Assembly (NCBI GenBank): GCA_041586955.1
Contig: JBFGZE010000010.1
Span: 1 to 59,846, forward strand
Source: Bacteriovoracaceae bacterium
GTDB taxonomy: Bacteria; Bdellovibrionota; Bacteriovoracia; Bacteriovoracales; Bacteriovoracaceae
Direction: 5' to 3'
DNA length: 59,846 nt
A program made the translations under genes and the position numbers. Shown piece after piece: positions 1 through 59,846 of this stretch (positions are counted from its first letter, which is position 1; each line of letters begins with the position of its first letter). Below the pieces are notes generated by a model. The model saw only the letters and a list, made by a program, of their open reading frames with translations, made no database searches and was not told the origin of the DNA.

Positions 1-28
1 CGACACCCACCCTTTCCCTTGGTTATGC

Positions 29-520
29 TTAAGTCAAACGCTTAAATTCCACTAAATTCCAGGCGGGGGCCTTGCCCAGAGAGGAAAAACTTTGGCGTCT
101 CATCTCTTGCCATTGACCCCAATCGACTTCAGGAAAAAAAGTATCCGCTGGGCCTTCGTAATCTACAAAAGACAAGATCAACTCACTCGCCATAGGAAGA
201 CATTGGCGGTAAATTTCACCACCTCCGGCAATAAAAACTTTTTGCGCTTTCATTTTATGAGCAAGGGCGATTGCTTCATCGATAGAGGAAACGATAAAGC
301 AATCCTCATGATCAAAAACAAAAGAGCGAGATAAAATAATTGTTTTACGCCCTGGTAATGGTTTTCCTATGGATTCAAAAGTTTTCCGGCCCATAATAAG
401 GACATGCCCCATGGTGGTTTCTTTGAAGTGGCGAAAATCTTCTTTGATGTGCCAAAGCATTTTATTATCTAGCCCCAGCTCACCATTACGCCCCATGGCC
501 ACCACCATAGAGATTATCAT
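29..520 (-). CDS. folA: Dihydrofolate reductase
   Basis: [41 protein letters not shown] and DTFFP motifs; overlaps the thyA stop. Confidence 0.97.
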
Positions 521-1311
521 ACGGCAACCTCACCCTTAATATGAGGATGAGCTTCATATTCGGTTAAGGTGAAATCATCAATGGTAAAAGAAAAGATGTC
601 TTTAACATCTGGGTTAATGGCCATTTTTGGGAGAGGAAAAGGTTTACGCTGTAATTGCTCTCGGGCCTGCTCAAGGTGATTAAGATAGAGATGAGCGTCA
701 CCAATAGTATGAATGAACTCCCCTGGCCTAAGCCCACAAACCTGGGCCATCATCATTGTTAAAAGAGAATAACTGGCAATATTAAAGGGAACGCCTAGAA
801 AAATATCGGCCGACCTTTGATAGAGCTGACAAGATAATTCACCATCCCGCACATAAAACTGGAAAAACGCATGACAAGGAGGTAGCGCCATTTGCGGCAG
901 ATCTCCAGGGTTCCACGCGGAAACGATCAAACGGCGTGAAAGCGGATTTGTTTTAATCTGCTCGACCACTTCACTAATCTGGTCAACCGTCTCACCGTTA
1001 CGCCCAGGCCAAGAGCGCCATTGATGGCCATAAACAGGGCCAAGGTTACCATCTTCATCGGCCCATTCATCCCATATACGAACTTTGTTTTCTTTAAGGT
1101 AAGCAATATTGGTATCCCCTTTAAGGAACCATAATAATTCATGAATAATGGACCGCAGATGGCATTTCTTCGTGGTCACCAAAGGAAACCCTTTGCGCAA
1201 ATCATACCGCGTCTGGTGACCAAAAACCGATAATGTGCCGGTTCCTGTACGATCTGCTCGCTCTTCGCCATTTAGTAAGACATGTTTCATTAAATCAAGA
1301 TATTGCTGCAA
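517..1311 (-). CDS. thyA: Thymidylate synthase
   Basis: [32 protein letters not shown]; a TTG start at 1311 after GGAGG gives a typical 264-aa length (the ORF track extends to 1371). Confidence 0.97.
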
Positions 1312-1460
1312 GGAATCCTCCATGAAAAATTTGAAATATTCTACAATCGCTGCCACCCAATTCAAAGACAATATTCTTCAAAATTATTGACCAGTAGCGA
1401 TACACTGACGCCCAGGAATCTCCGAACCATCTCTCTTCGCACCTCATCCTGGCGCGTTAT

Positions 1461-3557
1461 TTGCACCATATTTTTATATTAATGAAAAAAAGGCCAAACA
1501 TTTTGGTTATCTGTGTATTTTTGAGACAGGTGGATATTATTATTAATTTTTTAAAAATACTTCTATTTATTAGTCTCGGTTTGGTCTCCATTGCCAAGGC
1601 CAATATTTGTCTTGAAAAAACCAATCGATTAATTACCGCTGAAGAAAACCTCAAAAATCAACGCCATATTACAATTAACAATATCTCTCGCAATTGGATC
1701 GAAGTAGGCAACGACTCGGTTGTTGCTCTTCGCAATGGAATTGAAGTCCAATCTGGCATTCATGAAATAATCAAAGCTGCCAAAAAAACGATTTACATTG
1801 AGGTTAATGGCCTTGGAAATAAGACAATTACGACATTATTAAGGGAGAAATCAAAAGCGGGGATTGATGTAAAAATATTAATGTCTGACATTAGAAATTA
1901 TTATATCGAAAAAGAGGTTAAGGAAGAGTATTTAACAACACTAGAAAATCTTAAAGCTGACGGCATCGAGATTCAGTTTCATCGTGAATATAGCTTAATT
2001 GGAAGCACTCAACTCTTTGGAGAGAATCATAAAAAAATCATCATCGTTGATGGTCAATATGGTTATATTGGTACCTCAAATATTCGACAGTATTTTAATA
2101 ATTATGATCACGGCCTAATATTAAAGGGCGATTATGTTAAAAAGTTTTCAAATGCATTCGCAAGAGATTATTATCAAGCAACAGCAAGGTATATGAGATT
2201 AAAAAGCTCTCAATCAAACGATGCCTTTCTATTATTTTCCGCCAAAAAGTTAAAGAGAAAATTAATCGAAAAGATTAAAACGGCCAAAGAATCTATTGTT
2301 CTAGTAGCTTACAATCTTCAAAGTAAAGACGTAATTGGCGCTCTCATTGATCAAAAATTAAAATACCCTGAATTAAGTGTAAAGGTTTTATTAGGTCCCT
2401 CACAAAGTAACTTCACTTTATTGGGTTTTTTAAAATCATCGAGACCCATGAACCATGAAGCTTATAGGGCCTTAAAAGAGGTAGGCGCCATGGTACGCTG
2501 GGGAGGGCCTCATTTAAAGGAAAGTGGCTCGATTATTCACGCGAAAACAATCGTCATTGATAATAAATACGTTTTTAGTGGTAGCTCTGATTTTAATTCA
2601 AGGAGTTTTGAAGGCAATAAAGAATTAAGTTTTATGATTAATTCTCGCGAACTGGCGGATGAGTTTTCCAATTCTATCCTGAGCGAGTTTAAAAGGGGTC
2701 ATGATGAACTCGAGGTCTCACGGTATACACCTTTTAAAGAAAAAATTATAGATATCGCCGGAGAATCTGCCGCCTTTGTTCGTAATATTCTAAGCAGTGC
2801 TCCAAGTGATGATCCTATTAGCTCCATCGATAATATTCTTGATAAATCAAGGGTAATTGAAAAAATTAACAAAGATGGAAAAACTCAAAAGTACTATCCT
2901 GACAACCGTTTTTTTCGAGATATAAGTGATGGTAGCATTATTGAAGGATCTCATCGCTATGGTGGTATCCAACCTGATTATTATATTGACCTACATGAAG
3001 CACCAATAAGGAGTGTCCTTCAATTTGCGGAAAAAATTGGTCGAGACCCAAACATAGAAAACTTTACCAAAGTGAACATAATCTTAAAGCATATTCAAAA
3101 AAGTGTATTAACAGATAAAAACCCCAGGGGAGCACCCTACTTAGAAATGTTAGCAAAAAAGCTAAATAATGGAGAGCAAGTCTCAATATCAAATTATATT
3201 GAGAAACATATAGGCGTTTGTCGCGAGCATGCTATTCTCACCCACTTGGCCCTTAAAAAAGCGAATATAAAAAATTATTTTGCCTACGGAGTTCTTAAAA
3301 ACCGTTTTGGGGCCAGGTATGATCATGCTTTTGTCATTATTGATGATGGAGATGAGCAATGGCTTGTTGATTCTTACAACCCTTATCTCAATGGTCGCAG
3401 ACTAAAAGATGTCCTAAGGTCGTCTGGTTCTAAAATTGGAGACCCTATCGCTTCATTTGCCAGTCGCTTAGACTCAACATTAGGTAACTTAGGAGGCATT
3501 CAGGTTATTCCACTCAACTACCCAATCGTGTGGAAGCCGGCCCTGATTAAGAATTAA
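1461..3557 (+). CDS. Phospholipase D-family protein (two HKD motifs) fused to a C-terminal transglutaminase/papain-like domain; probably secreted
   Basis: HKKIIIVDG and HAKTIVID motifs; C-terminal GVCREHA...DHAFV...WLVD triad; hydrophobic N-terminal segment ending AKA; true start uncertain (1482 or 1530). Confidence 0.8.
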   Translation: MHHIFILMKKRPNILVICVFLRQVDIIINFLKILLFISLGLVSIAKANICLEKTNRLITAEENLKNQRHITINNISRNWIEVGNDSVVALRNGIEVQSGIHEIIKAAKKTIYIEVNGLGNKTITTLLREKSKAGIDVKILMSDIRNYYIEKEVKEEYLTTLENLKADGIEIQFHREYSLIGSTQLFGENHKKIIIVDGQYGYIGTSNIRQYFNNYDHGLILKGDYVKKFSNAFARDYYQATARYMRLKSSQSNDAFLLFSAKKLKRKLIEKIKTAKESIVLVAYNLQSKDVIGALIDQKLKYPELSVKVLLGPSQSNFTLLGFLKSSRPMNHEAYRALKEVGAMVRWGGPHLKESGSIIHAKTIVIDNKYVFSGSSDFNSRSFEGNKELSFMINSRELADEFSNSILSEFKRGHDELEVSRYTPFKEKIIDIAGESAAFVRNILSSAPSDDPISSIDNILDKSRVIEKINKDGKTQKYYPDNRFFRDISDGSIIEGSHRYGGIQPDYYIDLHEAPIRSVLQFAEKIGRDPNIENFTKVNIILKHIQKSVLTDKNPRGAPYLEMLAKKLNNGEQVSISNYIEKHIGVCREHAILTHLALKKANIKNYFAYGVLKNRFGARYDHAFVIIDDGDEQWLVDSYNPYLNGRRLKDVLRSSGSKIGDPIASFASRLDSTLGNLGGIQVIPLNYPIVWKPALIKN

Positions 3558-3569
3558 ACCCCATAACAA

Positions 3570-3932
3570 TTAGTCCTTAGCTTTGAAATCAAGAGAAATA
3601 GAATTGACACAATGGCGAGTGTTTTTAGCGGTAAAACCCTCTCCCTCAAAAACATGGCCAAGATGGCCGCCACAATTATTGCAAATAATTTCCATACGCC
3701 TGCCATCAGCATCAGGAACCCTTTTCACTTTCCCATTTATACTAGTATCAAAACTTGGCCACCCACAGCCAGAAGAGAATTTATCATCCGAAAGGTAAAG
3801 CTCTTCTTCGCATTGCTTACAAATATAAATTCCATTTTCTTGATGGTCATTAAATTGACCTGTAAAAGGAGTTTCAGTGCCCTTGTTAATAATGACACGC
3901 TTTTCCTCATCAGTTAGTTTTTTAAATGTCAT
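3570..3932 (-). CDS. msrB: Peptide methionine sulfoxide reductase B
   Basis: GTETPFTG, CKQC, SGCGWPSF, CNNCGGHLGHVF, RHCVNS. Confidence 0.97.
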   Translation of the reverse strand: MTFKKLTDEEKRVIINKGTETPFTGQFNDHQENGIYICKQCEEELYLSDDKFSSGCGWPSFDTSINGKVKRVPDADGRRMEIICNNCGGHLGHVFEGEGFTAKNTRHCVNSISLDFKAKD

Positions 3933-4207
3933 TTCCCCCCCTTCGATAAAAATGGTGTCTTTATTTTGATGAAGAGATCAAAATTTTAGCCCATACTTCT
4001 TTATATACAATTTTTCCATTTGTGCGGAAGATAATATTTGGAGAAAATATAGCAATGATCGAAGGAGCTGGCCTCTATTAAAGAGAAACTTGACTTCCAC
4101 TCTACTCTCATTGAATAAGAAATAGTCGTGAGCGGAATACTCTAGTATAACGCGTCTCATCTCAAAAAAGTATGGCATCCCCCCAAATTTTGGTTAAAAT
4201 ACTAACC

Positions 4208-5395
4208 ATGACTAAAGTACTAAATGGAATTGATCACTTTTTGCAAGAATCCCGATGGCAAGATGAATTAGAGGGCAATATAGGTCTTCTCACCCATCTC
4301 CCGGCGACAACGGCCCAAGGCCCATCGACTGCTTCCGCTCTCCATCAATTATTGGGTTCCCGCCTTATTAAGCTCTACGGACCCCAGCATGGCTTTGTCG
4401 TCGACGTTCAAGATAATATGGTGGAAACACAAGACTTCCTTCACCCTCATTTTAAAATTCCCGTTCACAGCCTCTATGGAGAAGTCCGCGTCCCCACTGA
4501 TGAGATGCTGGCGGGCGTTGATACTATAATGGTTGACCTCCTCGATGTGGGAACTCGCGTTTATACTTATATCTCAACGCTTTTTGGGTTAATGAAAAGA
4601 GCACAGGAATTAAGTAAAAAAATTATTATTCTCGACCGCCCTAACCCCATAGGCGGAGACCTCGTTGAGGGACAAATTCTTTCCCCTGATTATAAAAGCT
4701 TTGTGGGTATTGCCGAAATTCCTATGCGTCATGGCCTCACCATGGGTGAAATGGCGAAATATTTTAAAGAGATCCATAACCTTGATTGTGATCTTTGTAT
4801 TGTTCCGGTTCTTGGTTGGCAACGCTCCATGAGCTTTGACGATTATGGACAATTTTGGATGAACCCTTCGCCAAATCTTTCAACTCCCAATGGTGCTTAT
4901 TGCTTTCCAGGCACTGTCCTGTACGAAGGTACTAATATTTCAGAGGGGCGCGGCACAACCCGAGCGCTTGAAATGACAGGCTTTCCAGGTGTTTGCCCCT
5001 TCAAGATGGAACAGGCACTCCAAGCGTCTCTCAAAGAAACTGATCTCTCCGGTTTTATCTTACGCCCACACCTTTTTCACCCCACTTTTCAAAAGCATCA
5101 GGGTGAAACTTGTGGTGGTATTTTTATTGAAGTGCAAACTCCGCAGAGCACTAACGCCTGGCGCTTTGGCCAATGGCTCCTGCGTTTTTGGTATCAATAT
5201 TTGGGTGATGATTTTAAATGGAATGACAAACCCTACGAATATGAAGACCGCGCTTTAGCAATCGACTTTATCAATGGCGGTCCTGACTTGCGTCATTGGG
5301 TTGAGGAGCAAGGTAGCTTTAAAGACCTCATCAACATTGAGTCTCACGGTCTCAACGACTATAACGCAAAGAAAAAGAGCTGCCATCTCTATTAG
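4208..5395 (+). CDS. DUF1343 / NamZ-like exo-beta-N-acetylmuramidase
   Basis: GPQHGF, SLYG, DVGTRVYTY, LDRPNPIGG, RHGLTMGE, PSPNL and SEGRGTT family motifs; start placed at ATG 4208. Confidence 0.9.
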   Translation: MTKVLNGIDHFLQESRWQDELEGNIGLLTHLPATTAQGPSTASALHQLLGSRLIKLYGPQHGFVVDVQDNMVETQDFLHPHFKIPVHSLYGEVRVPTDEMLAGVDTIMVDLLDVGTRVYTYISTLFGLMKRAQELSKKIIILDRPNPIGGDLVEGQILSPDYKSFVGIAEIPMRHGLTMGEMAKYFKEIHNLDCDLCIVPVLGWQRSMSFDDYGQFWMNPSPNLSTPNGAYCFPGTVLYEGTNISEGRGTTRALEMTGFPGVCPFKMEQALQASLKETDLSGFILRPHLFHPTFQKHQGETCGGIFIEVQTPQSTNAWRFGQWLLRFWYQYLGDDFKWNDKPYEYEDRALAIDFINGGPDLRHWVEEQGSFKDLINIESHGLNDYNAKKKSCHLY

Positions 5396-5437
5396 CTCTT
5401 TTTCTTTCCCTCTCAATAGATTTTATCAAACCAATCC

Positions 5438-5466
5438 TTTACATATTTTCCCAGGCCGACCATAAT
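5438..5466 (+). promoter_or_regulatory. Putative sigma70 promoter of the liv operon
   Basis: TTTACA-N17-CATAAT about 46 nt upstream of the livK ATG. Confidence 0.55.
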
Positions 5467-5512
5467 AGTTAAGTTTTAAAGACGGAATTTAACTCATTAA
5501 GGAGAAATAAAG

Positions 5513-6715
5513 ATGACACTTAAAAATCTAAGTCTTCTTCTCATGGCCTTTAGTTTATCTTTTGGTTGTATGAAGAAAGAAGAAAAGAAGGTTACGACAG
5601 CTGAAACCCCTACCACCCAAGAAGCAGCCCCTGCAAAAGGTCTTGCCACAGATAAGATTGTTCTTGGTGCTATTTTCCCCATGACCGGGCCTATTGCGAC
5701 CTATGGGCAAGAATCAGTTAATGGCATGAATTTGGCCCTCGCTGAAATCAATAAGGCCGGCATTAACGGCAAGCAAATTGAACTTCGCGTAGAAGACAAT
5801 AAGGGTGAGCCAGTGGAGTCCGCCAACGCTGTTCGTAAGCTCATCGATATCGATAAAGTTCACGCCCTTATCGGTTCAGTGGCCTCTTCTAATACTTTAG
5901 CGGGTGCCCCAATCGCTCAAAGTGCAAAGGTTCCCATGATGACCCCGGCCTCAACCAATGAAAAAGTCACAGAAACTGGAGACTTCATTAGCCGTACCTG
6001 TTTTACAGATGCCTTCCAAGGTGTCGTTATGGCCAAGTTTGCTTTTGAATCATTACAAAAGAAAAGTGCTGTCATCATCGTTGATAACGCCTCTGATTAC
6101 TCTAAAGGTTTAGCAAAAGTCTTTCGCACAAAATATACTGAATTAGGCGGCAAGATCACAGGCTCCGATACCGACTATACCTATACTCAAAAAGACACGG
6201 ACTTCCGCTCTCTTTTAAGAAAAGTCAAAAGGGCCAATCCAAGTGTCATTTTCTTACCGGGTTATTACACAGAAGTTGGGCTTATTCTCAAACAAGCTCG
6301 CCAATTAGGTATCACAGCTCCTTTCCTTGGGGGAGACGGTTGGGACTCTCCTAAACTTCAAGAATTGGCCGGGCCAGAAGGCATCAAAGGGAATTATATT
6401 TCCTCTCACTTCTCCCCTGATGATCAAGATCCTAAAGTTCAAAAATTCGTGACTGAATACGTTAAGCAATATGGCCAGAAGCCAGGTGCTATGGCGGCCT
6501 TAGGTTATGATGGCCTTATGGTGATGGCGAATGCTTTCAAAAAGGCGCAAAACCTTGACCATAATAGTATCAACAATGCTATCGTTACAACTCAAAATTT
6601 CGAAGGGATAACAGGTTCAATTACGATTGACCCCAATAGAAATGCCAGAAAATCCGCTGTGGTTTTAGAGACAACTAAAGACGGCATGGTTTTCAAGCAA
6701 AAGGTTAACCCTTAA
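5513..6715 (+). CDS. livK: Branched-chain amino acid ABC transporter substrate-binding lipoprotein
   Basis: Lipobox SFGC; PMTGPIATYG, EDNKGEP, DFRSLL, LGGDGW; first gene of the liv operon (LivK/LivJ family). Confidence 0.92.
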   Translation: MTLKNLSLLLMAFSLSFGCMKKEEKKVTTAETPTTQEAAPAKGLATDKIVLGAIFPMTGPIATYGQESVNGMNLALAEINKAGINGKQIELRVEDNKGEPVESANAVRKLIDIDKVHALIGSVASSNTLAGAPIAQSAKVPMMTPASTNEKVTETGDFISRTCFTDAFQGVVMAKFAFESLQKKSAVIIVDNASDYSKGLAKVFRTKYTELGGKITGSDTDYTYTQKDTDFRSLLRKVKRANPSVIFLPGYYTEVGLILKQARQLGITAPFLGGDGWDSPKLQELAGPEGIKGNYISSHFSPDDQDPKVQKFVTEYVKQYGQKPGAMAALGYDGLMVMANAFKKAQNLDHNSINNAIVTTQNFEGITGSITIDPNRNARKSAVVLETTKDGMVFKQKVNP

Positions 6716-6733
6716 TCATTTATTATCATTGCC

Positions 6734-6765
6734 AAGAGAGGGTCTACTAGACCCTCTCTTTTTTT
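6734..6765 (+). terminator. Intra-operon hairpin with U-tract after livK
   Basis: AAGAGAGGGTCTA-C-TAGACCCTCTCTT followed by a T run. Confidence 0.8.
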
Positions 6766-6783
6766 ACGGAAGAAAGGCCATTT

Positions 6784-7683
6784 ATGAGCGAAGAACTCGT
6801 TTATTTTTTGTATGATTTTGCTACTTATCTCCTCAATGGAATCACCCAAGGCTCCATCTATGCCCTCGTTGCCCTTGGCTATACGATGGTTTACGGTATT
6901 ATTAAATTAATCAACTTCGCCCACGGCGAATTTTATATGATTGGTGCCTTTATTGGTTATTATACCATCATGGCCGGCGTCCCACTCTACCTGGCCTTCC
7001 CCTGCGCAATGCTTGGAGCTGGACTGATTGCTGTTATCATTGAGCGCCTGGTTTATCGCCCTATCCGCGGTGCAGGTCGTATCCCAGCACTCATTACGGC
7101 ACTGGGAACGAGTTTATTTTTTCAATATTTCGGTCAACGAGTGATTGGCGCTGACCCTAAGGCCTACCCTCAATCAATTGAAACCGTCACCTACCAATTT
7201 GGTGAACTCTATATTTCCAATGTCCAAATTATCATTATCGTCTCGACAATAATTCTCATGGCCTTTTTATGGTGGCTTGTGGGACATACAAAAATTGGAA
7301 AGGCCATGCGGGCCACGAGCCATAATATTAATACCGCTGAGTTAATGGGTATTAATACCAATAAGATTATCTCTTTTACTTTTTTCCTTGGTGCGGCCTT
7401 TGCCGGCGCCGCCGGAGTCTTGGTGGGGATGTATTATAATACTGCCGAGCCGATGATGGGGCTAATTCCTGGGCTTAAAGCTTTTGTCGCTGCTGTTCTT
7501 GGCGGCATTGGTATCATCCCTGGCGCAGTTCTTGGTGGCCTGGTTCTGGGAGTTGCCGAAAATTTAGTTGTTGGATTCTGGGTTTCCACCTACAGAGATG
7601 CTATCGCCTTTGGTATCTTAATTTTGATTTTATTATTTAAACCGGCGGGCCTTTTAGGTAAAAATAGCAAGGAAAAGGTTTAA
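6784..7683 (+). CDS. livH: BCAA ABC transporter permease
   Basis: ALVALGYTMVYGIIKLINFAHGE, GKAMRA, GLKAFVAAVLGGIG. Confidence 0.95.
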   Translation: MSEELVYFLYDFATYLLNGITQGSIYALVALGYTMVYGIIKLINFAHGEFYMIGAFIGYYTIMAGVPLYLAFPCAMLGAGLIAVIIERLVYRPIRGAGRIPALITALGTSLFFQYFGQRVIGADPKAYPQSIETVTYQFGELYISNVQIIIIVSTIILMAFLWWLVGHTKIGKAMRATSHNINTAELMGINTNKIISFTFFLGAAFAGAAGVLVGMYYNTAEPMMGLIPGLKAFVAAVLGGIGIIPGAVLGGLVLGVAENLVVGFWVSTYRDAIAFGILILILLFKPAGLLGKNSKEKV

Positions 7684-7685
7684 TC

Positions 7686-8567
7686 ATGGATTATGTTTCT
7701 CATTTGGCCCTTATGTCGGGCATCTTCATTATTCTCGCTGTTAGTCTCAACTTGATTAATGGTATCTGCGGCCAGTTTTCATTGGGCCATGCTGGTTTTT
7801 GGGCGGTTGGAGCATATACCGGTGCCGCTTTTAGCGTCTTTGCTCCCCTCCCTGTACCAGATTTTATCAATTTATTTATTTCCTGTGGTATCGGCTTTAC
7901 CACTGCGGCCATCGCCGGCCTTCTCATCGGAGTTCCCTGCTTGCGCTTACGAGGGGATTATCTGGCCATCGCGACATTAGGTTTTGGTGAGATTATCCGC
8001 ATCGTCATCATGAATATGGATGTCGTTGGTGGCCCTCGAGGTTTTACCAATATTCCTAAATGGTCTAACCTTTTCTGGGTTTATCTATGGGTCGTTATCA
8101 CCATTGTCATTACCGTAAACCTACTAAGGGGAACCCATGGGCGAGCGATTATTAGTATTCGCGAAGACGAATTGGCCGCGGAAAGTATGGGTATTTACAC
8201 CACCCGATATAAAACCCTCGCTTTTGTCTTGGCCGCAGGTCTCGCCGGAGTCGCCGGCAGTTTATTTGCCCACGCCCAACAATTTATCCACCCCCTAGGA
8301 TTTAACTTCATGTGGTCAGTCATTATCCTCTTAATGATTATTCTTGGTGGACTAGGATCAATTACCGGAAGTGTCGTAGGGGCCATTGTACTCACGATAT
8401 TACCTGAACTCTTACGCTTTTTTGGCGAAACAGTTTCTCAATGGCGAATGGTCATCTATTCGCTTCTTCTTATTTGTCTTATGCTATGGCGACCGATGGG
8501 CATTTTTGGCAAACATGAGCTCAATATTTCCCGTCTCTTTGGCCGTAAAAAGGAGTCACAACCATGA
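7686..8567 (+). CDS. livM: BCAA ABC transporter permease
   Basis: GQFSLGHAGF, LRLRGDYLAIATLGFGEI, IREDELAAESMG. Confidence 0.95.
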   Translation: MDYVSHLALMSGIFIILAVSLNLINGICGQFSLGHAGFWAVGAYTGAAFSVFAPLPVPDFINLFISCGIGFTTAAIAGLLIGVPCLRLRGDYLAIATLGFGEIIRIVIMNMDVVGGPRGFTNIPKWSNLFWVYLWVVITIVITVNLLRGTHGRAIISIREDELAAESMGIYTTRYKTLAFVLAAGLAGVAGSLFAHAQQFIHPLGFNFMWSVIILLMIILGGLGSITGSVVGAIVLTILPELLRFFGETVSQWRMVIYSLLLICLMLWRPMGIFGKHELNISRLFGRKKESQP

Positions 8568-9340
8568 ATGCTCCCATAATAGAGATTAAAAATCTAACAA
8601 TGCGCTTTGGTGGCCTCGTCGCTGTTAATCAATTTAATCTGACACTAGGAAACACCGACCTTGTCGGTGTCATAGGGCCCAATGGCGCGGGGAAAACCAC
8701 TATTTTTAATATGGTGACCGGTCATTATGTTCCTACTGAAGGCGATATTTTTTTAAAAGGCCAATCTCTAAAGGGCATGCGCCCGGCGATGGTAACCCAA
8801 CAAGGAATTGCACGGACATTTCAAAACATTCGCCTATTTAAAGACCTAACAGTTCTCGATAATATTCGTCTGGGTGGCCACTTTCGTGTCGATTATGGCC
8901 TCTTCGCTAATATCTTCCGCACGAAAAAATACCATGAAGAAGAAGCAAAACTCACTCAATCAGGAATGGAGTTATTAAAGATTTTTGGGCTTGAAGCGAA
9001 GGCCCATCATCTGGCGAAAAACCTTCCCTACGGCCAACAAAGGCGTTTAGAAATTGCCCGCGCCCTAGCGACCAAACCGAGGGTATTACTGCTAGATGAA
9101 CCCGCAGCGGGTATGAATCCCACGGAAACAGCTGAACTAACGAAACTCATCCGCTGGGTTCGCGATGAATTTAAAATTGCCGTTCTACTAATCGAGCACG
9201 ATATGAAATTAGTAATGGATGTTTGTGAACACATTTATGTCGTTGATCATGGAGAATTGATCGCACAAGGTGTTCCTGCCGAAATCCAGGCCAACCCTAA
9301 AGTGATCGAGGCCTATTTAGGCACCCAAGAAGAGGCGTAA
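8564..9340 (+). CDS. livG: BCAA ABC transporter ATP-binding subunit
   Basis: GPNGAGKTT, RTFQNIRLF, LPYGQQRRLEIARALA, LLDEPAAG. Confidence 0.96.
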   Translation: MNAPIIEIKNLTMRFGGLVAVNQFNLTLGNTDLVGVIGPNGAGKTTIFNMVTGHYVPTEGDIFLKGQSLKGMRPAMVTQQGIARTFQNIRLFKDLTVLDNIRLGGHFRVDYGLFANIFRTKKYHEEEAKLTQSGMELLKIFGLEAKAHHLAKNLPYGQQRRLEIARALATKPRVLLLDEPAAGMNPTETAELTKLIRWVRDEFKIAVLLIEHDMKLVMDVCEHIYVVDHGELIAQGVPAEIQANPKVIEAYLGTQEEA

Positions 9341-9341
9341 T

Positions 9342-10061
9342 ATGACTGACCAAGCTTTACTTAGCATACAAGATATCCATGTTCACTACGGTGCGATTCA
9401 TGCCATTCACGGCATTAACCTAGAGGTCCACCAAGGCGAAATTGTCACGATTTTAGGTGCCAATGGAGCGGGTAAAACCACGACTCTCCAGGCGATCTCT
9501 GGTTTGATTCCCATTAGTCATGGCAACATTAATTTTCAAGGCAGGCCAATCCACAAATTAAAGGCCCATCAGATTGTCGCGAGAGGCATTGTCCAATCTC
9601 CTGAAGGTCGCCAGGTATTCCCTGACTTAACAGTTGGTGAAAACTTAGAAATGGGGGCCTATTTGCGCAAAGACAAAGCACAAATGAAAAAGGATCTCGA
9701 TTTTATGGTGGAATTATTTCCTAAATTACACCAAAGGCGCAAACAATTAGCGGGAACCCTATCTGGGGGTGAACAACAAATGCTGGCCATCGGTCGCGCC
9801 TATATGGGCCGTCCAAAAATTCTTCTTTTAGACGAGCCGTCACTAGGCATCGCTCCTATTTTAGTGCAAAATATATTTCAAGCGATTCAAGAGATTAACC
9901 GACAGGGCATGACTATTTTATTGGTTGAACAAAATGCCTTCGCCGCCTTAAAAATCGCGGACCGTGGTTATGTTTTAACCACCGGTAATATTGGACTTCA
10001 AGGAACTGGCCACGATCTATTGGCCAATGAAGAAATTCAAAAGGCCTATTTAGGTCATTAG
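9342..10061 (+). CDS. livF: BCAA ABC transporter ATP-binding subunit
   Basis: GANGAGKTT, PEGRQVF, LSGGEQQMLAIGRA, LDEPSLG. Confidence 0.96.
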   Translation: MTDQALLSIQDIHVHYGAIHAIHGINLEVHQGEIVTILGANGAGKTTTLQAISGLIPISHGNINFQGRPIHKLKAHQIVARGIVQSPEGRQVFPDLTVGENLEMGAYLRKDKAQMKKDLDFMVELFPKLHQRRKQLAGTLSGGEQQMLAIGRAYMGRPKILLLDEPSLGIAPILVQNIFQAIQEINRQGMTILLVEQNAFAALKIADRGYVLTTGNIGLQGTGHDLLANEEIQKAYLGH

Positions 10062-10070
10062 GAGTGAATA

Positions 10071-10283
10071 ATGAGTGAATTAATGAATTTAGACCAGGCC
10101 ATTGAATTATTAAAAAAGACCGTTAAAGATAGCCATTTAAAGTCCCAAAAGCATATCGACCTCACTCTCGTGGATGCCAAGGAGCGTATTCATTATGAAG
10201 AGGCCCTGATGGTAGCGAAGGCCCATGTCGCCCAAGGCAAGCTCACCCAAGCTCAACTCAACGAGCGCCTAGGACTTATTTAA
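10071..10283 (+). CDS. Small hypothetical protein
   Basis: AGGAG RBS; directly follows livF; 70 aa with helical character. Confidence 0.75.
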   Translation: MSELMNLDQAIELLKKTVKDSHLKSQKHIDLTLVDAKERIHYEEALMVAKAHVAQGKLTQAQLNERLGLI

Positions 10284-10416
10284 TTTGCATTGTCCCATAA
10301 AAAGCATGGGGTAGTATCTTAAAAGCACATAATATTCCAAATGACATACTATAGGTTGTCACAGTTTTAGTCTTAAATATTTTTAAACGAACGGTGGGAC
10401 AAATGGGAGTATTAAA

Positions 10417-10968
10417 ATGGATATATTATTCAAACTATTCATACTTGGAACCATTTCTCAACGCTTATATGAATTGAGATTGGCGAGGAGAAATGAGCGA
10501 TATCTCATTGCCCAAGGCGCCAACCTTATCCCTGAAAAAAATTATATTTTTATGATTATCCTTCATGCGGCATGGTTAGCGTCTATTCTTTTTATGGCGT
10601 TTACGCAGACCAATACTTATTCAAAACCTCTATTTTTTACCGCCCTCATATTTTTTATTATCGGGCAAACGCTACGATTGACGGCCATTAAAACATTGGG
10701 AAAAAGATGGACGACCAAGATCGTGATTTTACCCCACAGGCCAGCAATAAGGAGAGGTATTTTCAAAATTTTCCGCCACCCCAATTATCTAGGTGTGATT
10801 GTTGAAATAGCGGCCTTACCCTTAATGGCCGGCCTCTATCAATTGGCCATTTTTTTCTCCATCGCCAATTTAATTATTCTTTTTTTTCGTATTCGACTTG
10901 AGGAAAGAATGTTGATTCTCTTTAATGACTACTCCAAGGTCTTTGACCTTAAGCAAAATGAAGCCTAA
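10417..10968 (+). CDS. Isoprenylcysteine carboxyl methyltransferase-family membrane protein (SrsB/BpsB-like)
   Basis: QRLYELRLARRNE, LGKRWTTKI, FRHPNYLGV, RIRLEE; several TM segments. Confidence 0.88.
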   Translation: MDILFKLFILGTISQRLYELRLARRNERYLIAQGANLIPEKNYIFMIILHAAWLASILFMAFTQTNTYSKPLFFTALIFFIIGQTLRLTAIKTLGKRWTTKIVILPHRPAIRRGIFKIFRHPNYLGVIVEIAALPLMAGLYQLAIFFSIANLIILFFRIRLEERMLILFNDYSKVFDLKQNEA

Positions 10969-12043
10969 TCGTTTGGCCGTCATTGGTGGAGGCCCAATTG
11001 GGCTCTATACGGCCATCATACTCGCTCGTAAGGGTTATCAAATTGACCTTTTTGAAAAGGGGACATGGCCTAGAGATAAGGTATGTGGCCAGAGTATAAT
11101 GCCCTCAGGGATTAATATTTTAAAAGAGATTGGTATAAACTTTGATGGCCTAAAAGATTCTTATTTTTTTAAAGGGATCCAATATATTGATCAGGATTTT
11201 GACATTTGTGGGCAATTGCCAAAAGATGGGATCGGCCTAGAGAGAAAGGTATTATCCCAAAAATTATACCAGGTTGCCAGTGAAGATCCCAATATTGATC
11301 TCTTTGCGAACACCATCATTCAAGACGCTCAAATACATTCTCATAATGCTCATATTATGGGTACTTTTCTTGGCGACAATCAGCAATTCGAAAAAAAATA
11401 CCTCTATGCCTTCATTTGTGATGGGCTCAATTCCCATCTCCGCTCTATTCTTGATAATCAAAAAAAGAGAACGGAACCGCTTAGAATGGGTGCTCGACTA
11501 CATTGTGATATCCCTCCTTGGTCTAAAAATGTTCAAGTCTATTGGAGTGATGGTATCGAGGCCTATATTACCCCTGTCTCTATGAGCAGAGTCGAGATTG
11601 CTTTTTTATGGTACACAGATAAATTTACCCCAAAATCTCATTTATGCCGTCACCTATTAGATATTTTTCCCACCATTAAGGAGAAGATAACAAAAAAACA
11701 GATGAATAGTGATTTTAGGGCCTATGGCCCTTTTTCGACGCTTTCTTATAAGATGAAGGTTGGCCATTATTATTTTGTCGGAGACGCTTATCAATTTATC
11801 GATGGAATTACTGGCGAAGGAATTTCTTTAGGGCTTAAATCTGCCAATACCATCGTTAATAATTTTGAACATTTTACAGTGAAAAATGAATTGCAAATAA
11901 AAACTCTTTACTTTAAATATAAAGTGTTGGCCAACCTGGCCCTTTATCTTAGCCGCCACCAAAAATTAAGACGAACGATATTTTTCCTTGCGACAAAAAG
12001 GCCTTCGATTTTCAATTTTCTAATCAAGCTCAATGATTTATAA
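10958..12043 (+). CDS. FAD-dependent oxidoreductase/monooxygenase (SrsC-like)
   Basis: VIGGGPIG, PRDKVCG, CDGLNS, VGDAYQFIDGITGEGISLG; start ATG 10958 overlaps the upstream gene. Confidence 0.85.
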   Translation: MKPNRLAVIGGGPIGLYTAIILARKGYQIDLFEKGTWPRDKVCGQSIMPSGINILKEIGINFDGLKDSYFFKGIQYIDQDFDICGQLPKDGIGLERKVLSQKLYQVASEDPNIDLFANTIIQDAQIHSHNAHIMGTFLGDNQQFEKKYLYAFICDGLNSHLRSILDNQKKRTEPLRMGARLHCDIPPWSKNVQVYWSDGIEAYITPVSMSRVEIAFLWYTDKFTPKSHLCRHLLDIFPTIKEKITKKQMNSDFRAYGPFSTLSYKMKVGHYYFVGDAYQFIDGITGEGISLGLKSANTIVNNFEHFTVKNELQIKTLYFKYKVLANLALYLSRHQKLRRTIFFLATKRPSIFNFLIKLNDL

Positions 12044-12152
12044 ACAATTATTTGCGTCCGACAAAAGTTCCTATCATTTTTATAGGAAGCTGCTCTAAAG
12101 CATAAATTAATGATACATTCACCCTTAATTGCCTGCCCTTAGGAGTATTTCT

Positions 12153-14099
12153 ATGTCATTTAAGACCTTTATGGCCCTTGCATTAAGTCTTTTTCTTGTA
12201 TCAGCACACGCCGACTTCAAAGATTTATTCGATAAACCAAAAATCAAGGGTAAAATCAGAGAGAGAATTGCCTCCCTCGACACAGAATTCAAATTAAAGC
12301 TCCTTGATATTGAATTGGCAGAAGGTATTGGTCTCTCCACCCGCTATAAATATGAAGTGACAAATGGTTATTATGGCAACCTACATACCCGGGTGGATCG
12401 TTATAATATTGGTTTTGATATTAATGTTGGAGATATCATCCGCGATATTGTTGATCTCCCTGTTGGATTAGCTCTGAAGAAGGGTGCCGAAGTCTATTTC
12501 GTCCGCCATTTTACCAATAAAAAAGCAGCATCAATTGCCAAACCTTATTTAATACGTCAATTGCCACTCAACTCTAAAATTGCTAAGCGCCATTTAAATC
12601 CAGGTGACTTTGTTAGTTTTCCGGTCGAAATGGCCTTCACCACAAGCTTTGGTCATGACTCAAATCTCACTCCGGTCAATTCAAAGGCCGGCGTCTTTTA
12701 CGTTCTTAAAGGTAGCTTTATCATTCAGGTCTATCGCTTGCCCAAGGGATTCGTAAGACTAAAAATCATTTCTGCTCGCACTAAAGAGGGCGGGATGAAT
12801 GGCCGAATTGGCATTAATAAAAGTTTAGATATTTTTAAAGTTTCCGCCTTCTCTCACAATATTGACCGTATCACCAATATTGACCTTCTTGACATCACCG
12901 GTAGTCAAGCTCAAGGCCAGCAATTTATGGCCGATTATATTTTTGACCTCAAAACTATTCCAGGATCAATCGCCTATGATCAAGTTCTCAAACGCGCCCT
13001 GAGTTTCAAAACCATTCAATTGGCCGCCCAACAAGATAGAACCCTGGATCAAGTTCTCCTATCGACTTATCAAATGGCCGATGAAATCGCGAATGCCGAC
13101 GCTAAAATAGATAATGGGACGAAACGGGTGGAACGAGTGATGATTGGCTTTAACCGCTTTAAGCATAATCGCGGCAAAGTCAAAATGAAGACATATTTTT
13201 CTCATTTTGAGGCCAATCGCAATTATTTAGAAAATTCTCTCAGCTTTATTCAAGGCCAAGATGACAAGAAATATTATTTCTGGCCAATTGCCTCCAAAGA
13301 AACAATCAAGAAACTTGGCAAATGGATACTTCAATATAAAGAGGACAAGCGGCGGGTATTTTCAGGTCTAGTCGAAACTGATGCCGAGGGACGTGCCTTA
13401 AGTGATTGGGAAATGATTTATTCTTTTGATTATCAGGACAATTACCTGCGCCAACACGAACAAAGGCGTTTTTTTGAAGATCTTGCCAATAATGTTCCAG
13501 CAATTGCTATTGCGCCCATCAAATGGTCTTCTTGGAAGAAGTGGGATAAGGAAATGGTCAGTAGTGCTAAACTCCATTTAAAAATGGAACTTAAGCAAGA
13601 AGCGGTTCAATATATTCGCACTCTATCTCAGTCGGAAATTAAAAAGAGAATGTTAGACTACTTTAATAAAAGAACCTTTAAATATGCCGGTCGTCTTAAT
13701 AAATTATGGATAAAAACCTTTCGCGCCATTAGTTTGCAAAAACTTCGCTATAAAACGGAGGTCAAGTTGATTGCAAAGAAGCTCTACCGGACTCTCCATC
13801 AAAAGAATCAAGATTATAAGGAACAACTACAGGGTTTTCTGAAGTTACGACATGCTACTATCTTTGATAATATGATAATCGGCCTCCTTATTTCTCTGTT
13901 ACCAAAGGACCAATATAAACAAATGATTGCCGTCCAAGTTTACGCTGCAGGCGATAATAGGCCTACGATTAACCATTTTTTTGGAGAATTTGATAACCAA
14001 GAACTCCATGAAAACCTAGAGACTATTTACGATACCATTAATAATCGTGCCTTTAATCCACGGATTGTGAAACCCTATATCATGGAAGCAAAGGAATAA
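12153..14099 (+). CDS. Large secreted hypothetical protein
   Basis: AGGAG RBS; signal peptide ending AHA; long uninterrupted ORF; no recognised domain. Confidence 0.8.
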   Translation: MSFKTFMALALSLFLVSAHADFKDLFDKPKIKGKIRERIASLDTEFKLKLLDIELAEGIGLSTRYKYEVTNGYYGNLHTRVDRYNIGFDINVGDIIRDIVDLPVGLALKKGAEVYFVRHFTNKKAASIAKPYLIRQLPLNSKIAKRHLNPGDFVSFPVEMAFTTSFGHDSNLTPVNSKAGVFYVLKGSFIIQVYRLPKGFVRLKIISARTKEGGMNGRIGINKSLDIFKVSAFSHNIDRITNIDLLDITGSQAQGQQFMADYIFDLKTIPGSIAYDQVLKRALSFKTIQLAAQQDRTLDQVLLSTYQMADEIANADAKIDNGTKRVERVMIGFNRFKHNRGKVKMKTYFSHFEANRNYLENSLSFIQGQDDKKYYFWPIASKETIKKLGKWILQYKEDKRRVFSGLVETDAEGRALSDWEMIYSFDYQDNYLRQHEQRRFFEDLANNVPAIAIAPIKWSSWKKWDKEMVSSAKLHLKMELKQEAVQYIRTLSQSEIKKRMLDYFNKRTFKYAGRLNKLWIKTFRAISLQKLRYKTEVKLIAKKLYRTLHQKNQDYKEQLQGFLKLRHATIFDNMIIGLLISLLPKDQYKQMIAVQVYAAGDNRPTINHFFGEFDNQELHENLETIYDTINNRAFNPRIVKPYIMEAKE

Positions 14100-14222
14100 G
14101 TCATTGAATTTAGCTACCTCAAGGCTTTTTTTTTGTTAAATACATAAACACCCCCTGATAGTTCTTACAATCACAGCACTTGAGCTCCCCATTTTCAATA
14201 AAATAAGAAAAAGGAGATTATT

Positions 14223-14615
14223 GTGAAGTTTCTATTAATATTTTGCTTTTCTATTCTAACCACCGTCCAGGCCCAAGGACTGCGTTCCATTGAAAAGAAA
14301 CCACAAACCCTTAACTCTACCCCTAAAACCTTTCTCAGCTTCAAAAAAGTGAAAGATGGCGGTCTCGCGATTAAGTATTGTCAGAAGATTTCAAATAAGG
14401 ACTTATTTCATTGCCAATACTTGGGTCAAAATCAACAGGAATTTGCGCCAGAAATACTAAAGGATCTAGACCTTGAAAAAGGAATCGGCCAACAACAAAA
14501 CCTAGATGAATTAGTTTTCTTTAGTCATTATAAAGGCCATCAAAAACTGCGAGATATCGCGAAACAAATCGACCAGGGTAATATCACTCATAACCAAGCG
14601 GCGGCGAAGCTTTAA
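14223..14615 (+). CDS. Secreted hypothetical protein
   Basis: AAGGAG RBS, GTG start, signal peptide ending VQA. Confidence 0.7.
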   Translation: MKFLLIFCFSILTTVQAQGLRSIEKKPQTLNSTPKTFLSFKKVKDGGLAIKYCQKISNKDLFHCQYLGQNQQEFAPEILKDLDLEKGIGQQQNLDELVFFSHYKGHQKLRDIAKQIDQGNITHNQAAAKL

Positions 14616-14616
14616 T

Positions 14617-15288
14617 ATGAATAAACTCAGTGTTTTAATATTTATTCTATGCTTGAGCTTTTTAAGTTGCGGTAAAAAAAGTGACCAACCAGTGTGGTAT
14701 ATTTCCAACGTCAAAAATTCGCCCAATAGTGATTTAATCTTTGCCAAAGTAAAGGCCAATGGACGCTATGGATGGAAGTCTCATTATAATGTCATTGTAA
14801 GCGATGCAATCGACGCCCAAAATGGAGATTTACTTGACCTTAAAATCGAAGAATCTCATTTACGCGCTCTCAATTGCCCTAATTACAATATGGCCGCTTC
14901 CCATGAAAAAAAAATATTCTGGAGTCTATTCTTTGCAGGGATGGCCAATTATGAAAGTAGTTTTAATCCCCTTGCAGTTAATCGAAAGAATAAACAACTT
15001 CCATCAGGCCTAATGCAGATAGGCCTAGGAGTTCTTAAATATCCCAAATACTACCCCCATTGTCAGGGACTTGATAAGCAATCGATATTTTCTCCTCAGC
15101 ATAATCTTTCTTGCAGTGTGAATATCATGACCCGCCAATTAGAGGGCAGTAAAAAAAGACGGCGTCCAAAAGGCCAATTATTTCCTGCTAAAGCGTTTTA
15201 CTGGGAAGTGCTGACCAATAAAAAGCAATTGAGCAAAGTTCGTGACCTTTTCAAAAAATATTCTAAGAAGTTCGATTTCTGCCGTTAG
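14617..15288 (+). CDS. Lipoprotein with lytic transglycosylase (SLT/lysozyme-like) domain
   Basis: Lipobox FLSC; catalytic YESSFNP and GLMQI motifs; NLSC. Confidence 0.8.
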   Translation: MNKLSVLIFILCLSFLSCGKKSDQPVWYISNVKNSPNSDLIFAKVKANGRYGWKSHYNVIVSDAIDAQNGDLLDLKIEESHLRALNCPNYNMAASHEKKIFWSLFFAGMANYESSFNPLAVNRKNKQLPSGLMQIGLGVLKYPKYYPHCQGLDKQSIFSPQHNLSCSVNIMTRQLEGSKKRRRPKGQLFPAKAFYWEVLTNKKQLSKVRDLFKKYSKKFDFCR

Positions 15289-15401
15289 GAACCTGCATCA
15301 ATTTTCACACTGCATAAATTTGGCCCCCAATTCTTTACTAGAAAAAGGCCCTGCTATTCAGTAAGATGGTTTTTCACCAAAAATCAGAAAGGGAGTTAAA
15401 T

Positions 15402-15629
15402 ATGGCCAATTGTAAATACTGTGGCAAAGAAATCACATGGATGAGAGATGGCAAAAAAACATCTCCTATCGAAAATGACGGTGTTGTTCATGAGTGTGAA
15501 GAATATAAAAACACCCGCAGCTCAATTCGGACCATAACAGCAGACGAACTTCCCGCTGATCTTTTGGCGCAATACGAACAAGGCATCAACGCAGAAAATA
15601 AAAAAACTGCGAAGAAGGATAAAAAGTGA
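15402..15629 (+). CDS. Small Zn-ribbon-like protein
   Basis: CKYC...HEC; GGGAG RBS before ATG 15402. Confidence 0.7.
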   Translation: MANCKYCGKEITWMRDGKKTSPIENDGVVHECEEYKNTRSSIRTITADELPADLLAQYEQGINAENKKTAKKDKK

Positions 15630-16375
15630 TTCAAAAGGCCTGTCTTTTTGCCTTGGCCTTTATGTCCATGGCCCAGGCCGCGACTTTTGGCGTCGATTGG
15701 AATAACGCCTTCCGTACTTACCCTATTGGCGCCTCCACAGAATTACAACCTCATATCACTATTCCCCTCTGGGGCACTTTTCCTCTACAAGGGGGAATTA
15801 AAACCTTCGGCTCAGTAAAAACCAGTGGCCAGGTGAGCAGCTTTGCAGGTGGCCTGGCCTTCTACCCTGTTTCCTTTATTAAATTAGAAATAAGGTCTAT
15901 CAAAAATATCCGCTCACTCGAGGAGCTTGATCAATTTAATTGTGAACGAGAAGACTGCGATTCCAATTCCACTCAATTGAGATTTGGCGGCGAGCTAGGC
16001 ATAAAGGCCGGCCCCTTTTTCGCCCGTTTAACCCACCACCTCAAACGAGTCAAATTCGCTGATCAAAACAAAGAAGTCTTCGCTGAAGAAACCACAACTC
16101 TACTCTCCCAACGAATTGATACCAGCTCACATAGTGGACTTTTCATGGGGTTTGAAATGAACCCCAACGAAAAGTGGGGTGTATTTGCCAATTATTACAC
16201 AATGCAAAAACAAACCAATCATAACGCCAATATGGGGTTTTTCCACCAAATGCCATTATGGACAGGAAAATTCACAATTGGGGCCGGTGCCTTTCATGGA
16301 CGCTTTGGCCATAATCACCCAATGCTTTTTACGGCCTTTTCTCGCCACTTCGGTACGAGTATTTTTCCTTTTTAG
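15626..16375 (+). CDS. Putative outer-membrane beta-barrel/secreted protein
   Basis: Signal peptide ending AQA; alternating beta-strand pattern; C-terminal Phe. Confidence 0.6.
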   Translation: MIQKACLFALAFMSMAQAATFGVDWNNAFRTYPIGASTELQPHITIPLWGTFPLQGGIKTFGSVKTSGQVSSFAGGLAFYPVSFIKLEIRSIKNIRSLEELDQFNCEREDCDSNSTQLRFGGELGIKAGPFFARLTHHLKRVKFADQNKEVFAEETTTLLSQRIDTSSHSGLFMGFEMNPNEKWGVFANYYTMQKQTNHNANMGFFHQMPLWTGKFTIGAGAFHGRFGHNHPMLFTAFSRHFGTSIFPF

Positions 16376-16433
16376 GGCCGACACTACCAATCTCTCACCT
16401 TTCTTTTACAATAGAAATCTGCCTGGAGTTGAT

Positions 16434-17366
16434 ATGACTAATAACCGACGATTATTATGGAAAGAAAAACGTGCTGCGCTCGAAGAGCAAGGCCTTCGCC
16501 GTCGCCCTTTTCGCACCCGCCTGACTCCACGGATTGATTATTTCCGTCTCGTCACGATGAGCTTTAAGGGATTCGCCTATATGACTGGCCTAATTATACC
16601 TGGTCGCCAAAATGCCCGCCGCTTAACGGCCAATACTTATCATCATTTCTTTCCAGACTTACCGGCCGCCTTTGAAGGATTTTCCATCGCCCATTTAACC
16701 GACCTTCACCTTGATGATCGACCTGATATGGTGGCGCCATTAGTGGAACTTCTCCGAAATAATCCAGTTGATTGCGCTGTCTTTACCGGTGACTTCGCTT
16801 CTATTACCCCCCAATGCCAAGAACAACAAAATCATTTAAAGACAATGATGCACGAAATTTGTGAGGCGATTACTGCTCCTCAAGGTATATACGGTGTTCT
16901 TGGAAACCATGACTCTCACCGCTTGGTGGATATTTTGGCCGACCTTCCTCTTGAATTTTTAATTAATGAGACAAAATTGCTTGAAAAAAAAGGGCAGACA
17001 ATTCAATTATTAGGGACTGATGACGTTCATTATTTTTTTGACCAAATGGCCCTCGATTCACTTGAATCCTGCCAACATCATTTTACTGTGGGGCTCATTC
17101 ACTCTCCTGAGCTCGCAGTCGCGGCCCAGGAAAAAGGAATGGACCTTTACCTTTGTGGCCATACTCATGGCGGCCAAATCTGCTTACCTGGAGGCATAGG
17201 CGTCATCAAAAGAATCCGCCATTGCCGAGATTATTATAAGGGAGAATGGAATCATTTGGGGATGAAAGGCCATACCTCGGAGGGCATCGGTACAAGTGGA
17301 GTCCACGTGCGATTTAATACCAGCGCCGAAGTGGCCATTCATATTCTTCATCGAGGCGAGGCCTAA
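16434..17366 (+). CDS. Calcineurin-like metallophosphoesterase (YkuE/YaeI-like)
   Basis: DLH, TGDF, GNHD, HSP and GHTHGGQ motifs; start at ATG 16434 after GGAG. Confidence 0.9.
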   Translation: MTNNRRLLWKEKRAALEEQGLRRRPFRTRLTPRIDYFRLVTMSFKGFAYMTGLIIPGRQNARRLTANTYHHFFPDLPAAFEGFSIAHLTDLHLDDRPDMVAPLVELLRNNPVDCAVFTGDFASITPQCQEQQNHLKTMMHEICEAITAPQGIYGVLGNHDSHRLVDILADLPLEFLINETKLLEKKGQTIQLLGTDDVHYFFDQMALDSLESCQHHFTVGLIHSPELAVAAQEKGMDLYLCGHTHGGQICLPGGIGVIKRIRHCRDYYKGEWNHLGMKGHTSEGIGTSGVHVRFNTSAEVAIHILHRGEA

Positions 17367-17770
17367 GCCGCTGAGCGCTCGAAACTCCCAACGCGGTCAT
17401 AAAACCGTTCCATCGCTTTAAAAACTGCTGGGTATAAACGTTCGTTCAGTTCTTCTTTTTCTATAAAGCAATCGCAATAATTGAGAACATTATCACTGAG
17501 ATGCTCTTGGGTTGCATCGAACATCACAATTGGTAAATAGGCGCCGATCGCCTTCGCCAATTCTATCCCGTTCATCAGGGGCATGATGACGTCTGTGACG
17601 ATCACATGATAGGTTCCCTCTTGGATAATCCGCAGGGCCTCTATACCGTTGGGGGCGACCTGAACATAATGGCCTTTACTGGTAAATAGCTCTTCCATAT
17701 ACTTAAGGTTTTTTGGATCATTATCCACTAGTAGTACATGGATGCGTTCCAGTGTTTGCTCTTTTTGCAT
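17363..17770 (-). CDS. Single-domain response regulator
   Basis: LLVDND, VTDVIMPLMNGIEL receiver motifs. Confidence 0.88.
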   Translation of the reverse strand: MQKEQTLERIHVLLVDNDPKNLKYMEELFTSKGHYVQVAPNGIEALRIIQEGTYHVIVTDVIMPLMNGIELAKAIGAYLPIVMFDATQEHLSDNVLNYCDCFIEKEELNERLYPAVFKAMERFYDRVGSFERSAA

Positions 17771-17948
17771 AATTGCTCCTTACTTCACAATCACTATGTG
17801 CTTATTATCTCCGAGTTCCATAATTTCGGAAGGGAAAAGAGAAAGAGGAACAAAATTAGCTAGTTAGAAAAGATGACCGTGACGAGGTTATAAGGCATTT
17901 TGCCAAAAAATGAAGGATTCGCAACATATTCCAATATATTCTAGGGGG

Positions 17949-18152
17949 TTAGTCCTTGATCACACGATACTCGACATCCACAATGTCACCGTCAGCGGCC
18001 TTAGAGACGGGCCCTTTTGGGCGGGCCTGATGTGAAAATGTGCCATTTTGAGAATGGGCCATTTGCGATGCCTTATAAAGGCTCCAGGCGCCTTTGGCGA
18101 TCTTATACATCACATAAATCCAAATTGCCTTAATCAATGCACTCACAATCAT
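17949..18152 (-). CDS. Small membrane-anchored hypothetical protein
   Basis: GGAGG RBS; N-terminal hydrophobic segment; C-terminal DIVDVEYRVI motif. Confidence 0.7.
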   Translation of the reverse strand: MIVSALIKAIWIYVMYKIAKGAWSLYKASQMAHSQNGTFSHQARPKGPVSKAADGDIVDVEYRVIKD

Positions 18153-18281
18153 GGGGGCCTCCTAGCCTCGGCCCACCTATCTTACAAAAATAGATTTAAG
18201 GGGTCTAGGGCCTGGCCAAAACATTGAAAATTAATTATACTGGCCCGCAAGACTTTGTTAATTAAGGGAGAGGAGTACCCT

Positions 18282-19835
18282 ATGGAAAGAGCATCCCATT
18301 TAATTCATTGGGCCGACTTGACGGCCGACCGTATTATTCGTCAATTAGGTGATAAAGAAACTTATACTTTGGCCAGTGGTATCACACCATCCGGAGTCGT
18401 TCATTTTGGTAATTTTAGAGAAGTGATTACCACTGAATTTGTCGCCAAAGCCCTTAAAGAACGCGGTAAAAATGTACGCTTTATTTTTAGTTGGGATGAT
18501 TATGATACTTTCCGCAAGGTACCGGCCAATTTACCGAAGCAAGAAAAATTAAAAGAATATCTTTTTCAACCGATTGTTGATACCCCAGACCCCCACGGCC
18601 AAGCAGAGAGTTATGCTGCCTACCATGAAGCTTCCTTTGAAGCACAATTAAAAAGAGTTGGAATTGATCTTGAGCCCATTTATCAAGCCAAGAAATACCG
18701 TGCTGGTGATTATAAAAAAGGGATTCGTCTTGCCCTTGAAAAGCGGGATGAGATCGCCGCGATTCTCAACAAACACCGTACCAAACCGTTGCCAAATGAC
18801 TGGCAACCTGTTTCTGTCTATTGCGAAAAATGTAATACCGATAATCAAATTAAAAATATGAAATGGGACGGTAATGCCCTTAGTTATGAATGTGGCCATT
18901 GTTCTCATCAAGGTCAGGAAGTACTTGAAGAAACATCTCGCATCAAACTTCCATGGCGCCTCGACTGGCCAATGCGTTGGGCCTATGAGCAGGTTGATTT
19001 TGAGCCCGGTGGAAAAGACCATTCCTCTCAAGGGGGCTCTTTTACCACAGCAAAAGAAATTGTCGCCCTATACGATTGGAAACCTCCTATTTACGTCCAA
19101 TATGATTTTGTCAGTATCAAAGGTGCTGGTGGAAAAATGAGCTCCTCCACAGGCAATCTTATTACAGTCAATGATGTCCTTAATATTTACGAACCAGAAA
19201 TGGTGCGTTGGATATTTGCCTCATATAAGTCAAATGTCGATTTTGCCATTAGCTTTGATATTGATGTCATTAAAACCTATGAAGACTTTGACCGCCAGGA
19301 GCGCTTGGCCTACGGTGTAGATGCAGGGAACGCTAAAAAGGTCGCCATGGCCAAAAGGGTTATGCAATTATCTCAAGTGGGTGAAATGCCCTCAGAAATG
19401 CCATTTCAACCGGCCTTCCGCCACCTCTCTAATGTTTTACAAATTCACGGGGGAGATATTGAAAAGGCCAAGACCGCCTATGCTTCACAAATTAAAACAG
19501 CAAGAGACCAGCGCCGTTTTGAAGAACGTGCCCAAAGAGCTTGGTTTTGGATTAATAATTACGCCCCAGAAGACTTTAAGTTCAGTCTCAATAATGACCG
19601 GCCACAAGTGGCAATGAGCGAGGAAGTCTCTAATTGCCTCGCCGATTTTAAAACAGTCGTCGCTAATGAATGGTCCCAAATGAACAGCGATGTCGCTCTT
19701 AATGACCGACTCTATGAAGTCATCAATGCCAAGGGGATAGAGGACAAAGGCTCCGTCTTTAAGGCCCTATACCAAATCCTTATTAACAAGGAAAAAGGAC
19801 CTAAATTAGCAGGATTTATCCGGACAATAGGCTAG
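18282..19835 (+). CDS. lysS: Class I lysyl-tRNA synthetase (possibly extends past a TAG to 19859)
   Basis: HWAD, ASGITPSGVVHFGNFRE, KLPWRLDWPMRW, EPGGKDH, KMSSS, GPKLAGFI; two CxxC pairs. Confidence 0.95.
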   Translation: MERASHLIHWADLTADRIIRQLGDKETYTLASGITPSGVVHFGNFREVITTEFVAKALKERGKNVRFIFSWDDYDTFRKVPANLPKQEKLKEYLFQPIVDTPDPHGQAESYAAYHEASFEAQLKRVGIDLEPIYQAKKYRAGDYKKGIRLALEKRDEIAAILNKHRTKPLPNDWQPVSVYCEKCNTDNQIKNMKWDGNALSYECGHCSHQGQEVLEETSRIKLPWRLDWPMRWAYEQVDFEPGGKDHSSQGGSFTTAKEIVALYDWKPPIYVQYDFVSIKGAGGKMSSSTGNLITVNDVLNIYEPEMVRWIFASYKSNVDFAISFDIDVIKTYEDFDRQERLAYGVDAGNAKKVAMAKRVMQLSQVGEMPSEMPFQPAFRHLSNVLQIHGGDIEKAKTAYASQIKTARDQRRFEERAQRAWFWINNYAPEDFKFSLNNDRPQVAMSEEVSNCLADFKTVVANEWSQMNSDVALNDRLYEVINAKGIEDKGSVFKALYQILINKEKGPKLAGFIRTIG

Positions 19836-19869
19836 GAAAAGGTCTTGGCACTCCTTTAACGTTTTGAGC

Positions 19870-19917
19870 TCTAGTCATAAAAAGGACACCCTTTGCGATG
19901 CTCTTTTTCTGACTAGA
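19870..19917. terminator. Long imperfect hairpin downstream of lysS
   Basis: TCTAGTCA-T-AAAAAG ... CTTTTT-C-TGACTAGA inverted repeat. Confidence 0.55.
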
Positions 19918-19918
19918 A

Positions 19919-19947
19919 TTGCCTTCCCCTTTGATCACCGCTATAAT
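19919..19947 (+). promoter_or_regulatory. Putative sigma70 promoter upstream of pepP
   Basis: TTGCCT-N17-TATAAT. Confidence 0.7.
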
Positions 19948-20176
19948 TCTGGCGAACATAGTGAATGGATGAAGAAGGTTACGTTAATCGTGGCCGCTGG
20001 CCTAGGTCTTGTGACAAATTTACCGGTAGTTTGTTAATCGTCAAAAAAAGACCAATCAATACCGGTTACTAAAAAAGCGACAAAGTAAATTTTAGAATAT
20101 ATTAACGCTCGACAATTTCCCCAAACTGGGGAGGAATAAGGCGAAGAAAAGTATAAGCGCCAAAAAGGAATGACAT

Positions 20177-21508
20177 ATGAATATAGGAACAATCAATTAT
20201 CGCCAACGCCGCAATCAATTGGCCAAACTCCTAAATGGTGGAGTCGCTGTGATTCATGCCTTTGACCATCAAGTTCGCAGCCACGACACGGAATTCCCCT
20301 ATCGCGTAAACTCTGATTTTAAATACCTTTGTGGGGCAGAAGAGCCTCAGGGTTGGTTGGTTATTGAAGATCGTGGTGGTGTCGCCCACAGCACCCTTTT
20401 TGTGCGTCCTAAAGATGCCAAGATGGAGTTATGGACAGGCCGTCGGTTAGGAGTTGAAAAGGCCGCTCAAGTTTTTGAAATGGACGCCTGTTATGCTATT
20501 GACCAATTTAGTGAAATCTTACCAGATTTAATCGCAGATCATGAGACCCTCTTTGCTGATTTTTATGATCAAAGTATTCAACAATCGGTATTGCCCATTA
20601 TGCAAGGCCTTGGTAACCGCCGAAAAAATAAAACCAAAACACCCCATAAAATCAATCATATTCGTGGGCCTTTGGGCCATATGCGCCTCATAAAATGCCC
20701 AGCAGAAATTGCAGCGATCGACACCGCCGCCATCGCGACCTCCTTTGGTCACCAGGGGGCCATGGCGATGGCCAAAGATGGTCTCAATGAGCGCGACATC
20801 TTGAGCTTTATGGAGTATTTATTCGCTCGTAAAGGTTGTACTCATACCGCCTATGGAAGCATTGTTGCTGGTGGTGATAATGCTCTCATTCTCCATTACG
20901 TCGAAAATGATGCCCCTTTAAAGGATGGCGAACTCATTCTCATTGACGCCGGTGCAGAATTTGACTGTTACGCCTCAGATGTCACACGTACCTTTCCCGT
21001 TGGAGGTAGCTTTACTTCCGCTCAAAAAGATATTTATCAATTAGTTCTCAATGCTCAAAAGGACGCCATGGCCTTGGCCGTCCCCGGGAATTCATTGGCG
21101 CAGCTTCATAAGAAAGCACAAGAGACCCTATTAAAAGGACTTCTAGACCTCAACATTCTCAAGGGGACAATGGACGAGCACCAAGAAAAGAACACGCTCC
21201 AAAATTATTATCCCCATGGTACCGGCCATTGGCTCGGTCTCGACGTTCACGATATGTGCCCATATTATAATGATCAAAGTGAAGATATTCTTTTTAAAGA
21301 GGGAATGATTTTTACTATTGAACCAGGGTTATATTTTCAAACTTATCAATCAGAAATCCCCAAGGAATATGCCCATATTGGTATTCGTATTGAGGATGAT
21401 ATTTTAATTACTAAAGATTCCCATCGCAATTTAACCGCAATGATCCCTAAAGAAATTAAAGAAGTGGAGGAAGCATGTCAAAAAGATATCTCATCCTTTT
21501 ATATTTAA
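20177..21508 (+). CDS. pepP: Xaa-Pro aminopeptidase (M24B)
   Basis: RSHDTEFPYR, LHYVEND, IDAGAE, YASDVTRTFP, HGTGHWLGLDVHD, TIEPGLY, GIRIEDD. Confidence 0.95.
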   Translation: MNIGTINYRQRRNQLAKLLNGGVAVIHAFDHQVRSHDTEFPYRVNSDFKYLCGAEEPQGWLVIEDRGGVAHSTLFVRPKDAKMELWTGRRLGVEKAAQVFEMDACYAIDQFSEILPDLIADHETLFADFYDQSIQQSVLPIMQGLGNRRKNKTKTPHKINHIRGPLGHMRLIKCPAEIAAIDTAAIATSFGHQGAMAMAKDGLNERDILSFMEYLFARKGCTHTAYGSIVAGGDNALILHYVENDAPLKDGELILIDAGAEFDCYASDVTRTFPVGGSFTSAQKDIYQLVLNAQKDAMALAVPGNSLAQLHKKAQETLLKGLLDLNILKGTMDEHQEKNTLQNYYPHGTGHWLGLDVHDMCPYYNDQSEDILFKEGMIFTIEPGLYFQTYQSEIPKEYAHIGIRIEDDILITKDSHRNLTAMIPKEIKEVEEACQKDISSFYI

Positions 21509-21996
21509 CGTTTCTCGGCCTAAGTACTTCAACTTGGGCCTATGACTTCGTCATCAAGGACCCAAGCTGTAAACTGCGCTGGGATAAATTAGGCCATCAA
21601 GATCTCGATCAACATATGAAGGATGCTCTTGTTAAAAAAGGTTATACCCCTATTCCTTTCGCCAAACGAGGCCGCCTCTTTGCTAACGACCTCTATTTAA
21701 AACATGAGATAAAGCGCTTGGCCGAACGAGACGTGGTCAAAAGACGAGTGACAAAAGGAGTTCTTTCCGAGAAGAAAACTGGGACAAAGAAACTTCTTTA
21801 TAAGATTTGCCAATTTTCCTTTAGCTTGCAAAAGGCCAAGTCGACCGTTCCCACCTCAAAGGATCCTCTCCTGGTTCAAAAAGAAACCCAGCGATCAGTC
21901 CCTCGAGTCACTTTTGATGGTGATGAGCGCTGTCAACGTGCTATTTCAGATGCCTTTGTACACCTCCCCCGCTGTCTCAAGGTCAATCTTGAATAA
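21475..21996 (+). CDS. Secreted basic hypothetical protein
   Basis: Signal peptide ending TWA; GGAGG RBS; four Cys. Confidence 0.7.
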   Translation: MSKRYLILLYLTFLGLSTSTWAYDFVIKDPSCKLRWDKLGHQDLDQHMKDALVKKGYTPIPFAKRGRLFANDLYLKHEIKRLAERDVVKRRVTKGVLSEKKTGTKKLLYKICQFSFSLQKAKSTVPTSKDPLLVQKETQRSVPRVTFDGDERCQRAISDAFVHLPRCLKVNLE

Positions 21997-22061
21997 AGTT
22001 TGCATATTTTTCTCATCATTTGAGAACGCTACGGTATTAATTAGATCAATTATAAGAAAGT

Positions 22062-22541
22062 ATGGACGAAAAATTACTCAAGCTCATTAGTATATTCAAC
22101 CAAACCTTTGATGATACAATCTTGGTGGCAGGGGGAGAAGAGCCCCTCTACCTACCAAAAACTAAAAAACTCAATCATTGCCAATTAATTTTTAGAAGTC
22201 ATTACTTTTCAAGTGCCTTGCATGAAATTTCACATTGGTGTATCGCAGGTAGTGAAAGACGAAAGTTAGTCGATTTTGGCTATTGGTATCACCCAGATGG
22301 AAGAACAAAAGAGCAACAAAAAAAATTTGAAGTTGTTGAAATCAAACCTCAGGCCCTTGAGTGGATATTCTCTGATGCCTTTGGCCATCATTTTAACTTT
22401 AGTTATGACAATTTAGACAATGGTATTTCTTCGAACCCAAGTTTTGAAAATGCTGTCAAAGAACAAAAAGAATATTATCTTAACAATGGTCTGCCCAAGC
22501 GTGCCCAGATGCTCATTGATCAATGGCCAATGGCCAATTAG
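22062..22541 (+). CDS. epmC: Elongation factor P hydroxylase
   Basis: EEPLYLP, SALHEISHWCIAG, DFGYWYHPDGR, FEVVEIKPQALEW. Confidence 0.92.
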   Translation: MDEKLLKLISIFNQTFDDTILVAGGEEPLYLPKTKKLNHCQLIFRSHYFSSALHEISHWCIAGSERRKLVDFGYWYHPDGRTKEQQKKFEVVEIKPQALEWIFSDAFGHHFNFSYDNLDNGISSNPSFENAVKEQKEYYLNNGLPKRAQMLIDQWPMAN

Positions 22542-22557
22542 CTCGGAGGATTAAGAC

Positions 22558-22860
22558 ATGAAATTACTGATATCAGCGTTTCTATCGACCTTGACCTTAT
22601 CCATAATGGCCCTCGAAGTACCGCGACAATATCAAATTTGCCAAAAACCACGAGATTGTATCATTGGTAAAGGCGATATTTGTGGTTGTCTGGCCGGTGG
22701 AACAGGCGTCCCCCTCAACCGACTTTACGCCGAGGATCGGCGCCAAGACCTTATCAGAAACTCCCAAAGCGGTATCATATGTGCCCAGGTGATTTCAAAT
22801 CATAAAACCTGTACCACAAAAACGACCTGCCTTAAAAATCGTTGTGTTTATAAAAAGTAA
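22558..22860 (+). CDS. Small secreted Cys-rich protein
   Basis: GGAGG RBS; signal peptide; 8 Cys including CGC. Confidence 0.75.
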   Translation: MKLLISAFLSTLTLSIMALEVPRQYQICQKPRDCIIGKGDICGCLAGGTGVPLNRLYAEDRRQDLIRNSQSGIICAQVISNHKTCTTKTTCLKNRCVYKK

Positions 22861-22875
22861 ATCGCCTGACTCGCG

Positions 22876-23907
22876 TTAATTGGGACGATAAACAAGAAAG
22901 GCCATAATCGCCTTGATAGGAGGTAATTGCGCCTCAATATGAGCTGCCGGCACGTCAAATGTTTTGATTAATTCCGATACAATATTATCTAAATAGGTCT
23001 CGGCCTTTTGAACATGATCAAGCGCTTTTTGTTGAATGCTAGAGATTGCTTTTTGAAAGTCCTCTCCCTGAACATTTAATTCGGCCTGTGTTAATTCATT
23101 ATTTTGATAGGCCTGCATTAGGCCCTTATTACTTTTGAGGAATTCATAAGTGACAGAATTTAATTGACCGTTCTTCAGATCAATCCCCATTTCCTTTTCA
23201 CCGGGACCGACAAAGTCCAAAACATCATCTTGGTATTGAAATGCCAGCCCTAAATTCAAACCAAACTTCTGTGCCACTTCAATCAAAGAGTCCATTCTCG
23301 CCAATATCACCGGGGCCATGGCGCACCAAGACATCACACTCGCGGTTTTACAAAGAGCGATTTGCTCTATCAGCTCAGGTGTATAATTGCGGTGGGTAAT
23401 CGCATCGGATTGGAGCCACTCACCTTCTGCTAATTTTTTTATAATCAAGGACATTTCTTGAACTAAATGAGTGTTCCCAGTTTCACAAAGTCGCACGATC
23501 ACATGGCTTAGTAGATAGTCACCGGCCAAAACCGCTTTCTTATTTCCCACCACCGCATTGATAGAGGGCCGGCCACGGCGAATGTCCGCTTCATCAACAA
23601 CATCATCATGGGCCAAAGAGGCGGCATGCACCCACTCAATACTTTCAGCAATAATATCAAGAGACGGGTCAGTCACATTAAAGAGACGCGCCATCAAAAG
23701 TGTTAACATAGGCCGTAAGCGTTTACCGCCACGCGCCACTGTTGTATTGAGGATGTCATTAATGACTCCATTACAATATGGAGATTGAGACCTAACCTGG
23801 TATTGAGCTACCCTTTCAAGTACTTCAGCTGGAATTTTTGCCATGACATCAAGAGGACCCATGACTATACGCACCTTTTTTGTTGAGATTACAACAGGTT
23901 GTAACAT
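22876..23907 (-). CDS. ispB: Polyprenyl diphosphate synthase (IspB-like)
   Basis: GGKRLRP, HDDVVDEADIRRG, GNKKAVLAGD, KTAS, QDDVLD; divergent from the men operon. Confidence 0.88.
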   Translation of the reverse strand: MLQPVVISTKKVRIVMGPLDVMAKIPAEVLERVAQYQVRSQSPYCNGVINDILNTTVARGGKRLRPMLTLLMARLFNVTDPSLDIIAESIEWVHAASLAHDDVVDEADIRRGRPSINAVVGNKKAVLAGDYLLSHVIVRLCETGNTHLVQEMSLIIKKLAEGEWLQSDAITHRNYTPELIEQIALCKTASVMSWCAMAPVILARMDSLIEVAQKFGLNLGLAFQYQDDVLDFVGPGEKEMGIDLKNGQLNSVTYEFLKSNKGLMQAYQNNELTQAELNVQGEDFQKAISSIQQKALDHVQKAETYLDNIVSELIKTFDVPAAHIEAQLPPIKAIMAFLVYRPN

Positions 23908-24038
23908 GCTCACCCTTTCTGGTCAATTTACAATTATGGTCAGAAAGCAGCTTAATAACCTGAAAATTAAGCCTCTTAGCTTGATATAAAGCAAAAAAAA
24001 GATTAAAAGGCCAGTAACAATAAAGAAAGAGGAAAAAG

Positions 24039-24758
24039 ATGGCGCAGACGGCAGATTTACCCAATCGCAAAAAACAATCCTTCAAGATTTTCGACGAAAT
24101 CGCAAAGACTTACGATCTCTTAAATCATACCCTATCCTTTGGCATTGATATTTATTGGCGCTGGCGTCTTCGCCAAAAACTTCCTGAAGGTATCCCACTT
24201 AATGTTTTGGACCTGGCCACGGGAACAGGAGATGTTGCTATCTCTTTAACAAAATCCAAACGTGTTGGAAAAGTTCTCGGAATGGACTTATCAACCGGGA
24301 TGATGGAAGTGGGGAAAAAGAAGGTTTCCAAAAAAGGCCTGACCCAAAAAATTAGTTTTCAAGTTGGTGATGGCAACCTTTTACCTTTAGATGACGCACG
24401 CTTTAATGCCGTGACCTTATCATTTGGTATCCGTAATTTTTCAAATCCCCAAAAATCCTTAACAGAGATTCATCGCGTTCTTAGACCTGGTGGCCGTGCT
24501 CTTATCATGGAATTTGGTCTACCCAAAAATATCTTCATCCGTCTACCTTACTTATTTTACTTCCGCCATTTATTACCGGCCATTGGTAAAATCGTCTCGA
24601 AACACACGGATGCTTATGATTATCTCAATAAAACGGTAGAGGATTTCCCTTACGGTGATGATTTTGCGAATTGGATGAAAGAGGCCGGTTTTCAAAATGT
24701 TCAGGCCATTCCTCTTACTGCCGGAATTAATTATCTCTATATAGGAGATAAGGCTTGA
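24039..24758 (+). CDS. menG: Demethylmenaquinone methyltransferase (MenG/UbiE)
   Basis: FDEIAKTYDLLNHTLSFGID, LDLATGTGD, SFGIRN, RVLRPGG. Confidence 0.93.
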   Translation: MAQTADLPNRKKQSFKIFDEIAKTYDLLNHTLSFGIDIYWRWRLRQKLPEGIPLNVLDLATGTGDVAISLTKSKRVGKVLGMDLSTGMMEVGKKKVSKKGLTQKISFQVGDGNLLPLDDARFNAVTLSFGIRNFSNPQKSLTEIHRVLRPGGRALIMEFGLPKNIFIRLPYLFYFRHLLPAIGKIVSKHTDAYDYLNKTVEDFPYGDDFANWMKEAGFQNVQAIPLTAGINYLYIGDKA

Positions 24759-26014
24759 AGCAAATGGATTTTGTCATTAATCCGCAAAAGACACCTACGC
24801 CTAGACAGTACGGGGAAATTTTTCTCATCCATAAAACTTTGTCATCAGAGGGACTAAATCCTTCAAATTTATTAAACACTCTTACGCATGAAGATATTTA
24901 TTGGCATTTTCAGGGAAGAGACCAAGAGCTTATTGGTGTTGGCGATTTATTAAAATTGCATCCCATCAAAGATGAAGAGAAAATAAAACTTCTACAGGAC
25001 CAATGCCCACAATTGAAGGCCTTAATATGGGCCCCATTTGAACAAGAGGATTGGGATAGAGATCTTATTTATTTAATCCCAAAGCACCTTTTCGTATTTG
25101 CCGAGGAAAGAGTTGACCTTTATCAATTTTCGCTCGAACCAAATAATTTTGAAAAACTGTACTTACAAGCACCAAAGTCCGCCTCCTCAAAAAAGATACT
25201 TATTGGGACTAAGCAAACACCAATATTTGCTAAATGGGACCAGCAAATCCACCAAGCAAAGGAACTTTTCCGCACAGAGAAGCTCAAAAAAGTCATTCTC
25301 AGTGGACGAAGCGAATTTTATTTCGATCAAGAAATTAACGCCACAGAATTGTATACACAAATAAAAGATTCAATTAGGTCCACGTACTCTATATTTCTTC
25401 ATAAACAAGGTAAAAGCTTTATTTCCTTTAGCCCAGAAACCTTATTTCATTGGCGCCAACAAATTCTTTCAATAGACGTTTTGGCAGGAACCAGAGCAAG
25501 AGGAAAAACGCCGGAAGAAGATCTTAATTTGGAAATGGAATTATTATCTGACCCCAAAGAAATTAAAGAACACCAATGGGTCATTGACTCGATTGAAGGC
25601 CCACTCAAAGAGATGAACCTTGTCCCTGAGTTTAAATTTCACCATCATGTCAAAAAGTTAAACCACGTCCAACATATTCACGGCCAATTATTCGCCCATT
25701 GCCCTGATAACCCATTGGTACAAGGACTATTAAATCTGCACCCAACAGGCGCGATTGGAGGTTTCCCCAAGGCCCAGGCAGTCGCCGCCATACAATCGTT
25801 AGAAAGTGAAAAACGAGGGCCCTATTGCGGTGTTTTGGGTATTGCCAGCAAAGACGATATTGATATTTCAGTTAATATAAGATGCGCCTCAATTATCGAC
25901 AATTGTCTCTGCGCCTACGCCGGAGCGGGAATCGTCGAGGACTCTGAAAGTGAGAAGGAATGGAAGGAAATCCACCACAAAATGGAAAATTTTCGCAGCT
26001 TCCTCATACAATAA
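24755..26014 (+). CDS. menF: Isochorismate synthase
   Basis: KKVILS, SPETL, LAGTRARG, KEIKEH, LHPTGAIGG, RGPYCG, YAGAGIV; men operon context. Confidence 0.88.
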   Translation: MKQMDFVINPQKTPTPRQYGEIFLIHKTLSSEGLNPSNLLNTLTHEDIYWHFQGRDQELIGVGDLLKLHPIKDEEKIKLLQDQCPQLKALIWAPFEQEDWDRDLIYLIPKHLFVFAEERVDLYQFSLEPNNFEKLYLQAPKSASSKKILIGTKQTPIFAKWDQQIHQAKELFRTEKLKKVILSGRSEFYFDQEINATELYTQIKDSIRSTYSIFLHKQGKSFISFSPETLFHWRQQILSIDVLAGTRARGKTPEEDLNLEMELLSDPKEIKEHQWVIDSIEGPLKEMNLVPEFKFHHHVKKLNHVQHIHGQLFAHCPDNPLVQGLLNLHPTGAIGGFPKAQAVAAIQSLESEKRGPYCGVLGIASKDDIDISVNIRCASIIDNCLCAYAGAGIVEDSESEKEWKEIHHKMENFRSFLIQ

Positions 26015-27696
26015 CTGACCTTAATCTTTTTTGGTCTTATGTTATAGGTAAGCGTTTATACTCCCATGGAGTGCAGGACTGGATCATATGCCCAGGTATG
26101 AGAAATGCGCCTTTTATCAAGGCACTCTGTTCATTGCCAGAATTAAACCTTAAGTCGATCGTAGATGAGCGTAGTGCTGGTATGATGGCCTTGGGTTTGG
26201 CCAAGAAAAAACAAACTCCTGTTGGTCTCGTCTGCACCTCAGGTACCGCTCTCTCTCATTATTTTCCGGCCATCATAGAGGCCTATAAAACACAAATTCC
26301 TCTTGTTATCGTATCAGCAGACCGACCCATTGAGTTAATTAAGGGTAATGCCAACCAAACGATCTATCAAAATTCCTTTTATGGGTCATATGTTTACGAG
26401 TCTCTTAATCTATCGGCACCTAATGAACAATTAAGTGCCATTCAATTACAAGGCCTAATAGACCAGGCCGCTTGTCAATTACAGCATAATAAATTACCAA
26501 TCCATATTAATTTGCCATTTAGAGAACCGCTAGATGGGACAGGTCCACTTTGTGACCCACGGCAATTCTCTAGTGGTGATAATAAGTTGATTACCCAGAA
26601 TAAAAGGCGCGAGCGCTCGCAAATGACCTCTTTACCCGCATGGCAGGACTCCCTAAACCCGCTATTGGTGGTGGGGGAAATACATCCCTGGACAGAATTA
26701 AAGGCGCTTAAATCTTATATCGAACAATATACCGGCGCCTGCTTTTTAGATGTCTCATCTCGTCTTAAATATGATTTCTCCCTAGAAGATCAACTCGTTC
26801 CAAGCTTTGACCACGGTGAAGTTTTTAGATATTTCACCGAAAATCCACCAGACTGTATTCTCCATATCGGTGGCGGTCTTATCTCGAAACATTATTATCG
26901 TTTCCTTCAGGAAAACCCGCTTATTCCTGTCATTCAAATTAATGACTCTCACCTGCATCAGGACCCCGCCCTACGAGGAAATCTTATTATCAAGGAGGAC
27001 CCCCATCTCTGGGCCGGTCACGCCCTTGAGCAAAATGTTTTCCCACAAGGTCTAGAATTGAAACATGGGCCATGGCCTGAGTTTACACAGACCAAGGCAC
27101 AATTAATTAATAACTCAGAACTGATTTCAACTCCCTCACTTTCCAAAATGGCGATTGAATTATTACCTGAGGCGGCCCATGTTTTCATTGGCAATAGCAC
27201 CCTCATTCGCGCCTTTGATAATTTCATTCATCCTAAACTGAAAAAAAACTTACATATTTTCACACAAAGAGGCGTCAGTGGAATTGAAGGTAATTTATCA
27301 CACGCCTATGGCATTGCCTCGGAGGCACTTTCGCCCACTTATGTATTCTTAGGCGATATAAGCACCATCCATGACTTTAATTTCTTTTTTGAGTTGGCGA
27401 AGAACCCTATCCCCATGACAATTGTCATCGCCAATAACCAAGGTGGCGGAATTTTTAATTTGCTTCACATTAAAAATGGCAAGCAAATCATTCCCTTTCT
27501 CACAACTCCTCATCAAATGGTTTTTACACCAATTCTAGAGGCGATGGGCCTATCGTCCACAATTGTCAGTACTAACCTGGAGCTAAAAAAGGAACTATGC
27601 CGCCCACCGCGTCCAACCCCACAAATAATTGAGGCCATTATCGATGATGAATTTAACCAAAAAATGTACCATCAATTAAAAACCATCCGTCCCTAA
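25960..27696 (+). CDS. menD: SEPHCHC synthase
   Basis: CPGMRNAP, DERSAG, CTSGTA, ADRP, HINLPFREPL, RGVSGIEG, GDIS..HD, NNQGGGIF. Confidence 0.94.
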   Translation: MEGNPPQNGKFSQLPHTITDLNLFWSYVIGKRLYSHGVQDWIICPGMRNAPFIKALCSLPELNLKSIVDERSAGMMALGLAKKKQTPVGLVCTSGTALSHYFPAIIEAYKTQIPLVIVSADRPIELIKGNANQTIYQNSFYGSYVYESLNLSAPNEQLSAIQLQGLIDQAACQLQHNKLPIHINLPFREPLDGTGPLCDPRQFSSGDNKLITQNKRRERSQMTSLPAWQDSLNPLLVVGEIHPWTELKALKSYIEQYTGACFLDVSSRLKYDFSLEDQLVPSFDHGEVFRYFTENPPDCILHIGGGLISKHYYRFLQENPLIPVIQINDSHLHQDPALRGNLIIKEDPHLWAGHALEQNVFPQGLELKHGPWPEFTQTKAQLINNSELISTPSLSKMAIELLPEAAHVFIGNSTLIRAFDNFIHPKLKKNLHIFTQRGVSGIEGNLSHAYGIASEALSPTYVFLGDISTIHDFNFFFELAKNPIPMTIVIANNQGGGIFNLLHIKNGKQIIPFLTTPHQMVFTPILEAMGLSSTIVSTNLELKKELCRPPRPTPQIIEAIIDDEFNQKMYHQLKTIRP

Positions 27697-27705
27697 AGGA
27701 GTTTT

Positions 27706-28587
27706 ATGAATCAAGAGCGCTCTTTATTACCGCTTTATATCCAGGCCATACGGCCACGAACTCTCCTTGCCAGTGTTGGGCCAGTCACCCTTGCCCTGGC
27801 CTATTCCTATAAACTCTTTCACACTCTAAATTTTATTAATGCGGCGCTCTGTCTTTTTTGTGCCGTCCTTTTGCAAATATCATCAAACCTCATCAACGAT
27901 TATTTTGATGGAATCAAAGGAACCGACCTTGAACGTCAAGGTCCCAAAAGGGTTACCGCCAGTGGTGACCTCTCCCCAAAACAAGTTAAGGTAGCTTTTA
28001 TTATAACAATGAGTCTCAGCTTCCTATTTGGGATGGCCTTAATTATCGACGGTGGTTTGACCATTTTGATCCTTGGCCTTGTTTGTATGCTATTTGCCTA
28101 CCTCTATACCGGCGGACCTTTTCCCTTAAGCTATTTGGCCTTGGGAGAAATATTGGCACTCGTCTTTTTTGGACCTATTCCGGTCTGGGGGACGGTCTTT
28201 TTGCAAAATCAAGAATTTCAAGGGGATGCTCTTTATTTAGGTCTTATTCCCGGTTGCCTGTCTTGGTCCATTATGGCGGTCAACAATCTCAGGGATCGAC
28301 AAACAGATAAAAAGGCCGGCAAAGTAACCTTGGCCAACTCCAACCCTGAAATGATGGCGCGTTTTATCCCTATGATGGGAATCATTGGGTGCCTCATGGT
28401 CAGTGTCTTCTTCTTTAAGCATTTTACTGTTGCTTTGATATTATTGGCACTTCTATTTTATCCGACATGGTTGAGAATCCTTGCAGGGCCGATTGATCAA
28501 GGACTCAACGCCTGCCTTGGGCAAACCGCAAAATTCCTCTTTCTCATCTGCTTGTTAAGCGCTGGTCTATTTTTATGGATGCCTTAA
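27706..28587 (+). CDS. menA: DHNA polyprenyltransferase
   Basis: AIRPRTL, NLINDYFD..KGTD, YTGGPFPLSY, VNNLRD..TDKKAGKVTLA. Confidence 0.94.
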   Translation: MNQERSLLPLYIQAIRPRTLLASVGPVTLALAYSYKLFHTLNFINAALCLFCAVLLQISSNLINDYFDGIKGTDLERQGPKRVTASGDLSPKQVKVAFIITMSLSFLFGMALIIDGGLTILILGLVCMLFAYLYTGGPFPLSYLALGEILALVFFGPIPVWGTVFLQNQEFQGDALYLGLIPGCLSWSIMAVNNLRDRQTDKKAGKVTLANSNPEMMARFIPMMGIIGCLMVSVFFFKHFTVALILLALLFYPTWLRILAGPIDQGLNACLGQTAKFLFLICLLSAGLFLWMP

Positions 28588-29564
28588 AACTTAAACGTTT
28601 TTTTCTCGCACCATTGACTCTAAATTTCAAACGCCCCCTGGTTTTTAAAGGCCATGTTTGTTATGCCAAACACTCCATTCTCATCCGCCTTGAATTTGAG
28701 AATCATACTGTTTGGTGGAATGAATGCTCCTTATTGCCCTATTATTCCCAGTTCACCCAACAGGATATAAAAACCCAGGCGAAAAGCTTTCTATCCCCCT
28801 TAATTGGCGAAACTCTGTATTTTAGCGATAAAAGCAGTCGCTTCTCCTTGGCCAAGCTTTTTCCGCAATTTAAAAACTTAGCTCCTGAACTTCAATTGGC
28901 ACTCACTGCCCTATGGGATGGCCCTTTTTCAAATATCAAAAAGACGAATCAAACGATTTTAAAAAATGGCCTGCTAAATGATATCCTCCAATGGAATCAA
29001 GAAATGCCCCAATTATTATCGGATTATGGCAATGTCGTAAAAATTAAGATTGGCCGGCAAAAACTTAATTTAGAGGCCAAAATCATAAAGCAACTCCTAA
29101 CAACATACCCCCAATTACAATTACGCCTTGATGCCAACCAATCTCTTAGTATCAATGAGCTTGAACAATTCGCGCTATCATTAGGCGATCACCTTGGGCA
29201 AGTCCAATACTTTGAAGAACCATTAACTAGGCCGGAAGACTATCAACAACTCTCCAGTGCGATTCCTATTGGGTTGGATGAAAGCCTAGACCCTTTTTCT
29301 GTCGGTAAATGGGTCACGAAAGCGGTTAAGGCCTTCGTTATCAAGCCTAATTTCTGGGGTGATATGAGCACAGTTCTAGAAGCTCGTCACTTTGCCAATC
29401 AAAATGGTATTCGTTGTGTTCTATCATCAGCTTATGAAGGTCCACAATTAATGAATTCGCTGGAAAATTGGGCCATGGAATTTTTCCCAAAGGAGCACCA
29501 TGGCCTTGATACGATGAAATATTTAGATCTCTGTAATTACCCTACTTCTTCTTTTTCTTCTTAG
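28575..29564 (+). CDS. menC: o-succinylbenzoate synthase
   Basis: KIKIG, LRLDAN, FEEP, LDES, IKP, SSAYE, HGLDT enolase-superfamily motifs. Confidence 0.9.
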   Translation: MDALKLKRFFLAPLTLNFKRPLVFKGHVCYAKHSILIRLEFENHTVWWNECSLLPYYSQFTQQDIKTQAKSFLSPLIGETLYFSDKSSRFSLAKLFPQFKNLAPELQLALTALWDGPFSNIKKTNQTILKNGLLNDILQWNQEMPQLLSDYGNVVKIKIGRQKLNLEAKIIKQLLTTYPQLQLRLDANQSLSINELEQFALSLGDHLGQVQYFEEPLTRPEDYQQLSSAIPIGLDESLDPFSVGKWVTKAVKAFVIKPNFWGDMSTVLEARHFANQNGIRCVLSSAYEGPQLMNSLENWAMEFFPKEHHGLDTMKYLDLCNYPTSSFSS

Positions 29565-30282
29565 TACCTTTCTTACCTCTTTTCTTCATAATGATAATGG
29601 CAACGGCCGCGATAATAATAATATAAAAATAGGTGTCACCACTTCCAGACTTCTGGCCCTTTTTACTAGCTTCACGAGTTCCTATACCAAAGTTTTCATC
29701 AACTTGTGGAATGAAAGTAGTATCGCCAATCAAATCCTCTGTAGAAGTTTTAATCTGAAACTTATCAGCATCTATTTGCTTTTGCCGAAAAACATTCAAG
29801 GTGGCAATGACATTATCAAATACCTTCTGATAAGAACTATAATGATCCTTGGACACTGAAAAAGTCACAGCGATACCAAGGTCTTCTTTGACGGTCGCAA
29901 GATAGCGAGTGTAGAACCCTGGAACCTCTGAGGCCATATGAAGGGCATCGACCCAGCGATGGCCTTTGATCTCGTTAACCTTTGAGTATTTTGCCTCAGA
30001 GACTTGAGTTTTTCCTCCGGGCAAAGAAAAAGTTTTTGGCTTTTTTAAATAGGCCTTATACTCACCAAGATCATCACTCGGCCCACGAATCTTAGCGGCC
30101 ATGATAATGATCGCTTCACGCTTACGGCCTTTATTACTACTTTGACAGACCCATTCCGTACCCTCTAGGGCACATTCCCAATTGGGAGGTAATTGAAATT
30201 CAGCGTATTGAGAAGCAAAGCGCTTGGCCAAGAGATTAGAATTTAAAAATAATACACAGATTAGAGCAATTATGTTCTTCAT
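29542..30282 (-). CDS. Exported hypothetical protein with C-terminal TM anchor and Lys-rich tail
   Basis: Signal peptide; C-terminal YIIIIAAVAIII followed by KKRGKKGTKKKKKK. Confidence 0.8.
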   Translation of the reverse strand: MKNIIALICVLFLNSNLLAKRFASQYAEFQLPPNWECALEGTEWVCQSSNKGRKREAIIIMAAKIRGPSDDLGEYKAYLKKPKTFSLPGGKTQVSEAKYSKVNEIKGHRWVDALHMASEVPGFYTRYLATVKEDLGIAVTFSVSKDHYSSYQKVFDNVIATLNVFRQKQIDADKFQIKTSTEDLIGDTTFIPQVDENFGIGTREASKKGQKSGSGDTYFYIIIIAAVAIIIMKKRGKKGTKKKKKK

Positions 30283-30345
30283 TAAATATCCTCACATTTG
30301 TTTTCATTTTAACAAAGAATAAGTAAAGTCCCAAGCTCTGGTTAA

Positions 30346-31524
30346 TCAATGCCCTCTCGCCTGGAACCCCTTCTTGACCTTAATGCTCTGATATTGACGA
30401 GTTAGACGAATAATAGTTTCTTCTGACCGAACTTGATGGGCGATTCCTGATGCCACCAATATATTGCCCCCAAAATAGTCGGTTTGATAAATATCAAATA
30501 CCATCCCTTTTTCCACATCATCACTAAGTCCTTTATCAATTAGGACAAATTTTCCACGCGGGGAAGAGCGCACCACCGAGGCCTCAATATCATAATCCTT
30601 AAATTGGTTAATTTTTTTAGTACGGTAATCTAATCCCTGCTGGCGATAATTAAACATCAATAAGTGGCGTACACCTTGATCTGTTGACTGCCCTTGCACA
30701 CGATAATTCAATTGATAACCTAAGCTCCAATGAGTAAATTTCTTTTCAATACCAATGACGGCATCGGCCCATTGTCGGTTGATACTATTAAAAAGCATAC
30801 TCGGCCTGGTGCCCTGAAGCGGCTTAGAACTTGGGTCTGCGGTAAACTCATCGGTACCCATCGAGTAAATACCATCAACCCCCATCTTTAACGTCCAAAA
30901 CTGCCATTGCCATACACTATTAAGGGCAAAAGGGATCTCTGAACTTAAATGATTACCGGGTTGTCGAAAACTCATACCAGCGTTTAAACTATGGACGCGA
31001 CTGCGGTTATAGCTTAAGTCAACGCCAAGTTCCCATTCATTACCACTATCACCGAGCACTTGCTCATCTTCGGGTAATGAGGAGGTAGTATCATATTCAG
31101 CATTGGCATAAAAAGCATGAGTGAATTTAAATTTTAAAGCGTAGGACATAGAATCATATGTCCCCAAGTGATAAAACAAACTGCCCCATACAACATCGAG
31201 ACCTGAATTAGAATTCTCGACGATCTGGTTGGCACCATCAAAACTGGCCTGTAATTGACGGAAACGAAAACCTCCACCAAATTGGAGTTTATCACTTTTC
31301 CCGTAACGAAGGTCGACCTCCCCTTCAGTCATACTAAAAGCGTCATTAGGCCCCATCTGTATCACCTGTCCATTTTCATCGTAATAACCTGTCGATTGCC
31401 AATAGCTACCAAGGAAAGAGAGGTTATATCCACCTTTCCCCAAAAACGTGGTGGCCGGAGTGAAGGGGTTCGCCCATAAATTTTGCGAAAACATAAAGAT
31501 AAAAAAAGTGAAAATTTTAACCAT
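30346..31524 (-). CDS. Putative outer-membrane beta-barrel with a small C-terminal beta domain (FlgT C-terminal-like)
   Basis: Signal peptide; amphipathic strands; VLIDKGLSDDVEKGMVFDIY. Confidence 0.65.
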   Translation of the reverse strand: MVKIFTFFIFMFSQNLWANPFTPATTFLGKGGYNLSFLGSYWQSTGYYDENGQVIQMGPNDAFSMTEGEVDLRYGKSDKLQFGGGFRFRQLQASFDGANQIVENSNSGLDVVWGSLFYHLGTYDSMSYALKFKFTHAFYANAEYDTTSSLPEDEQVLGDSGNEWELGVDLSYNRSRVHSLNAGMSFRQPGNHLSSEIPFALNSVWQWQFWTLKMGVDGIYSMGTDEFTADPSSKPLQGTRPSMLFNSINRQWADAVIGIEKKFTHWSLGYQLNYRVQGQSTDQGVRHLLMFNYRQQGLDYRTKKINQFKDYDIEASVVRSSPRGKFVLIDKGLSDDVEKGMVFDIYQTDYFGGNILVASGIAHQVRSEETIIRLTRQYQSIKVKKGFQARGH

Positions 31525-32129
31525 TAAGCAATTTCCATATTAAATCGATTTTGCCTTTGATTAACTTCCTCCGCCTTTTTATAGAGGGCACGCTGAGGTA
31601 TCCATTGTCCCGGTACTTTTTCAAAAACCAAAACATCCTGAATATCAAGTGACAATGGTAATTGAATTTCACCAACCGCAGTATCTAAACCTATTTCTAA
31701 TTCGATTGGATCAAAAAAACGTCCTATGGGTAGGAGAATATTTTTTTCAATTTCTTTTTGTTTTTTCTTTTTTAAGAACTGCGCCCCATATTGGCCGGCG
31801 ACTTCAAATAGTTCCTCTTGGCAATACAAAATACTCATTGGCATTTCCGGTACCAGGCCCAATAAAGTAGGCCTTGAGCGTAGCGTTTTCATTTGTGTGA
31901 ATCGCATATTATCCCAATCACTGTGATCAATCGTATGCGAGTCCAAAATCTCAGTCGCTTCACTCATAAAATCAAGGGCCAGGGATTTTTCCATTTCAAA
32001 AGGCGGAATTAAAGTCATTTGTAAAAAATTAGATTTAAGAAATTTGGTATCGAATCGTCGGCGGAAAGTATCGATCTTTTTAAATTGCCAATGGTTCGGT
32101 CTAAAGGTCAAAGCGATAAAAAGTTTCAA
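31524..32129 (-). CDS. Degenerate 2H-phosphoesterase (2'-5' RNA ligase-like) protein
   Basis: FRRRFD...QMTLIPPF resembles the YjcG-type HxTL motif with His replaced. Confidence 0.55.
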   Translation of the reverse strand: MKLFIALTFRPNHWQFKKIDTFRRRFDTKFLKSNFLQMTLIPPFEMEKSLALDFMSEATEILDSHTIDHSDWDNMRFTQMKTLRSRPTLLGLVPEMPMSILYCQEELFEVAGQYGAQFLKKKKQKEIEKNILLPIGRFFDPIELEIGLDTAVGEIQLPLSLDIQDVLVFEKVPGQWIPQRALYKKAEEVNQRQNRFNMEIA

Positions 32130-32215
32130 AGCTCTCTCCCAACACAGGGAAAATAATTTTCCCTTAATTAAAGGGTAGGGCCAATTGACTCCGTTGACAA
32201 TAACTTTATGGCCTC

Positions 32216-32854
32216 CTAAGCGGCACGCCTTGTCTGACTATTTTGTTCAACAACACAAGGTAGAGTTATATCAACACAATACAACTCCCCTTCTTGCCAT
32301 TGCCGAAGAGAACCATTCACCTGCCTTAATTGGTAATGAATGGACTTTAAACCTAACCCCCTGGGAAATGAATGATCAAAGCGATCATTTTCACCTAATT
32401 GATTTTTCATTTCTAAACGGAAGTAATCTCGTTGGCGATAACAATTAATTTTTAAAACACCTCGGCCATGATCAAGGCCATTTTTTAAAATATTGCTGAG
32501 AACTCGATAGGCCTCCTTACCGATGGAAAATTCTTCCGGTAAATTTTTACTAAATTGGTACTGAACATCATCAAAGTGTCCTAGCGCTTGCTCATAAAAA
32601 CGGTCCATGAAGGCCTTCAGACCTAAAGCAGAGGATCCTTTTTCCTTTGGCCATATCAATTCTTCCATAATGACCAGCTCCTGGTATAAATTGTCCAATT
32701 CAGCTTGTGTTAAGGTTTTCTTTTGGTCGAGGCGGTGGTGTATAAAAAGCTTCATTCCATGAAGAGAGTTCAAAAGATCATGCCTTAAGAGAAGATCGGC
32801 AGATTCATTAACCATGAAGTTAAAAAATGTTTTTATTTTTTGTAAAAAAATCAT
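32216..32854 (-). CDS. Sensor-less histidine kinase-like protein (HisKA/HATPase, degenerate)
   Basis: RHDLLNSL H-box, NILKNGLDHG N-box, RGLGL G-box. Confidence 0.7.
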   Translation of the reverse strand: MIFLQKIKTFFNFMVNESADLLLRHDLLNSLHGMKLFIHHRLDQKKTLTQAELDNLYQELVIMEELIWPKEKGSSALGLKAFMDRFYEQALGHFDDVQYQFSKNLPEEFSIGKEAYRVLSNILKNGLDHGRGVLKINCYRQRDYFRLEMKNQLGENDRFDHSFPRGLGLKSIHYQLRQVNGSLRQWQEGELYCVDITLPCVVEQNSQTRRAA

Positions 32855-32886
32855 AAGGGGGCCTTTTAGATCAGACCCCCAAGATT

Positions 32887-34167
32887 TTATTTAACGGGGT
32901 AAAACTTAGCGTCTGATCCTAAATGCTCTTCAATACGCAAGAGCTGGTTATACTTTTCCATACGATCAGAACGTGATGCCGAGCCAGTTTTAATATGGCC
33001 TGCTCCACAAGCAACGGCCAAATCGGCAATAAAACTGTCTCCTGTTTCGCCTGATCGGTGACTAATGATGGCGCGGAATTTATTATTGAAGGCCAATTCC
33101 AAGGTATCAAAAGTCTCACTCAAGCTGCCAATTTGATTGACTTTAATAAGAATGGCATTCGCTTCCTTATGATCAATACCTCGCTGTAAAATCTTTTTAT
33201 TGGTGACAAAAAGATCATCGCCGACAAGAAGGATTTTATCTCCCAGTGCACGAGTAAGCTCAATCCAACCTTCTGTATCGCCTTCATCCAGTCCATCTTC
33301 TATGGAGTAAATCGGATATTTCTCACATAATTTTGAATAATATTCCACCATTTCTCCGCTGGTGAAAGCTTTGCCTTCCATATGATAGGCACCATTCTTG
33401 TAAAATTCAGAACTTGCAGCATCTAAGGCAAAGGAAATATCAATTCCAGGTCGATAACCGGCCAACTTAATCGCACTTAAGATACAATCCATTGCCTCTT
33501 CGTGTGATTGGAGATTGGGAGCAAAGCCTCCCTCATCTCCGACATTGGTACTATAACCTTTCTTCGTCAAAACAGATTTCAAGTTGTGAAAGACCTCAAC
33601 ACCGGCACGAAAATTCTCGGCAAAAGACTTGGCCATATGAGGAACAATCATAAATTCTTGAATATCTAGATTATTGGAAGCGTGTTCCCCTCCGTTAATG
33701 ATGTTCATCAATGGTGTAGGTAAACAATACTCACCTCTCTCATTAGGTGAATGAAGTGTACTTTTGAGATATTGATAAAGTGGCATATTTGAAGAATTGG
33801 CACCGGCGCGCGCTGTAGCGAGGCTAATTGCCAAAATTGCATTGGCACCAAATTTTTCTTTATTTTCAGTCCCATCAAGATCCAGCATTTTTTGATCAAT
33901 CGCTCGTTGATCAAGACAAGACATACCCACAATAGCGGGGCCTAGAGTATCATTAACATGCCCAATCGCCTTCAGGACAGATTTTCCCATATAAAATTGA
34001 GGGTCACCATCTCTCATTTCAAGGGCCTCACGCTTACCAGTACTGGCTCCTGAAGGAACAGAGGCGCGGCCGGTAACACCGTCTTCAGTGGTGACGTCGA
34101 CTTCGACAGTGGGATTACCACGAGAATCGAGAATTTGGCGGGCATGAATGGACTTAATAATTGTCAT
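32887..34167 (-). CDS. eno: Enolase
   Basis: [47 protein letters not shown] 34167 after AAGGAG. Confidence 0.98.
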
Positions 34168-34224
34168 GGGAAATCTCCTTGAATATTTGCATGGATTATA
34201 TCGAGGAGGAGAAAGGGTTGGCAA

Positions 34225-35004
34225 TTATTCTAGCTTAATTTTTGGCCAAAGATTTTTCCCCGCAAGCTTTTTCCACTCTCCGCCAAGAGCTTCGCTATAG
34301 AAGAATGCCGGTAAATCCTGGCCTCTTGAGATCTCAATACCAAGACGAGAAAGAGCATGAGAAGCGACTTGTGCCGCAGGACAAATTGTTTTAATCGATA
34401 AATAATTTTCTATCACTTCTTGAATAAGAGGATAATGAGTGCAACCTAAGATGAGGTGTGTTACCTGTGACTCTCTCAATTCCTCTAATTCCTGATGAAC
34501 CCTTGGTAGCCAATCATCTTGATCTCCACCATGCCAAAATTCCTCCACTAAGGACGCCAGATTGGAGCTTGTGAACACTTGGACCTGGCCATTAGGGTCT
34601 TTCATACTCTTTAACGTATTAAATTTTTCTGAGCGGAACGAAGCATGTGTTAATAGGACGCCCCATTTTTGACCGACATCGGCCACTTGGTTGACGATAT
34701 TGATATAGGGCTCAACACCGATAAGAGGCAGGTCGAACTCTCCTCTCAGGAGCTCAATCGACATATTCGTGGCGGTGTTACAAGCAAATAAGACCAAGTC
34801 ACAGTGACTATCTTTTAAGTATTGGACAATTAATCGGGATCGCTGCACAATATCCTTGTCGCTCAAATTGCCATAAGGGGCATATTCACGGTCGGCAAAA
34901 TAATAATACTCAGGGCCTGGGGCCTGACCCATGATTTCCCGCAGTATTGAGAATCCACCAATACCGGAATCAAAGAGCCCAATTTTAATTTTTTTACCTT
35001 CCAT
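34225..35004 (-). CDS. murI: Glutamate racemase
   Basis: FDSGIGG, APYG, ACNTAT, LGCTHYP. Confidence 0.95.
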   Translation of the reverse strand: MEGKKIKIGLFDSGIGGFSILREIMGQAPGPEYYYFADREYAPYGNLSDKDIVQRSRLIVQYLKDSHCDLVLFACNTATNMSIELLRGEFDLPLIGVEPYINIVNQVADVGQKWGVLLTHASFRSEKFNTLKSMKDPNGQVQVFTSSNLASLVEEFWHGGDQDDWLPRVHQELEELRESQVTHLILGCTHYPLIQEVIENYLSIKTICPAAQVASHALSRLGIEISRGQDLPAFFYSEALGGEWKKLAGKNLWPKIKLE

Positions 35005-35054
35005 AACCCTATTATAATAAACTCAGCGGTTATTGGTCAAAAAAGGACAGCATC

Positions 35055-35486
35055 TTGGATCGCGTTAAAATCATCTTTCCAGAAAATTCATTTTTCCAAA
35101 CTCAGTATATAATCGGTGTCTCTGACCTCAATTATGGCAATCATTTGGGAAATGATAAACTATTGACCTTATGCCATGAGGCCCGACTGCGCTTTCTTAA
35201 GGCCCAAGGCCAAAATGAAATCGATTTTTTTAAAAGATCACTTATTCAAGTTGATGCGGCGATCAGCTATAAGTGCCAAGGTCATTTTGGAGATATTATC
35301 CTCATCGAATTAGCGCTCGGGGAGGTCACTGCCAGGTGCTTCCAATTACTTTACCGCCTCACCAATCAAACAAAAAACACTTACTTGGCATTAGCAAAAA
35401 CTAATCTTGTGGCCTTTGATTACCAAAACAATTGTCCCACTCATTTTACTGAAGAGGCCCTTGAATTCCTCAATTCTTTATCCTAG
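35055..35486 (+). CDS. Hotdog-fold acyl-CoA thioesterase (4HBT family)
   Basis: SDLNYGNHLGND...HEAR. Confidence 0.88.
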   Translation: MDRVKIIFPENSFFQTQYIIGVSDLNYGNHLGNDKLLTLCHEARLRFLKAQGQNEIDFFKRSLIQVDAAISYKCQGHFGDIILIELALGEVTARCFQLLYRLTNQTKNTYLALAKTNLVAFDYQNNCPTHFTEEALEFLNSLS

Positions 35487-35518
35487 CCGCAAATCAAATT
35501 ATTAGGCATAATGGGAAG

Positions 35519-35902
35519 ATGATGAATCAAAAGAAAATTCTCATTATTGATGACGATATCGATTTAGGTGCACTCTATGCCCACTTTCTAAAAAAGGATT
35601 ATCATTGTGAAGTTCTTAATGACCCTCTTCAGGTCCTAGGTAAACTTTGTTATGAACACTTTGACCTATTATTAACTGATATCATCATGCCTGAATTAAA
35701 TGGTATTGAGTTAATAAAAAAAGTTCGTTCAACCTTTCCCAAAATTAAAATTCTCGTCTGCTCTGAAGGTGGTAGTAGTCATGGTAAAGAAATAGTCGCC
35801 AAAATTCTGTTAGACCAGGCCAAAGAGATGGGCGCCCATCAAGCGTTAAAAAAACCATTTACCCGGCAAGAACTCCGTGCTGCCATCAAAGAATGCCTTT
35901 AA
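35519..35902 (+). CDS. Single-domain response regulator
   Basis: IIDDD, LLTDIIMPELNG, LKKPF. Confidence 0.9.
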   Translation: MMNQKKILIIDDDIDLGALYAHFLKKDYHCEVLNDPLQVLGKLCYEHFDLLLTDIIMPELNGIELIKKVRSTFPKIKILVCSEGGSSHGKEIVAKILLDQAKEMGAHQALKKPFTRQELRAAIKECL

Positions 35903-36657
35903 TCCATTTCGAGCTTACGATTGGCCTCTCTTAGTCGATTCAATAAAGTTTGAATGAGTAGCTCTAACCAGGGGGGTTGCGCCTTAAAAAATGATTGGAC
36001 GTCACCGAGGTACAATTCGTGGACCAAGCACTCCTCAAGAGCACGTACTGTCGCCGAACGAGCTTTCCCGTCGAGAAAGGACATTTCCCCTACTAATTGC
36101 CCCTCTCCAATAACTCCTAGTGGCACTTCTCGCCCATGAGCTTCGTGTAAAACTTGTAATCGCCCTTTTTTGAGCACAAAAATACTATTGGAGAATTCTC
36201 CCTCATGAAATAAAAAATCATTTTTTTCGAGAAAAATTTCTTTGATTTGAATTTTTTTAGCGTGAGACAAACAAGTCTCTACAACTGATTTTAAAAAGGG
36301 AAGTCGAATGGCCTTTGGTACTAGATGTACATCACCCTCTTTCCATTCGATCTCACCTTCTTGGAACTGCGCCCGCGTCCCAGTGAGAATAATAGGTGTT
36401 TCGACTCGCCTTGATTTTTTAAAATTCTTTTTAAGAATCGGCAAGACCTGTTGCCCACTATCATTTACAAGATACGTGATGATAAGGCTGGGAAAGCCCT
36501 CTTCTAACTCTTCTAAAACCTGGTCAAAAGATGCCATCGCCGTTATTTCATAATCAGGAAATTCCTCGGCCAAGAAGTGACCAATTTTTTTAAGAAGGGC
36601 AATATCAGGATCCACTAAAAATATTTTCTTTTGGCAATTTAATCCAATTTCCGTCAT
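35899..36657 (-). CDS. Pseudo-receiver plus cyclic nucleotide-binding domain protein
   Basis: N-terminal REC-like fold lacking the phospho-Asp; LFHEGE, VGEMSFLDGKARSATVRA; no HTH. Confidence 0.85.
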   Translation of the reverse strand: MTEIGLNCQKKIFLVDPDIALLKKIGHFLAEEFPDYEITAMASFDQVLEELEEGFPSLIITYLVNDSGQQVLPILKKNFKKSRRVETPIILTGTRAQFQEGEIEWKEGDVHLVPKAIRLPFLKSVVETCLSHAKKIQIKEIFLEKNDFLFHEGEFSNSIFVLKKGRLQVLHEAHGREVPLGVIGEGQLVGEMSFLDGKARSATVRALEECLVHELYLGDVQSFFKAQPPWLELLIQTLLNRLREANRKLEMD

Positions 36658-39600
36658 TTATGCCTCGCTCTCACAATATAAATCTAAAAGTGCTTTGATT
36701 TTAACCTTATTAAAGGGTTTGCCCAGACTATCGGTAAAACCGGCCTCAGCGTACTCTTTTTGGTCCTTCTCTGAATCGTTGGCCGATAAGGCGACAACCA
36801 CTTGATTGGCCTTGCCTATTCCTTGCTCCCAAGTACGCAGCTTAGAAATGGCCTCAAGCCCTGTCATAATGGGCATATTGATATCCATAAAAACAAAATC
36901 GTATCGTCCTGATTTTATCTTTGATAAACCTTCTTCACCATTTTTAGCAGTGTCTAATTCAATACTCATCCCTTTTGTTAATACTTTAAAAAGCATATGC
37001 ATATCGTCTGAGTCATCCACCAAAAGTAATTGGATCAATTGATCATCGGTTGGAGCATTAATGGCATGAGTTTCTTTTGTTTTATCCTGGGAAGGTGGCG
37101 CCTGAGCGGCTTCTTCTAGCGCGGGAGCTTTTTCGACGATCGATTCAATCTCAGATAAAGTCTCGTCACCAAAATAATCCTCTTCACTTTCGGAAATCTC
37201 GGCCTGAGTATCAAAAACTTTGTCAATAAGGGCCTCTAATTCTTCCATATCAAATGGCTTAGGCAATAAACCTATAATCCCCAATTTCTCCTTAATCTCC
37301 TTAGGCAATTCCATTAAGTTTCCTGAAATTAATATAATAGGCACTTCTTGCTTTGTACCGTTAATCATTTTTGCCATGGTCAGGCCATCAATTTCAGGCA
37401 TACGAATATCTGTGATCAATAAACTAATATCATATTTTTTATAGAGAAAAAGTGCCTCAACACCATTTTTAGCACTAATAATATTATAATTATTGCCTTT
37501 AAGACCTTCCGTAATTATTTCTCGAATACCATCGTCATCTTCCGCAACAAGGATGGTCTTTTGACCGGAGTCAATGCTTTTACCATATTTGGGTGCTTCA
37601 TCGGGGAAGAGATAAGATCTGACATGATCAGCGAGATCCACAATATCTTCTGATTTGCGGAGAAGGGCATCCGCTTCGCGATTAACCTGCTCAATCATAT
37701 CTGTATCAATCGCCTCTGTGGATATAATAACGGGAGTTTTTGCTAGTTTTGCATTTGCGCGAATCCGCTTGAGTGTTTCTAGACCATTGAGATAGGGCAT
37801 TTCTAAATCTAAAATAATGAGGTCAACAGCGCTCTTCTCTAATATCTCTAAAGCTTCAAGGCCATTATAGGCAGTTAGAAGATCGACATCCAAGCTCTTT
37901 AACTTTGATTGGTAAAGACGGATAATTTCAATGGAGTCATCCACTAATAATAAAGTCGGCCGACCTTCAGAAATAATAGGAGTCGCTTCACTAGTATGGG
38001 ATAGAACGCGAGGCAATGTGATAATAAAGGTTGAGCCCTTACCTTCTTGTGACTCCACCCAAATATCACCATTATGCAAACTACAAATATTTTTACAAAT
38101 GGCCAGTCCTAAGCCAGTACCGATTTCCCTATCCTTGACTCGGGCCTGCTCAAATTTATTAAAAATAGTATCAATTTTATCACTAGGAATCCCTGGCCCA
38201 TTATCTGCAATTTCAATTCTTAAAATCTCACTTGATCCATCGATCAAACGCCGCCCCTGAATACTTGTAATTTTAAATTTGATCTTTCCATTTCGAGGCG
38301 TAAATTTTAAAGCGTTTCCTAGGATATTATTGATGACCTGGACAATACGAGCATAATCCCCGGAAATTTCATAATCCTTATCAATTTCAGTAATTATGCT
38401 AATGCCCTTTTCTTGAGATTTTAAAAAATAGGAATCCAAAACATTATTAATCATTTCTTTGACTTTAAACTTTTCGAAATCTAAACGAATCCCACCTTCT
38501 AACCGCGCTAAGTCTAATAGGTCAGTAATCAAATTAAGAGCAAACTTGGCGGAGTTTTTCGAGCGACGAATAAGATCGTTTGAGGTCGCACTAAACTCTG
38601 TATTTTCTTCGATTAAAATATCCAGACTGGTTTCAATCACCGCTAGTGGATTTTTTAAATCATGGGAAACAATCGCCAATAATTCATCTTTATCCCTGGA
38701 AACTTTTTCGATTTCGGCCTTTTGCTTTTTCATATCATCCAAGAGTTCGCTCTTGGCCAAAAGTGCTTGTTCGGCCTGGTCTCGGGCCTCTCGGGTCTCT
38801 CTTTCACTTTTCCGGAGGACTCTTGTGCGCTCATTTACTTGACGAACCATTCCTTGAAACGTCCGTGCCAAAATTCCAATTTCATCTTCGCTTTGTATAT
38901 CCAAGGACACATTGATGTCACCGTGGGTATAGCGACTCGCCATTTTCGTGATGATTTGCAAATTGCGCATAATAAAACTTGTTACCAACCAACCGACCAG
39001 AACCACAATAATAACGAGACTTAAGGCCCAGGCAACCCGAGATAACTGCCCTTCCCGGTAGCGCAGAGCAAGCCAATGCTTAGAGACCCCCACCCCTAGA
39101 CTAAAATAAAAATGACGGTCCATTTTATTAAGATAAAATTTCTTAATAAGAAGAACTTGATCATCACCATGATCTTTATAAAAGATCATTTTCTTTTTTA
39201 ATTTATCATCTAAAAGAAATTCATTATCGATATCGCCAAAGTCACTTTGAATAAAATAACGGAGACCTTTTTCAAAACCAAATGTTTTATTGGAGTGGGG
39301 ATGAATCAGATAGTCCCCATTTAAATTAATAAGATAAAATCGAAAAAGACTTTTATCGCCTTGCTCCAAGACCTGAAAAACATCCTTTCCCTGCTCTAGT
39401 CCAATGGAAAAGGAGCCATTCTTGTTTTTATGGCCAATATAGATGGCGGGAATAGATTCCTTTTCATTTTTAACTAAGATGAAGTCTGAAACAATTGTTT
39501 CATTAGCTTTAGACTGGGTCAAAAGACTGCGAAAGGTGGCCGGCAATCGCAAATGTTTAGGGCCTTTCAAGCTTTGGGCACTTTTTAGGTCGGGAGTTAG

Positions 39601-39888
39601 CCTCCAAAAACCAAGATAAGTATTATCCGTCTTAAGGTAACTTTTTAGGGAGTGATCAGATAAATAGGATTTCGATCGCAACCGATCTTGTTTCCCCCGC
39701 AATATGGCCATCATTCGATGGCCTAAATCTTCTGCACGATGTTCGATTAATTCTTTTTGAATTTCCCAAATGTGTTTATGGCCTTCATATTCGAAAATAA
39801 GGCCAACAATAATAGAGACAACTAACGCCATAAGGGCGAGAAAGGATGTCAACTTTAATGCAATTGAACTAGAAATTAATCTCCACAT
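36658..39888 (-). CDS. Hybrid sensor histidine kinase (two TM, periplasmic sensor, HAMP, HisKA, HATPase, three receiver domains)
   Basis: DEIGILA, VSHDLKNPL, NILGNALKFT, DNGPGI, GTGLGL; three receivers (DLEMP, DIRMP, DINMP). Confidence 0.93.
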   Translation of the reverse strand: MWRLISSSIALKLTSFLALMALVVSIIVGLIFEYEGHKHIWEIQKELIEHRAEDLGHRMMAILRGKQDRLRSKSYLSDHSLKSYLKTDNTYLGFWRLTPDLKSAQSLKGPKHLRLPATFRSLLTQSKANETIVSDFILVKNEKESIPAIYIGHKNKNGSFSIGLEQGKDVFQVLEQGDKSLFRFYLINLNGDYLIHPHSNKTFGFEKGLRYFIQSDFGDIDNEFLLDDKLKKKMIFYKDHGDDQVLLIKKFYLNKMDRHFYFSLGVGVSKHWLALRYREGQLSRVAWALSLVIIVVLVGWLVTSFIMRNLQIITKMASRYTHGDINVSLDIQSEDEIGILARTFQGMVRQVNERTRVLRKSERETREARDQAEQALLAKSELLDDMKKQKAEIEKVSRDKDELLAIVSHDLKNPLAVIETSLDILIEENTEFSATSNDLIRRSKNSAKFALNLITDLLDLARLEGGIRLDFEKFKVKEMINNVLDSYFLKSQEKGISIITEIDKDYEISGDYARIVQVINNILGNALKFTPRNGKIKFKITSIQGRRLIDGSSEILRIEIADNGPGIPSDKIDTIFNKFEQARVKDREIGTGLGLAICKNICSLHNGDIWVESQEGKGSTFIITLPRVLSHTSEATPIISEGRPTLLLVDDSIEIIRLYQSKLKSLDVDLLTAYNGLEALEILEKSAVDLIILDLEMPYLNGLETLKRIRANAKLAKTPVIISTEAIDTDMIEQVNREADALLRKSEDIVDLADHVRSYLFPDEAPKYGKSIDSGQKTILVAEDDDGIREIITEGLKGNNYNIISAKNGVEALFLYKKYDISLLITDIRMPEIDGLTMAKMINGTKQEVPIILISGNLMELPKEIKEKLGIIGLLPKPFDMEELEALIDKVFDTQAEISESEEDYFGDETLSEIESIVEKAPALEEAAQAPPSQDKTKETHAINAPTDDQLIQLLLVDDSDDMHMLFKVLTKGMSIELDTAKNGEEGLSKIKSGRYDFVFMDINMPIMTGLEAISKLRTWEQGIGKANQVVVALSANDSEKDQKEYAEAGFTDSLGKPFNKVKIKALLDLYCESEA

Positions 39889-39957
39889 ATAAAAATATGA
39901 TCGGTTAATTTCTCAAGAAGATAAAGGTAAAACTATTTAGGCGAGCAATTAGATCAG

Positions 39958-40083
39958 CTACTCATCATCCTTAGCGGTGACTTTCTCTTCGACAGACTCT
40001 TCACTAAAACTAATATAAGTAACCCAGCTAAATCCAAGAACACAAATAACAGTCGCAATAATTGACCAAATACTCATTGCCAT
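39958..40083 (-). CDS. 41-aa single-TM small protein (not in the ORF track)
   Basis: AAGGAG RBS; MAMSIWSIIATVICVLGFSWVTYISFSEESVEEKVTAKDDE. Confidence 0.65.
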   Translation of the reverse strand: MAMSIWSIIATVICVLGFSWVTYISFSEESVEEKVTAKDDE

Positions 40084-40110
40084 AAAAAATCTCCTTATCT
40101 ACTTCTATTA

Positions 40111-40740
40111 TTAAATGAATTCACCTGAAATGGGAAGGTTTTCATCAACTTCATCAGTATTAAGTGACGGACAAGCTTGCTCTACTTTTAGGTGGTAATA
40201 GGGATCTTTTAAATATTTCTCAATACACAAATAGGTTAAGGCCAAACTTTGACGCACACTGCATCTGGTCAAAATACTTTCCTCCAAACATTGCTGCCGT
40301 TGATAAAGTGAAGGGCCACTTGCCACCATCCTAATACCAGGTATCAATCGCCGGTTAAGACGCTCTCGAACATAAGTGGCGATTTGCACCATCTGACCGT
40401 GGAAAAAGTATTGATAAGATAATGACGAGAATTTTTCTTGGGCACAAAAATCCTTTTCTGGATATTGCAAGGCCCCCTCACCAGGATTTCTTTCCATACA
40501 ATCACAGAATAAGAATAATTCATTTAAGTAAATTTTCTGAAGAGCTGATACCTGGGACAAGGGCGCCGCCTGTCTTAATGTTAACCCCTGTTGCATTTGA
40601 ATAATCTCCATTCCCTCTTGAAGACATCGCTTTTTGACCGCAGAGATAGAATCCTCGCCTGTCAGATCGCGCGCTCTTGCCTCATTTAATATGAGCAAAG
40701 GCACCATAAATATGACGAAACCTATCATAAAAGTCTTCAC
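40111..40740 (-). CDS. Secreted Cys-rich hypothetical protein
   Basis: AGGAGG RBS, GTG start, signal peptide ending ARA, 8 Cys. Confidence 0.72.
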   Translation of the reverse strand: MKTFMIGFVIFMVPLLILNEARARDLTGEDSISAVKKRCLQEGMEIIQMQQGLTLRQAAPLSQVSALQKIYLNELFLFCDCMERNPGEGALQYPEKDFCAQEKFSSLSYQYFFHGQMVQIATYVRERLNRRLIPGIRMVASGPSLYQRQQCLEESILTRCSVRQSLALTYLCIEKYLKDPYYHLKVEQACPSLNTDEVDENLPISGEFI

Positions 40741-40847
40741 CCCTCCTATTATAAGGGACGTTCAACTACTCCGACCGGTTGAAAATCACCATTAGATCTT
40801 TTTTCATTTTAGGCCTAAAATAGAGGTGAACATTAAGGATAAAAAAA

Positions 40848-41333
40848 ATGAAGCAATTTCCATCACTTATAATATTCTGGCTCCTCTTTTCATTAACTCA
40901 AGCGATCCATGGAAAAGACCATTTTCTTGCCCAAATTACCTCCGGACTTGGCCCAAAAAGCTATAATCTTATTGTCGAAACAGATGATCAAAATCGAATT
41001 ATCGCCATAAAAACAAGGCGCCGGCCTGGCGATAAGGTTAAAGTCTACCCTGCTGCGATCTTGGAAAATCCCGTCCCCTTAGCGAAATCCGTCGGTATTG
41101 TTCTGGTTGACCTTACCTGCAAACCCTTTGATCCACAAAAAGGTTGTCCAATAGAGATCCGCTACCCCTATAATATAACAGTCGCTGCCTTTAAGCGCTT
41201 CCAAGCAAAATTAGCTTTTACCAAAGGAAAATGGCAAATAACGGCCAATGACAAGGCCTTTACTAAAATGCACCTTGTCGCACGAAAATTTATTGGTATC
41301 CTTATCGGTGTCAAAAAAATAGAGCTTCACTAA
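40848..41333 (+). CDS. Secreted hypothetical protein
   Basis: AAGGA RBS; signal peptide; one Cys pair. Confidence 0.75.
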   Translation: MKQFPSLIIFWLLFSLTQAIHGKDHFLAQITSGLGPKSYNLIVETDDQNRIIAIKTRRRPGDKVKVYPAAILENPVPLAKSVGIVLVDLTCKPFDPQKGCPIEIRYPYNITVAAFKRFQAKLAFTKGKWQITANDKAFTKMHLVARKFIGILIGVKKIELH

Positions 41334-41506
41334 GATCTCTTAAAAGAAAAAAACTTCTACTTTTTGCGACACCTGCCACAAGAAATGGCCACCCTCACCA
41401 ACAATTCATCATTTAGAACAACCCCAAGATGGCCTAAAAAAGGCATTCGACACCATTTCTCAATCAGGCATACTACAGTCCAAGATGAGAGCAGGAGACA
41501 CAAACA

Positions 41507-42211
41507 ATGCGTAATGATCAATTGACGGGCCACGGACTTTTCCACCATTATTTCCTAACGATGGGTCAAGAGCTCCTTAATATTAAAGGTTCCCTTTACC
41601 GAGAGTCGCTGATTGACTGGCAAGAGTACTTCCCCTTCAAAGTTGAGCAAATTCGTCCCTGGGTTAAACTGCCACAAAACTTTTTAAATGCTCGAGAATC
41701 ATTAGTCGTAGGGGTTTTATTAAGTCATGATTATTGGCAAGACAAGGCCATAAATTTTGACCATGCACTCTCCTATCATCAAAATTGCATCGATCTTTTT
41801 TGCCACGAAGACCCTCTTCTGATTGAATTGGCCTATTTCTCTAGAGGTCTTCTATACGCCAAAGTTGGCCTTCACTCCAAAGAAAGTAAAAAATATTTAC
41901 TCCTAGCGCTTGATCAAATCGCAGATTTTCTTGACCATCCCCTTTTAGGAGAAAATGCAAAATTGTTCTATAGTGCCTTGCTCGCCGCCAATGGGGAGTT
42001 ACCCAAGGGTATTAAATGGTTAGTTAGGGCCGCTCGTCAGGAAAAAGACCCCCGAGCACTGTATCAGTCTTTATCTCGATTTTATCATAATTGCGGCCAT
42101 CCTAGAATTGCCCAATTCTATCAAATTAAAAAGTTGAAATGGATTACTTCCTTAGAAGAAGCGCCGACCCCGCAGACAAAAGAGCGACACCAAGTATGCG
42201 GACAAGACTAA
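41507..42211 (+). CDS. Helical-repeat (TPR-like) hypothetical protein
   Basis: AGGAG RBS; AYFSRGLLYAK TPR-like segment. Confidence 0.6.
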   Translation: MRNDQLTGHGLFHHYFLTMGQELLNIKGSLYRESLIDWQEYFPFKVEQIRPWVKLPQNFLNARESLVVGVLLSHDYWQDKAINFDHALSYHQNCIDLFCHEDPLLIELAYFSRGLLYAKVGLHSKESKKYLLLALDQIADFLDHPLLGENAKLFYSALLAANGELPKGIKWLVRAARQEKDPRALYQSLSRFYHNCGHPRIAQFYQIKKLKWITSLEEAPTPQTKERHQVCGQD

Positions 42212-42593
42212 TTTTTTGAACAGGAACACCCAATAGGCCATAATGGTCAATAATTAGAGACATAATTAATTGCCCGACAACGACCATTCCGATTAATAGA
42301 GTCGATCCAATCTTAGGGATCACAACAATAGCAGAGATAATAAAAAAGGACCCAATCACTCCACCCATCAAATAGATAGGATTCTGGGCAAAGATTTTTT
42401 TAAAGCCAGGCCAGGTTTGAGGAAAAATAAAAGATAAAATAATAAAGAAAAGAAAGCCACCGCTAAAGGAAATAAGTGATGCGGGGATCGGATGACCAAC
42501 ACCCTGGGCCAGTCGGTGATTTACAATTGATTGCCAGGGAATAACACAGCCAACGGCAAAGGCCCATAGGATAAATAAAGAATATGCCATCAT
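42144..42593 (-). CDS. DMT-superfamily transporter (YdcZ/DUF606)
   Basis: QSIVNHRL, GGVIGSFF, GQLIMSLIIDHYGLLG, RILG. Confidence 0.9.
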   Translation of the reverse strand: MMAYSLFILWAFAVGCVIPWQSIVNHRLAQGVGHPIPASLISFSGGFLFFIILSFIFPQTWPGFKKIFAQNPIYLMGGVIGSFFIISAIVVIPKIGSTLLIGMVVVGQLIMSLIIDHYGLLGVPVQKISLVRILGVALLSAGSALLLRK

Positions 42594-42896
42594 TCACGTC
42601 CATAAAATAAATAAAGTCTTTATTCATTATATTATGACTGGGAAATAACAAATAAACAAATAAAACAGACTCGCTAACAATTTGGTTACAATAATCGATT
42701 TCTCTGGCCTGATTGAATCAAACGCGCCTCCAGTGGCCCACAACCCTAAATATTATTAATTTAAACAGTGGCATTCCATCTAATATAATCTTACACAAGC
42801 CCAATTAAGCTTACTTTTAGTAGACTTACCTACAAAAGAATAGAACACTTATTGTGCACGTTAAAGCACAGACATAGCATTCAAGGAGGATGAATA

Positions 42897-43772
42897 ATGT
42901 TTAAGAAGATACTTTTGGCCATGCTGGCCTTCGGTCTTATTGGCCAAATTCTTTCCTGCGATGAACACGGAACATCAGGAATTGTTGAAGACAACGAAAT
43001 GTGGATTGGCCCTTTTGACAAAGCAGCTAACGACATGACAAAAGAGCGCTTTGACTCCATTCTTGATCGCGTAGAAGCTATCTACGGTCCTGTCATCGGT
43101 CAAAAAGGAAAAAAACTCGTTATTAATAGAAACTGGGAAAGTGGTACTGTTAACGCTTATGCTCAACAAAGCGGTGGAAAATGGATGGTTTCAATGTTTG
43201 GTGGGTTGGCCAGACACGAAGCGATTACAGATGACGCCTTTGCCTTAGTTGCTTGTCACGAAATCGGACACCACATAGGTGGAGCACCTAAAAAGCGTTC
43301 TTGGTATGGATCAACCTGGGCCACAAACGAGGGTCAAGCTGACTACTTCGGTTCAAGTAAATGCCTCCGTAAATATGTAGAGAATGACAATAATATTGAA
43401 ATTGTCAAAACTCTTAATGTCCCTGCAATCGTAACTGAAAAATGTGAGGCCAATTTCAATTCGGCCGAAGAAGTCGCTGCTTGCCAAAGGGGCGCCATGG
43501 CCGGTCTTAGCCTTGGTAACCTTTTCAGGGACCTCAGAAAATTACCAACTGAGCTCAAGTTTACAACACCAGACACACGTGTTGTGACAAAAACAGATCA
43601 TAATCACCCGGCCCCACAATGTCGTGTTGATACCTATTTCCAAGGCGCTATCTGCATCAAGCATCACACTGATGATGTCAGTGACAGAGACGCGACAATT
43701 GGAACCTGTACCCGTGCTAATAGCTTTGAAGATGGACTTCGCCCTCTTTGCTGGTACAAACCTGCTAATTAA
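42897..43772 (+). CDS. Secreted zinc metalloprotease (HEXXH, M48-like), Cys-rich
   Basis: VNAYA, CHEIGHHIGG, NEGQADYF, HPAPQCR; signal peptide; AAGGAGG RBS. Confidence 0.85.
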   Translation: MFKKILLAMLAFGLIGQILSCDEHGTSGIVEDNEMWIGPFDKAANDMTKERFDSILDRVEAIYGPVIGQKGKKLVINRNWESGTVNAYAQQSGGKWMVSMFGGLARHEAITDDAFALVACHEIGHHIGGAPKKRSWYGSTWATNEGQADYFGSSKCLRKYVENDNNIEIVKTLNVPAIVTEKCEANFNSAEEVAACQRGAMAGLSLGNLFRDLRKLPTELKFTTPDTRVVTKTDHNHPAPQCRVDTYFQGAICIKHHTDDVSDRDATIGTCTRANSFEDGLRPLCWYKPAN

Positions 43773-43796
43773 TTATAGCAAACTATGAAGTACCTT

Positions 43797-43821
43797 GGCC
43801 CCTCTATGAAGGGGCCTTTTT
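43797..43821 (+). terminator. Rho-independent terminator
   Basis: GGCCCCT-N6-AGGGGCC-TTTTT. Confidence 0.85.
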
Positions 43822-44146
43822 GTCTCCAAAATAAACGATATGCCCATCCAAGGACCAATCAAGCGAACAGTATCATTAGGATAAGGCCATCTTTCCTTCC
43901 CATTCCTGCTCCTCACTTCCGCACCTTCTTATTTCGATGAGTTAACCCTTCTCTGCCTTAAAATATCATCAGTTTTTTAAAAATCTCAGCTTTTTTAAAA
44001 AGTCGCCTCATATGTAAATTTCTTATCATAAAAAAAAATCCATATAACTAATTGAAATACAACTAGAAATATGAAGGCAAATCGAAAAAGGTCAGCTTAC
44101 AGGGTAGTTGATCAATAAAATAAGGAATGGCGGTATAATAAAACCA

Positions 44147-44173
44147 TAAGTTTTAGGTCATTCCTGTCGAAAA
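44147..44173 (+). promoter_or_regulatory. Putative FliA (sigma28) promoter
   Basis: TAAG-N15-GTCGAAAA versus consensus TAAA-N15-GCCGATAA. Confidence 0.5.
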
Positions 44174-44276
44174 GTATTTCAATCAGACTTAGCGTGACCA
44201 ATTAAATCGATTGAGGGTATTAAGATTGAATAATTTTTATCTATTCTCTTATTCACAAATTAAATCCGGGGCAAAA

Positions 44277-47200
44277 ATGCCCTTCCTCCTTATATTAATG
44301 TTTTTCTTTGCCAATCAATCACTGTCAGCTGCATGTGGTGCCACAACTCGAATATGGAATTCTAACTCGGGCAATAATACCTGGTCTAAAGTCCAAAACT
44401 GGACCAATAATAACATGCCCGACACAGTCGATGAAAATGCTCTGATACGGGCCGCCCAGTCGGTTACTCATGTCAATGTCGATACCTCAATCTCCTGTCT
44501 TGAAGTCACCTCTGGTGAGTTAAACTCAGAAAATGGAATCACTTTAACCATTTTAGGGGATTATTTTAGGGCACTCTATTTGAACTCTGTTGTCGTCACG
44601 AGCGGCCATAATTTTACAATCGACATGGCCTCAGGCAACCAAACTCTTGAAGTCAAAGACCCACTTAATTATGTCACTCTTTCAACAGATGGTTCTGTTA
44701 CTTTTACTGAGTCCTTTGAAATTAGAAACGCACTCAATATTACAGGGACGGGAACTCAGCTCAATATACAAGCTGACCTCCAACTAACAGATGCAATAAC
44801 TCCCTTCACCATTCCAGCAGGAATTACTGTTGAAGTTCAAAATGGGGCCAAGCTAAAGGCGCTTGGAGGAATTATCGTCAATGGCACTTTACATGTAAAA
44901 GCAGGCGGAGGAGTAGTTATTGGTGATAGTAAAAACCTTACGGTTAACGCTGGTGGGCTTATAAAATTAGATGGAGCACCAGGGAATATCGCCACCATTG
45001 AGGGAGATAATTCTCAATCGTGGGACATGGATGTTGCAGGAGACCTCTATGCTAATTATTTTCGCCTAGACCGAGTTGGAAAAAATAAACTTGGTATTGA
45101 TATCACTGGGAATGTTCAAAAAATGGATTACGGAGAATTCCACTTCATCGAGCCAGCAGCTTATGCTATGACTTGGGGATCTGCTGCAACCCTTCCCGCC
45201 ACCATGTCTAATATGAGTTTCTATGACGATGATGGACATGGTGATAATGGCTCCATTGATGCCAGTTCCTATAATATTAGTGATGTTGCCCTTACCAATT
45301 GGTCGGGGCTAGGATGTACCTCAGAGGGCTGTGCCTTTGAAAATGATACCAATAATAGAATTAATTGGGGTACCCAGGAGGGGGTCAAACTTATTCTATC
45401 GACAAACACCAATACAGGGGCACCAAGTAATCCAATAACTGCTGGAGCTGCTGCAGAAGAATTTGCAATCTTCTCTTTTTCCCTCAATCAAGCGGCGACA
45501 ATGACCAATATAACAGCACTGACATTTTCTCTTGAGGGTTCCGCGGGGCCAGGAGATGTGGATTATATTCAAGTCTTCAAAGACTCAGGAGGCAATTGTC
45601 AAACTCAGGGTGTGCAGATTGGTTCAAACTTAACCTTTTCAGGTAGCCCCGTTGCCACTGCGACTCTTAATATTAGCAACCCTGCCGATTTACAGGTGGA
45701 TTCATCCACCCCAGATTGTATTCATGTCTATTTGAAAACAACAGACTCTGCGGAAAATGCTGTCACTGTTGGTGTCAGTATTGCTGGTACGGGCGATGTC
45801 ACGAACTCCATGAGCTATAGCTTCTCTGATACATCGGGGCCAAAGATTTCTGGCCCTACAGTGACAATCTCTGGTGACCCGACCAGGATTTGGAATGGTC
45901 AGCAAGGTACCTCCTTTCCTAATAGTAATAACTGGACCAACGGTAATGCTCCCACTTCGGCCGATAATTGTCGGATAGGAGCTGGCATGAGCGACCCCAC
46001 ACTGGGGGGCAATCGTGCTTGTCAAAATCTTCAAATCGTCACGGGCGCAGATATTACCTGGGGAGCAAATGACTTTGCCATTTTTGGCAGCCTAAGTGTC
46101 GATTCAGGTGCCATTTTTACCTCTGCTGCTTCCGGAACTTTGACAATGAGTGGTAATACGACTCAGTCCATGGAATTATCAGAACCCTTTCCTGGAAACC
46201 TTATCATTAGTAATACTTCGGCCAGCTCGATCGTATCAGTGAATTCCGATTCCTATGTTGATGGAAACGTGACAGTCACAGATGGAATTTTATCCATCGC
46301 CAACGGCCAAACATTATACGTTGGCGGCAATATTACTGTTCAAACAGGTGCCAAACTTGATATCGAACCTGGAGGAACAATAATAATGCAAACAAATGGT
46401 TCCACCATTACAATTGATGATGGTGCCACACTTGAAGTCATTGGCACAAGTTCTCTTAGATCGACTATTAAGGGTGAAACGAATGCTATCAATTATACCA
46501 TCGCTGTAGGCGGTGGGACTTCTGGGATATTAAATGCTAAATATTATTCTTTAGATAATTTGGGAGCGACTGGGATAACGATTAATGCTGGAGTCACTAT
46601 TGATACCACCAATAATTTATCAGAAGGATCCTTCTCCTGCCCAGCTGATGGTGCCGATATTATTCGTCTCAATGCAGAAATTCCGGGGGATGCCTGGACG
46701 GGGATGAGCTTTTCAAAGGGTGGCTGTACCGTCAATACCTGGGATTCTATTTATACTAATATTACCGCTTCAACTGGGCCACTTACCCTAACGGCCTGGA
46801 GTGGTGATTTAGGAGGAAGCGGGACAGAAAATGTCGCTGCTGGTGATTATAACATCTCCTGGGGCTCCCAATCGAACACGATAAAAATAACCCAACAAGC
46901 AGCACGCACCAACGCTTCTGGAGATCAAGGGACAACCCAGAATATGGGTCGCTGGGGCTTCCAGCAAAATCCTGGATCAGGCTTTAGCAATACCGATATC
47001 ACCTCTTTAAAAGTAAGCCTAAAAGGAACGGGATCTAGTAATGATATTTCGGCCATCCGACTCTACGAAGATAGTGATTGTGATAGTGCTGGAGGAACAT
47101 TATTAGGAACATCAACCTTTTCAGGAAATCCTGCCAGCACAACTTTTACAGGCCTTACCTTTACCGTCGCTGAAGACACGGTATCACCTGCGATGAATTG

Positions 47201-50200
47201 TATTTATGTGGAGTTTGATCTAAATTCATCGGCAACAGATACGGCCACCATTGGCGCTGAGATTTCTAGTGATAACGATATTGTCAATTCTTTAGGATAT
47301 ACTATCGACGCCTCTTATGCTGCCCCTGTGGATCTTGGCACTTTGTCGATAGTCGGAATTACCACAAATTGGACAGGTGCTGTGGATACTGATTGGTTTA
47401 ATGCCGGCAATTGGAGTTCTGGTTTACCAACGGCAAATCTTAATTGTGTAATTTCTAATACTGCCAATGATCCTATTATTAATGGGGGCTCACCTGCTGT
47501 CTGTAAATCGGTTAATATCACCAATGGCGTTGTCGATCTGGACACCGGAGATACTCTTGAGGTTTATGGATCATTTACTAATACCGGAACTTTCACTCAT
47601 GATGGCACTATTAAATTTATGGATAATGGAGTGGATGCGACCAATCAAACCATTGATACCAATTCAACATTAAACACCGTCACTTATGATAAAACGGCAG
47701 GAGGCTCTATCGCTATAGGTTCAGCTTCTTTAACGATGAGTAATTTTGTCATTCCTGCTGGGCAGACATTTGATTTTACCGTGGCAAATGGAAAAACACT
47801 GACAATCAGTAATGGCGGAACCGTTAACTCTGGTACTTTTTTAATTGAGGCCGGTGGAGAGGTTCAAGTGGGGGCATCCCAAACTCTGACGTTAAGTGGC
47901 GGTACTTTTAAAATGAATGGTAATGCCGAATCTCGTCCGGGGGCCTCTGCTCACGATGCATTTCCCACCGCCTATACAACATCAAAGGCGAAGATTTCAC
48001 CAAGTAGTGGAACCTGGAGTTTCAATTCGACTTCTGGAACTATTTATCTTAATGGTTTTGTTATTGAAAATTTAGATGACAATGGTTTTCGCGTTGGCGG
48101 TACCACTATTCTTTCAAAGTTAGATGGCGGCCAGTTTTCTGGGCTATCAACAAATTACGCCTCAATGAAGGCCTTACAATTAAACAGTACTGGAAGCTTG
48201 GTTGCGACATCTTCTAATGTTGCTTTTAACTGGGAAACAAATGCCGAGTCCACGACTCCGGCCAATACTGATGCCTATACCATTGTTTATTCAAGTGGTT
48301 GTGGCAGTCAGACAATCGACTTTACGGGTTGGTATGGTGATTGGTATGAAGAACCAGCGACTTTTGATACCTCGACAAAAGTCGATACCACAAGTTGTAC
48401 AGTCAATTTAAATGGCTCTGCTTCGGCCATAAGTTTAATTTCTTTTACCGCGACACCTCATAACGCCGCTGTTGATCTAGAATGGGAGACTTCACTCGAG
48501 TTAGATCACGATGGTTTCAATGTTTATCGTTCTGATGTTTCTGGCGAAAACTTTGTACAAATAAATGGTGACTTGATTCGCAATAACCTTTATTCACTAA
48601 GCTATAAAGGCAAGTACCGTTTTATTGATTATGATGTAGCAAATGATCAATCCTATCATTATTATATTGAAGATGTAGACCTTTTTGGTAATACAGAAAT
48701 GCATGGCCCTCGTATTGTGACACCTCTTGCCACTTTGAGTGCACCTGGTGCCACCGCCGGTGACGTTAACGATGGGGGAAGTAATGCCAATGATGGGGAG
48801 ACCCCTGTTACTGACCCTGGAACTATTCAAAATCCATCGTTTAGGGACCTTGGTGATGGGGTTCAAATCTTATCACAAACATCAACAGATTTACGCATAA
48901 AGATTACCCCTCCTACCCTCACGATTAATGCAAGTGCATGGGATGGAACTTATGATGATCTTTCTATGTTGAGTTATTCAAAAACCTTAGAGGCCGGCAA
49001 ACCAGAACTTTTAAGACGAACTTTATTAATTGAAGTCCAATCATTTTTGACCTCGGCGTCTTTAAACTCGGAGCAAAGTTCTGACTCGGTGATGAATGGC
49101 CATAAAGTACAACCAGCACCTAATTGGGTCCTCAATGGCTCTAATAACTTAGTCGCCTCTTACTCACTGGACAATGCTTTCTATGCTATCAATCAGTTTT
49201 CACCAAATAATTATATTACAGTAGAACCAAACCTATTAAGTGTCGGTGGTAAGAAATTTCTTAAGATTATCGTCAATCCTGTCAAATTCAACCCCGTCGA
49301 TCAGGACCTCCATTTATTAACCGAGACGATCTTAGATATTGGCCTAGATGGTTCATCTTGGCAGGTTGTTCCGTCTGATAATAATTTTAATGTTGCAGCT
49401 TCCATTATAGCGAATACATTGAGAATAGATTATTCAGCAGAAGGGGTTTATGAAGTCACTTATGACGATTTAGTGGACTCCAATGTTGAAGGGCCATTTA
49501 ATAACGTTGATCCGAGCAATCTTCGACTATATCAGGGCGAGACAGAAATACCTTTGGAAGTCATAGACAATGACAGCAGCTTAACTTTTAATTCGGGTGA
49601 TAAAATTCGCTTTTATACCCGTTATTTTGGACCGAAAGATGACACTAAAAATCAAGTAACTTTATCTGTTGTTGATATTAATGGAAGTGGAAATTCTCCC
49701 TTGCGTATGGCCAATATTGATGGCGACCCTTCTGGCCAATATTTAAATTTTGAGGATGAGGTTTTATATAATGCGAAGGCCGAGGAGACGACTGATGTCT
49801 ACTTGAGTGAACAATACGGCGATGGCCTTGATCATTTTATTTGGAAAATCATTAGATCCTTTCCTGGCCTCGACGAATTAATAATGCCAATAGATTTACC
49901 CCACCTTAATACTAACAGTTCAAATATGGTTGAGGTCAAGGTATCCTTGAAGGCCGGAAACTTAGGAATTTCAGAATTTGACCATCACCTTGGACTTTAC
50001 ATTAATGACTCAATAAGTACCAACGCAGAGGTTTATTTTAAAACAAAAGATTATCAGACAATTTCTTTTATGGTGGACTCTTATCATTTTGTTCCTGGCA
50101 ATAATAATATCAAGATTAAAACTTTCGGAACCAACGCCAATGCCATGGGCCTTTGGGAAACAATTATTATTGACAAGGTGGAAGTCGATTATTACGGCAT

Positions 50201-51791
50201 GCGTTTGGCGGATTCAGATATCGCCAATATCTCTAATGTCGATAAAAACTTAGTGGTTAGCGTCGGCAATTTTAGCAATTCGACCATAGATGTCTTTGAT
50301 ATTTCAGGCCCTGGAGCGGTCGCCAAATTATCAAATGTCAATATTTCCTCTAGCGATGGTGGCAATACTTATGATGCAACCCTTTTTACCGACGAGGGGA
50401 ATGGTAAAAATGGTAAGAGATATTATCTCGTAGGCAATAATCAATACCTTAAGCCTGTTGCATTGAGCTTAACAACTGGTTACGACTCCTCTTTATTAGA
50501 CACCACGAACAAGGCGGACCTTTTAATTATTGGTGCCAAGTTTTTAACCGATAGAACAGAGAGTCTTGTTCAGCAAAGGGTTTCACAAGGTCTATCCGTT
50601 AAAGTAGTCACCCTCGATCAAATTTACGCTGAGTTTGGTATGGGCGCCACTTCCGCTGATGCGATCAAAGACTTTATTAACTATACACAAGGTAATTGGA
50701 CACCGGCCTATCCTAAATATGTCCTCTTCATAGGAGACGGAACATTTGACCCTAAAAATCTTCTTGCTGGTGGTAATTATTCCGGGGATTTTCCAATGCG
50801 TTTAGAAGAAGGACGCTTTATGGACTTTGCCTCTGACAATTGGTTTGCCAGTTCCTATGAAACTTATATTCCGTCTGTTGCTGTTGGAAGGATTCCTACC
50901 AACGATGCCTCTAAAGTGGAAGACTTTATTAATAAAATGATTGACTATGAAAATGGCCTAAAAGCTCCTGACACAAATTTGATGAAAATGAGCTTCATCG
51001 CAGGCGCCGAAACTGATGATTGGGATGACTTTGCAGAGCGCTCAACTGTTTTAAAAGATATGAATAGTCGCTTTTCAAATGAGCTTATTGACCGGGCCAA
51101 TTATGGCAGTGATGCCGATCTTAAAACTGATATCCTCGACCGTTTTAACAACGACACACCTTTTATCATCAATTATATGGGCCATGGAGCTGCAAGTTTT
51201 TGGGGCCCTATTTTCCAAAATACAGATGCCCGAACACTCTCCAATGAGCAATTGCCAATCGTTTTGGCCCTTAATTGTGAAAATGCTTATTTTTACGATT
51301 ATCAACGAAGTGATAGTTATATCACTTTGGGAGAAGATTTAATCCTTAATCGCGAGGGTGGTGCCATCGCCTTTATTGGCTCCACCACCCAAACCACGCC
51401 AGCGGCACAAATGTACCTGGCCCATGAGTTTTACCGTGAGCTAATTGGTGAAACCAATGATTATTATAAACGAGTTACTTTAGGTGATATTCTTCAACGG
51501 GCGAAAATCGCGGTGGGTGAAGACAATTATTCAAAAGATGTCGTTAAATCAATGAGCTTATTTGGAGACCCATCTATGCCATTACCGGCCTCATTATTTA
51601 AAAAACGACCTCCGCCTGTTGCAGCAGCTGCTCCAGCGGAATCAGGAGGTGGAGGATGTTCTTTAGGAGCAAATGATGGGACGCCTATTCACTGGACTCA
51701 GGGTGTAATGGAATACCTATTTTTAATGCTGGCATTCTGGGGTATTCGGCGCACCATAAAAGGAATACTTACCTCTTCTCATCGAAATTGA
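44277..51791 (+). CDS. Giant secreted repeat protein with a C25 (gingipain/PorU-like) cysteine peptidase and a C-terminal GGGGC sorting signal
   Basis: Signal peptide from ATG 44277; three long repeats; LISFTA..V.LEWET..E...GFNVYRS domain; YVLFIGDG, VAVGRIP, NYMGHG, LNC, GGAIAFIG, LFGDP; ESGGGGCS-TM-RR tail. Confidence 0.9.
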   Translation: MPFLLILMFFFANQSLSAACGATTRIWNSNSGNNTWSKVQNWTNNNMPDTVDENALIRAAQSVTHVNVDTSISCLEVTSGELNSENGITLTILGDYFRALYLNSVVVTSGHNFTIDMASGNQTLEVKDPLNYVTLSTDGSVTFTESFEIRNALNITGTGTQLNIQADLQLTDAITPFTIPAGITVEVQNGAKLKALGGIIVNGTLHVKAGGGVVIGDSKNLTVNAGGLIKLDGAPGNIATIEGDNSQSWDMDVAGDLYANYFRLDRVGKNKLGIDITGNVQKMDYGEFHFIEPAAYAMTWGSAATLPATMSNMSFYDDDGHGDNGSIDASSYNISDVALTNWSGLGCTSEGCAFENDTNNRINWGTQEGVKLILSTNTNTGAPSNPITAGAAAEEFAIFSFSLNQAATMTNITALTFSLEGSAGPGDVDYIQVFKDSGGNCQTQGVQIGSNLTFSGSPVATATLNISNPADLQVDSSTPDCIHVYLKTTDSAENAVTVGVSIAGTGDVTNSMSYSFSDTSGPKISGPTVTISGDPTRIWNGQQGTSFPNSNNWTNGNAPTSADNCRIGAGMSDPTLGGNRACQNLQIVTGADITWGANDFAIFGSLSVDSGAIFTSAASGTLTMSGNTTQSMELSEPFPGNLIISNTSASSIVSVNSDSYVDGNVTVTDGILSIANGQTLYVGGNITVQTGAKLDIEPGGTIIMQTNGSTITIDDGATLEVIGTSSLRSTIKGETNAINYTIAVGGGTSGILNAKYYSLDNLGATGITINAGVTIDTTNNLSEGSFSCPADGADIIRLNAEIPGDAWTGMSFSKGGCTVNTWDSIYTNITASTGPLTLTAWSGDLGGSGTENVAAGDYNISWGSQSNTIKITQQAARTNASGDQGTTQNMGRWGFQQNPGSGFSNTDITSLKVSLKGTGSSNDISAIRLYEDSDCDSAGGTLLGTSTFSGNPASTTFTGLTFTVAEDTVSPAMNCIYVEFDLNSSATDTATIGAEISSDNDIVNSLGYTIDASYAAPVDLGTLSIVGITTNWTGAVDTDWFNAGNWSSGLPTANLNCVISNTANDPIINGGSPAVCKSVNITNGVVDLDTGDTLEVYGSFTNTGTFTHDGTIKFMDNGVDATNQTIDTNSTLNTVTYDKTAGGSIAIGSASLTMSNFVIPAGQTFDFTVANGKTLTISNGGTVNSGTFLIEAGGEVQVGASQTLTLSGGTFKMNGNAESRPGASAHDAFPTAYTTSKAKISPSSGTWSFNSTSGTIYLNGFVIENLDDNGFRVGGTTILSKLDGGQFSGLSTNYASMKALQLNSTGSLVATSSNVAFNWETNAESTTPANTDAYTIVYSSGCGSQTIDFTGWYGDWYEEPATFDTSTKVDTTSCTVNLNGSASAISLISFTATPHNAAVDLEWETSLELDHDGFNVYRSDVSGENFVQINGDLIRNNLYSLSYKGKYRFIDYDVANDQSYHYYIEDVDLFGNTEMHGPRIVTPLATLSAPGATAGDVNDGGSNANDGETPVTDPGTIQNPSFRDLGDGVQILSQTSTDLRIKITPPTLTINASAWDGTYDDLSMLSYSKTLEAGKPELLRRTLLIEVQSFLTSASLNSEQSSDSVMNGHKVQPAPNWVLNGSNNLVASYSLDNAFYAINQFSPNNYITVEPNLLSVGGKKFLKIIVNPVKFNPVDQDLHLLTETILDIGLDGSSWQVVPSDNNFNVAASIIANTLRIDYSAEGVYEVTYDDLVDSNVEGPFNNVDPSNLRLYQGETEIPLEVIDNDSSLTFNSGDKIRFYTRYFGPKDDTKNQVTLSVVDINGSGNSPLRMANIDGDPSGQYLNFEDEVLYNAKAEETTDVYLSEQYGDGLDHFIWKIIRSFPGLDELIMPIDLPHLNTNSSNMVEVKVSLKAGNLGISEFDHHLGLYINDSISTNAEVYFKTKDYQTISFMVDSYHFVPGNNNIKIKTFGTNANAMGLWETIIIDKVEVDYYGMRLADSDIANISNVDKNLVVSVGNFSNSTIDVFDISGPGAVAKLSNVNISSSDGGNTYDATLFTDEGNGKNGKRYYLVGNNQYLKPVALSLTTGYDSSLLDTTNKADLLIIGAKFLTDRTESLVQQRVSQGLSVKVVTLDQIYAEFGMGATSADAIKDFINYTQGNWTPAYPKYVLFIGDGTFDPKNLLAGGNYSGDFPMRLEEGRFMDFASDNWFASSYETYIPSVAVGRIPTNDASKVEDFINKMIDYENGLKAPDTNLMKMSFIAGAETDDWDDFAERSTVLKDMNSRFSNELIDRANYGSDADLKTDILDRFNNDTPFIINYMGHGAASFWGPIFQNTDARTLSNEQLPIVLALNCENAYFYDYQRSDSYITLGEDLILNREGGAIAFIGSTTQTTPAAQMYLAHEFYRELIGETNDYYKRVTLGDILQRAKIAVGEDNYSKDVVKSMSLFGDPSMPLPASLFKKRPPPVAAAAPAESGGGGCSLGANDGTPIHWTQGVMEYLFLMLAFWGIRRTIKGILTSSHRN

Positions 51792-51821
51792 TAGCGGAGA
51801 GGATTAAACAAGATGTTTCTC

Positions 51822-52649
51822 TTATCTTTTGAGTTTGTTATTTGTTTTTTTAGGTTTGGCCAACTCTTCTAGCCTTTTAAGCATTCTTAACTGAGAAGGA
51901 GGTGTCGAATCTCCACCTGAGCCTGTATATCCAATAATGATCCCATTTCTCAAAATCCTATAAGCTTTCCAGGAGAGCTCAGTGTTTGGAAACCTTCTAA
52001 TCACTTCTTTTAAATAAAAATTTTCGGTCCAATACTCATAATCATTCCAAGAACGAAACCTTATGCTCCCTAACATCAGAAGAGACTCTCCGATATATTT
52101 TCCATCGTCATAGTTAAAAACATAGGGAATAAGATAAGTCGCCGCAATATAGAAATCAGCATTACCTGACTGATCGGCCGGAAACTTTAATTTTGTTTTT
52201 CCCTGGTCATAGAATTTTTTTCCCAGATGAAATAGATCATCTGCTTTTTTGACATTTTTAGGCATTTTGCTAAGTTTTTGCCATTCTTTAGAGACTGAAA
52301 TCCATTCTTGAATATTGTCTTCATAAGCGTCATTTAACTGAATCTCTTGTAATGTTTTTTCAAAAAACTCGATGGCCTTTTTTGGAGATTTCTCTACAGT
52401 TAGATAAATTCGTCCGATCTGATCGATGGCCCAAAACAATTCTTTCTCATTTTTTGAAAGCTTATGCCCTGTAAGGTATTGTTGAAATAATTCTAATGAT
52501 TTCTGGTAATTTCTTTTATTAAATTCTTTTTGGGCTTCTTTATAAACACTGTCTATAGATGTCTGAGAATTAGGTGTTTCCCGTGATTGCTTCTGGGTCG
52601 TTGAACACGAAGCGAAGAGAAGAGATAGCGCCAGCAATACTAATTTCAT
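51822..52649 (-). CDS. TPR-containing lipoprotein
   Basis: Lipobox FASC; TPR-like helices; VIRRFPNTE. Confidence 0.8.
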   Translation of the reverse strand: MKLVLLALSLLFASCSTTQKQSRETPNSQTSIDSVYKEAQKEFNKRNYQKSLELFQQYLTGHKLSKNEKELFWAIDQIGRIYLTVEKSPKKAIEFFEKTLQEIQLNDAYEDNIQEWISVSKEWQKLSKMPKNVKKADDLFHLGKKFYDQGKTKLKFPADQSGNADFYIAATYLIPYVFNYDDGKYIGESLLMLGSIRFRSWNDYEYWTENFYLKEVIRRFPNTELSWKAYRILRNGIIIGYTGSGGDSTPPSQLRMLKRLEELAKPKKTNNKLKR

Positions 52650-52979
52650 TATATTTCCTTTTCGTCATCCCTTATACTGATAACTACAACAATCCTATAA
52701 TAGTTCACTTGTTTTTAAAAAACGTATTGTTTATTCTAAATCTTTTTTTATTGGTTGTCGATATTTGCTCGTCCATATGCGGTTTTTTTGTCACGCACTC
52801 CCTTTAAGAGCAAAAAACAGGAATCGATAGGCATGCGCGGGTCACTTTACTTTTTTAGCAATGCCTTAGTAATCTCCAGAGCGAATATATGTGATTTTTA
52901 GAGGTTTTTTGAATGCATACTTATCTCAGTGCATACCCCGCTCTACTCTAGATCGCAATCCAAGATAAATAAATGTTCA

Positions 52980-53897
52980 TCACCTTATCCAATTCATTAA
53001 ATCCTGTGGGAATGGATTAAAGTAATATTGTCTTTTAAGGTAGGATATATCATTTTTCTCAATTAAAAAGTGTAGGAGCCGATCTGCCTCTTTAAAACCT
53101 ACGGGTGACGTCATACTTTGGGAAAAGAGCCGATATAAGTATTCTTTCTCCTGTCGCGAGATTCTTTTTTTTAAATAACCCATCATATGATACAGAGTAT
53201 TGAGAATATTTGTTTTTTTTCGCGGTAAGGCCAGCATACTCATGAGGCCATGCCGATAGCGCTCCATCTGGTTCTCGTCATTGCGAGCGGCAATTTTTCC
53301 CAATTCGCGCATACCATCCTGATGGTAAGACATAAGAAAATACTTATAATCTCGATGAAAGTCTTGTATGGGCAATTTAAGTTTCCGATGAATCCGAAAA
53401 CGATAATGAGCAAAGACTTGTGTTAAAAAATGGATTCTACTGTCCAAATCATGAAACCGACCACTATCTATTTTTGGGACATCGATCATATTAAGAATAA
53501 GGAATTGAGCAAAAAAACCCTGTAAATAACGATCCGTCACTCCCGAATCGTAATTAAAATATTTCACTCGTTCTAGGCCACAACTTGGTGATTTCGCTTG
53601 CAAAATCACACCATCAAATTCGATGTTTTTAAATTCAGTACGATATTGATCAACAACTCTTCGCACCAAAGATGTGAGATCATCACCTTTTCTGTTTTTC
53701 ACTATAAAACCATCTTTTCGAGGCGAATATTCAATATGGATTTGCTCGCGAGGAACGCCAAGTCCCATGGCCACCTCGGGACAAACGGGATAAAAATCAG
53801 CATGCTTCCCTAGAACTCGGGTAATCCATTTATATTCCGTGTGGCCGCCATTATAACGAACCTCACTTCCTAGTAAACAAGAGCTAATCAAAATCAA
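52980..53897 (-). CDS. DUF523 + DUF1722 (YbgA family) protein
   Basis: ISSCLLGSEVRYNGGH, CPEVAMGLGVPRE, KSPSCG, FHRDYKY.LMS, HMMGYLK, QYYFNPFP. Confidence 0.92.
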   Translation of the reverse strand: MILISSCLLGSEVRYNGGHTEYKWITRVLGKHADFYPVCPEVAMGLGVPREQIHIEYSPRKDGFIVKNRKGDDLTSLVRRVVDQYRTEFKNIEFDGVILQAKSPSCGLERVKYFNYDSGVTDRYLQGFFAQFLILNMIDVPKIDSGRFHDLDSRIHFLTQVFAHYRFRIHRKLKLPIQDFHRDYKYFLMSYHQDGMRELGKIAARNDENQMERYRHGLMSMLALPRKKTNILNTLYHMMGYLKKRISRQEKEYLYRLFSQSMTSPVGFKEADRLLHFLIEKNDISYLKRQYYFNPFPQDLMNWIR

Positions 53898-54436
53898 TGG
53901 ACGGTTTTTTGTAGTTTTGATAAATCAAATCCTTTTTCTCTAAGTTTATCTAATATAGATAAATACAGCTCCTCCTCCATTTTCTTTGTTCGAGACAAGA
54001 TCCAGAGCGAATCCATTCTCGGTCCACTCACAACAGAATATAAATAATTAAGGTCATCAAGAAGAATGACCCAGTAATCTCCTGCAAAAATTGGTAATCG
54101 GATTTGTCTTAAGAAAAACTGCACTTTAAGCTTAGAATTAGACTCCTTATCAACCACCCATCCTCTCGCCTTCGCTCGTTTTAATTTTCCAGATGGCCCA
54201 CCAAGACGACATTGGTTGATGACATCGATTTCATTATCGTCTCGTAATTTATAAGTTGCTTGGGTTGCGGTGCAATTTTTTTGAAAATGGTGGGGATAGG
54301 AAGCAATCTCGTACCATACTCCCATATAACTTGGCACATCTAAATAGGGTACCGTTTCAAGTTCTGAATTATCACCGGCATAAACACTGACATTTAAAAG
54401 GAAGAGTAGCGATAGAAGTGTTATGACTTTTTTCAT
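53894..54436 (-). CDS. blc: Bacterial lipocalin
   Basis: YMGVWYEIA, KLKVQF, GDYWV, LWILSR. Confidence 0.9.
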   Translation of the reverse strand: MKKVITLLSLLFLLNVSVYAGDNSELETVPYLDVPSYMGVWYEIASYPHHFQKNCTATQATYKLRDDNEIDVINQCRLGGPSGKLKRAKARGWVVDKESNSKLKVQFFLRQIRLPIFAGDYWVILLDDLNYLYSVVSGPRMDSLWILSRTKKMEEELYLSILDKLREKGFDLSKLQKTVH

Positions 54437-55821
54437 AATGACCTCTCAGCTGTAAATATTTCTTTAATTTTGCTCTTTCTATAATTAAAAATTTTATTTA
54501 AATCATCCTTAATTAATTTACCCATTAAAAAATCACCAAGAACACCAAATGGGACCTTGTAGACTATATCATCTTGAATCAATGTCCCACCAGAAATTTC
54601 AGTAAAGCGATGTAAATGAGTCCACCTTTTATAGGGACCCTTTACTTGCGTATCAGTAAAGCGCATAGGTGGTATATAATCCTCTATAACAGAGCGCCAA
54701 CGTATCGGGAGCCCATGTATCTTTAAACGATAATCGATAACGCTACCTTTCTTGATTTTTTCAGTTGTCATTTTATCAATTTTAAAAACCAAATGCTCCG
54801 GTGTTATTTTACCGAGGTTATTGGCCTCGGAAAAAAAGGGAAAGACATCCTCTCGCGAACGAGGTACCCATTGCCAAACTTTTAGGCCTTTTTCCCCTTT
54901 GATCACCTTGCACAATACATCCTTTAAGCATTCTTCTAAGGTATAATACTTAAAAACAAAACCGTTATTCAGAAATTTACGCGGTATAACCCTTTGACTA
55001 TCCAAGAGAACATCGGCCATCTCGCCAAACATCAACCTTATGAGTGATTGCGGAATACTCAAGTTAATTTTTGCCTTTAATAAGCGAGATAAAAGTCGTG
55101 TCAACTCGGAGTTCATTTCAGGAAAAGGAGCAACACCATTATAGATCCCTTCACATTGTGTATTTTCAACTCCCCAAACATACATATCAATTAAATCCTC
55201 TATGTGGATCCAACTCATATACTGGTCACCATTGCCAAGCTTAGCACTAATTCCCCATAATAATGGTGTCAACATTTTTTTTAAGGCGCCACCGTCTGCC
55301 CCAATAACAATCCCAGTGCGAATAATCATGGTCTTCATTCCTGGGATTTCATGGGTCAAAAGAACCCTTTCCCATAACTCACAGACCTCGGCCAAAAAGC
55401 CATGTCCGTGATCACTCTCCTCAAAGAGAATTTCGTCCCCCCGATTGCCATAAATTCCGACTGCAGAAGCGCTAATAAATTTTTTAATGGGAATGTTATG
55501 CTCTTTAATTTTTTCTAAAAGTAGATCGCAACCATTTAAGCGAGACATAAGAATTTTTTTCTTCTTTTGTATATTCCAACGTCCGTCAGCGATAGGTTCT
55601 CCTGCGAGATGAATAATCACATCGACACCAAGTAGGGCCCGATAATCTATTTCTCTTTTGTCTGGATTCCATTGATACACATCGATAGGAAGACTAAGAT
55701 CTTTTTTAAAGTCATGGGCCTTCGTAGACAAAATATTAATGCGATCATGGCCTCTCAGCAAAAGTGTCTCTAATAATTGAGATCCAATGAAGCCACTTGC
55801 ACCAGTCACGAGTAATTTCAT
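54433..55821 (-). CDS. TIGR01777-family NAD-dependent epimerase-like protein fused to an SRPBCC domain
   Basis: VTGASGFIG, HLAGEPIA..RW, SASAVGIYG, LGNGDQYMSWIHIED, SQRVIP; C-terminal VFPFFS...NL..ITP, GPYKRWTHLH. Confidence 0.92.
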   Translation of the reverse strand: MKLLVTGASGFIGSQLLETLLLRGHDRINILSTKAHDFKKDLSLPIDVYQWNPDKREIDYRALLGVDVIIHLAGEPIADGRWNIQKKKKILMSRLNGCDLLLEKIKEHNIPIKKFISASAVGIYGNRGDEILFEESDHGHGFLAEVCELWERVLLTHEIPGMKTMIIRTGIVIGADGGALKKMLTPLLWGISAKLGNGDQYMSWIHIEDLIDMYVWGVENTQCEGIYNGVAPFPEMNSELTRLLSRLLKAKINLSIPQSLIRLMFGEMADVLLDSQRVIPRKFLNNGFVFKYYTLEECLKDVLCKVIKGEKGLKVWQWVPRSREDVFPFFSEANNLGKITPEHLVFKIDKMTTEKIKKGSVIDYRLKIHGLPIRWRSVIEDYIPPMRFTDTQVKGPYKRWTHLHRFTEISGGTLIQDDIVYKVPFGVLGDFLMGKLIKDDLNKIFNYRKSKIKEIFTAERSL

Positions 55822-55852
55822 AATTTCCTCCTGTGCAACTTCCTCCCAATCC

Positions 55853-55895
55853 TATGACAAAACTGAGACAGCATAGCTAGACATGGCCTAGACAA
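55853..55895. promoter_or_regulatory. CarH/LitR-type operator (tandem GACA/TAGACA direct repeats)
   Basis: GACA at 55856, 55867, 55880 and 55891 (spacing 11/13/11); the last two read TAGACA; located between the divergent regulator and its operon. Confidence 0.7.
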
Positions 55896-56000
55896 ATGCC
55901 TTATTTAATATAATTCACTGTGATTTTAAGGTGTTATAGCACCATTGCAAGTTCGACAAAAACTTGAATTATGCTAAGATGAGATCCACTGGAGCTCTAC

Positions 56001-56933
56001 ATGGATTACTTCAATATACAAATTGCTTCCAATCTAACAGGTGTATCTATCCACACTTTAAGGGCATGGGAAAAAAGATATCATACCGTGACGCCCACTC
56101 GCTCACAATCAGGCCACCGACTTTATAGTGAAAAGGACATTAAAAAATTAAAGGCCCTCAATAACCTTTGTTCTTTCGGACATAATATCGGCTCTATTGC
56201 GAATAAGAATTTAAACGAATTGGAAGACCTTCTATACAAGCATGGTGTACACGAGAAAGTTAAAACATCAGAATACCCACTTAAATCCAGGCCAGAACAG
56301 GCAAAAAAAATATTGAACCATCTCCTTTTGGCCTTAGAAAATTATCGCTTGGATATCATTTCTCATGAGCTATATAATTTAAAAATGACTTTATCACTTA
56401 GAGAATTGGCATTAAATATTATTAGCCCCCTGATGGGTCAGGTCGGAAAAAAGGTCTTCGAAAACACTTTAACAATTGCTCAAGAACATGCTCTCTCTAG
56501 TGTTGTCCGCTTCCATTTAGGAAAATTTCTCTACAAGTCCTATTCGGAAAAAAATAAATCGGGCGATCTCATTATTATCGCTACGCCCGAAAACGATTAT
56601 CATGAGTTTGGCATAATCCTAGCAAGTTTATTATGCATTCATTATGAACGCAATTTCTTTTACCTAGGACCAAGTTTACCCGCGGAAACCTTATCCCAGG
56701 CCACTCAATCGATTAAAGGAACCCAGATAATTTTAGGGACTACCGAGGCGACCTGCCCCAACGACAGCCCTTTTTTGACAGACTATATTAATACCGTTTT
56801 ATCTAAGATAAATAAAAAGACAAAATTTTTCTTGGGGGGTCCGGGCTTTTTTGATACCACAAAATTTAAAAAATATGATAATTTCAATTATCTTCCAACG
56901 TTAAATCACCTCGATTTGTTTTTACAAAAATAA
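56001..56933 (+). CDS. MerR-family regulator with cobalamin-binding-like domain (CarH/CarA/LitR family)
   Basis: TLRAWEKRY..VTPTRS.SGHRLYS HTH; AQEH and DYHEFG motifs; YLGPSLP. Confidence 0.9.
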   Translation: MDYFNIQIASNLTGVSIHTLRAWEKRYHTVTPTRSQSGHRLYSEKDIKKLKALNNLCSFGHNIGSIANKNLNELEDLLYKHGVHEKVKTSEYPLKSRPEQAKKILNHLLLALENYRLDIISHELYNLKMTLSLRELALNIISPLMGQVGKKVFENTLTIAQEHALSSVVRFHLGKFLYKSYSEKNKSGDLIIIATPENDYHEFGIILASLLCIHYERNFFYLGPSLPAETLSQATQSIKGTQIILGTTEATCPNDSPFLTDYINTVLSKINKKTKFFLGGPGFFDTTKFKKYDNFNYLPTLNHLDLFLQK

Positions 56934-56947
56934 AATAAGGAGGATAT

Positions 56948-58369
56948 ATGGCGAAAATTGTCATTGCAGGCGCCAGTGGATTTGTTGGTAAAAACCTCAT
57001 CCGCTATTTATCAAAGGAAGCGGATCACGAAATCTACGCACTCTCACGTAGTGAGAAAAAAAGTAACCAAAATAAAAAGGTCCAATGGGTTTCCTGTGAT
57101 TTATTTTCCTTACTCGATATCGAAAATGCTTTAAATGGGATGGATTATGCCATTTATCTTGTCCATTCAATGCTCCCCACTTCAAGACTCACTCAGGGGA
57201 ATTTTCAGGATAATGACCTTATCTTGGCAGATAATTTTGCTCGTGCAGCAAAAAAAGCGGCGATCAAACAAGTAATTTATTTGGGCGGTATTATTCCTTC
57301 GGATGATAAGCTTTCCACCCATCTCCAAAGCAGGCTAGAAACAGAGGAAACCCTTAAGGCCTATGGCACACATGTCACGGCACTGAGGGCCGCCATTATT
57401 ATTGGGAGAGAGGGCTCCAGCTTTAATATCATCACCAAACTAGTTGAACGCCTCCCCGCTTTAATTTGTCCCGCTTGGACTCAAACACTATCGCGCCCAG
57501 TGGCCATAGATGATGTGGTTAAGGCCATTGCCTTTTGTCTCGGGAATGAAGAGACCTATAACAAATATTATGACTTAGCAGGGAGCGATACTGGCATCAC
57601 ATATAAACAAATATTGGAAAAAACGGCCCAATTAATGGGACTCAAACGTTATTTTTATAATATTAGACTTTTCTCCCCAGAATTATCAAAATTATGGGTT
57701 AGTACCTTTAGCAGTACTCCTAAAAATCTCGTATCACCTCTTATCAATTCTCTCCAACATAATATGTTACCCGACCAGGAGCATGAATTGAAAATACCAA
57801 ATTATCGTTTTTCTACCTTTGAAGATGCGATGAAGGGGGCGATTAAAAGTATTCCCCGTAATGAACGCAGCATCCCCATCTTTAATAAAAATTACACCTA
57901 TTGGCGAATGGCCCCGAGGCCAAATAAAGTTCGCAGTGTACAAAGGCTCCATAGGCCCATCGATAAAAACGCCCAATGGGTCGCTAAACAATACATGAAT
58001 TGGCTGCCTCAATTTTTTAAGCGAATTATTAAAGTTCAGCGACATGGCAATATTTTCTCCTTTATCCTATTGGGACATATCGAACTTTTACAATTAACCC
58101 TTTTTGACAATCGCAGTACGCCCGACCGTCAATTATTTTATATTACTGGGGGCGCCTTATCTCACAATGATCAAGGAAGGGGCCGAATTGAATTTAGAGA
58201 AACTGCTTGTGGTAAGTACTTTATTTGCGCGCTACATGACTACCGTCCCATTCTTCCTTGGTATATTTATAGTTATACTCAGGCGCCGTTTCACCTCTTT
58301 GTGATGAAAAAATTTCAGGAATATTTAAGCATCGTTTCAGGAGCGGCATTGGCACAAGAGAAAAAATAA
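56948..58369 (+). CDS. YbjT-like NAD(P)-binding SDR protein with C-terminal extension
   Basis: AGASGFVG, AIYLVHSM, IYLGG, LSTHLQSRLE, LRAAIIIG..GSSF. Confidence 0.88.
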   Translation: MAKIVIAGASGFVGKNLIRYLSKEADHEIYALSRSEKKSNQNKKVQWVSCDLFSLLDIENALNGMDYAIYLVHSMLPTSRLTQGNFQDNDLILADNFARAAKKAAIKQVIYLGGIIPSDDKLSTHLQSRLETEETLKAYGTHVTALRAAIIIGREGSSFNIITKLVERLPALICPAWTQTLSRPVAIDDVVKAIAFCLGNEETYNKYYDLAGSDTGITYKQILEKTAQLMGLKRYFYNIRLFSPELSKLWVSTFSSTPKNLVSPLINSLQHNMLPDQEHELKIPNYRFSTFEDAMKGAIKSIPRNERSIPIFNKNYTYWRMAPRPNKVRSVQRLHRPIDKNAQWVAKQYMNWLPQFFKRIIKVQRHGNIFSFILLGHIELLQLTLFDNRSTPDRQLFYITGGALSHNDQGRGRIEFRETACGKYFICALHDYRPILPWYIYSYTQAPFHLFVMKKFQEYLSIVSGAALAQEKK

Positions 58370-58652
58370 GTCATCAATATATAATCTTTTACTCATAATC
58401 TCCTGCCCTAGGTGGTTTGTTTTTATATGATCATATTCTTAAGGCCTAACAACATAAAGCACCTATGCGATCCAAAATGATAGGTGCGATATAAATCCTT
58501 AACTTTTAAACTACGATCATTACGTTATTCTTTTATTTTATCCTCCAAGCTAAATTTATAATTTAAGCTTCACGGCGGTTAATACTAATAACAAAAGTAC
58601 TACAGTGAAGCGGAATGTCACCAATATTGAATCAATTAAATAATAACTCATT

Positions 58653-58796
58653 CTATTGATGCCTCATATAAGCGGAGATAATGATCCCAATCATCAGCAT
58701 GGCACTGACAACGAGAATAATGTATATCCCACGATCTCCACTGCTTTCTTGGCACTCTAATTCTTTGTGGTCATTGCTAACTTTGTCCTTTTTCAT
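58653..58796 (-). CDS. Small single-TM protein (47 aa)
   Basis: AAGGA RBS before ATG 58796; C-terminal hydrophobic helix; the ORF track extends to 58916. Confidence 0.5.
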   Translation of the reverse strand: MKKDKVSNDHKELECQESSGDRGIYIILVVSAMLMIGIIISAYMRHQ

Positions 58797-58942
58797 ATTT
58801 ATCCTTTTATTAATCCTAGTCTCGATACAACTAAGAGAATTATTGCTCGAATCTTCATGATGTGTTTTAAGATGAAGATTGGCCCAGTAACCTTTATGTA
58901 GATTCATATTAATCAACTTATAAAGATATCCTAATGACTTAA

Positions 58943-58966
58943 TTCGCCCAATTTTCGTTGGGCGAA
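58943..58966. other. 9-bp stem-loop
   Basis: TTCGCCCAA-N6-TTGGGCGAA. Confidence 0.7.
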
Positions 58967-59021
58967 AATATGGCCCTAAAAATATAGAACCATCTAAGTT
59001 TAAAATTCTAATTTTTTAAAA

Positions 59022-59366
59022 TTAAGAATAAAGAGGTACGGGAGGAGCTCGTGGAAGATGAAGATTGACGTATGAATTCAAATATATTCTATTAACAAAA
59101 ACTTGAATTGATACTTTTAAATAATCAAATTTTCTAGCATCACTTGGATCAGGTAATAAACAAAATAAACTTAACTTTTTCTGCTCTTTGTAATCTTCCT
59201 CTATTTTGTTAAAACCATTTATAACTCTAGCGTGATCCCTTGCAAGTGGAGATTCATGAATAGGAATACTATTGAAAAATCCGAGCTCATAATCACTTTC
59301 TAATCGACCTTCTGAAAAAGTCAAAAGTAGTAAGAAAAGCGCCTTAATGAAAATGAGGATATTCAT
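59022..59366 (-). CDS. Signal-peptide ORF ending in a RAPP motif (arrest-peptide/DUF2946-like)
   Basis: Hydrophobic N-terminus; C-terminus HLPRAPPVPLYS. Confidence 0.6.
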   Translation of the reverse strand: MNILIFIKALFLLLLTFSEGRLESDYELGFFNSIPIHESPLARDHARVINGFNKIEEDYKEQKKLSLFCLLPDPSDARKFDYLKVSIQVFVNRIYLNSYVNLHLPRAPPVPLYS

Positions 59367-59532
59367 ACAATAATGATAGCACTAATTAATGAGTTAATAC
59401 CAACGAAAAAACTATTCGCCCCATTGAGGAAGCATTTCATTACCAAGCAATTTGCGTTTTATCTAAAGAGCATAAAGAAGTTATACCTTAACATCTCACA
59501 TCTTATCCCTGCCCCCAGACTTAACATCTACC

Positions 59533-59793
59533 TTATGCTGGAATTCGTTTTGTAAATCGTTTTAGAATCTTAAAAGTTGTTATTTGTAACACACCATCAT
59601 TTAATTTCCCTTTGATGCGAACTCTTTCTTTGCAAAATTGGGATAAATACTGTGCCTTTCCATCCATATAAATGGGATACTCTAACTCTTTTGTACTGGA
59701 TAAGCTTAACCCTATTATATTTCCATCTTCATCCCAATCTGAAGCAATTAATAGGCCTTCATAATTAATAGAATTGACTACGTTTAATTTCAC
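59533..59793 (-). CDS. Small beta-rich (OB-fold-like) hypothetical protein
   Basis: AGGA RBS, GTG start; DWDEDGNI, ERVRIKGK. Confidence 0.65.
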   Translation of the reverse strand: MKLNVVNSINYEGLLIASDWDEDGNIIGLSLSSTKELEYPIYMDGKAQYLSQFCKERVRIKGKLNDGVLQITTFKILKRFTKRIPA

Positions 59794-59846
59794 AATTTCA
59801 TCCTGTTAAAGTTATCGTAACAAGATATTAAGCAAATTGTTGGCCA

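Follow-up and report, generated by a model that had tools for sequence, protein, structure and literature searches.

A giant protein with orphan beta repeats, a PorU-type C25 module and a cysteine-bearing membrane tail in a marine Bacteriovoracaceae bacterium

PorU is regarded as a type IX secretion system (T9SS) component and fastens proteins to the surface in Bacteroidota; to our knowledge, it is the only enzyme of peptidase family C25 known to anchor proteins by transpeptidation; reportedly, seven domains make up PorU. The MYXO-CTERM and JDVT-CTERM sequences are Cys-bearing sorting signals that, according to the accessible portions of two reports, are cut by CPBP proteases termed ‘myxosortases’ (Haft preprint, 10.1101/2023.06.07.544157; Guo, Haft and Wall 2025, PMC11980579), and the name ‘Bdellovibrio’ does not occur in the accessible portion of the former. 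As far as the available part of the paper on linear polyphosphorylated peptides (LPP; Popov et al. 2026, PMC13381572) goes, the closest known counterparts of a peptide cassette that is discussed below are the LPP gene clusters in Bacillota, together with the SynChlorMet cassette (ScmC, TIGR04249), and the term ‘C25’ is not mentioned in that part. The giant gene described here encodes a protein that resembles PorU in its core and the MYXO-/JDVT-CTERM proteins in its tail, and it occurs mostly in genomes that also encode a small pathway for a modified peptide. Nothing was found in print on its family, in agreement with the first-pass annotation of this DNA, which had put it forward as the best candidate for an undescribed system in the window.

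The window, which is the whole stretch of 59,846 nucleotides that was analysed, belongs to the genome (88 % complete) of a marine, predatory-type bacterium of the Bacteriovoracaceae. The assumption that the host is a probable predator is supported by the names of the relatives carrying the giant gene (Bacteriovoracaceae, Halobacteriovoraceae and Bdellovibrionales). Positions 44000–52000 are covered end to end, with at least 99 % identity and without indels, by DNA contigs from a single marine study, which may derive from the source sample. The giant open reading frame extends on the forward strand from an ATG at position 44277 to position 51791 and encodes 2,504 aa, which is also the length of the database copy (P0003); the gene is intact and stands alone. 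Two TTG codons in the same frame and strand, at 44211 and 44226, are alternative starts, a GGGG sequence is located 6 nt upstream of the ATG, and homologues begin at the same position as the ATG. The presence of a terminator-like hairpin of the upstream gene (43797–43816, forward strand; a 7-pair stem with 6 GC pairs and a T-run) and of a 460-nt intergenic region between this hairpin and the giant gene indicates that the latter is a transcription unit of its own, and with a convergent gene downstream it is monocistronic. When both flanks were scanned, no conserved operon partners were found in the window, and none of the window's own neighbour genes recurs in 10 related loci.

The encoded protein starts with a signal-peptide-like segment (aa 1–20, positions 44277–44336 of the forward strand, including the start codon), a hydrophobic stretch read by eye as MPFLLILMFFFANQSLSA followed by AC, which is consistent with the signal peptide annotated previously. 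The following approximately 1,380 aa consist of three divergent all-beta repeats, all encoded on the forward strand: repeat 1 (aa 21–556, 44337–45944), which opens with the conserved motif A-A-C-G-x-T-x-R-x-W...NW and has no Pfam match; repeat 2 (aa 557–1008, 45945–47300), in which a run of short beta-strands precedes a beta-sandwich; and a partial repeat 3 (aa 1009–1385, 47301–48431). Their repetitive nature, already claimed in the first-pass annotation, was borne out by BLASTP, with 26 % identity over 447 columns between repeats 1 and 2 (E 3e-17) and a match between repeats 2 and 3 (E 9e-5). The predicted model of repeat 2 (pLDDT 88.4) is nearly all beta, and its fold matches, to tailspike-like, sialidase-associated and FN3 domains, are only weak, with 1.5e-3 as the best E. 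For the repeats there was no Pfam match even at relaxed thresholds, no profile match in the PDB, no Foldseek match at E <= 1e-3 and no lead from a language-model atlas (0.76). The repeats are orphan all-beta units, each formed by a strand run and then a beta-sandwich, and probably constitute a binding stalk.

Next to the repeats lies a conserved beta-sandwich-like domain (48405–48722, forward strand) with predicted strands, high pLDDT and invariant W, T, E, H, G, F, R, N, Y, D and HGP positions. The region at about 48430–48720 had been designated an FN3/Ig-like domain; the predicted structure shows a confident, beta-sandwich-like all-beta unit, but Pfam has no match there, and isolated FN3/Ig domains match it weakly by fold (E ~7e-3 to 9e-3). 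A language-model lead (0.85) pointing to a T9SS C-terminal domain (CTD) at 48405–48722 was not confirmed by profile comparison, since hhalign yielded a probability of 0.12 % for 8 CTD-like tails and of 0.06 % for 30 genuine T9SS CTDs against the family profile.

The remaining part of the protein is dominated by a module related to PorU and the gingipains. It begins with a gingipain-type prodomain-like domain (aa 1529–1711, 48861–49409, forward strand), which was recognized by Pfam as Propeptide_C25 (PF08126; E 1.9e-7, 30.9 bits versus a cut-off of 22), matches the prodomain of the gingipain Kgp by profile (5mun, E 6e-7) and shares the fold of the RgpB and Kgp prodomains (TM 0.68–0.70, Foldseek). 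The subsequent PorU-type N-terminal cluster (aa 1715–2082, 49419–50522, forward strand), which includes the LRIDY..GVYEVTYDDL..LRLY..GDKIRFY segments and the beta domains that follow them, was delineated using hhalign, NCBIfam and Foldseek. In the alignment with a 1,328-aa flavobacterial PorU, family columns 1715–2439 correspond to PorU residues 165–942 (hhalign probability 99.8 %, E 7.7e-29, 681 columns), and the NCBIfam PorU model NF033707 is the best named match (180.6 bits versus a cut-off of 420, positions 176–733 of 1095). The catalytic domain (aa 2083–2436, 50523–51584, forward strand) was assigned to Peptidase_C25 (PF01364) with an E of 4.6e-68 (230.6 bits versus a threshold of 23). 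The catalytic residues His2303 (codon 51183–51185) and Cys2334 (codon 51276–51278), both on the forward strand, do not vary in any of the 34 sequences aligned, and they line up with the GHG motif and the Cys in both RgpB and PorU.

The AlphaFold model of aa 1500–2450 (pLDDT 89.9, pTM 0.87) has PorU (6za2) as its best Foldseek match (E 1.3e-25, 840–855 columns), followed by RgpB (TM 0.66–0.68, with an rmsd of 3.4 A), then by Kgp and the two prodomains, and after these by the separase and CHAT proteases, which are other caspase-like proteases. Profile comparison with the PDB ranks PorU 6za2 (E 9.5e-38) above RgpB (1.9e-21) and Kgp (4e-11), and a word-indexed database search with the module alone returned 4 matches, none of which is a named PorU. 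By profile score, aligned dyad and predicted fold, the catalytic domain belongs to peptidase family C25. The first-pass annotation had described a very large, adhesin-like protein that carries an entire PorU/gingipain-type module with a C25 propeptide-like region, a PorU N-terminus-like region and an intact dyad. This description holds: both Pfam domains score above their cut-offs, the clan-CD fold was recovered by AlphaFold and Foldseek with the dyad placed by sequence alignment, and the module is predicted to be active.

What had escaped that annotation is the conserved end of the protein (aa 2456–2504). A Pro/Ala linker and C-terminal tail (51585–51788, forward strand) follow the catalytic domain, and the tail comprises an SGGGGC motif with Cys2461 (codon 51657–51659), a spacer, a membrane helix (about 51702–51746, same strand) and a basic end. 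This arrangement of GGGC motif, spacer, helix and basic end was found, with the Cys, in 35 of 35 family tails; the median distance from GDPx to the Cys is 31 aa (range 27–41, n=29 of 35) and that from the Cys to the helix 17 aa (range 12–23). The tail is positioned at the extreme C-terminus in 38 of 39 database matches, and its long form pairs with C25 domains in 17 of the 21 matches scanned (39 found). The more distant C25 giants P0039–P0049 stop right after the catalytic domain, and since they end without a tail, the C25 module does not generally have such a tail as its substrate. A search of the studied genome with the tail profile gave two matches, the giant itself and a 1,890-aa fn3/He_PIG protein on contig C52, while three metzincins with a GGC/ACGS, helix and basic tail were recognized by pattern only; no sorting enzyme was found among the 21 neighbours scanned beside the other four tail-bearing genes of this genome. 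Proteases, namely metzincins, a subtilisin and a trypsin-like enzyme, make up most of the other Cys-tailed proteins in the phylum. The idea that C25 enzymes are general processors of Cys tails was rejected, as only one of the six tail-bearing, giant-less genomes tested has any C25 gene, the shorter Cys tails of the other five occurring without one.

Comparison with the curated sorting-signal models (TIGR03901 and NF033191) gave JDVT-CTERM scores of 14 and 15.4 bits on the giant's tail, below the cut-off of 27, and no MYXO-CTERM match; the best MYXO-CTERM score (17.7 bits versus a cut-off of 20) was reached solely by a shorter tail in a different genome. In the studied genome no CPBP/myxosortase was found by PF02517, by phmmer with the relatives' enzymes or by Mrt_core. 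The same type of protease was not found in 7 of 28 giant carriers, four of which are 97–99 % complete, and its occurrence in 21 of 28 carriers versus 191 of 273 non-carriers equals the background rate. No association of the tail with a protease of the myxosortase type was evident, and because of the missing CPBP and its background rate, cleavage of the tail and surface display are unsupported. A type II secretin was detected in the genome (468.9 bits versus a cut-off of 351). The Cys-bearing membrane tail most likely decides where the giant protein sits.

Of the 301 Bdellovibrionota genomes sampled, 28 carry the giant family, whose members are about 2,460–3,540 aa long; it was not found in the other 273, including all 35 of family f9, which argues against a general predation tool. 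Its distribution follows that of a peptide-maturation cassette that contains a precursor with two Cys and a C-terminal Ser, an HprK-like kinase, two PqqD proteins, an S24-like peptidase, a nucleotidyltransferase, an rSAM/SPASM enzyme and an ABC exporter. In the studied genome all nine genes are present in the usual order (C40:19490–25046) beside a glycosyltransferase gene, on a contig other than the giant's, and no cassette adjoins the giant gene in the window; in 7 of 10 related loci the full cassette lies next to the giant gene. Using the HprK-like gene (31 of 301 genomes) as a marker, the cassette was detected in 26 of 28 giant-bearing versus 5 of 273 giant-less genomes (26 genomes have both, 2 have the giant alone, 5 the cassette alone and 268 have neither), counts that ignore kinship. 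The two giant-only assemblies are 77 % and 90 % complete and consist of 710 and 540 contigs, respectively. The cassette is present in 19 of 19 genera with the giant versus 4 of 151 without it, and the two vary together inside genera, where both occur in one of four genomes of g2 and one of six of g8. The marker shares a contig with the giant gene, at a distance of no more than about 4 kb, in 17 of the 26 co-occurring genomes and is unlinked in nine, and two of the five cassette-only genomes are devoid of any C25 gene. A second marker, the rSAM/SPASM gene at a strict E <= 1e-40, was detected in 13 of 28 giant genomes and 2 of 273 others. Because the family co-occurs with the cassette and usually adjoins it, a partner system is suggested rather than a free-standing digestive protease.

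We therefore favour, with slightly better than even confidence, an explanation in which the giant is a PorU-type peptidase or transpeptidase that is independent of a T9SS, is exported by Sec, is anchored in the envelope by its tail and has the cassette peptide as its partner. The protein would be exported without type IX secretion, and its tail would initially keep it in the inner membrane; it may subsequently be released and displayed via the type II system of the genome, by analogy with the MYXO-CTERM and GlyGly-CTERM proteins. The cassette is predicted to make a small, exported, modified peptide, and the catalytic module would most likely act as its peptidase or transpeptidase partner, the peptide being a presumed substrate or acceptor.

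Several observations run against a partnership with the cassette, namely its location on another contig in the studied genome, the window neighbours that do not recur in the 10 loci, the five genomes with a cassette and no giant, and the rSAM/SPASM marker in only 13 of 28 giant genomes. In addition, the cassette may not need a C25 domain because it has its own S24-like peptidase. With regard to anchoring and display, the tail scores below all of the curated sorting-signal models.

That the giant is instead a PorU orthologue, or cargo of a cryptic type IX system, is already contradicted and appears extremely improbable, although PorU is both its best named and its best structural match. Its PorU model score is far under the cut-off, PorU residues 943–1328 (the Ig-like domains and CTD) lack a counterpart in the giant family, and the genuine CTDs match nothing in the family profile. 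None of the four markers SprA, GldM, GldK and Por_Secre_tail was found in the studied genome (88 % complete), and SprA was not found in any of five near-complete relatives carrying the giant gene; by the same search SprA was recovered in 4 of 5 Bacteroidota genomes, and Por_Secre_tail gave 104, 20 and 5 matches in 3 Bacteroidota genomes. The earlier remark that no T9SS CTD or T9SS genes are visible in this DNA is thus extended to the genome, in which the suggested check for porK-N/sprA detected none of SprA, PorK/GldK and PorM/GldM.

A free-standing surface or secreted digestive protease-adhesin, with repeats that bind prey or matrix and with gingipain-like proteolysis after prodomain removal, is judged rather unlikely. 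The cassette would then only happen to lie often beside it, within a surface-polysaccharide island common to both, in line with the lack of linkage in the window and in nine of the 26 genomes that have both. The gingipain-type prodomain fold, the intact dyad, the predatory lineage indicated by the names of relatives and the predominance of proteases among the other Cys-tailed proteins of the phylum fit this explanation. However, the module is PorU-type and not gingipain-type, with the ~370-aa PorU cluster between prodomain and catalytic domain, the presence or absence of the giant follows that of the cassette even within genera, and the family was not found in most of the sampled genomes of the phylum, including those of f9. 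Still less probable is a self-sorting ‘autosortase’, in which the PorU-like domain would cut its own tail between GGGC and S, in cis or between copies, and, as PorU does, transfer the C-terminus so exposed to an acceptor amine, which might belong to the modified peptide or to a glycan, so that a surface anchor would replace the membrane helix. The near-restriction of the long tail form to C25 proteins, the fixed distance from catalytic domain to Cys and the carriers in which no myxosortase-type protease was found are consistent with this proposal, yet the distant giants have no tail, shorter Cys tails occur in genomes without a C25 gene, and all of its steps rest on analogy.

A full PorU-type core is thus conserved in a phylum in whose searched genomes no T9SS was detected, joined to a large, probably binding stalk and to a different membrane tail. 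The association with the cassette offers a common testable handle on the role of PorU-like giants outside Bacteroidota and on the purpose of kinase/rSAM peptide cassettes, and Cys-type C-terminal sorting tails are extended to a lineage often without the known processing enzyme. A more far-reaching proposal, which we consider unlikely, is that the giant and the unlinked cassette form one T9SS-independent surface-attachment system in which thioester chemistry would join a protein C-terminus, possibly that of the giant itself once the Cys/helix tail has been removed, to a peptide or glycan; the acceptor might be an exported peptide that is cross-linked and also phosphorylated or nucleotidylated, or a glycan carrying that peptide. 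If true, this would be a sortase-like anchoring route in diderms outside Bacteroidota, potentially with kinship to whatever gave rise to the PorU step, and the tail would represent a novel sorting signal of the Cys type, one that does not require a myxosortase.

Among known systems, PorU is the best profile and fold match to the module, with homology spanning the N-terminal cluster and the catalytic domain. PorU has Ig-like domains and a T9SS CTD, whereas the giant lacks both; it adds ~1,500 aa of orphan repeats upstream and the Cys/membrane-helix tail downstream, and is linked to the peptide cassette instead of PorV/Q/Z. The gingipains RgpB and Kgp (PDB 1cvr, 4ief, 4rbm and 5mun) share the clan-CD catalytic fold and prodomain fold with the giant, but in the latter these domains are split by ~370 aa of PorU-type domains, the haemagglutinin/adhesin domains and CTD are lacking, and the adhesin-like part is N-terminal rather than C-terminal.

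The tail resembles MYXO-/JDVT-CTERM in being tripartite and extremely C-terminal, with a Gly-rich motif containing an invariant Cys, a helix and a basic end, and in its occurrence on secreted proteases related to myxosortase-dependent metalloproteases in a genome with a type II secretin. It differs in an extra 12–23-aa spacer with P-W and G-L-L-E motifs, and in the seven carriers, the studied genome among them, in which no CPBP was found. Judged against the available part of the LPP paper, the cassette resembles the LPP clusters in its signal-peptidase-like leader peptidase, discrete PqqD recognition proteins, HprK-like kinase, nucleotidyltransferase, exporter and adjoining glycosyltransferase gene, but differs by the added rSAM/SPASM enzyme and by the two Cys and C-terminal Ser of its precursor. 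From the SynChlorMet cassette it is set apart by its ScmC (TIGR04249) score, which reaches only 41.9 bits versus a cut-off of 125.

The giant gene on the plus strand of the window (44277-51791) encodes a C25 module that is best assigned to the PorU type, as indicated by profile, predicted-fold and reference-PorU alignments. In Pfam, Peptidase_C25 covers aa 2083-2436 (E 4.6e-68) and Propeptide_C25 covers aa 1529-1711 (E 1.9e-7), which bears out both the complete catalytic domain and the propeptide-like region proposed in the first-pass annotation. The top named NCBIfam model is the type IX secretion (T9SS) sortase PorU (180.6 bits against a cut-off of 420; model positions 176-733 of 1095 align with aa 1872-2437), and PorU2 reaches 140.3 bits against 450. 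Profile E-values are 9.5e-38 for PorU, 1.9e-21 for RgpB, 4e-11 for Kgp and 6e-7 for the Kgp prodomain. Residues 165-942 of a flavobacterial reference PorU (1,328 aa; NF033707 score 1016.8 bits) align to family columns 1715-2439 (probability 99.8%, E 7.7e-29, 681 columns), and the PorU N-terminus-like region suggested earlier is thereby upheld. The dyad that had been read as intact, His2303 (codon 51183) and Cys2334 (codon 51276), is invariant in a 34-sequence alignment and, in RgpB as in PorU, lines up with the GHG and the catalytic Cys. When aa 1500-2450, modelled by AlphaFold2 from 34 sequences (mean pLDDT 89.9, pTM 0.87), were compared with the PDB by Foldseek, the PorU crystal structure 6za2 ranked first (E 1.3e-25, 840-855 aligned columns), followed by mature RgpB (TM 0.68 on target, rmsd 3.4 A), Kgp and, further down, the RgpB and Kgp prodomains (TM 0.68-0.70) and the caspase-like proteases separase and CHAT; a caspase-like fold is thus predicted at the domain level.

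The ~1,380 aa of repeats noted earlier resolve into one unit in three divergent copies over aa 1-1,385 (E 3e-17, 9e-5). A model of aa 557-1500 (pLDDT 88.4, pTM 0.57) is nearly all beta, short strands forming long runs and sandwich-like units coming after them; Foldseek against the PDB returned nothing at E <= 1e-3, and the weak rows comprise phage tailspikes, sialidase-associated domains and single FN3/Ig domains. By its shape alone, the N-terminal part of the protein appears adhesin-like. The domain previously called FN3/Ig-like stands as a strongly conserved, predicted compact all-beta unit that has no Pfam match.

The giant gene forms one open frame, from TTG 44211 or ATG 44277 (GGGG 6 nt 5' of the ATG) to the stop at 51789-51791, and from the ATG its product is 2,504 aa, equal in length to the identical database entry P0003. 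The stretch 44000-52000 is tiled, at >=99% identity and with 0 indels, by contigs from a marine DNA run that could itself be the source sample, so that they lend no independent support. [quoted passage not shown] The upstream gene (42897-43772, plus strand), separated from the giant gene by the strong terminator, is a 291-aa lipoprotein-like ORF with an LSC lipobox-like start, a HEIGHH zinc-protease-like motif and many Cys, to which Pfam and NCBIfam assign no family. The convergent gene (51822-52649, minus strand) encodes a 275-aa lipoprotein whose N-terminus weakly resembles BamD/YfiO and YbgF (E 1.6e-8, far below cut-off) and which does not adjoin the giant gene in the related loci compared. 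Further away, a hybrid histidine kinase (35899-39888, minus strand; HAMP, HisKA, HATPase_c and three receiver stretches) lies beside a cNMP-binding protein.

SprA, GldM, GldK and the Por_Secre_tail C-terminal domain (CTD) gave 0 matches in the 3.46-Mb assembly to which the window belongs as contig C10 (194 contigs, 88% complete), which extends to the genome the absence of T9SS components noted earlier. In five Bacteroidota genomes picked via a 16S probe as a positive control, the same SprA search was positive in four, and the CTD search gave 104, 20 and 5 matches in three; SprA was found in none of five near-complete relatives carrying the giant gene. Some T9SS role for the protein would agree with its top named model and is, beside these absences, extremely improbable. 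A language-model lead (0.85) that tied the internal beta domain to CTDs found no support, as the family profile gave no match to a profile of 30 genuine CTDs (probability 0.06%).

The earlier finding is real and more structured than was seen. The first-pass annotation missed the C-terminal tail. Beyond the catalytic domain follow a Pro/Ala linker, SGGGGCSLGANDGTPIHWTQG, the hydrophobic helix VMEYLFLMLAFWGI and a basic end (RRTIKG...). A complete C-terminus is available for 35 family members, and the tail Cys is present in every one of them, the consensus being G-G-G-C-S-[AL]-x-A, a spacer often with P-W, G-L-L-E, the helix and basic residues. The geometry is fixed, with a median of 31 aa from GDPx to Cys (27-41; n = 29/35, the rest having no GDPx motif) and of 17 aa from Cys to helix (12-23). 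NCBIfam reports JDVT-CTERM alone, below threshold (14 and 15.4 bits against 27), and the tail is an undescribed variant. A profile of 24 tails, searched against 1.84 billion representatives at E <= 1e-3, retrieved 39 proteins, with the match at the extreme C-terminus in 38; among the 21 scanned were 17 C25 proteins or fragments, one trypsin-like protein, one fn3 giant and two without family, counts of other carriers being lower bounds because the tails used for training were mostly those of the giant.

In the same genome the profile found one more carrier, a 1,890-aa fn3/He_PIG/TSP3-repeat protein (C52:7044-12713, minus strand, locus L005). Ending in GGGGCSAFAS, spacer, helix and basic end, it has nearly the giant's tail and is the clearest non-C25 long-tail carrier. 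Shorter Cys, helix and basic tails occur on three matrixin-like metalloproteases (HExxHxxGxxH) of this genome, found by pattern search only (C7:15583-16374, minus; C51:9891-10664, plus; C38:16943-18733, minus), whose top NCBIfam match, below cut-off, is the myxosortase-dependent metalloprotease family MXAN_2677/2678. In other Bdellovibrionota, a subtilisin and metzincins bear shorter tails that approach curated models (MYXO-CTERM 17.7 against 20, JDVT-CTERM 18.7 against 27 bits), and the domains of these metzincins score up to 79.9 bits (cut-off 250) against the 'myxosortase-dependent metalloprotease' family, which they resemble.

Cleavage of MYXO-CTERM in Myxococcus depends on the Cys and is carried out by the CPBP protease MrtX, and surface display is thought to proceed via the type II system (PMC11980579). 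Enzymes related to MrtX have been predicted for JDVT-, Synerg- and CGP-CTERM in a preprint (10.1101/2023.06.07.544157) whose main text does not include Bdellovibrionota and whose supplementary species tables might list them. The genome studied here encodes a type II secretin (468.9 bits against 351); searches of its assembly, 88% complete, with PF02517, with the Mrt_core model and, through phmmer, with five relatives' enzymes yielded no CPBP protein. Across a sample of 301 Bdellovibrionota genomes, CPBP genes occur in 212, namely 21/28 giant carriers and 191/273 others, and four of the seven CPBP-less carriers are 97-99% complete. Given these rates and the lack of CPBP in this genome, the analogy with MYXO-CTERM extends to the form of the tail and stops short of the cognate enzyme. 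No processing-enzyme candidate adjoins the other tail-bearing genes of this genome. C25 enzymes were also considered as a general Cys-tail processor and rejected, being present in just one of six tail-bearing, giant-less genomes.

A word-indexed search returned 58 proteins at E <= 0.001. The best 36 of these (own protein included) show 31-56% identity at E <= 2.4e-122 and are mostly 2,460-3,540 aa long; all their descriptive source names are 'hypothetical protein' or 'unnamed protein product', and where an organism is stated it is Bacteriovoracaceae, Bdellovibrionales, Bdellovibrio sp., Bdellovibrionaceae, 'Proteobacteria bacterium SG_bin7' or the alga Chrysoparadoxa australica, the alga being represented by a partial 1,498-aa record on a 4.5-kb contig. 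A separate search added a Halobacteriovoraceae fragment. Remoter matches are C25 domains on other giant repeat proteins (DUF11 and others), which either have nothing beyond the catalytic domain or carry CTD-like domains at the C-terminus. At E <= 1e-20 the module occurs in 28 of the 301 genomes (19/170 genera), including 11/67 of the window's own family and 0/35 of another family (f9); the giant gene is therefore accessory and patchy, and no core predation gene. One relative (G066:C9:105191-121700, loci L012 and L167) has three giant C25 genes, two in tandem, the second of the tandem being a 2,858-aa open frame with another N-terminal region and the same tail. The window's own genome has a second, small C25 peptidase (C57:8929-10599, plus strand, locus L009; 556-aa open frame), with a signal-peptide-like N-terminus, an N-terminal region without Pfam match, a C25 catalytic domain and no tail.

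None of the window's neighbours recurs beside the giant gene in ten related loci; in seven of these it is adjoined by a fixed set of genes that is, depending on the locus, either downstream and co-directional or upstream and divergent. This cassette encodes a small precursor, an HprK-like P-loop protein, PqqD, an S24-like peptidase, NTP_transf_5, a second PqqD, an rSAM/SPASM enzyme, a permease and an ABC ATPase. In the genome studied here it lies outside the window, with all genes in order (C40:19490-25046; L180:5491-11041) and at least one glycosyltransferase gene just upstream. Its 67-aa precursor has a Lys-rich leader and the core FGALCNG..GGRK..FCN..LTS, which contains two Cys and ends in a C-terminal Ser, a residue that recurs at this place in all four precursors recovered from 11 loci scanned by motif. 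The HprK-like marker occurs in 31 of the 301 genomes: 26 have giant and cassette, two the giant only, five the cassette only and 268 neither. Completeness of the two giant-only assemblies is 77% (710 contigs) and 90% (540 contigs); three cassette-only genomes have a small C25 gene similar to L009 (open frames ~500-517 aa), and two have no C25. By genera, the cassette accompanies 19/19 with the giant and 4/151 without it. Fisher tests without correction yield p = 2.7e-30 over genomes and 1.3e-21 over genera, values that overstate the association because relatives are not independent. Giant and cassette switch together within two genera (g2, 1/4; g8, 1/6), and the marker lies <= ~4 kb from the giant gene in 17 of the 26 co-occurring genomes. 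At a strict E <= 1e-40, which misses remoter families, the rSAM/SPASM marker occurs in 15/301 genomes, 13 being giant carriers.

Set beside what is shown, namely architecture, fold, intact dyad, lack of T9SS markers, conserved tail and genomic coupling to the cassette, the reading modestly favoured is, in its general form, that the giant works with the cassette's exported peptide. The protein would be exported by Sec, the tail could anchor it in the inner membrane transiently or permanently, release and type II-dependent display may follow, and the PorU-type module would act on the peptide as peptidase or transpeptidase; PorU itself acts as a transpeptidase (PMC11285876). A free-standing digestive protease-adhesin would suit the gingipain-type prodomain fold and the intact dyad, would make the cassette no more than a frequent neighbour, and appears unlikely. 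Self-sorting, in which the giant processes its own tail, fits the many C25 proteins among the scanned tail carriers and is distinctly doubtful. Readings without a name take the remaining weight.

The giant protein is, on this evidence, a probable PorU-type C25 enzyme outside type IX secretion, whose tail variant and likely peptide partner are both undescribed. LPP-type cassettes are not tied to C25 enzymes in the literature retrieved, and the LPP paper (PMC13381572) contains no 'C25'; that literature has no paper pairing gingipain with PqqD, and one pairs PorU with PqqD, incidentally going by title and abstract. Unlike gingipains, the giant has a ~370-aa PorU N-terminal cluster between the prodomain-like fold and the catalytic domain, whereas the last 386 residues of PorU (Ig-like domains and CTD) have no counterpart in it. 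The SynChlorMet protein ScmC matches the cassette weakly (41.9 bits against 125). The closer resemblance is to the Bacillota LPP clusters, described from polysaccharide loci with a signal-peptidase-like leader peptidase, a discrete recognition element, an HprK-like kinase, an NTP transferase and an exporter (PMC13381572), to which the cassette adds an rSAM/SPASM enzyme.
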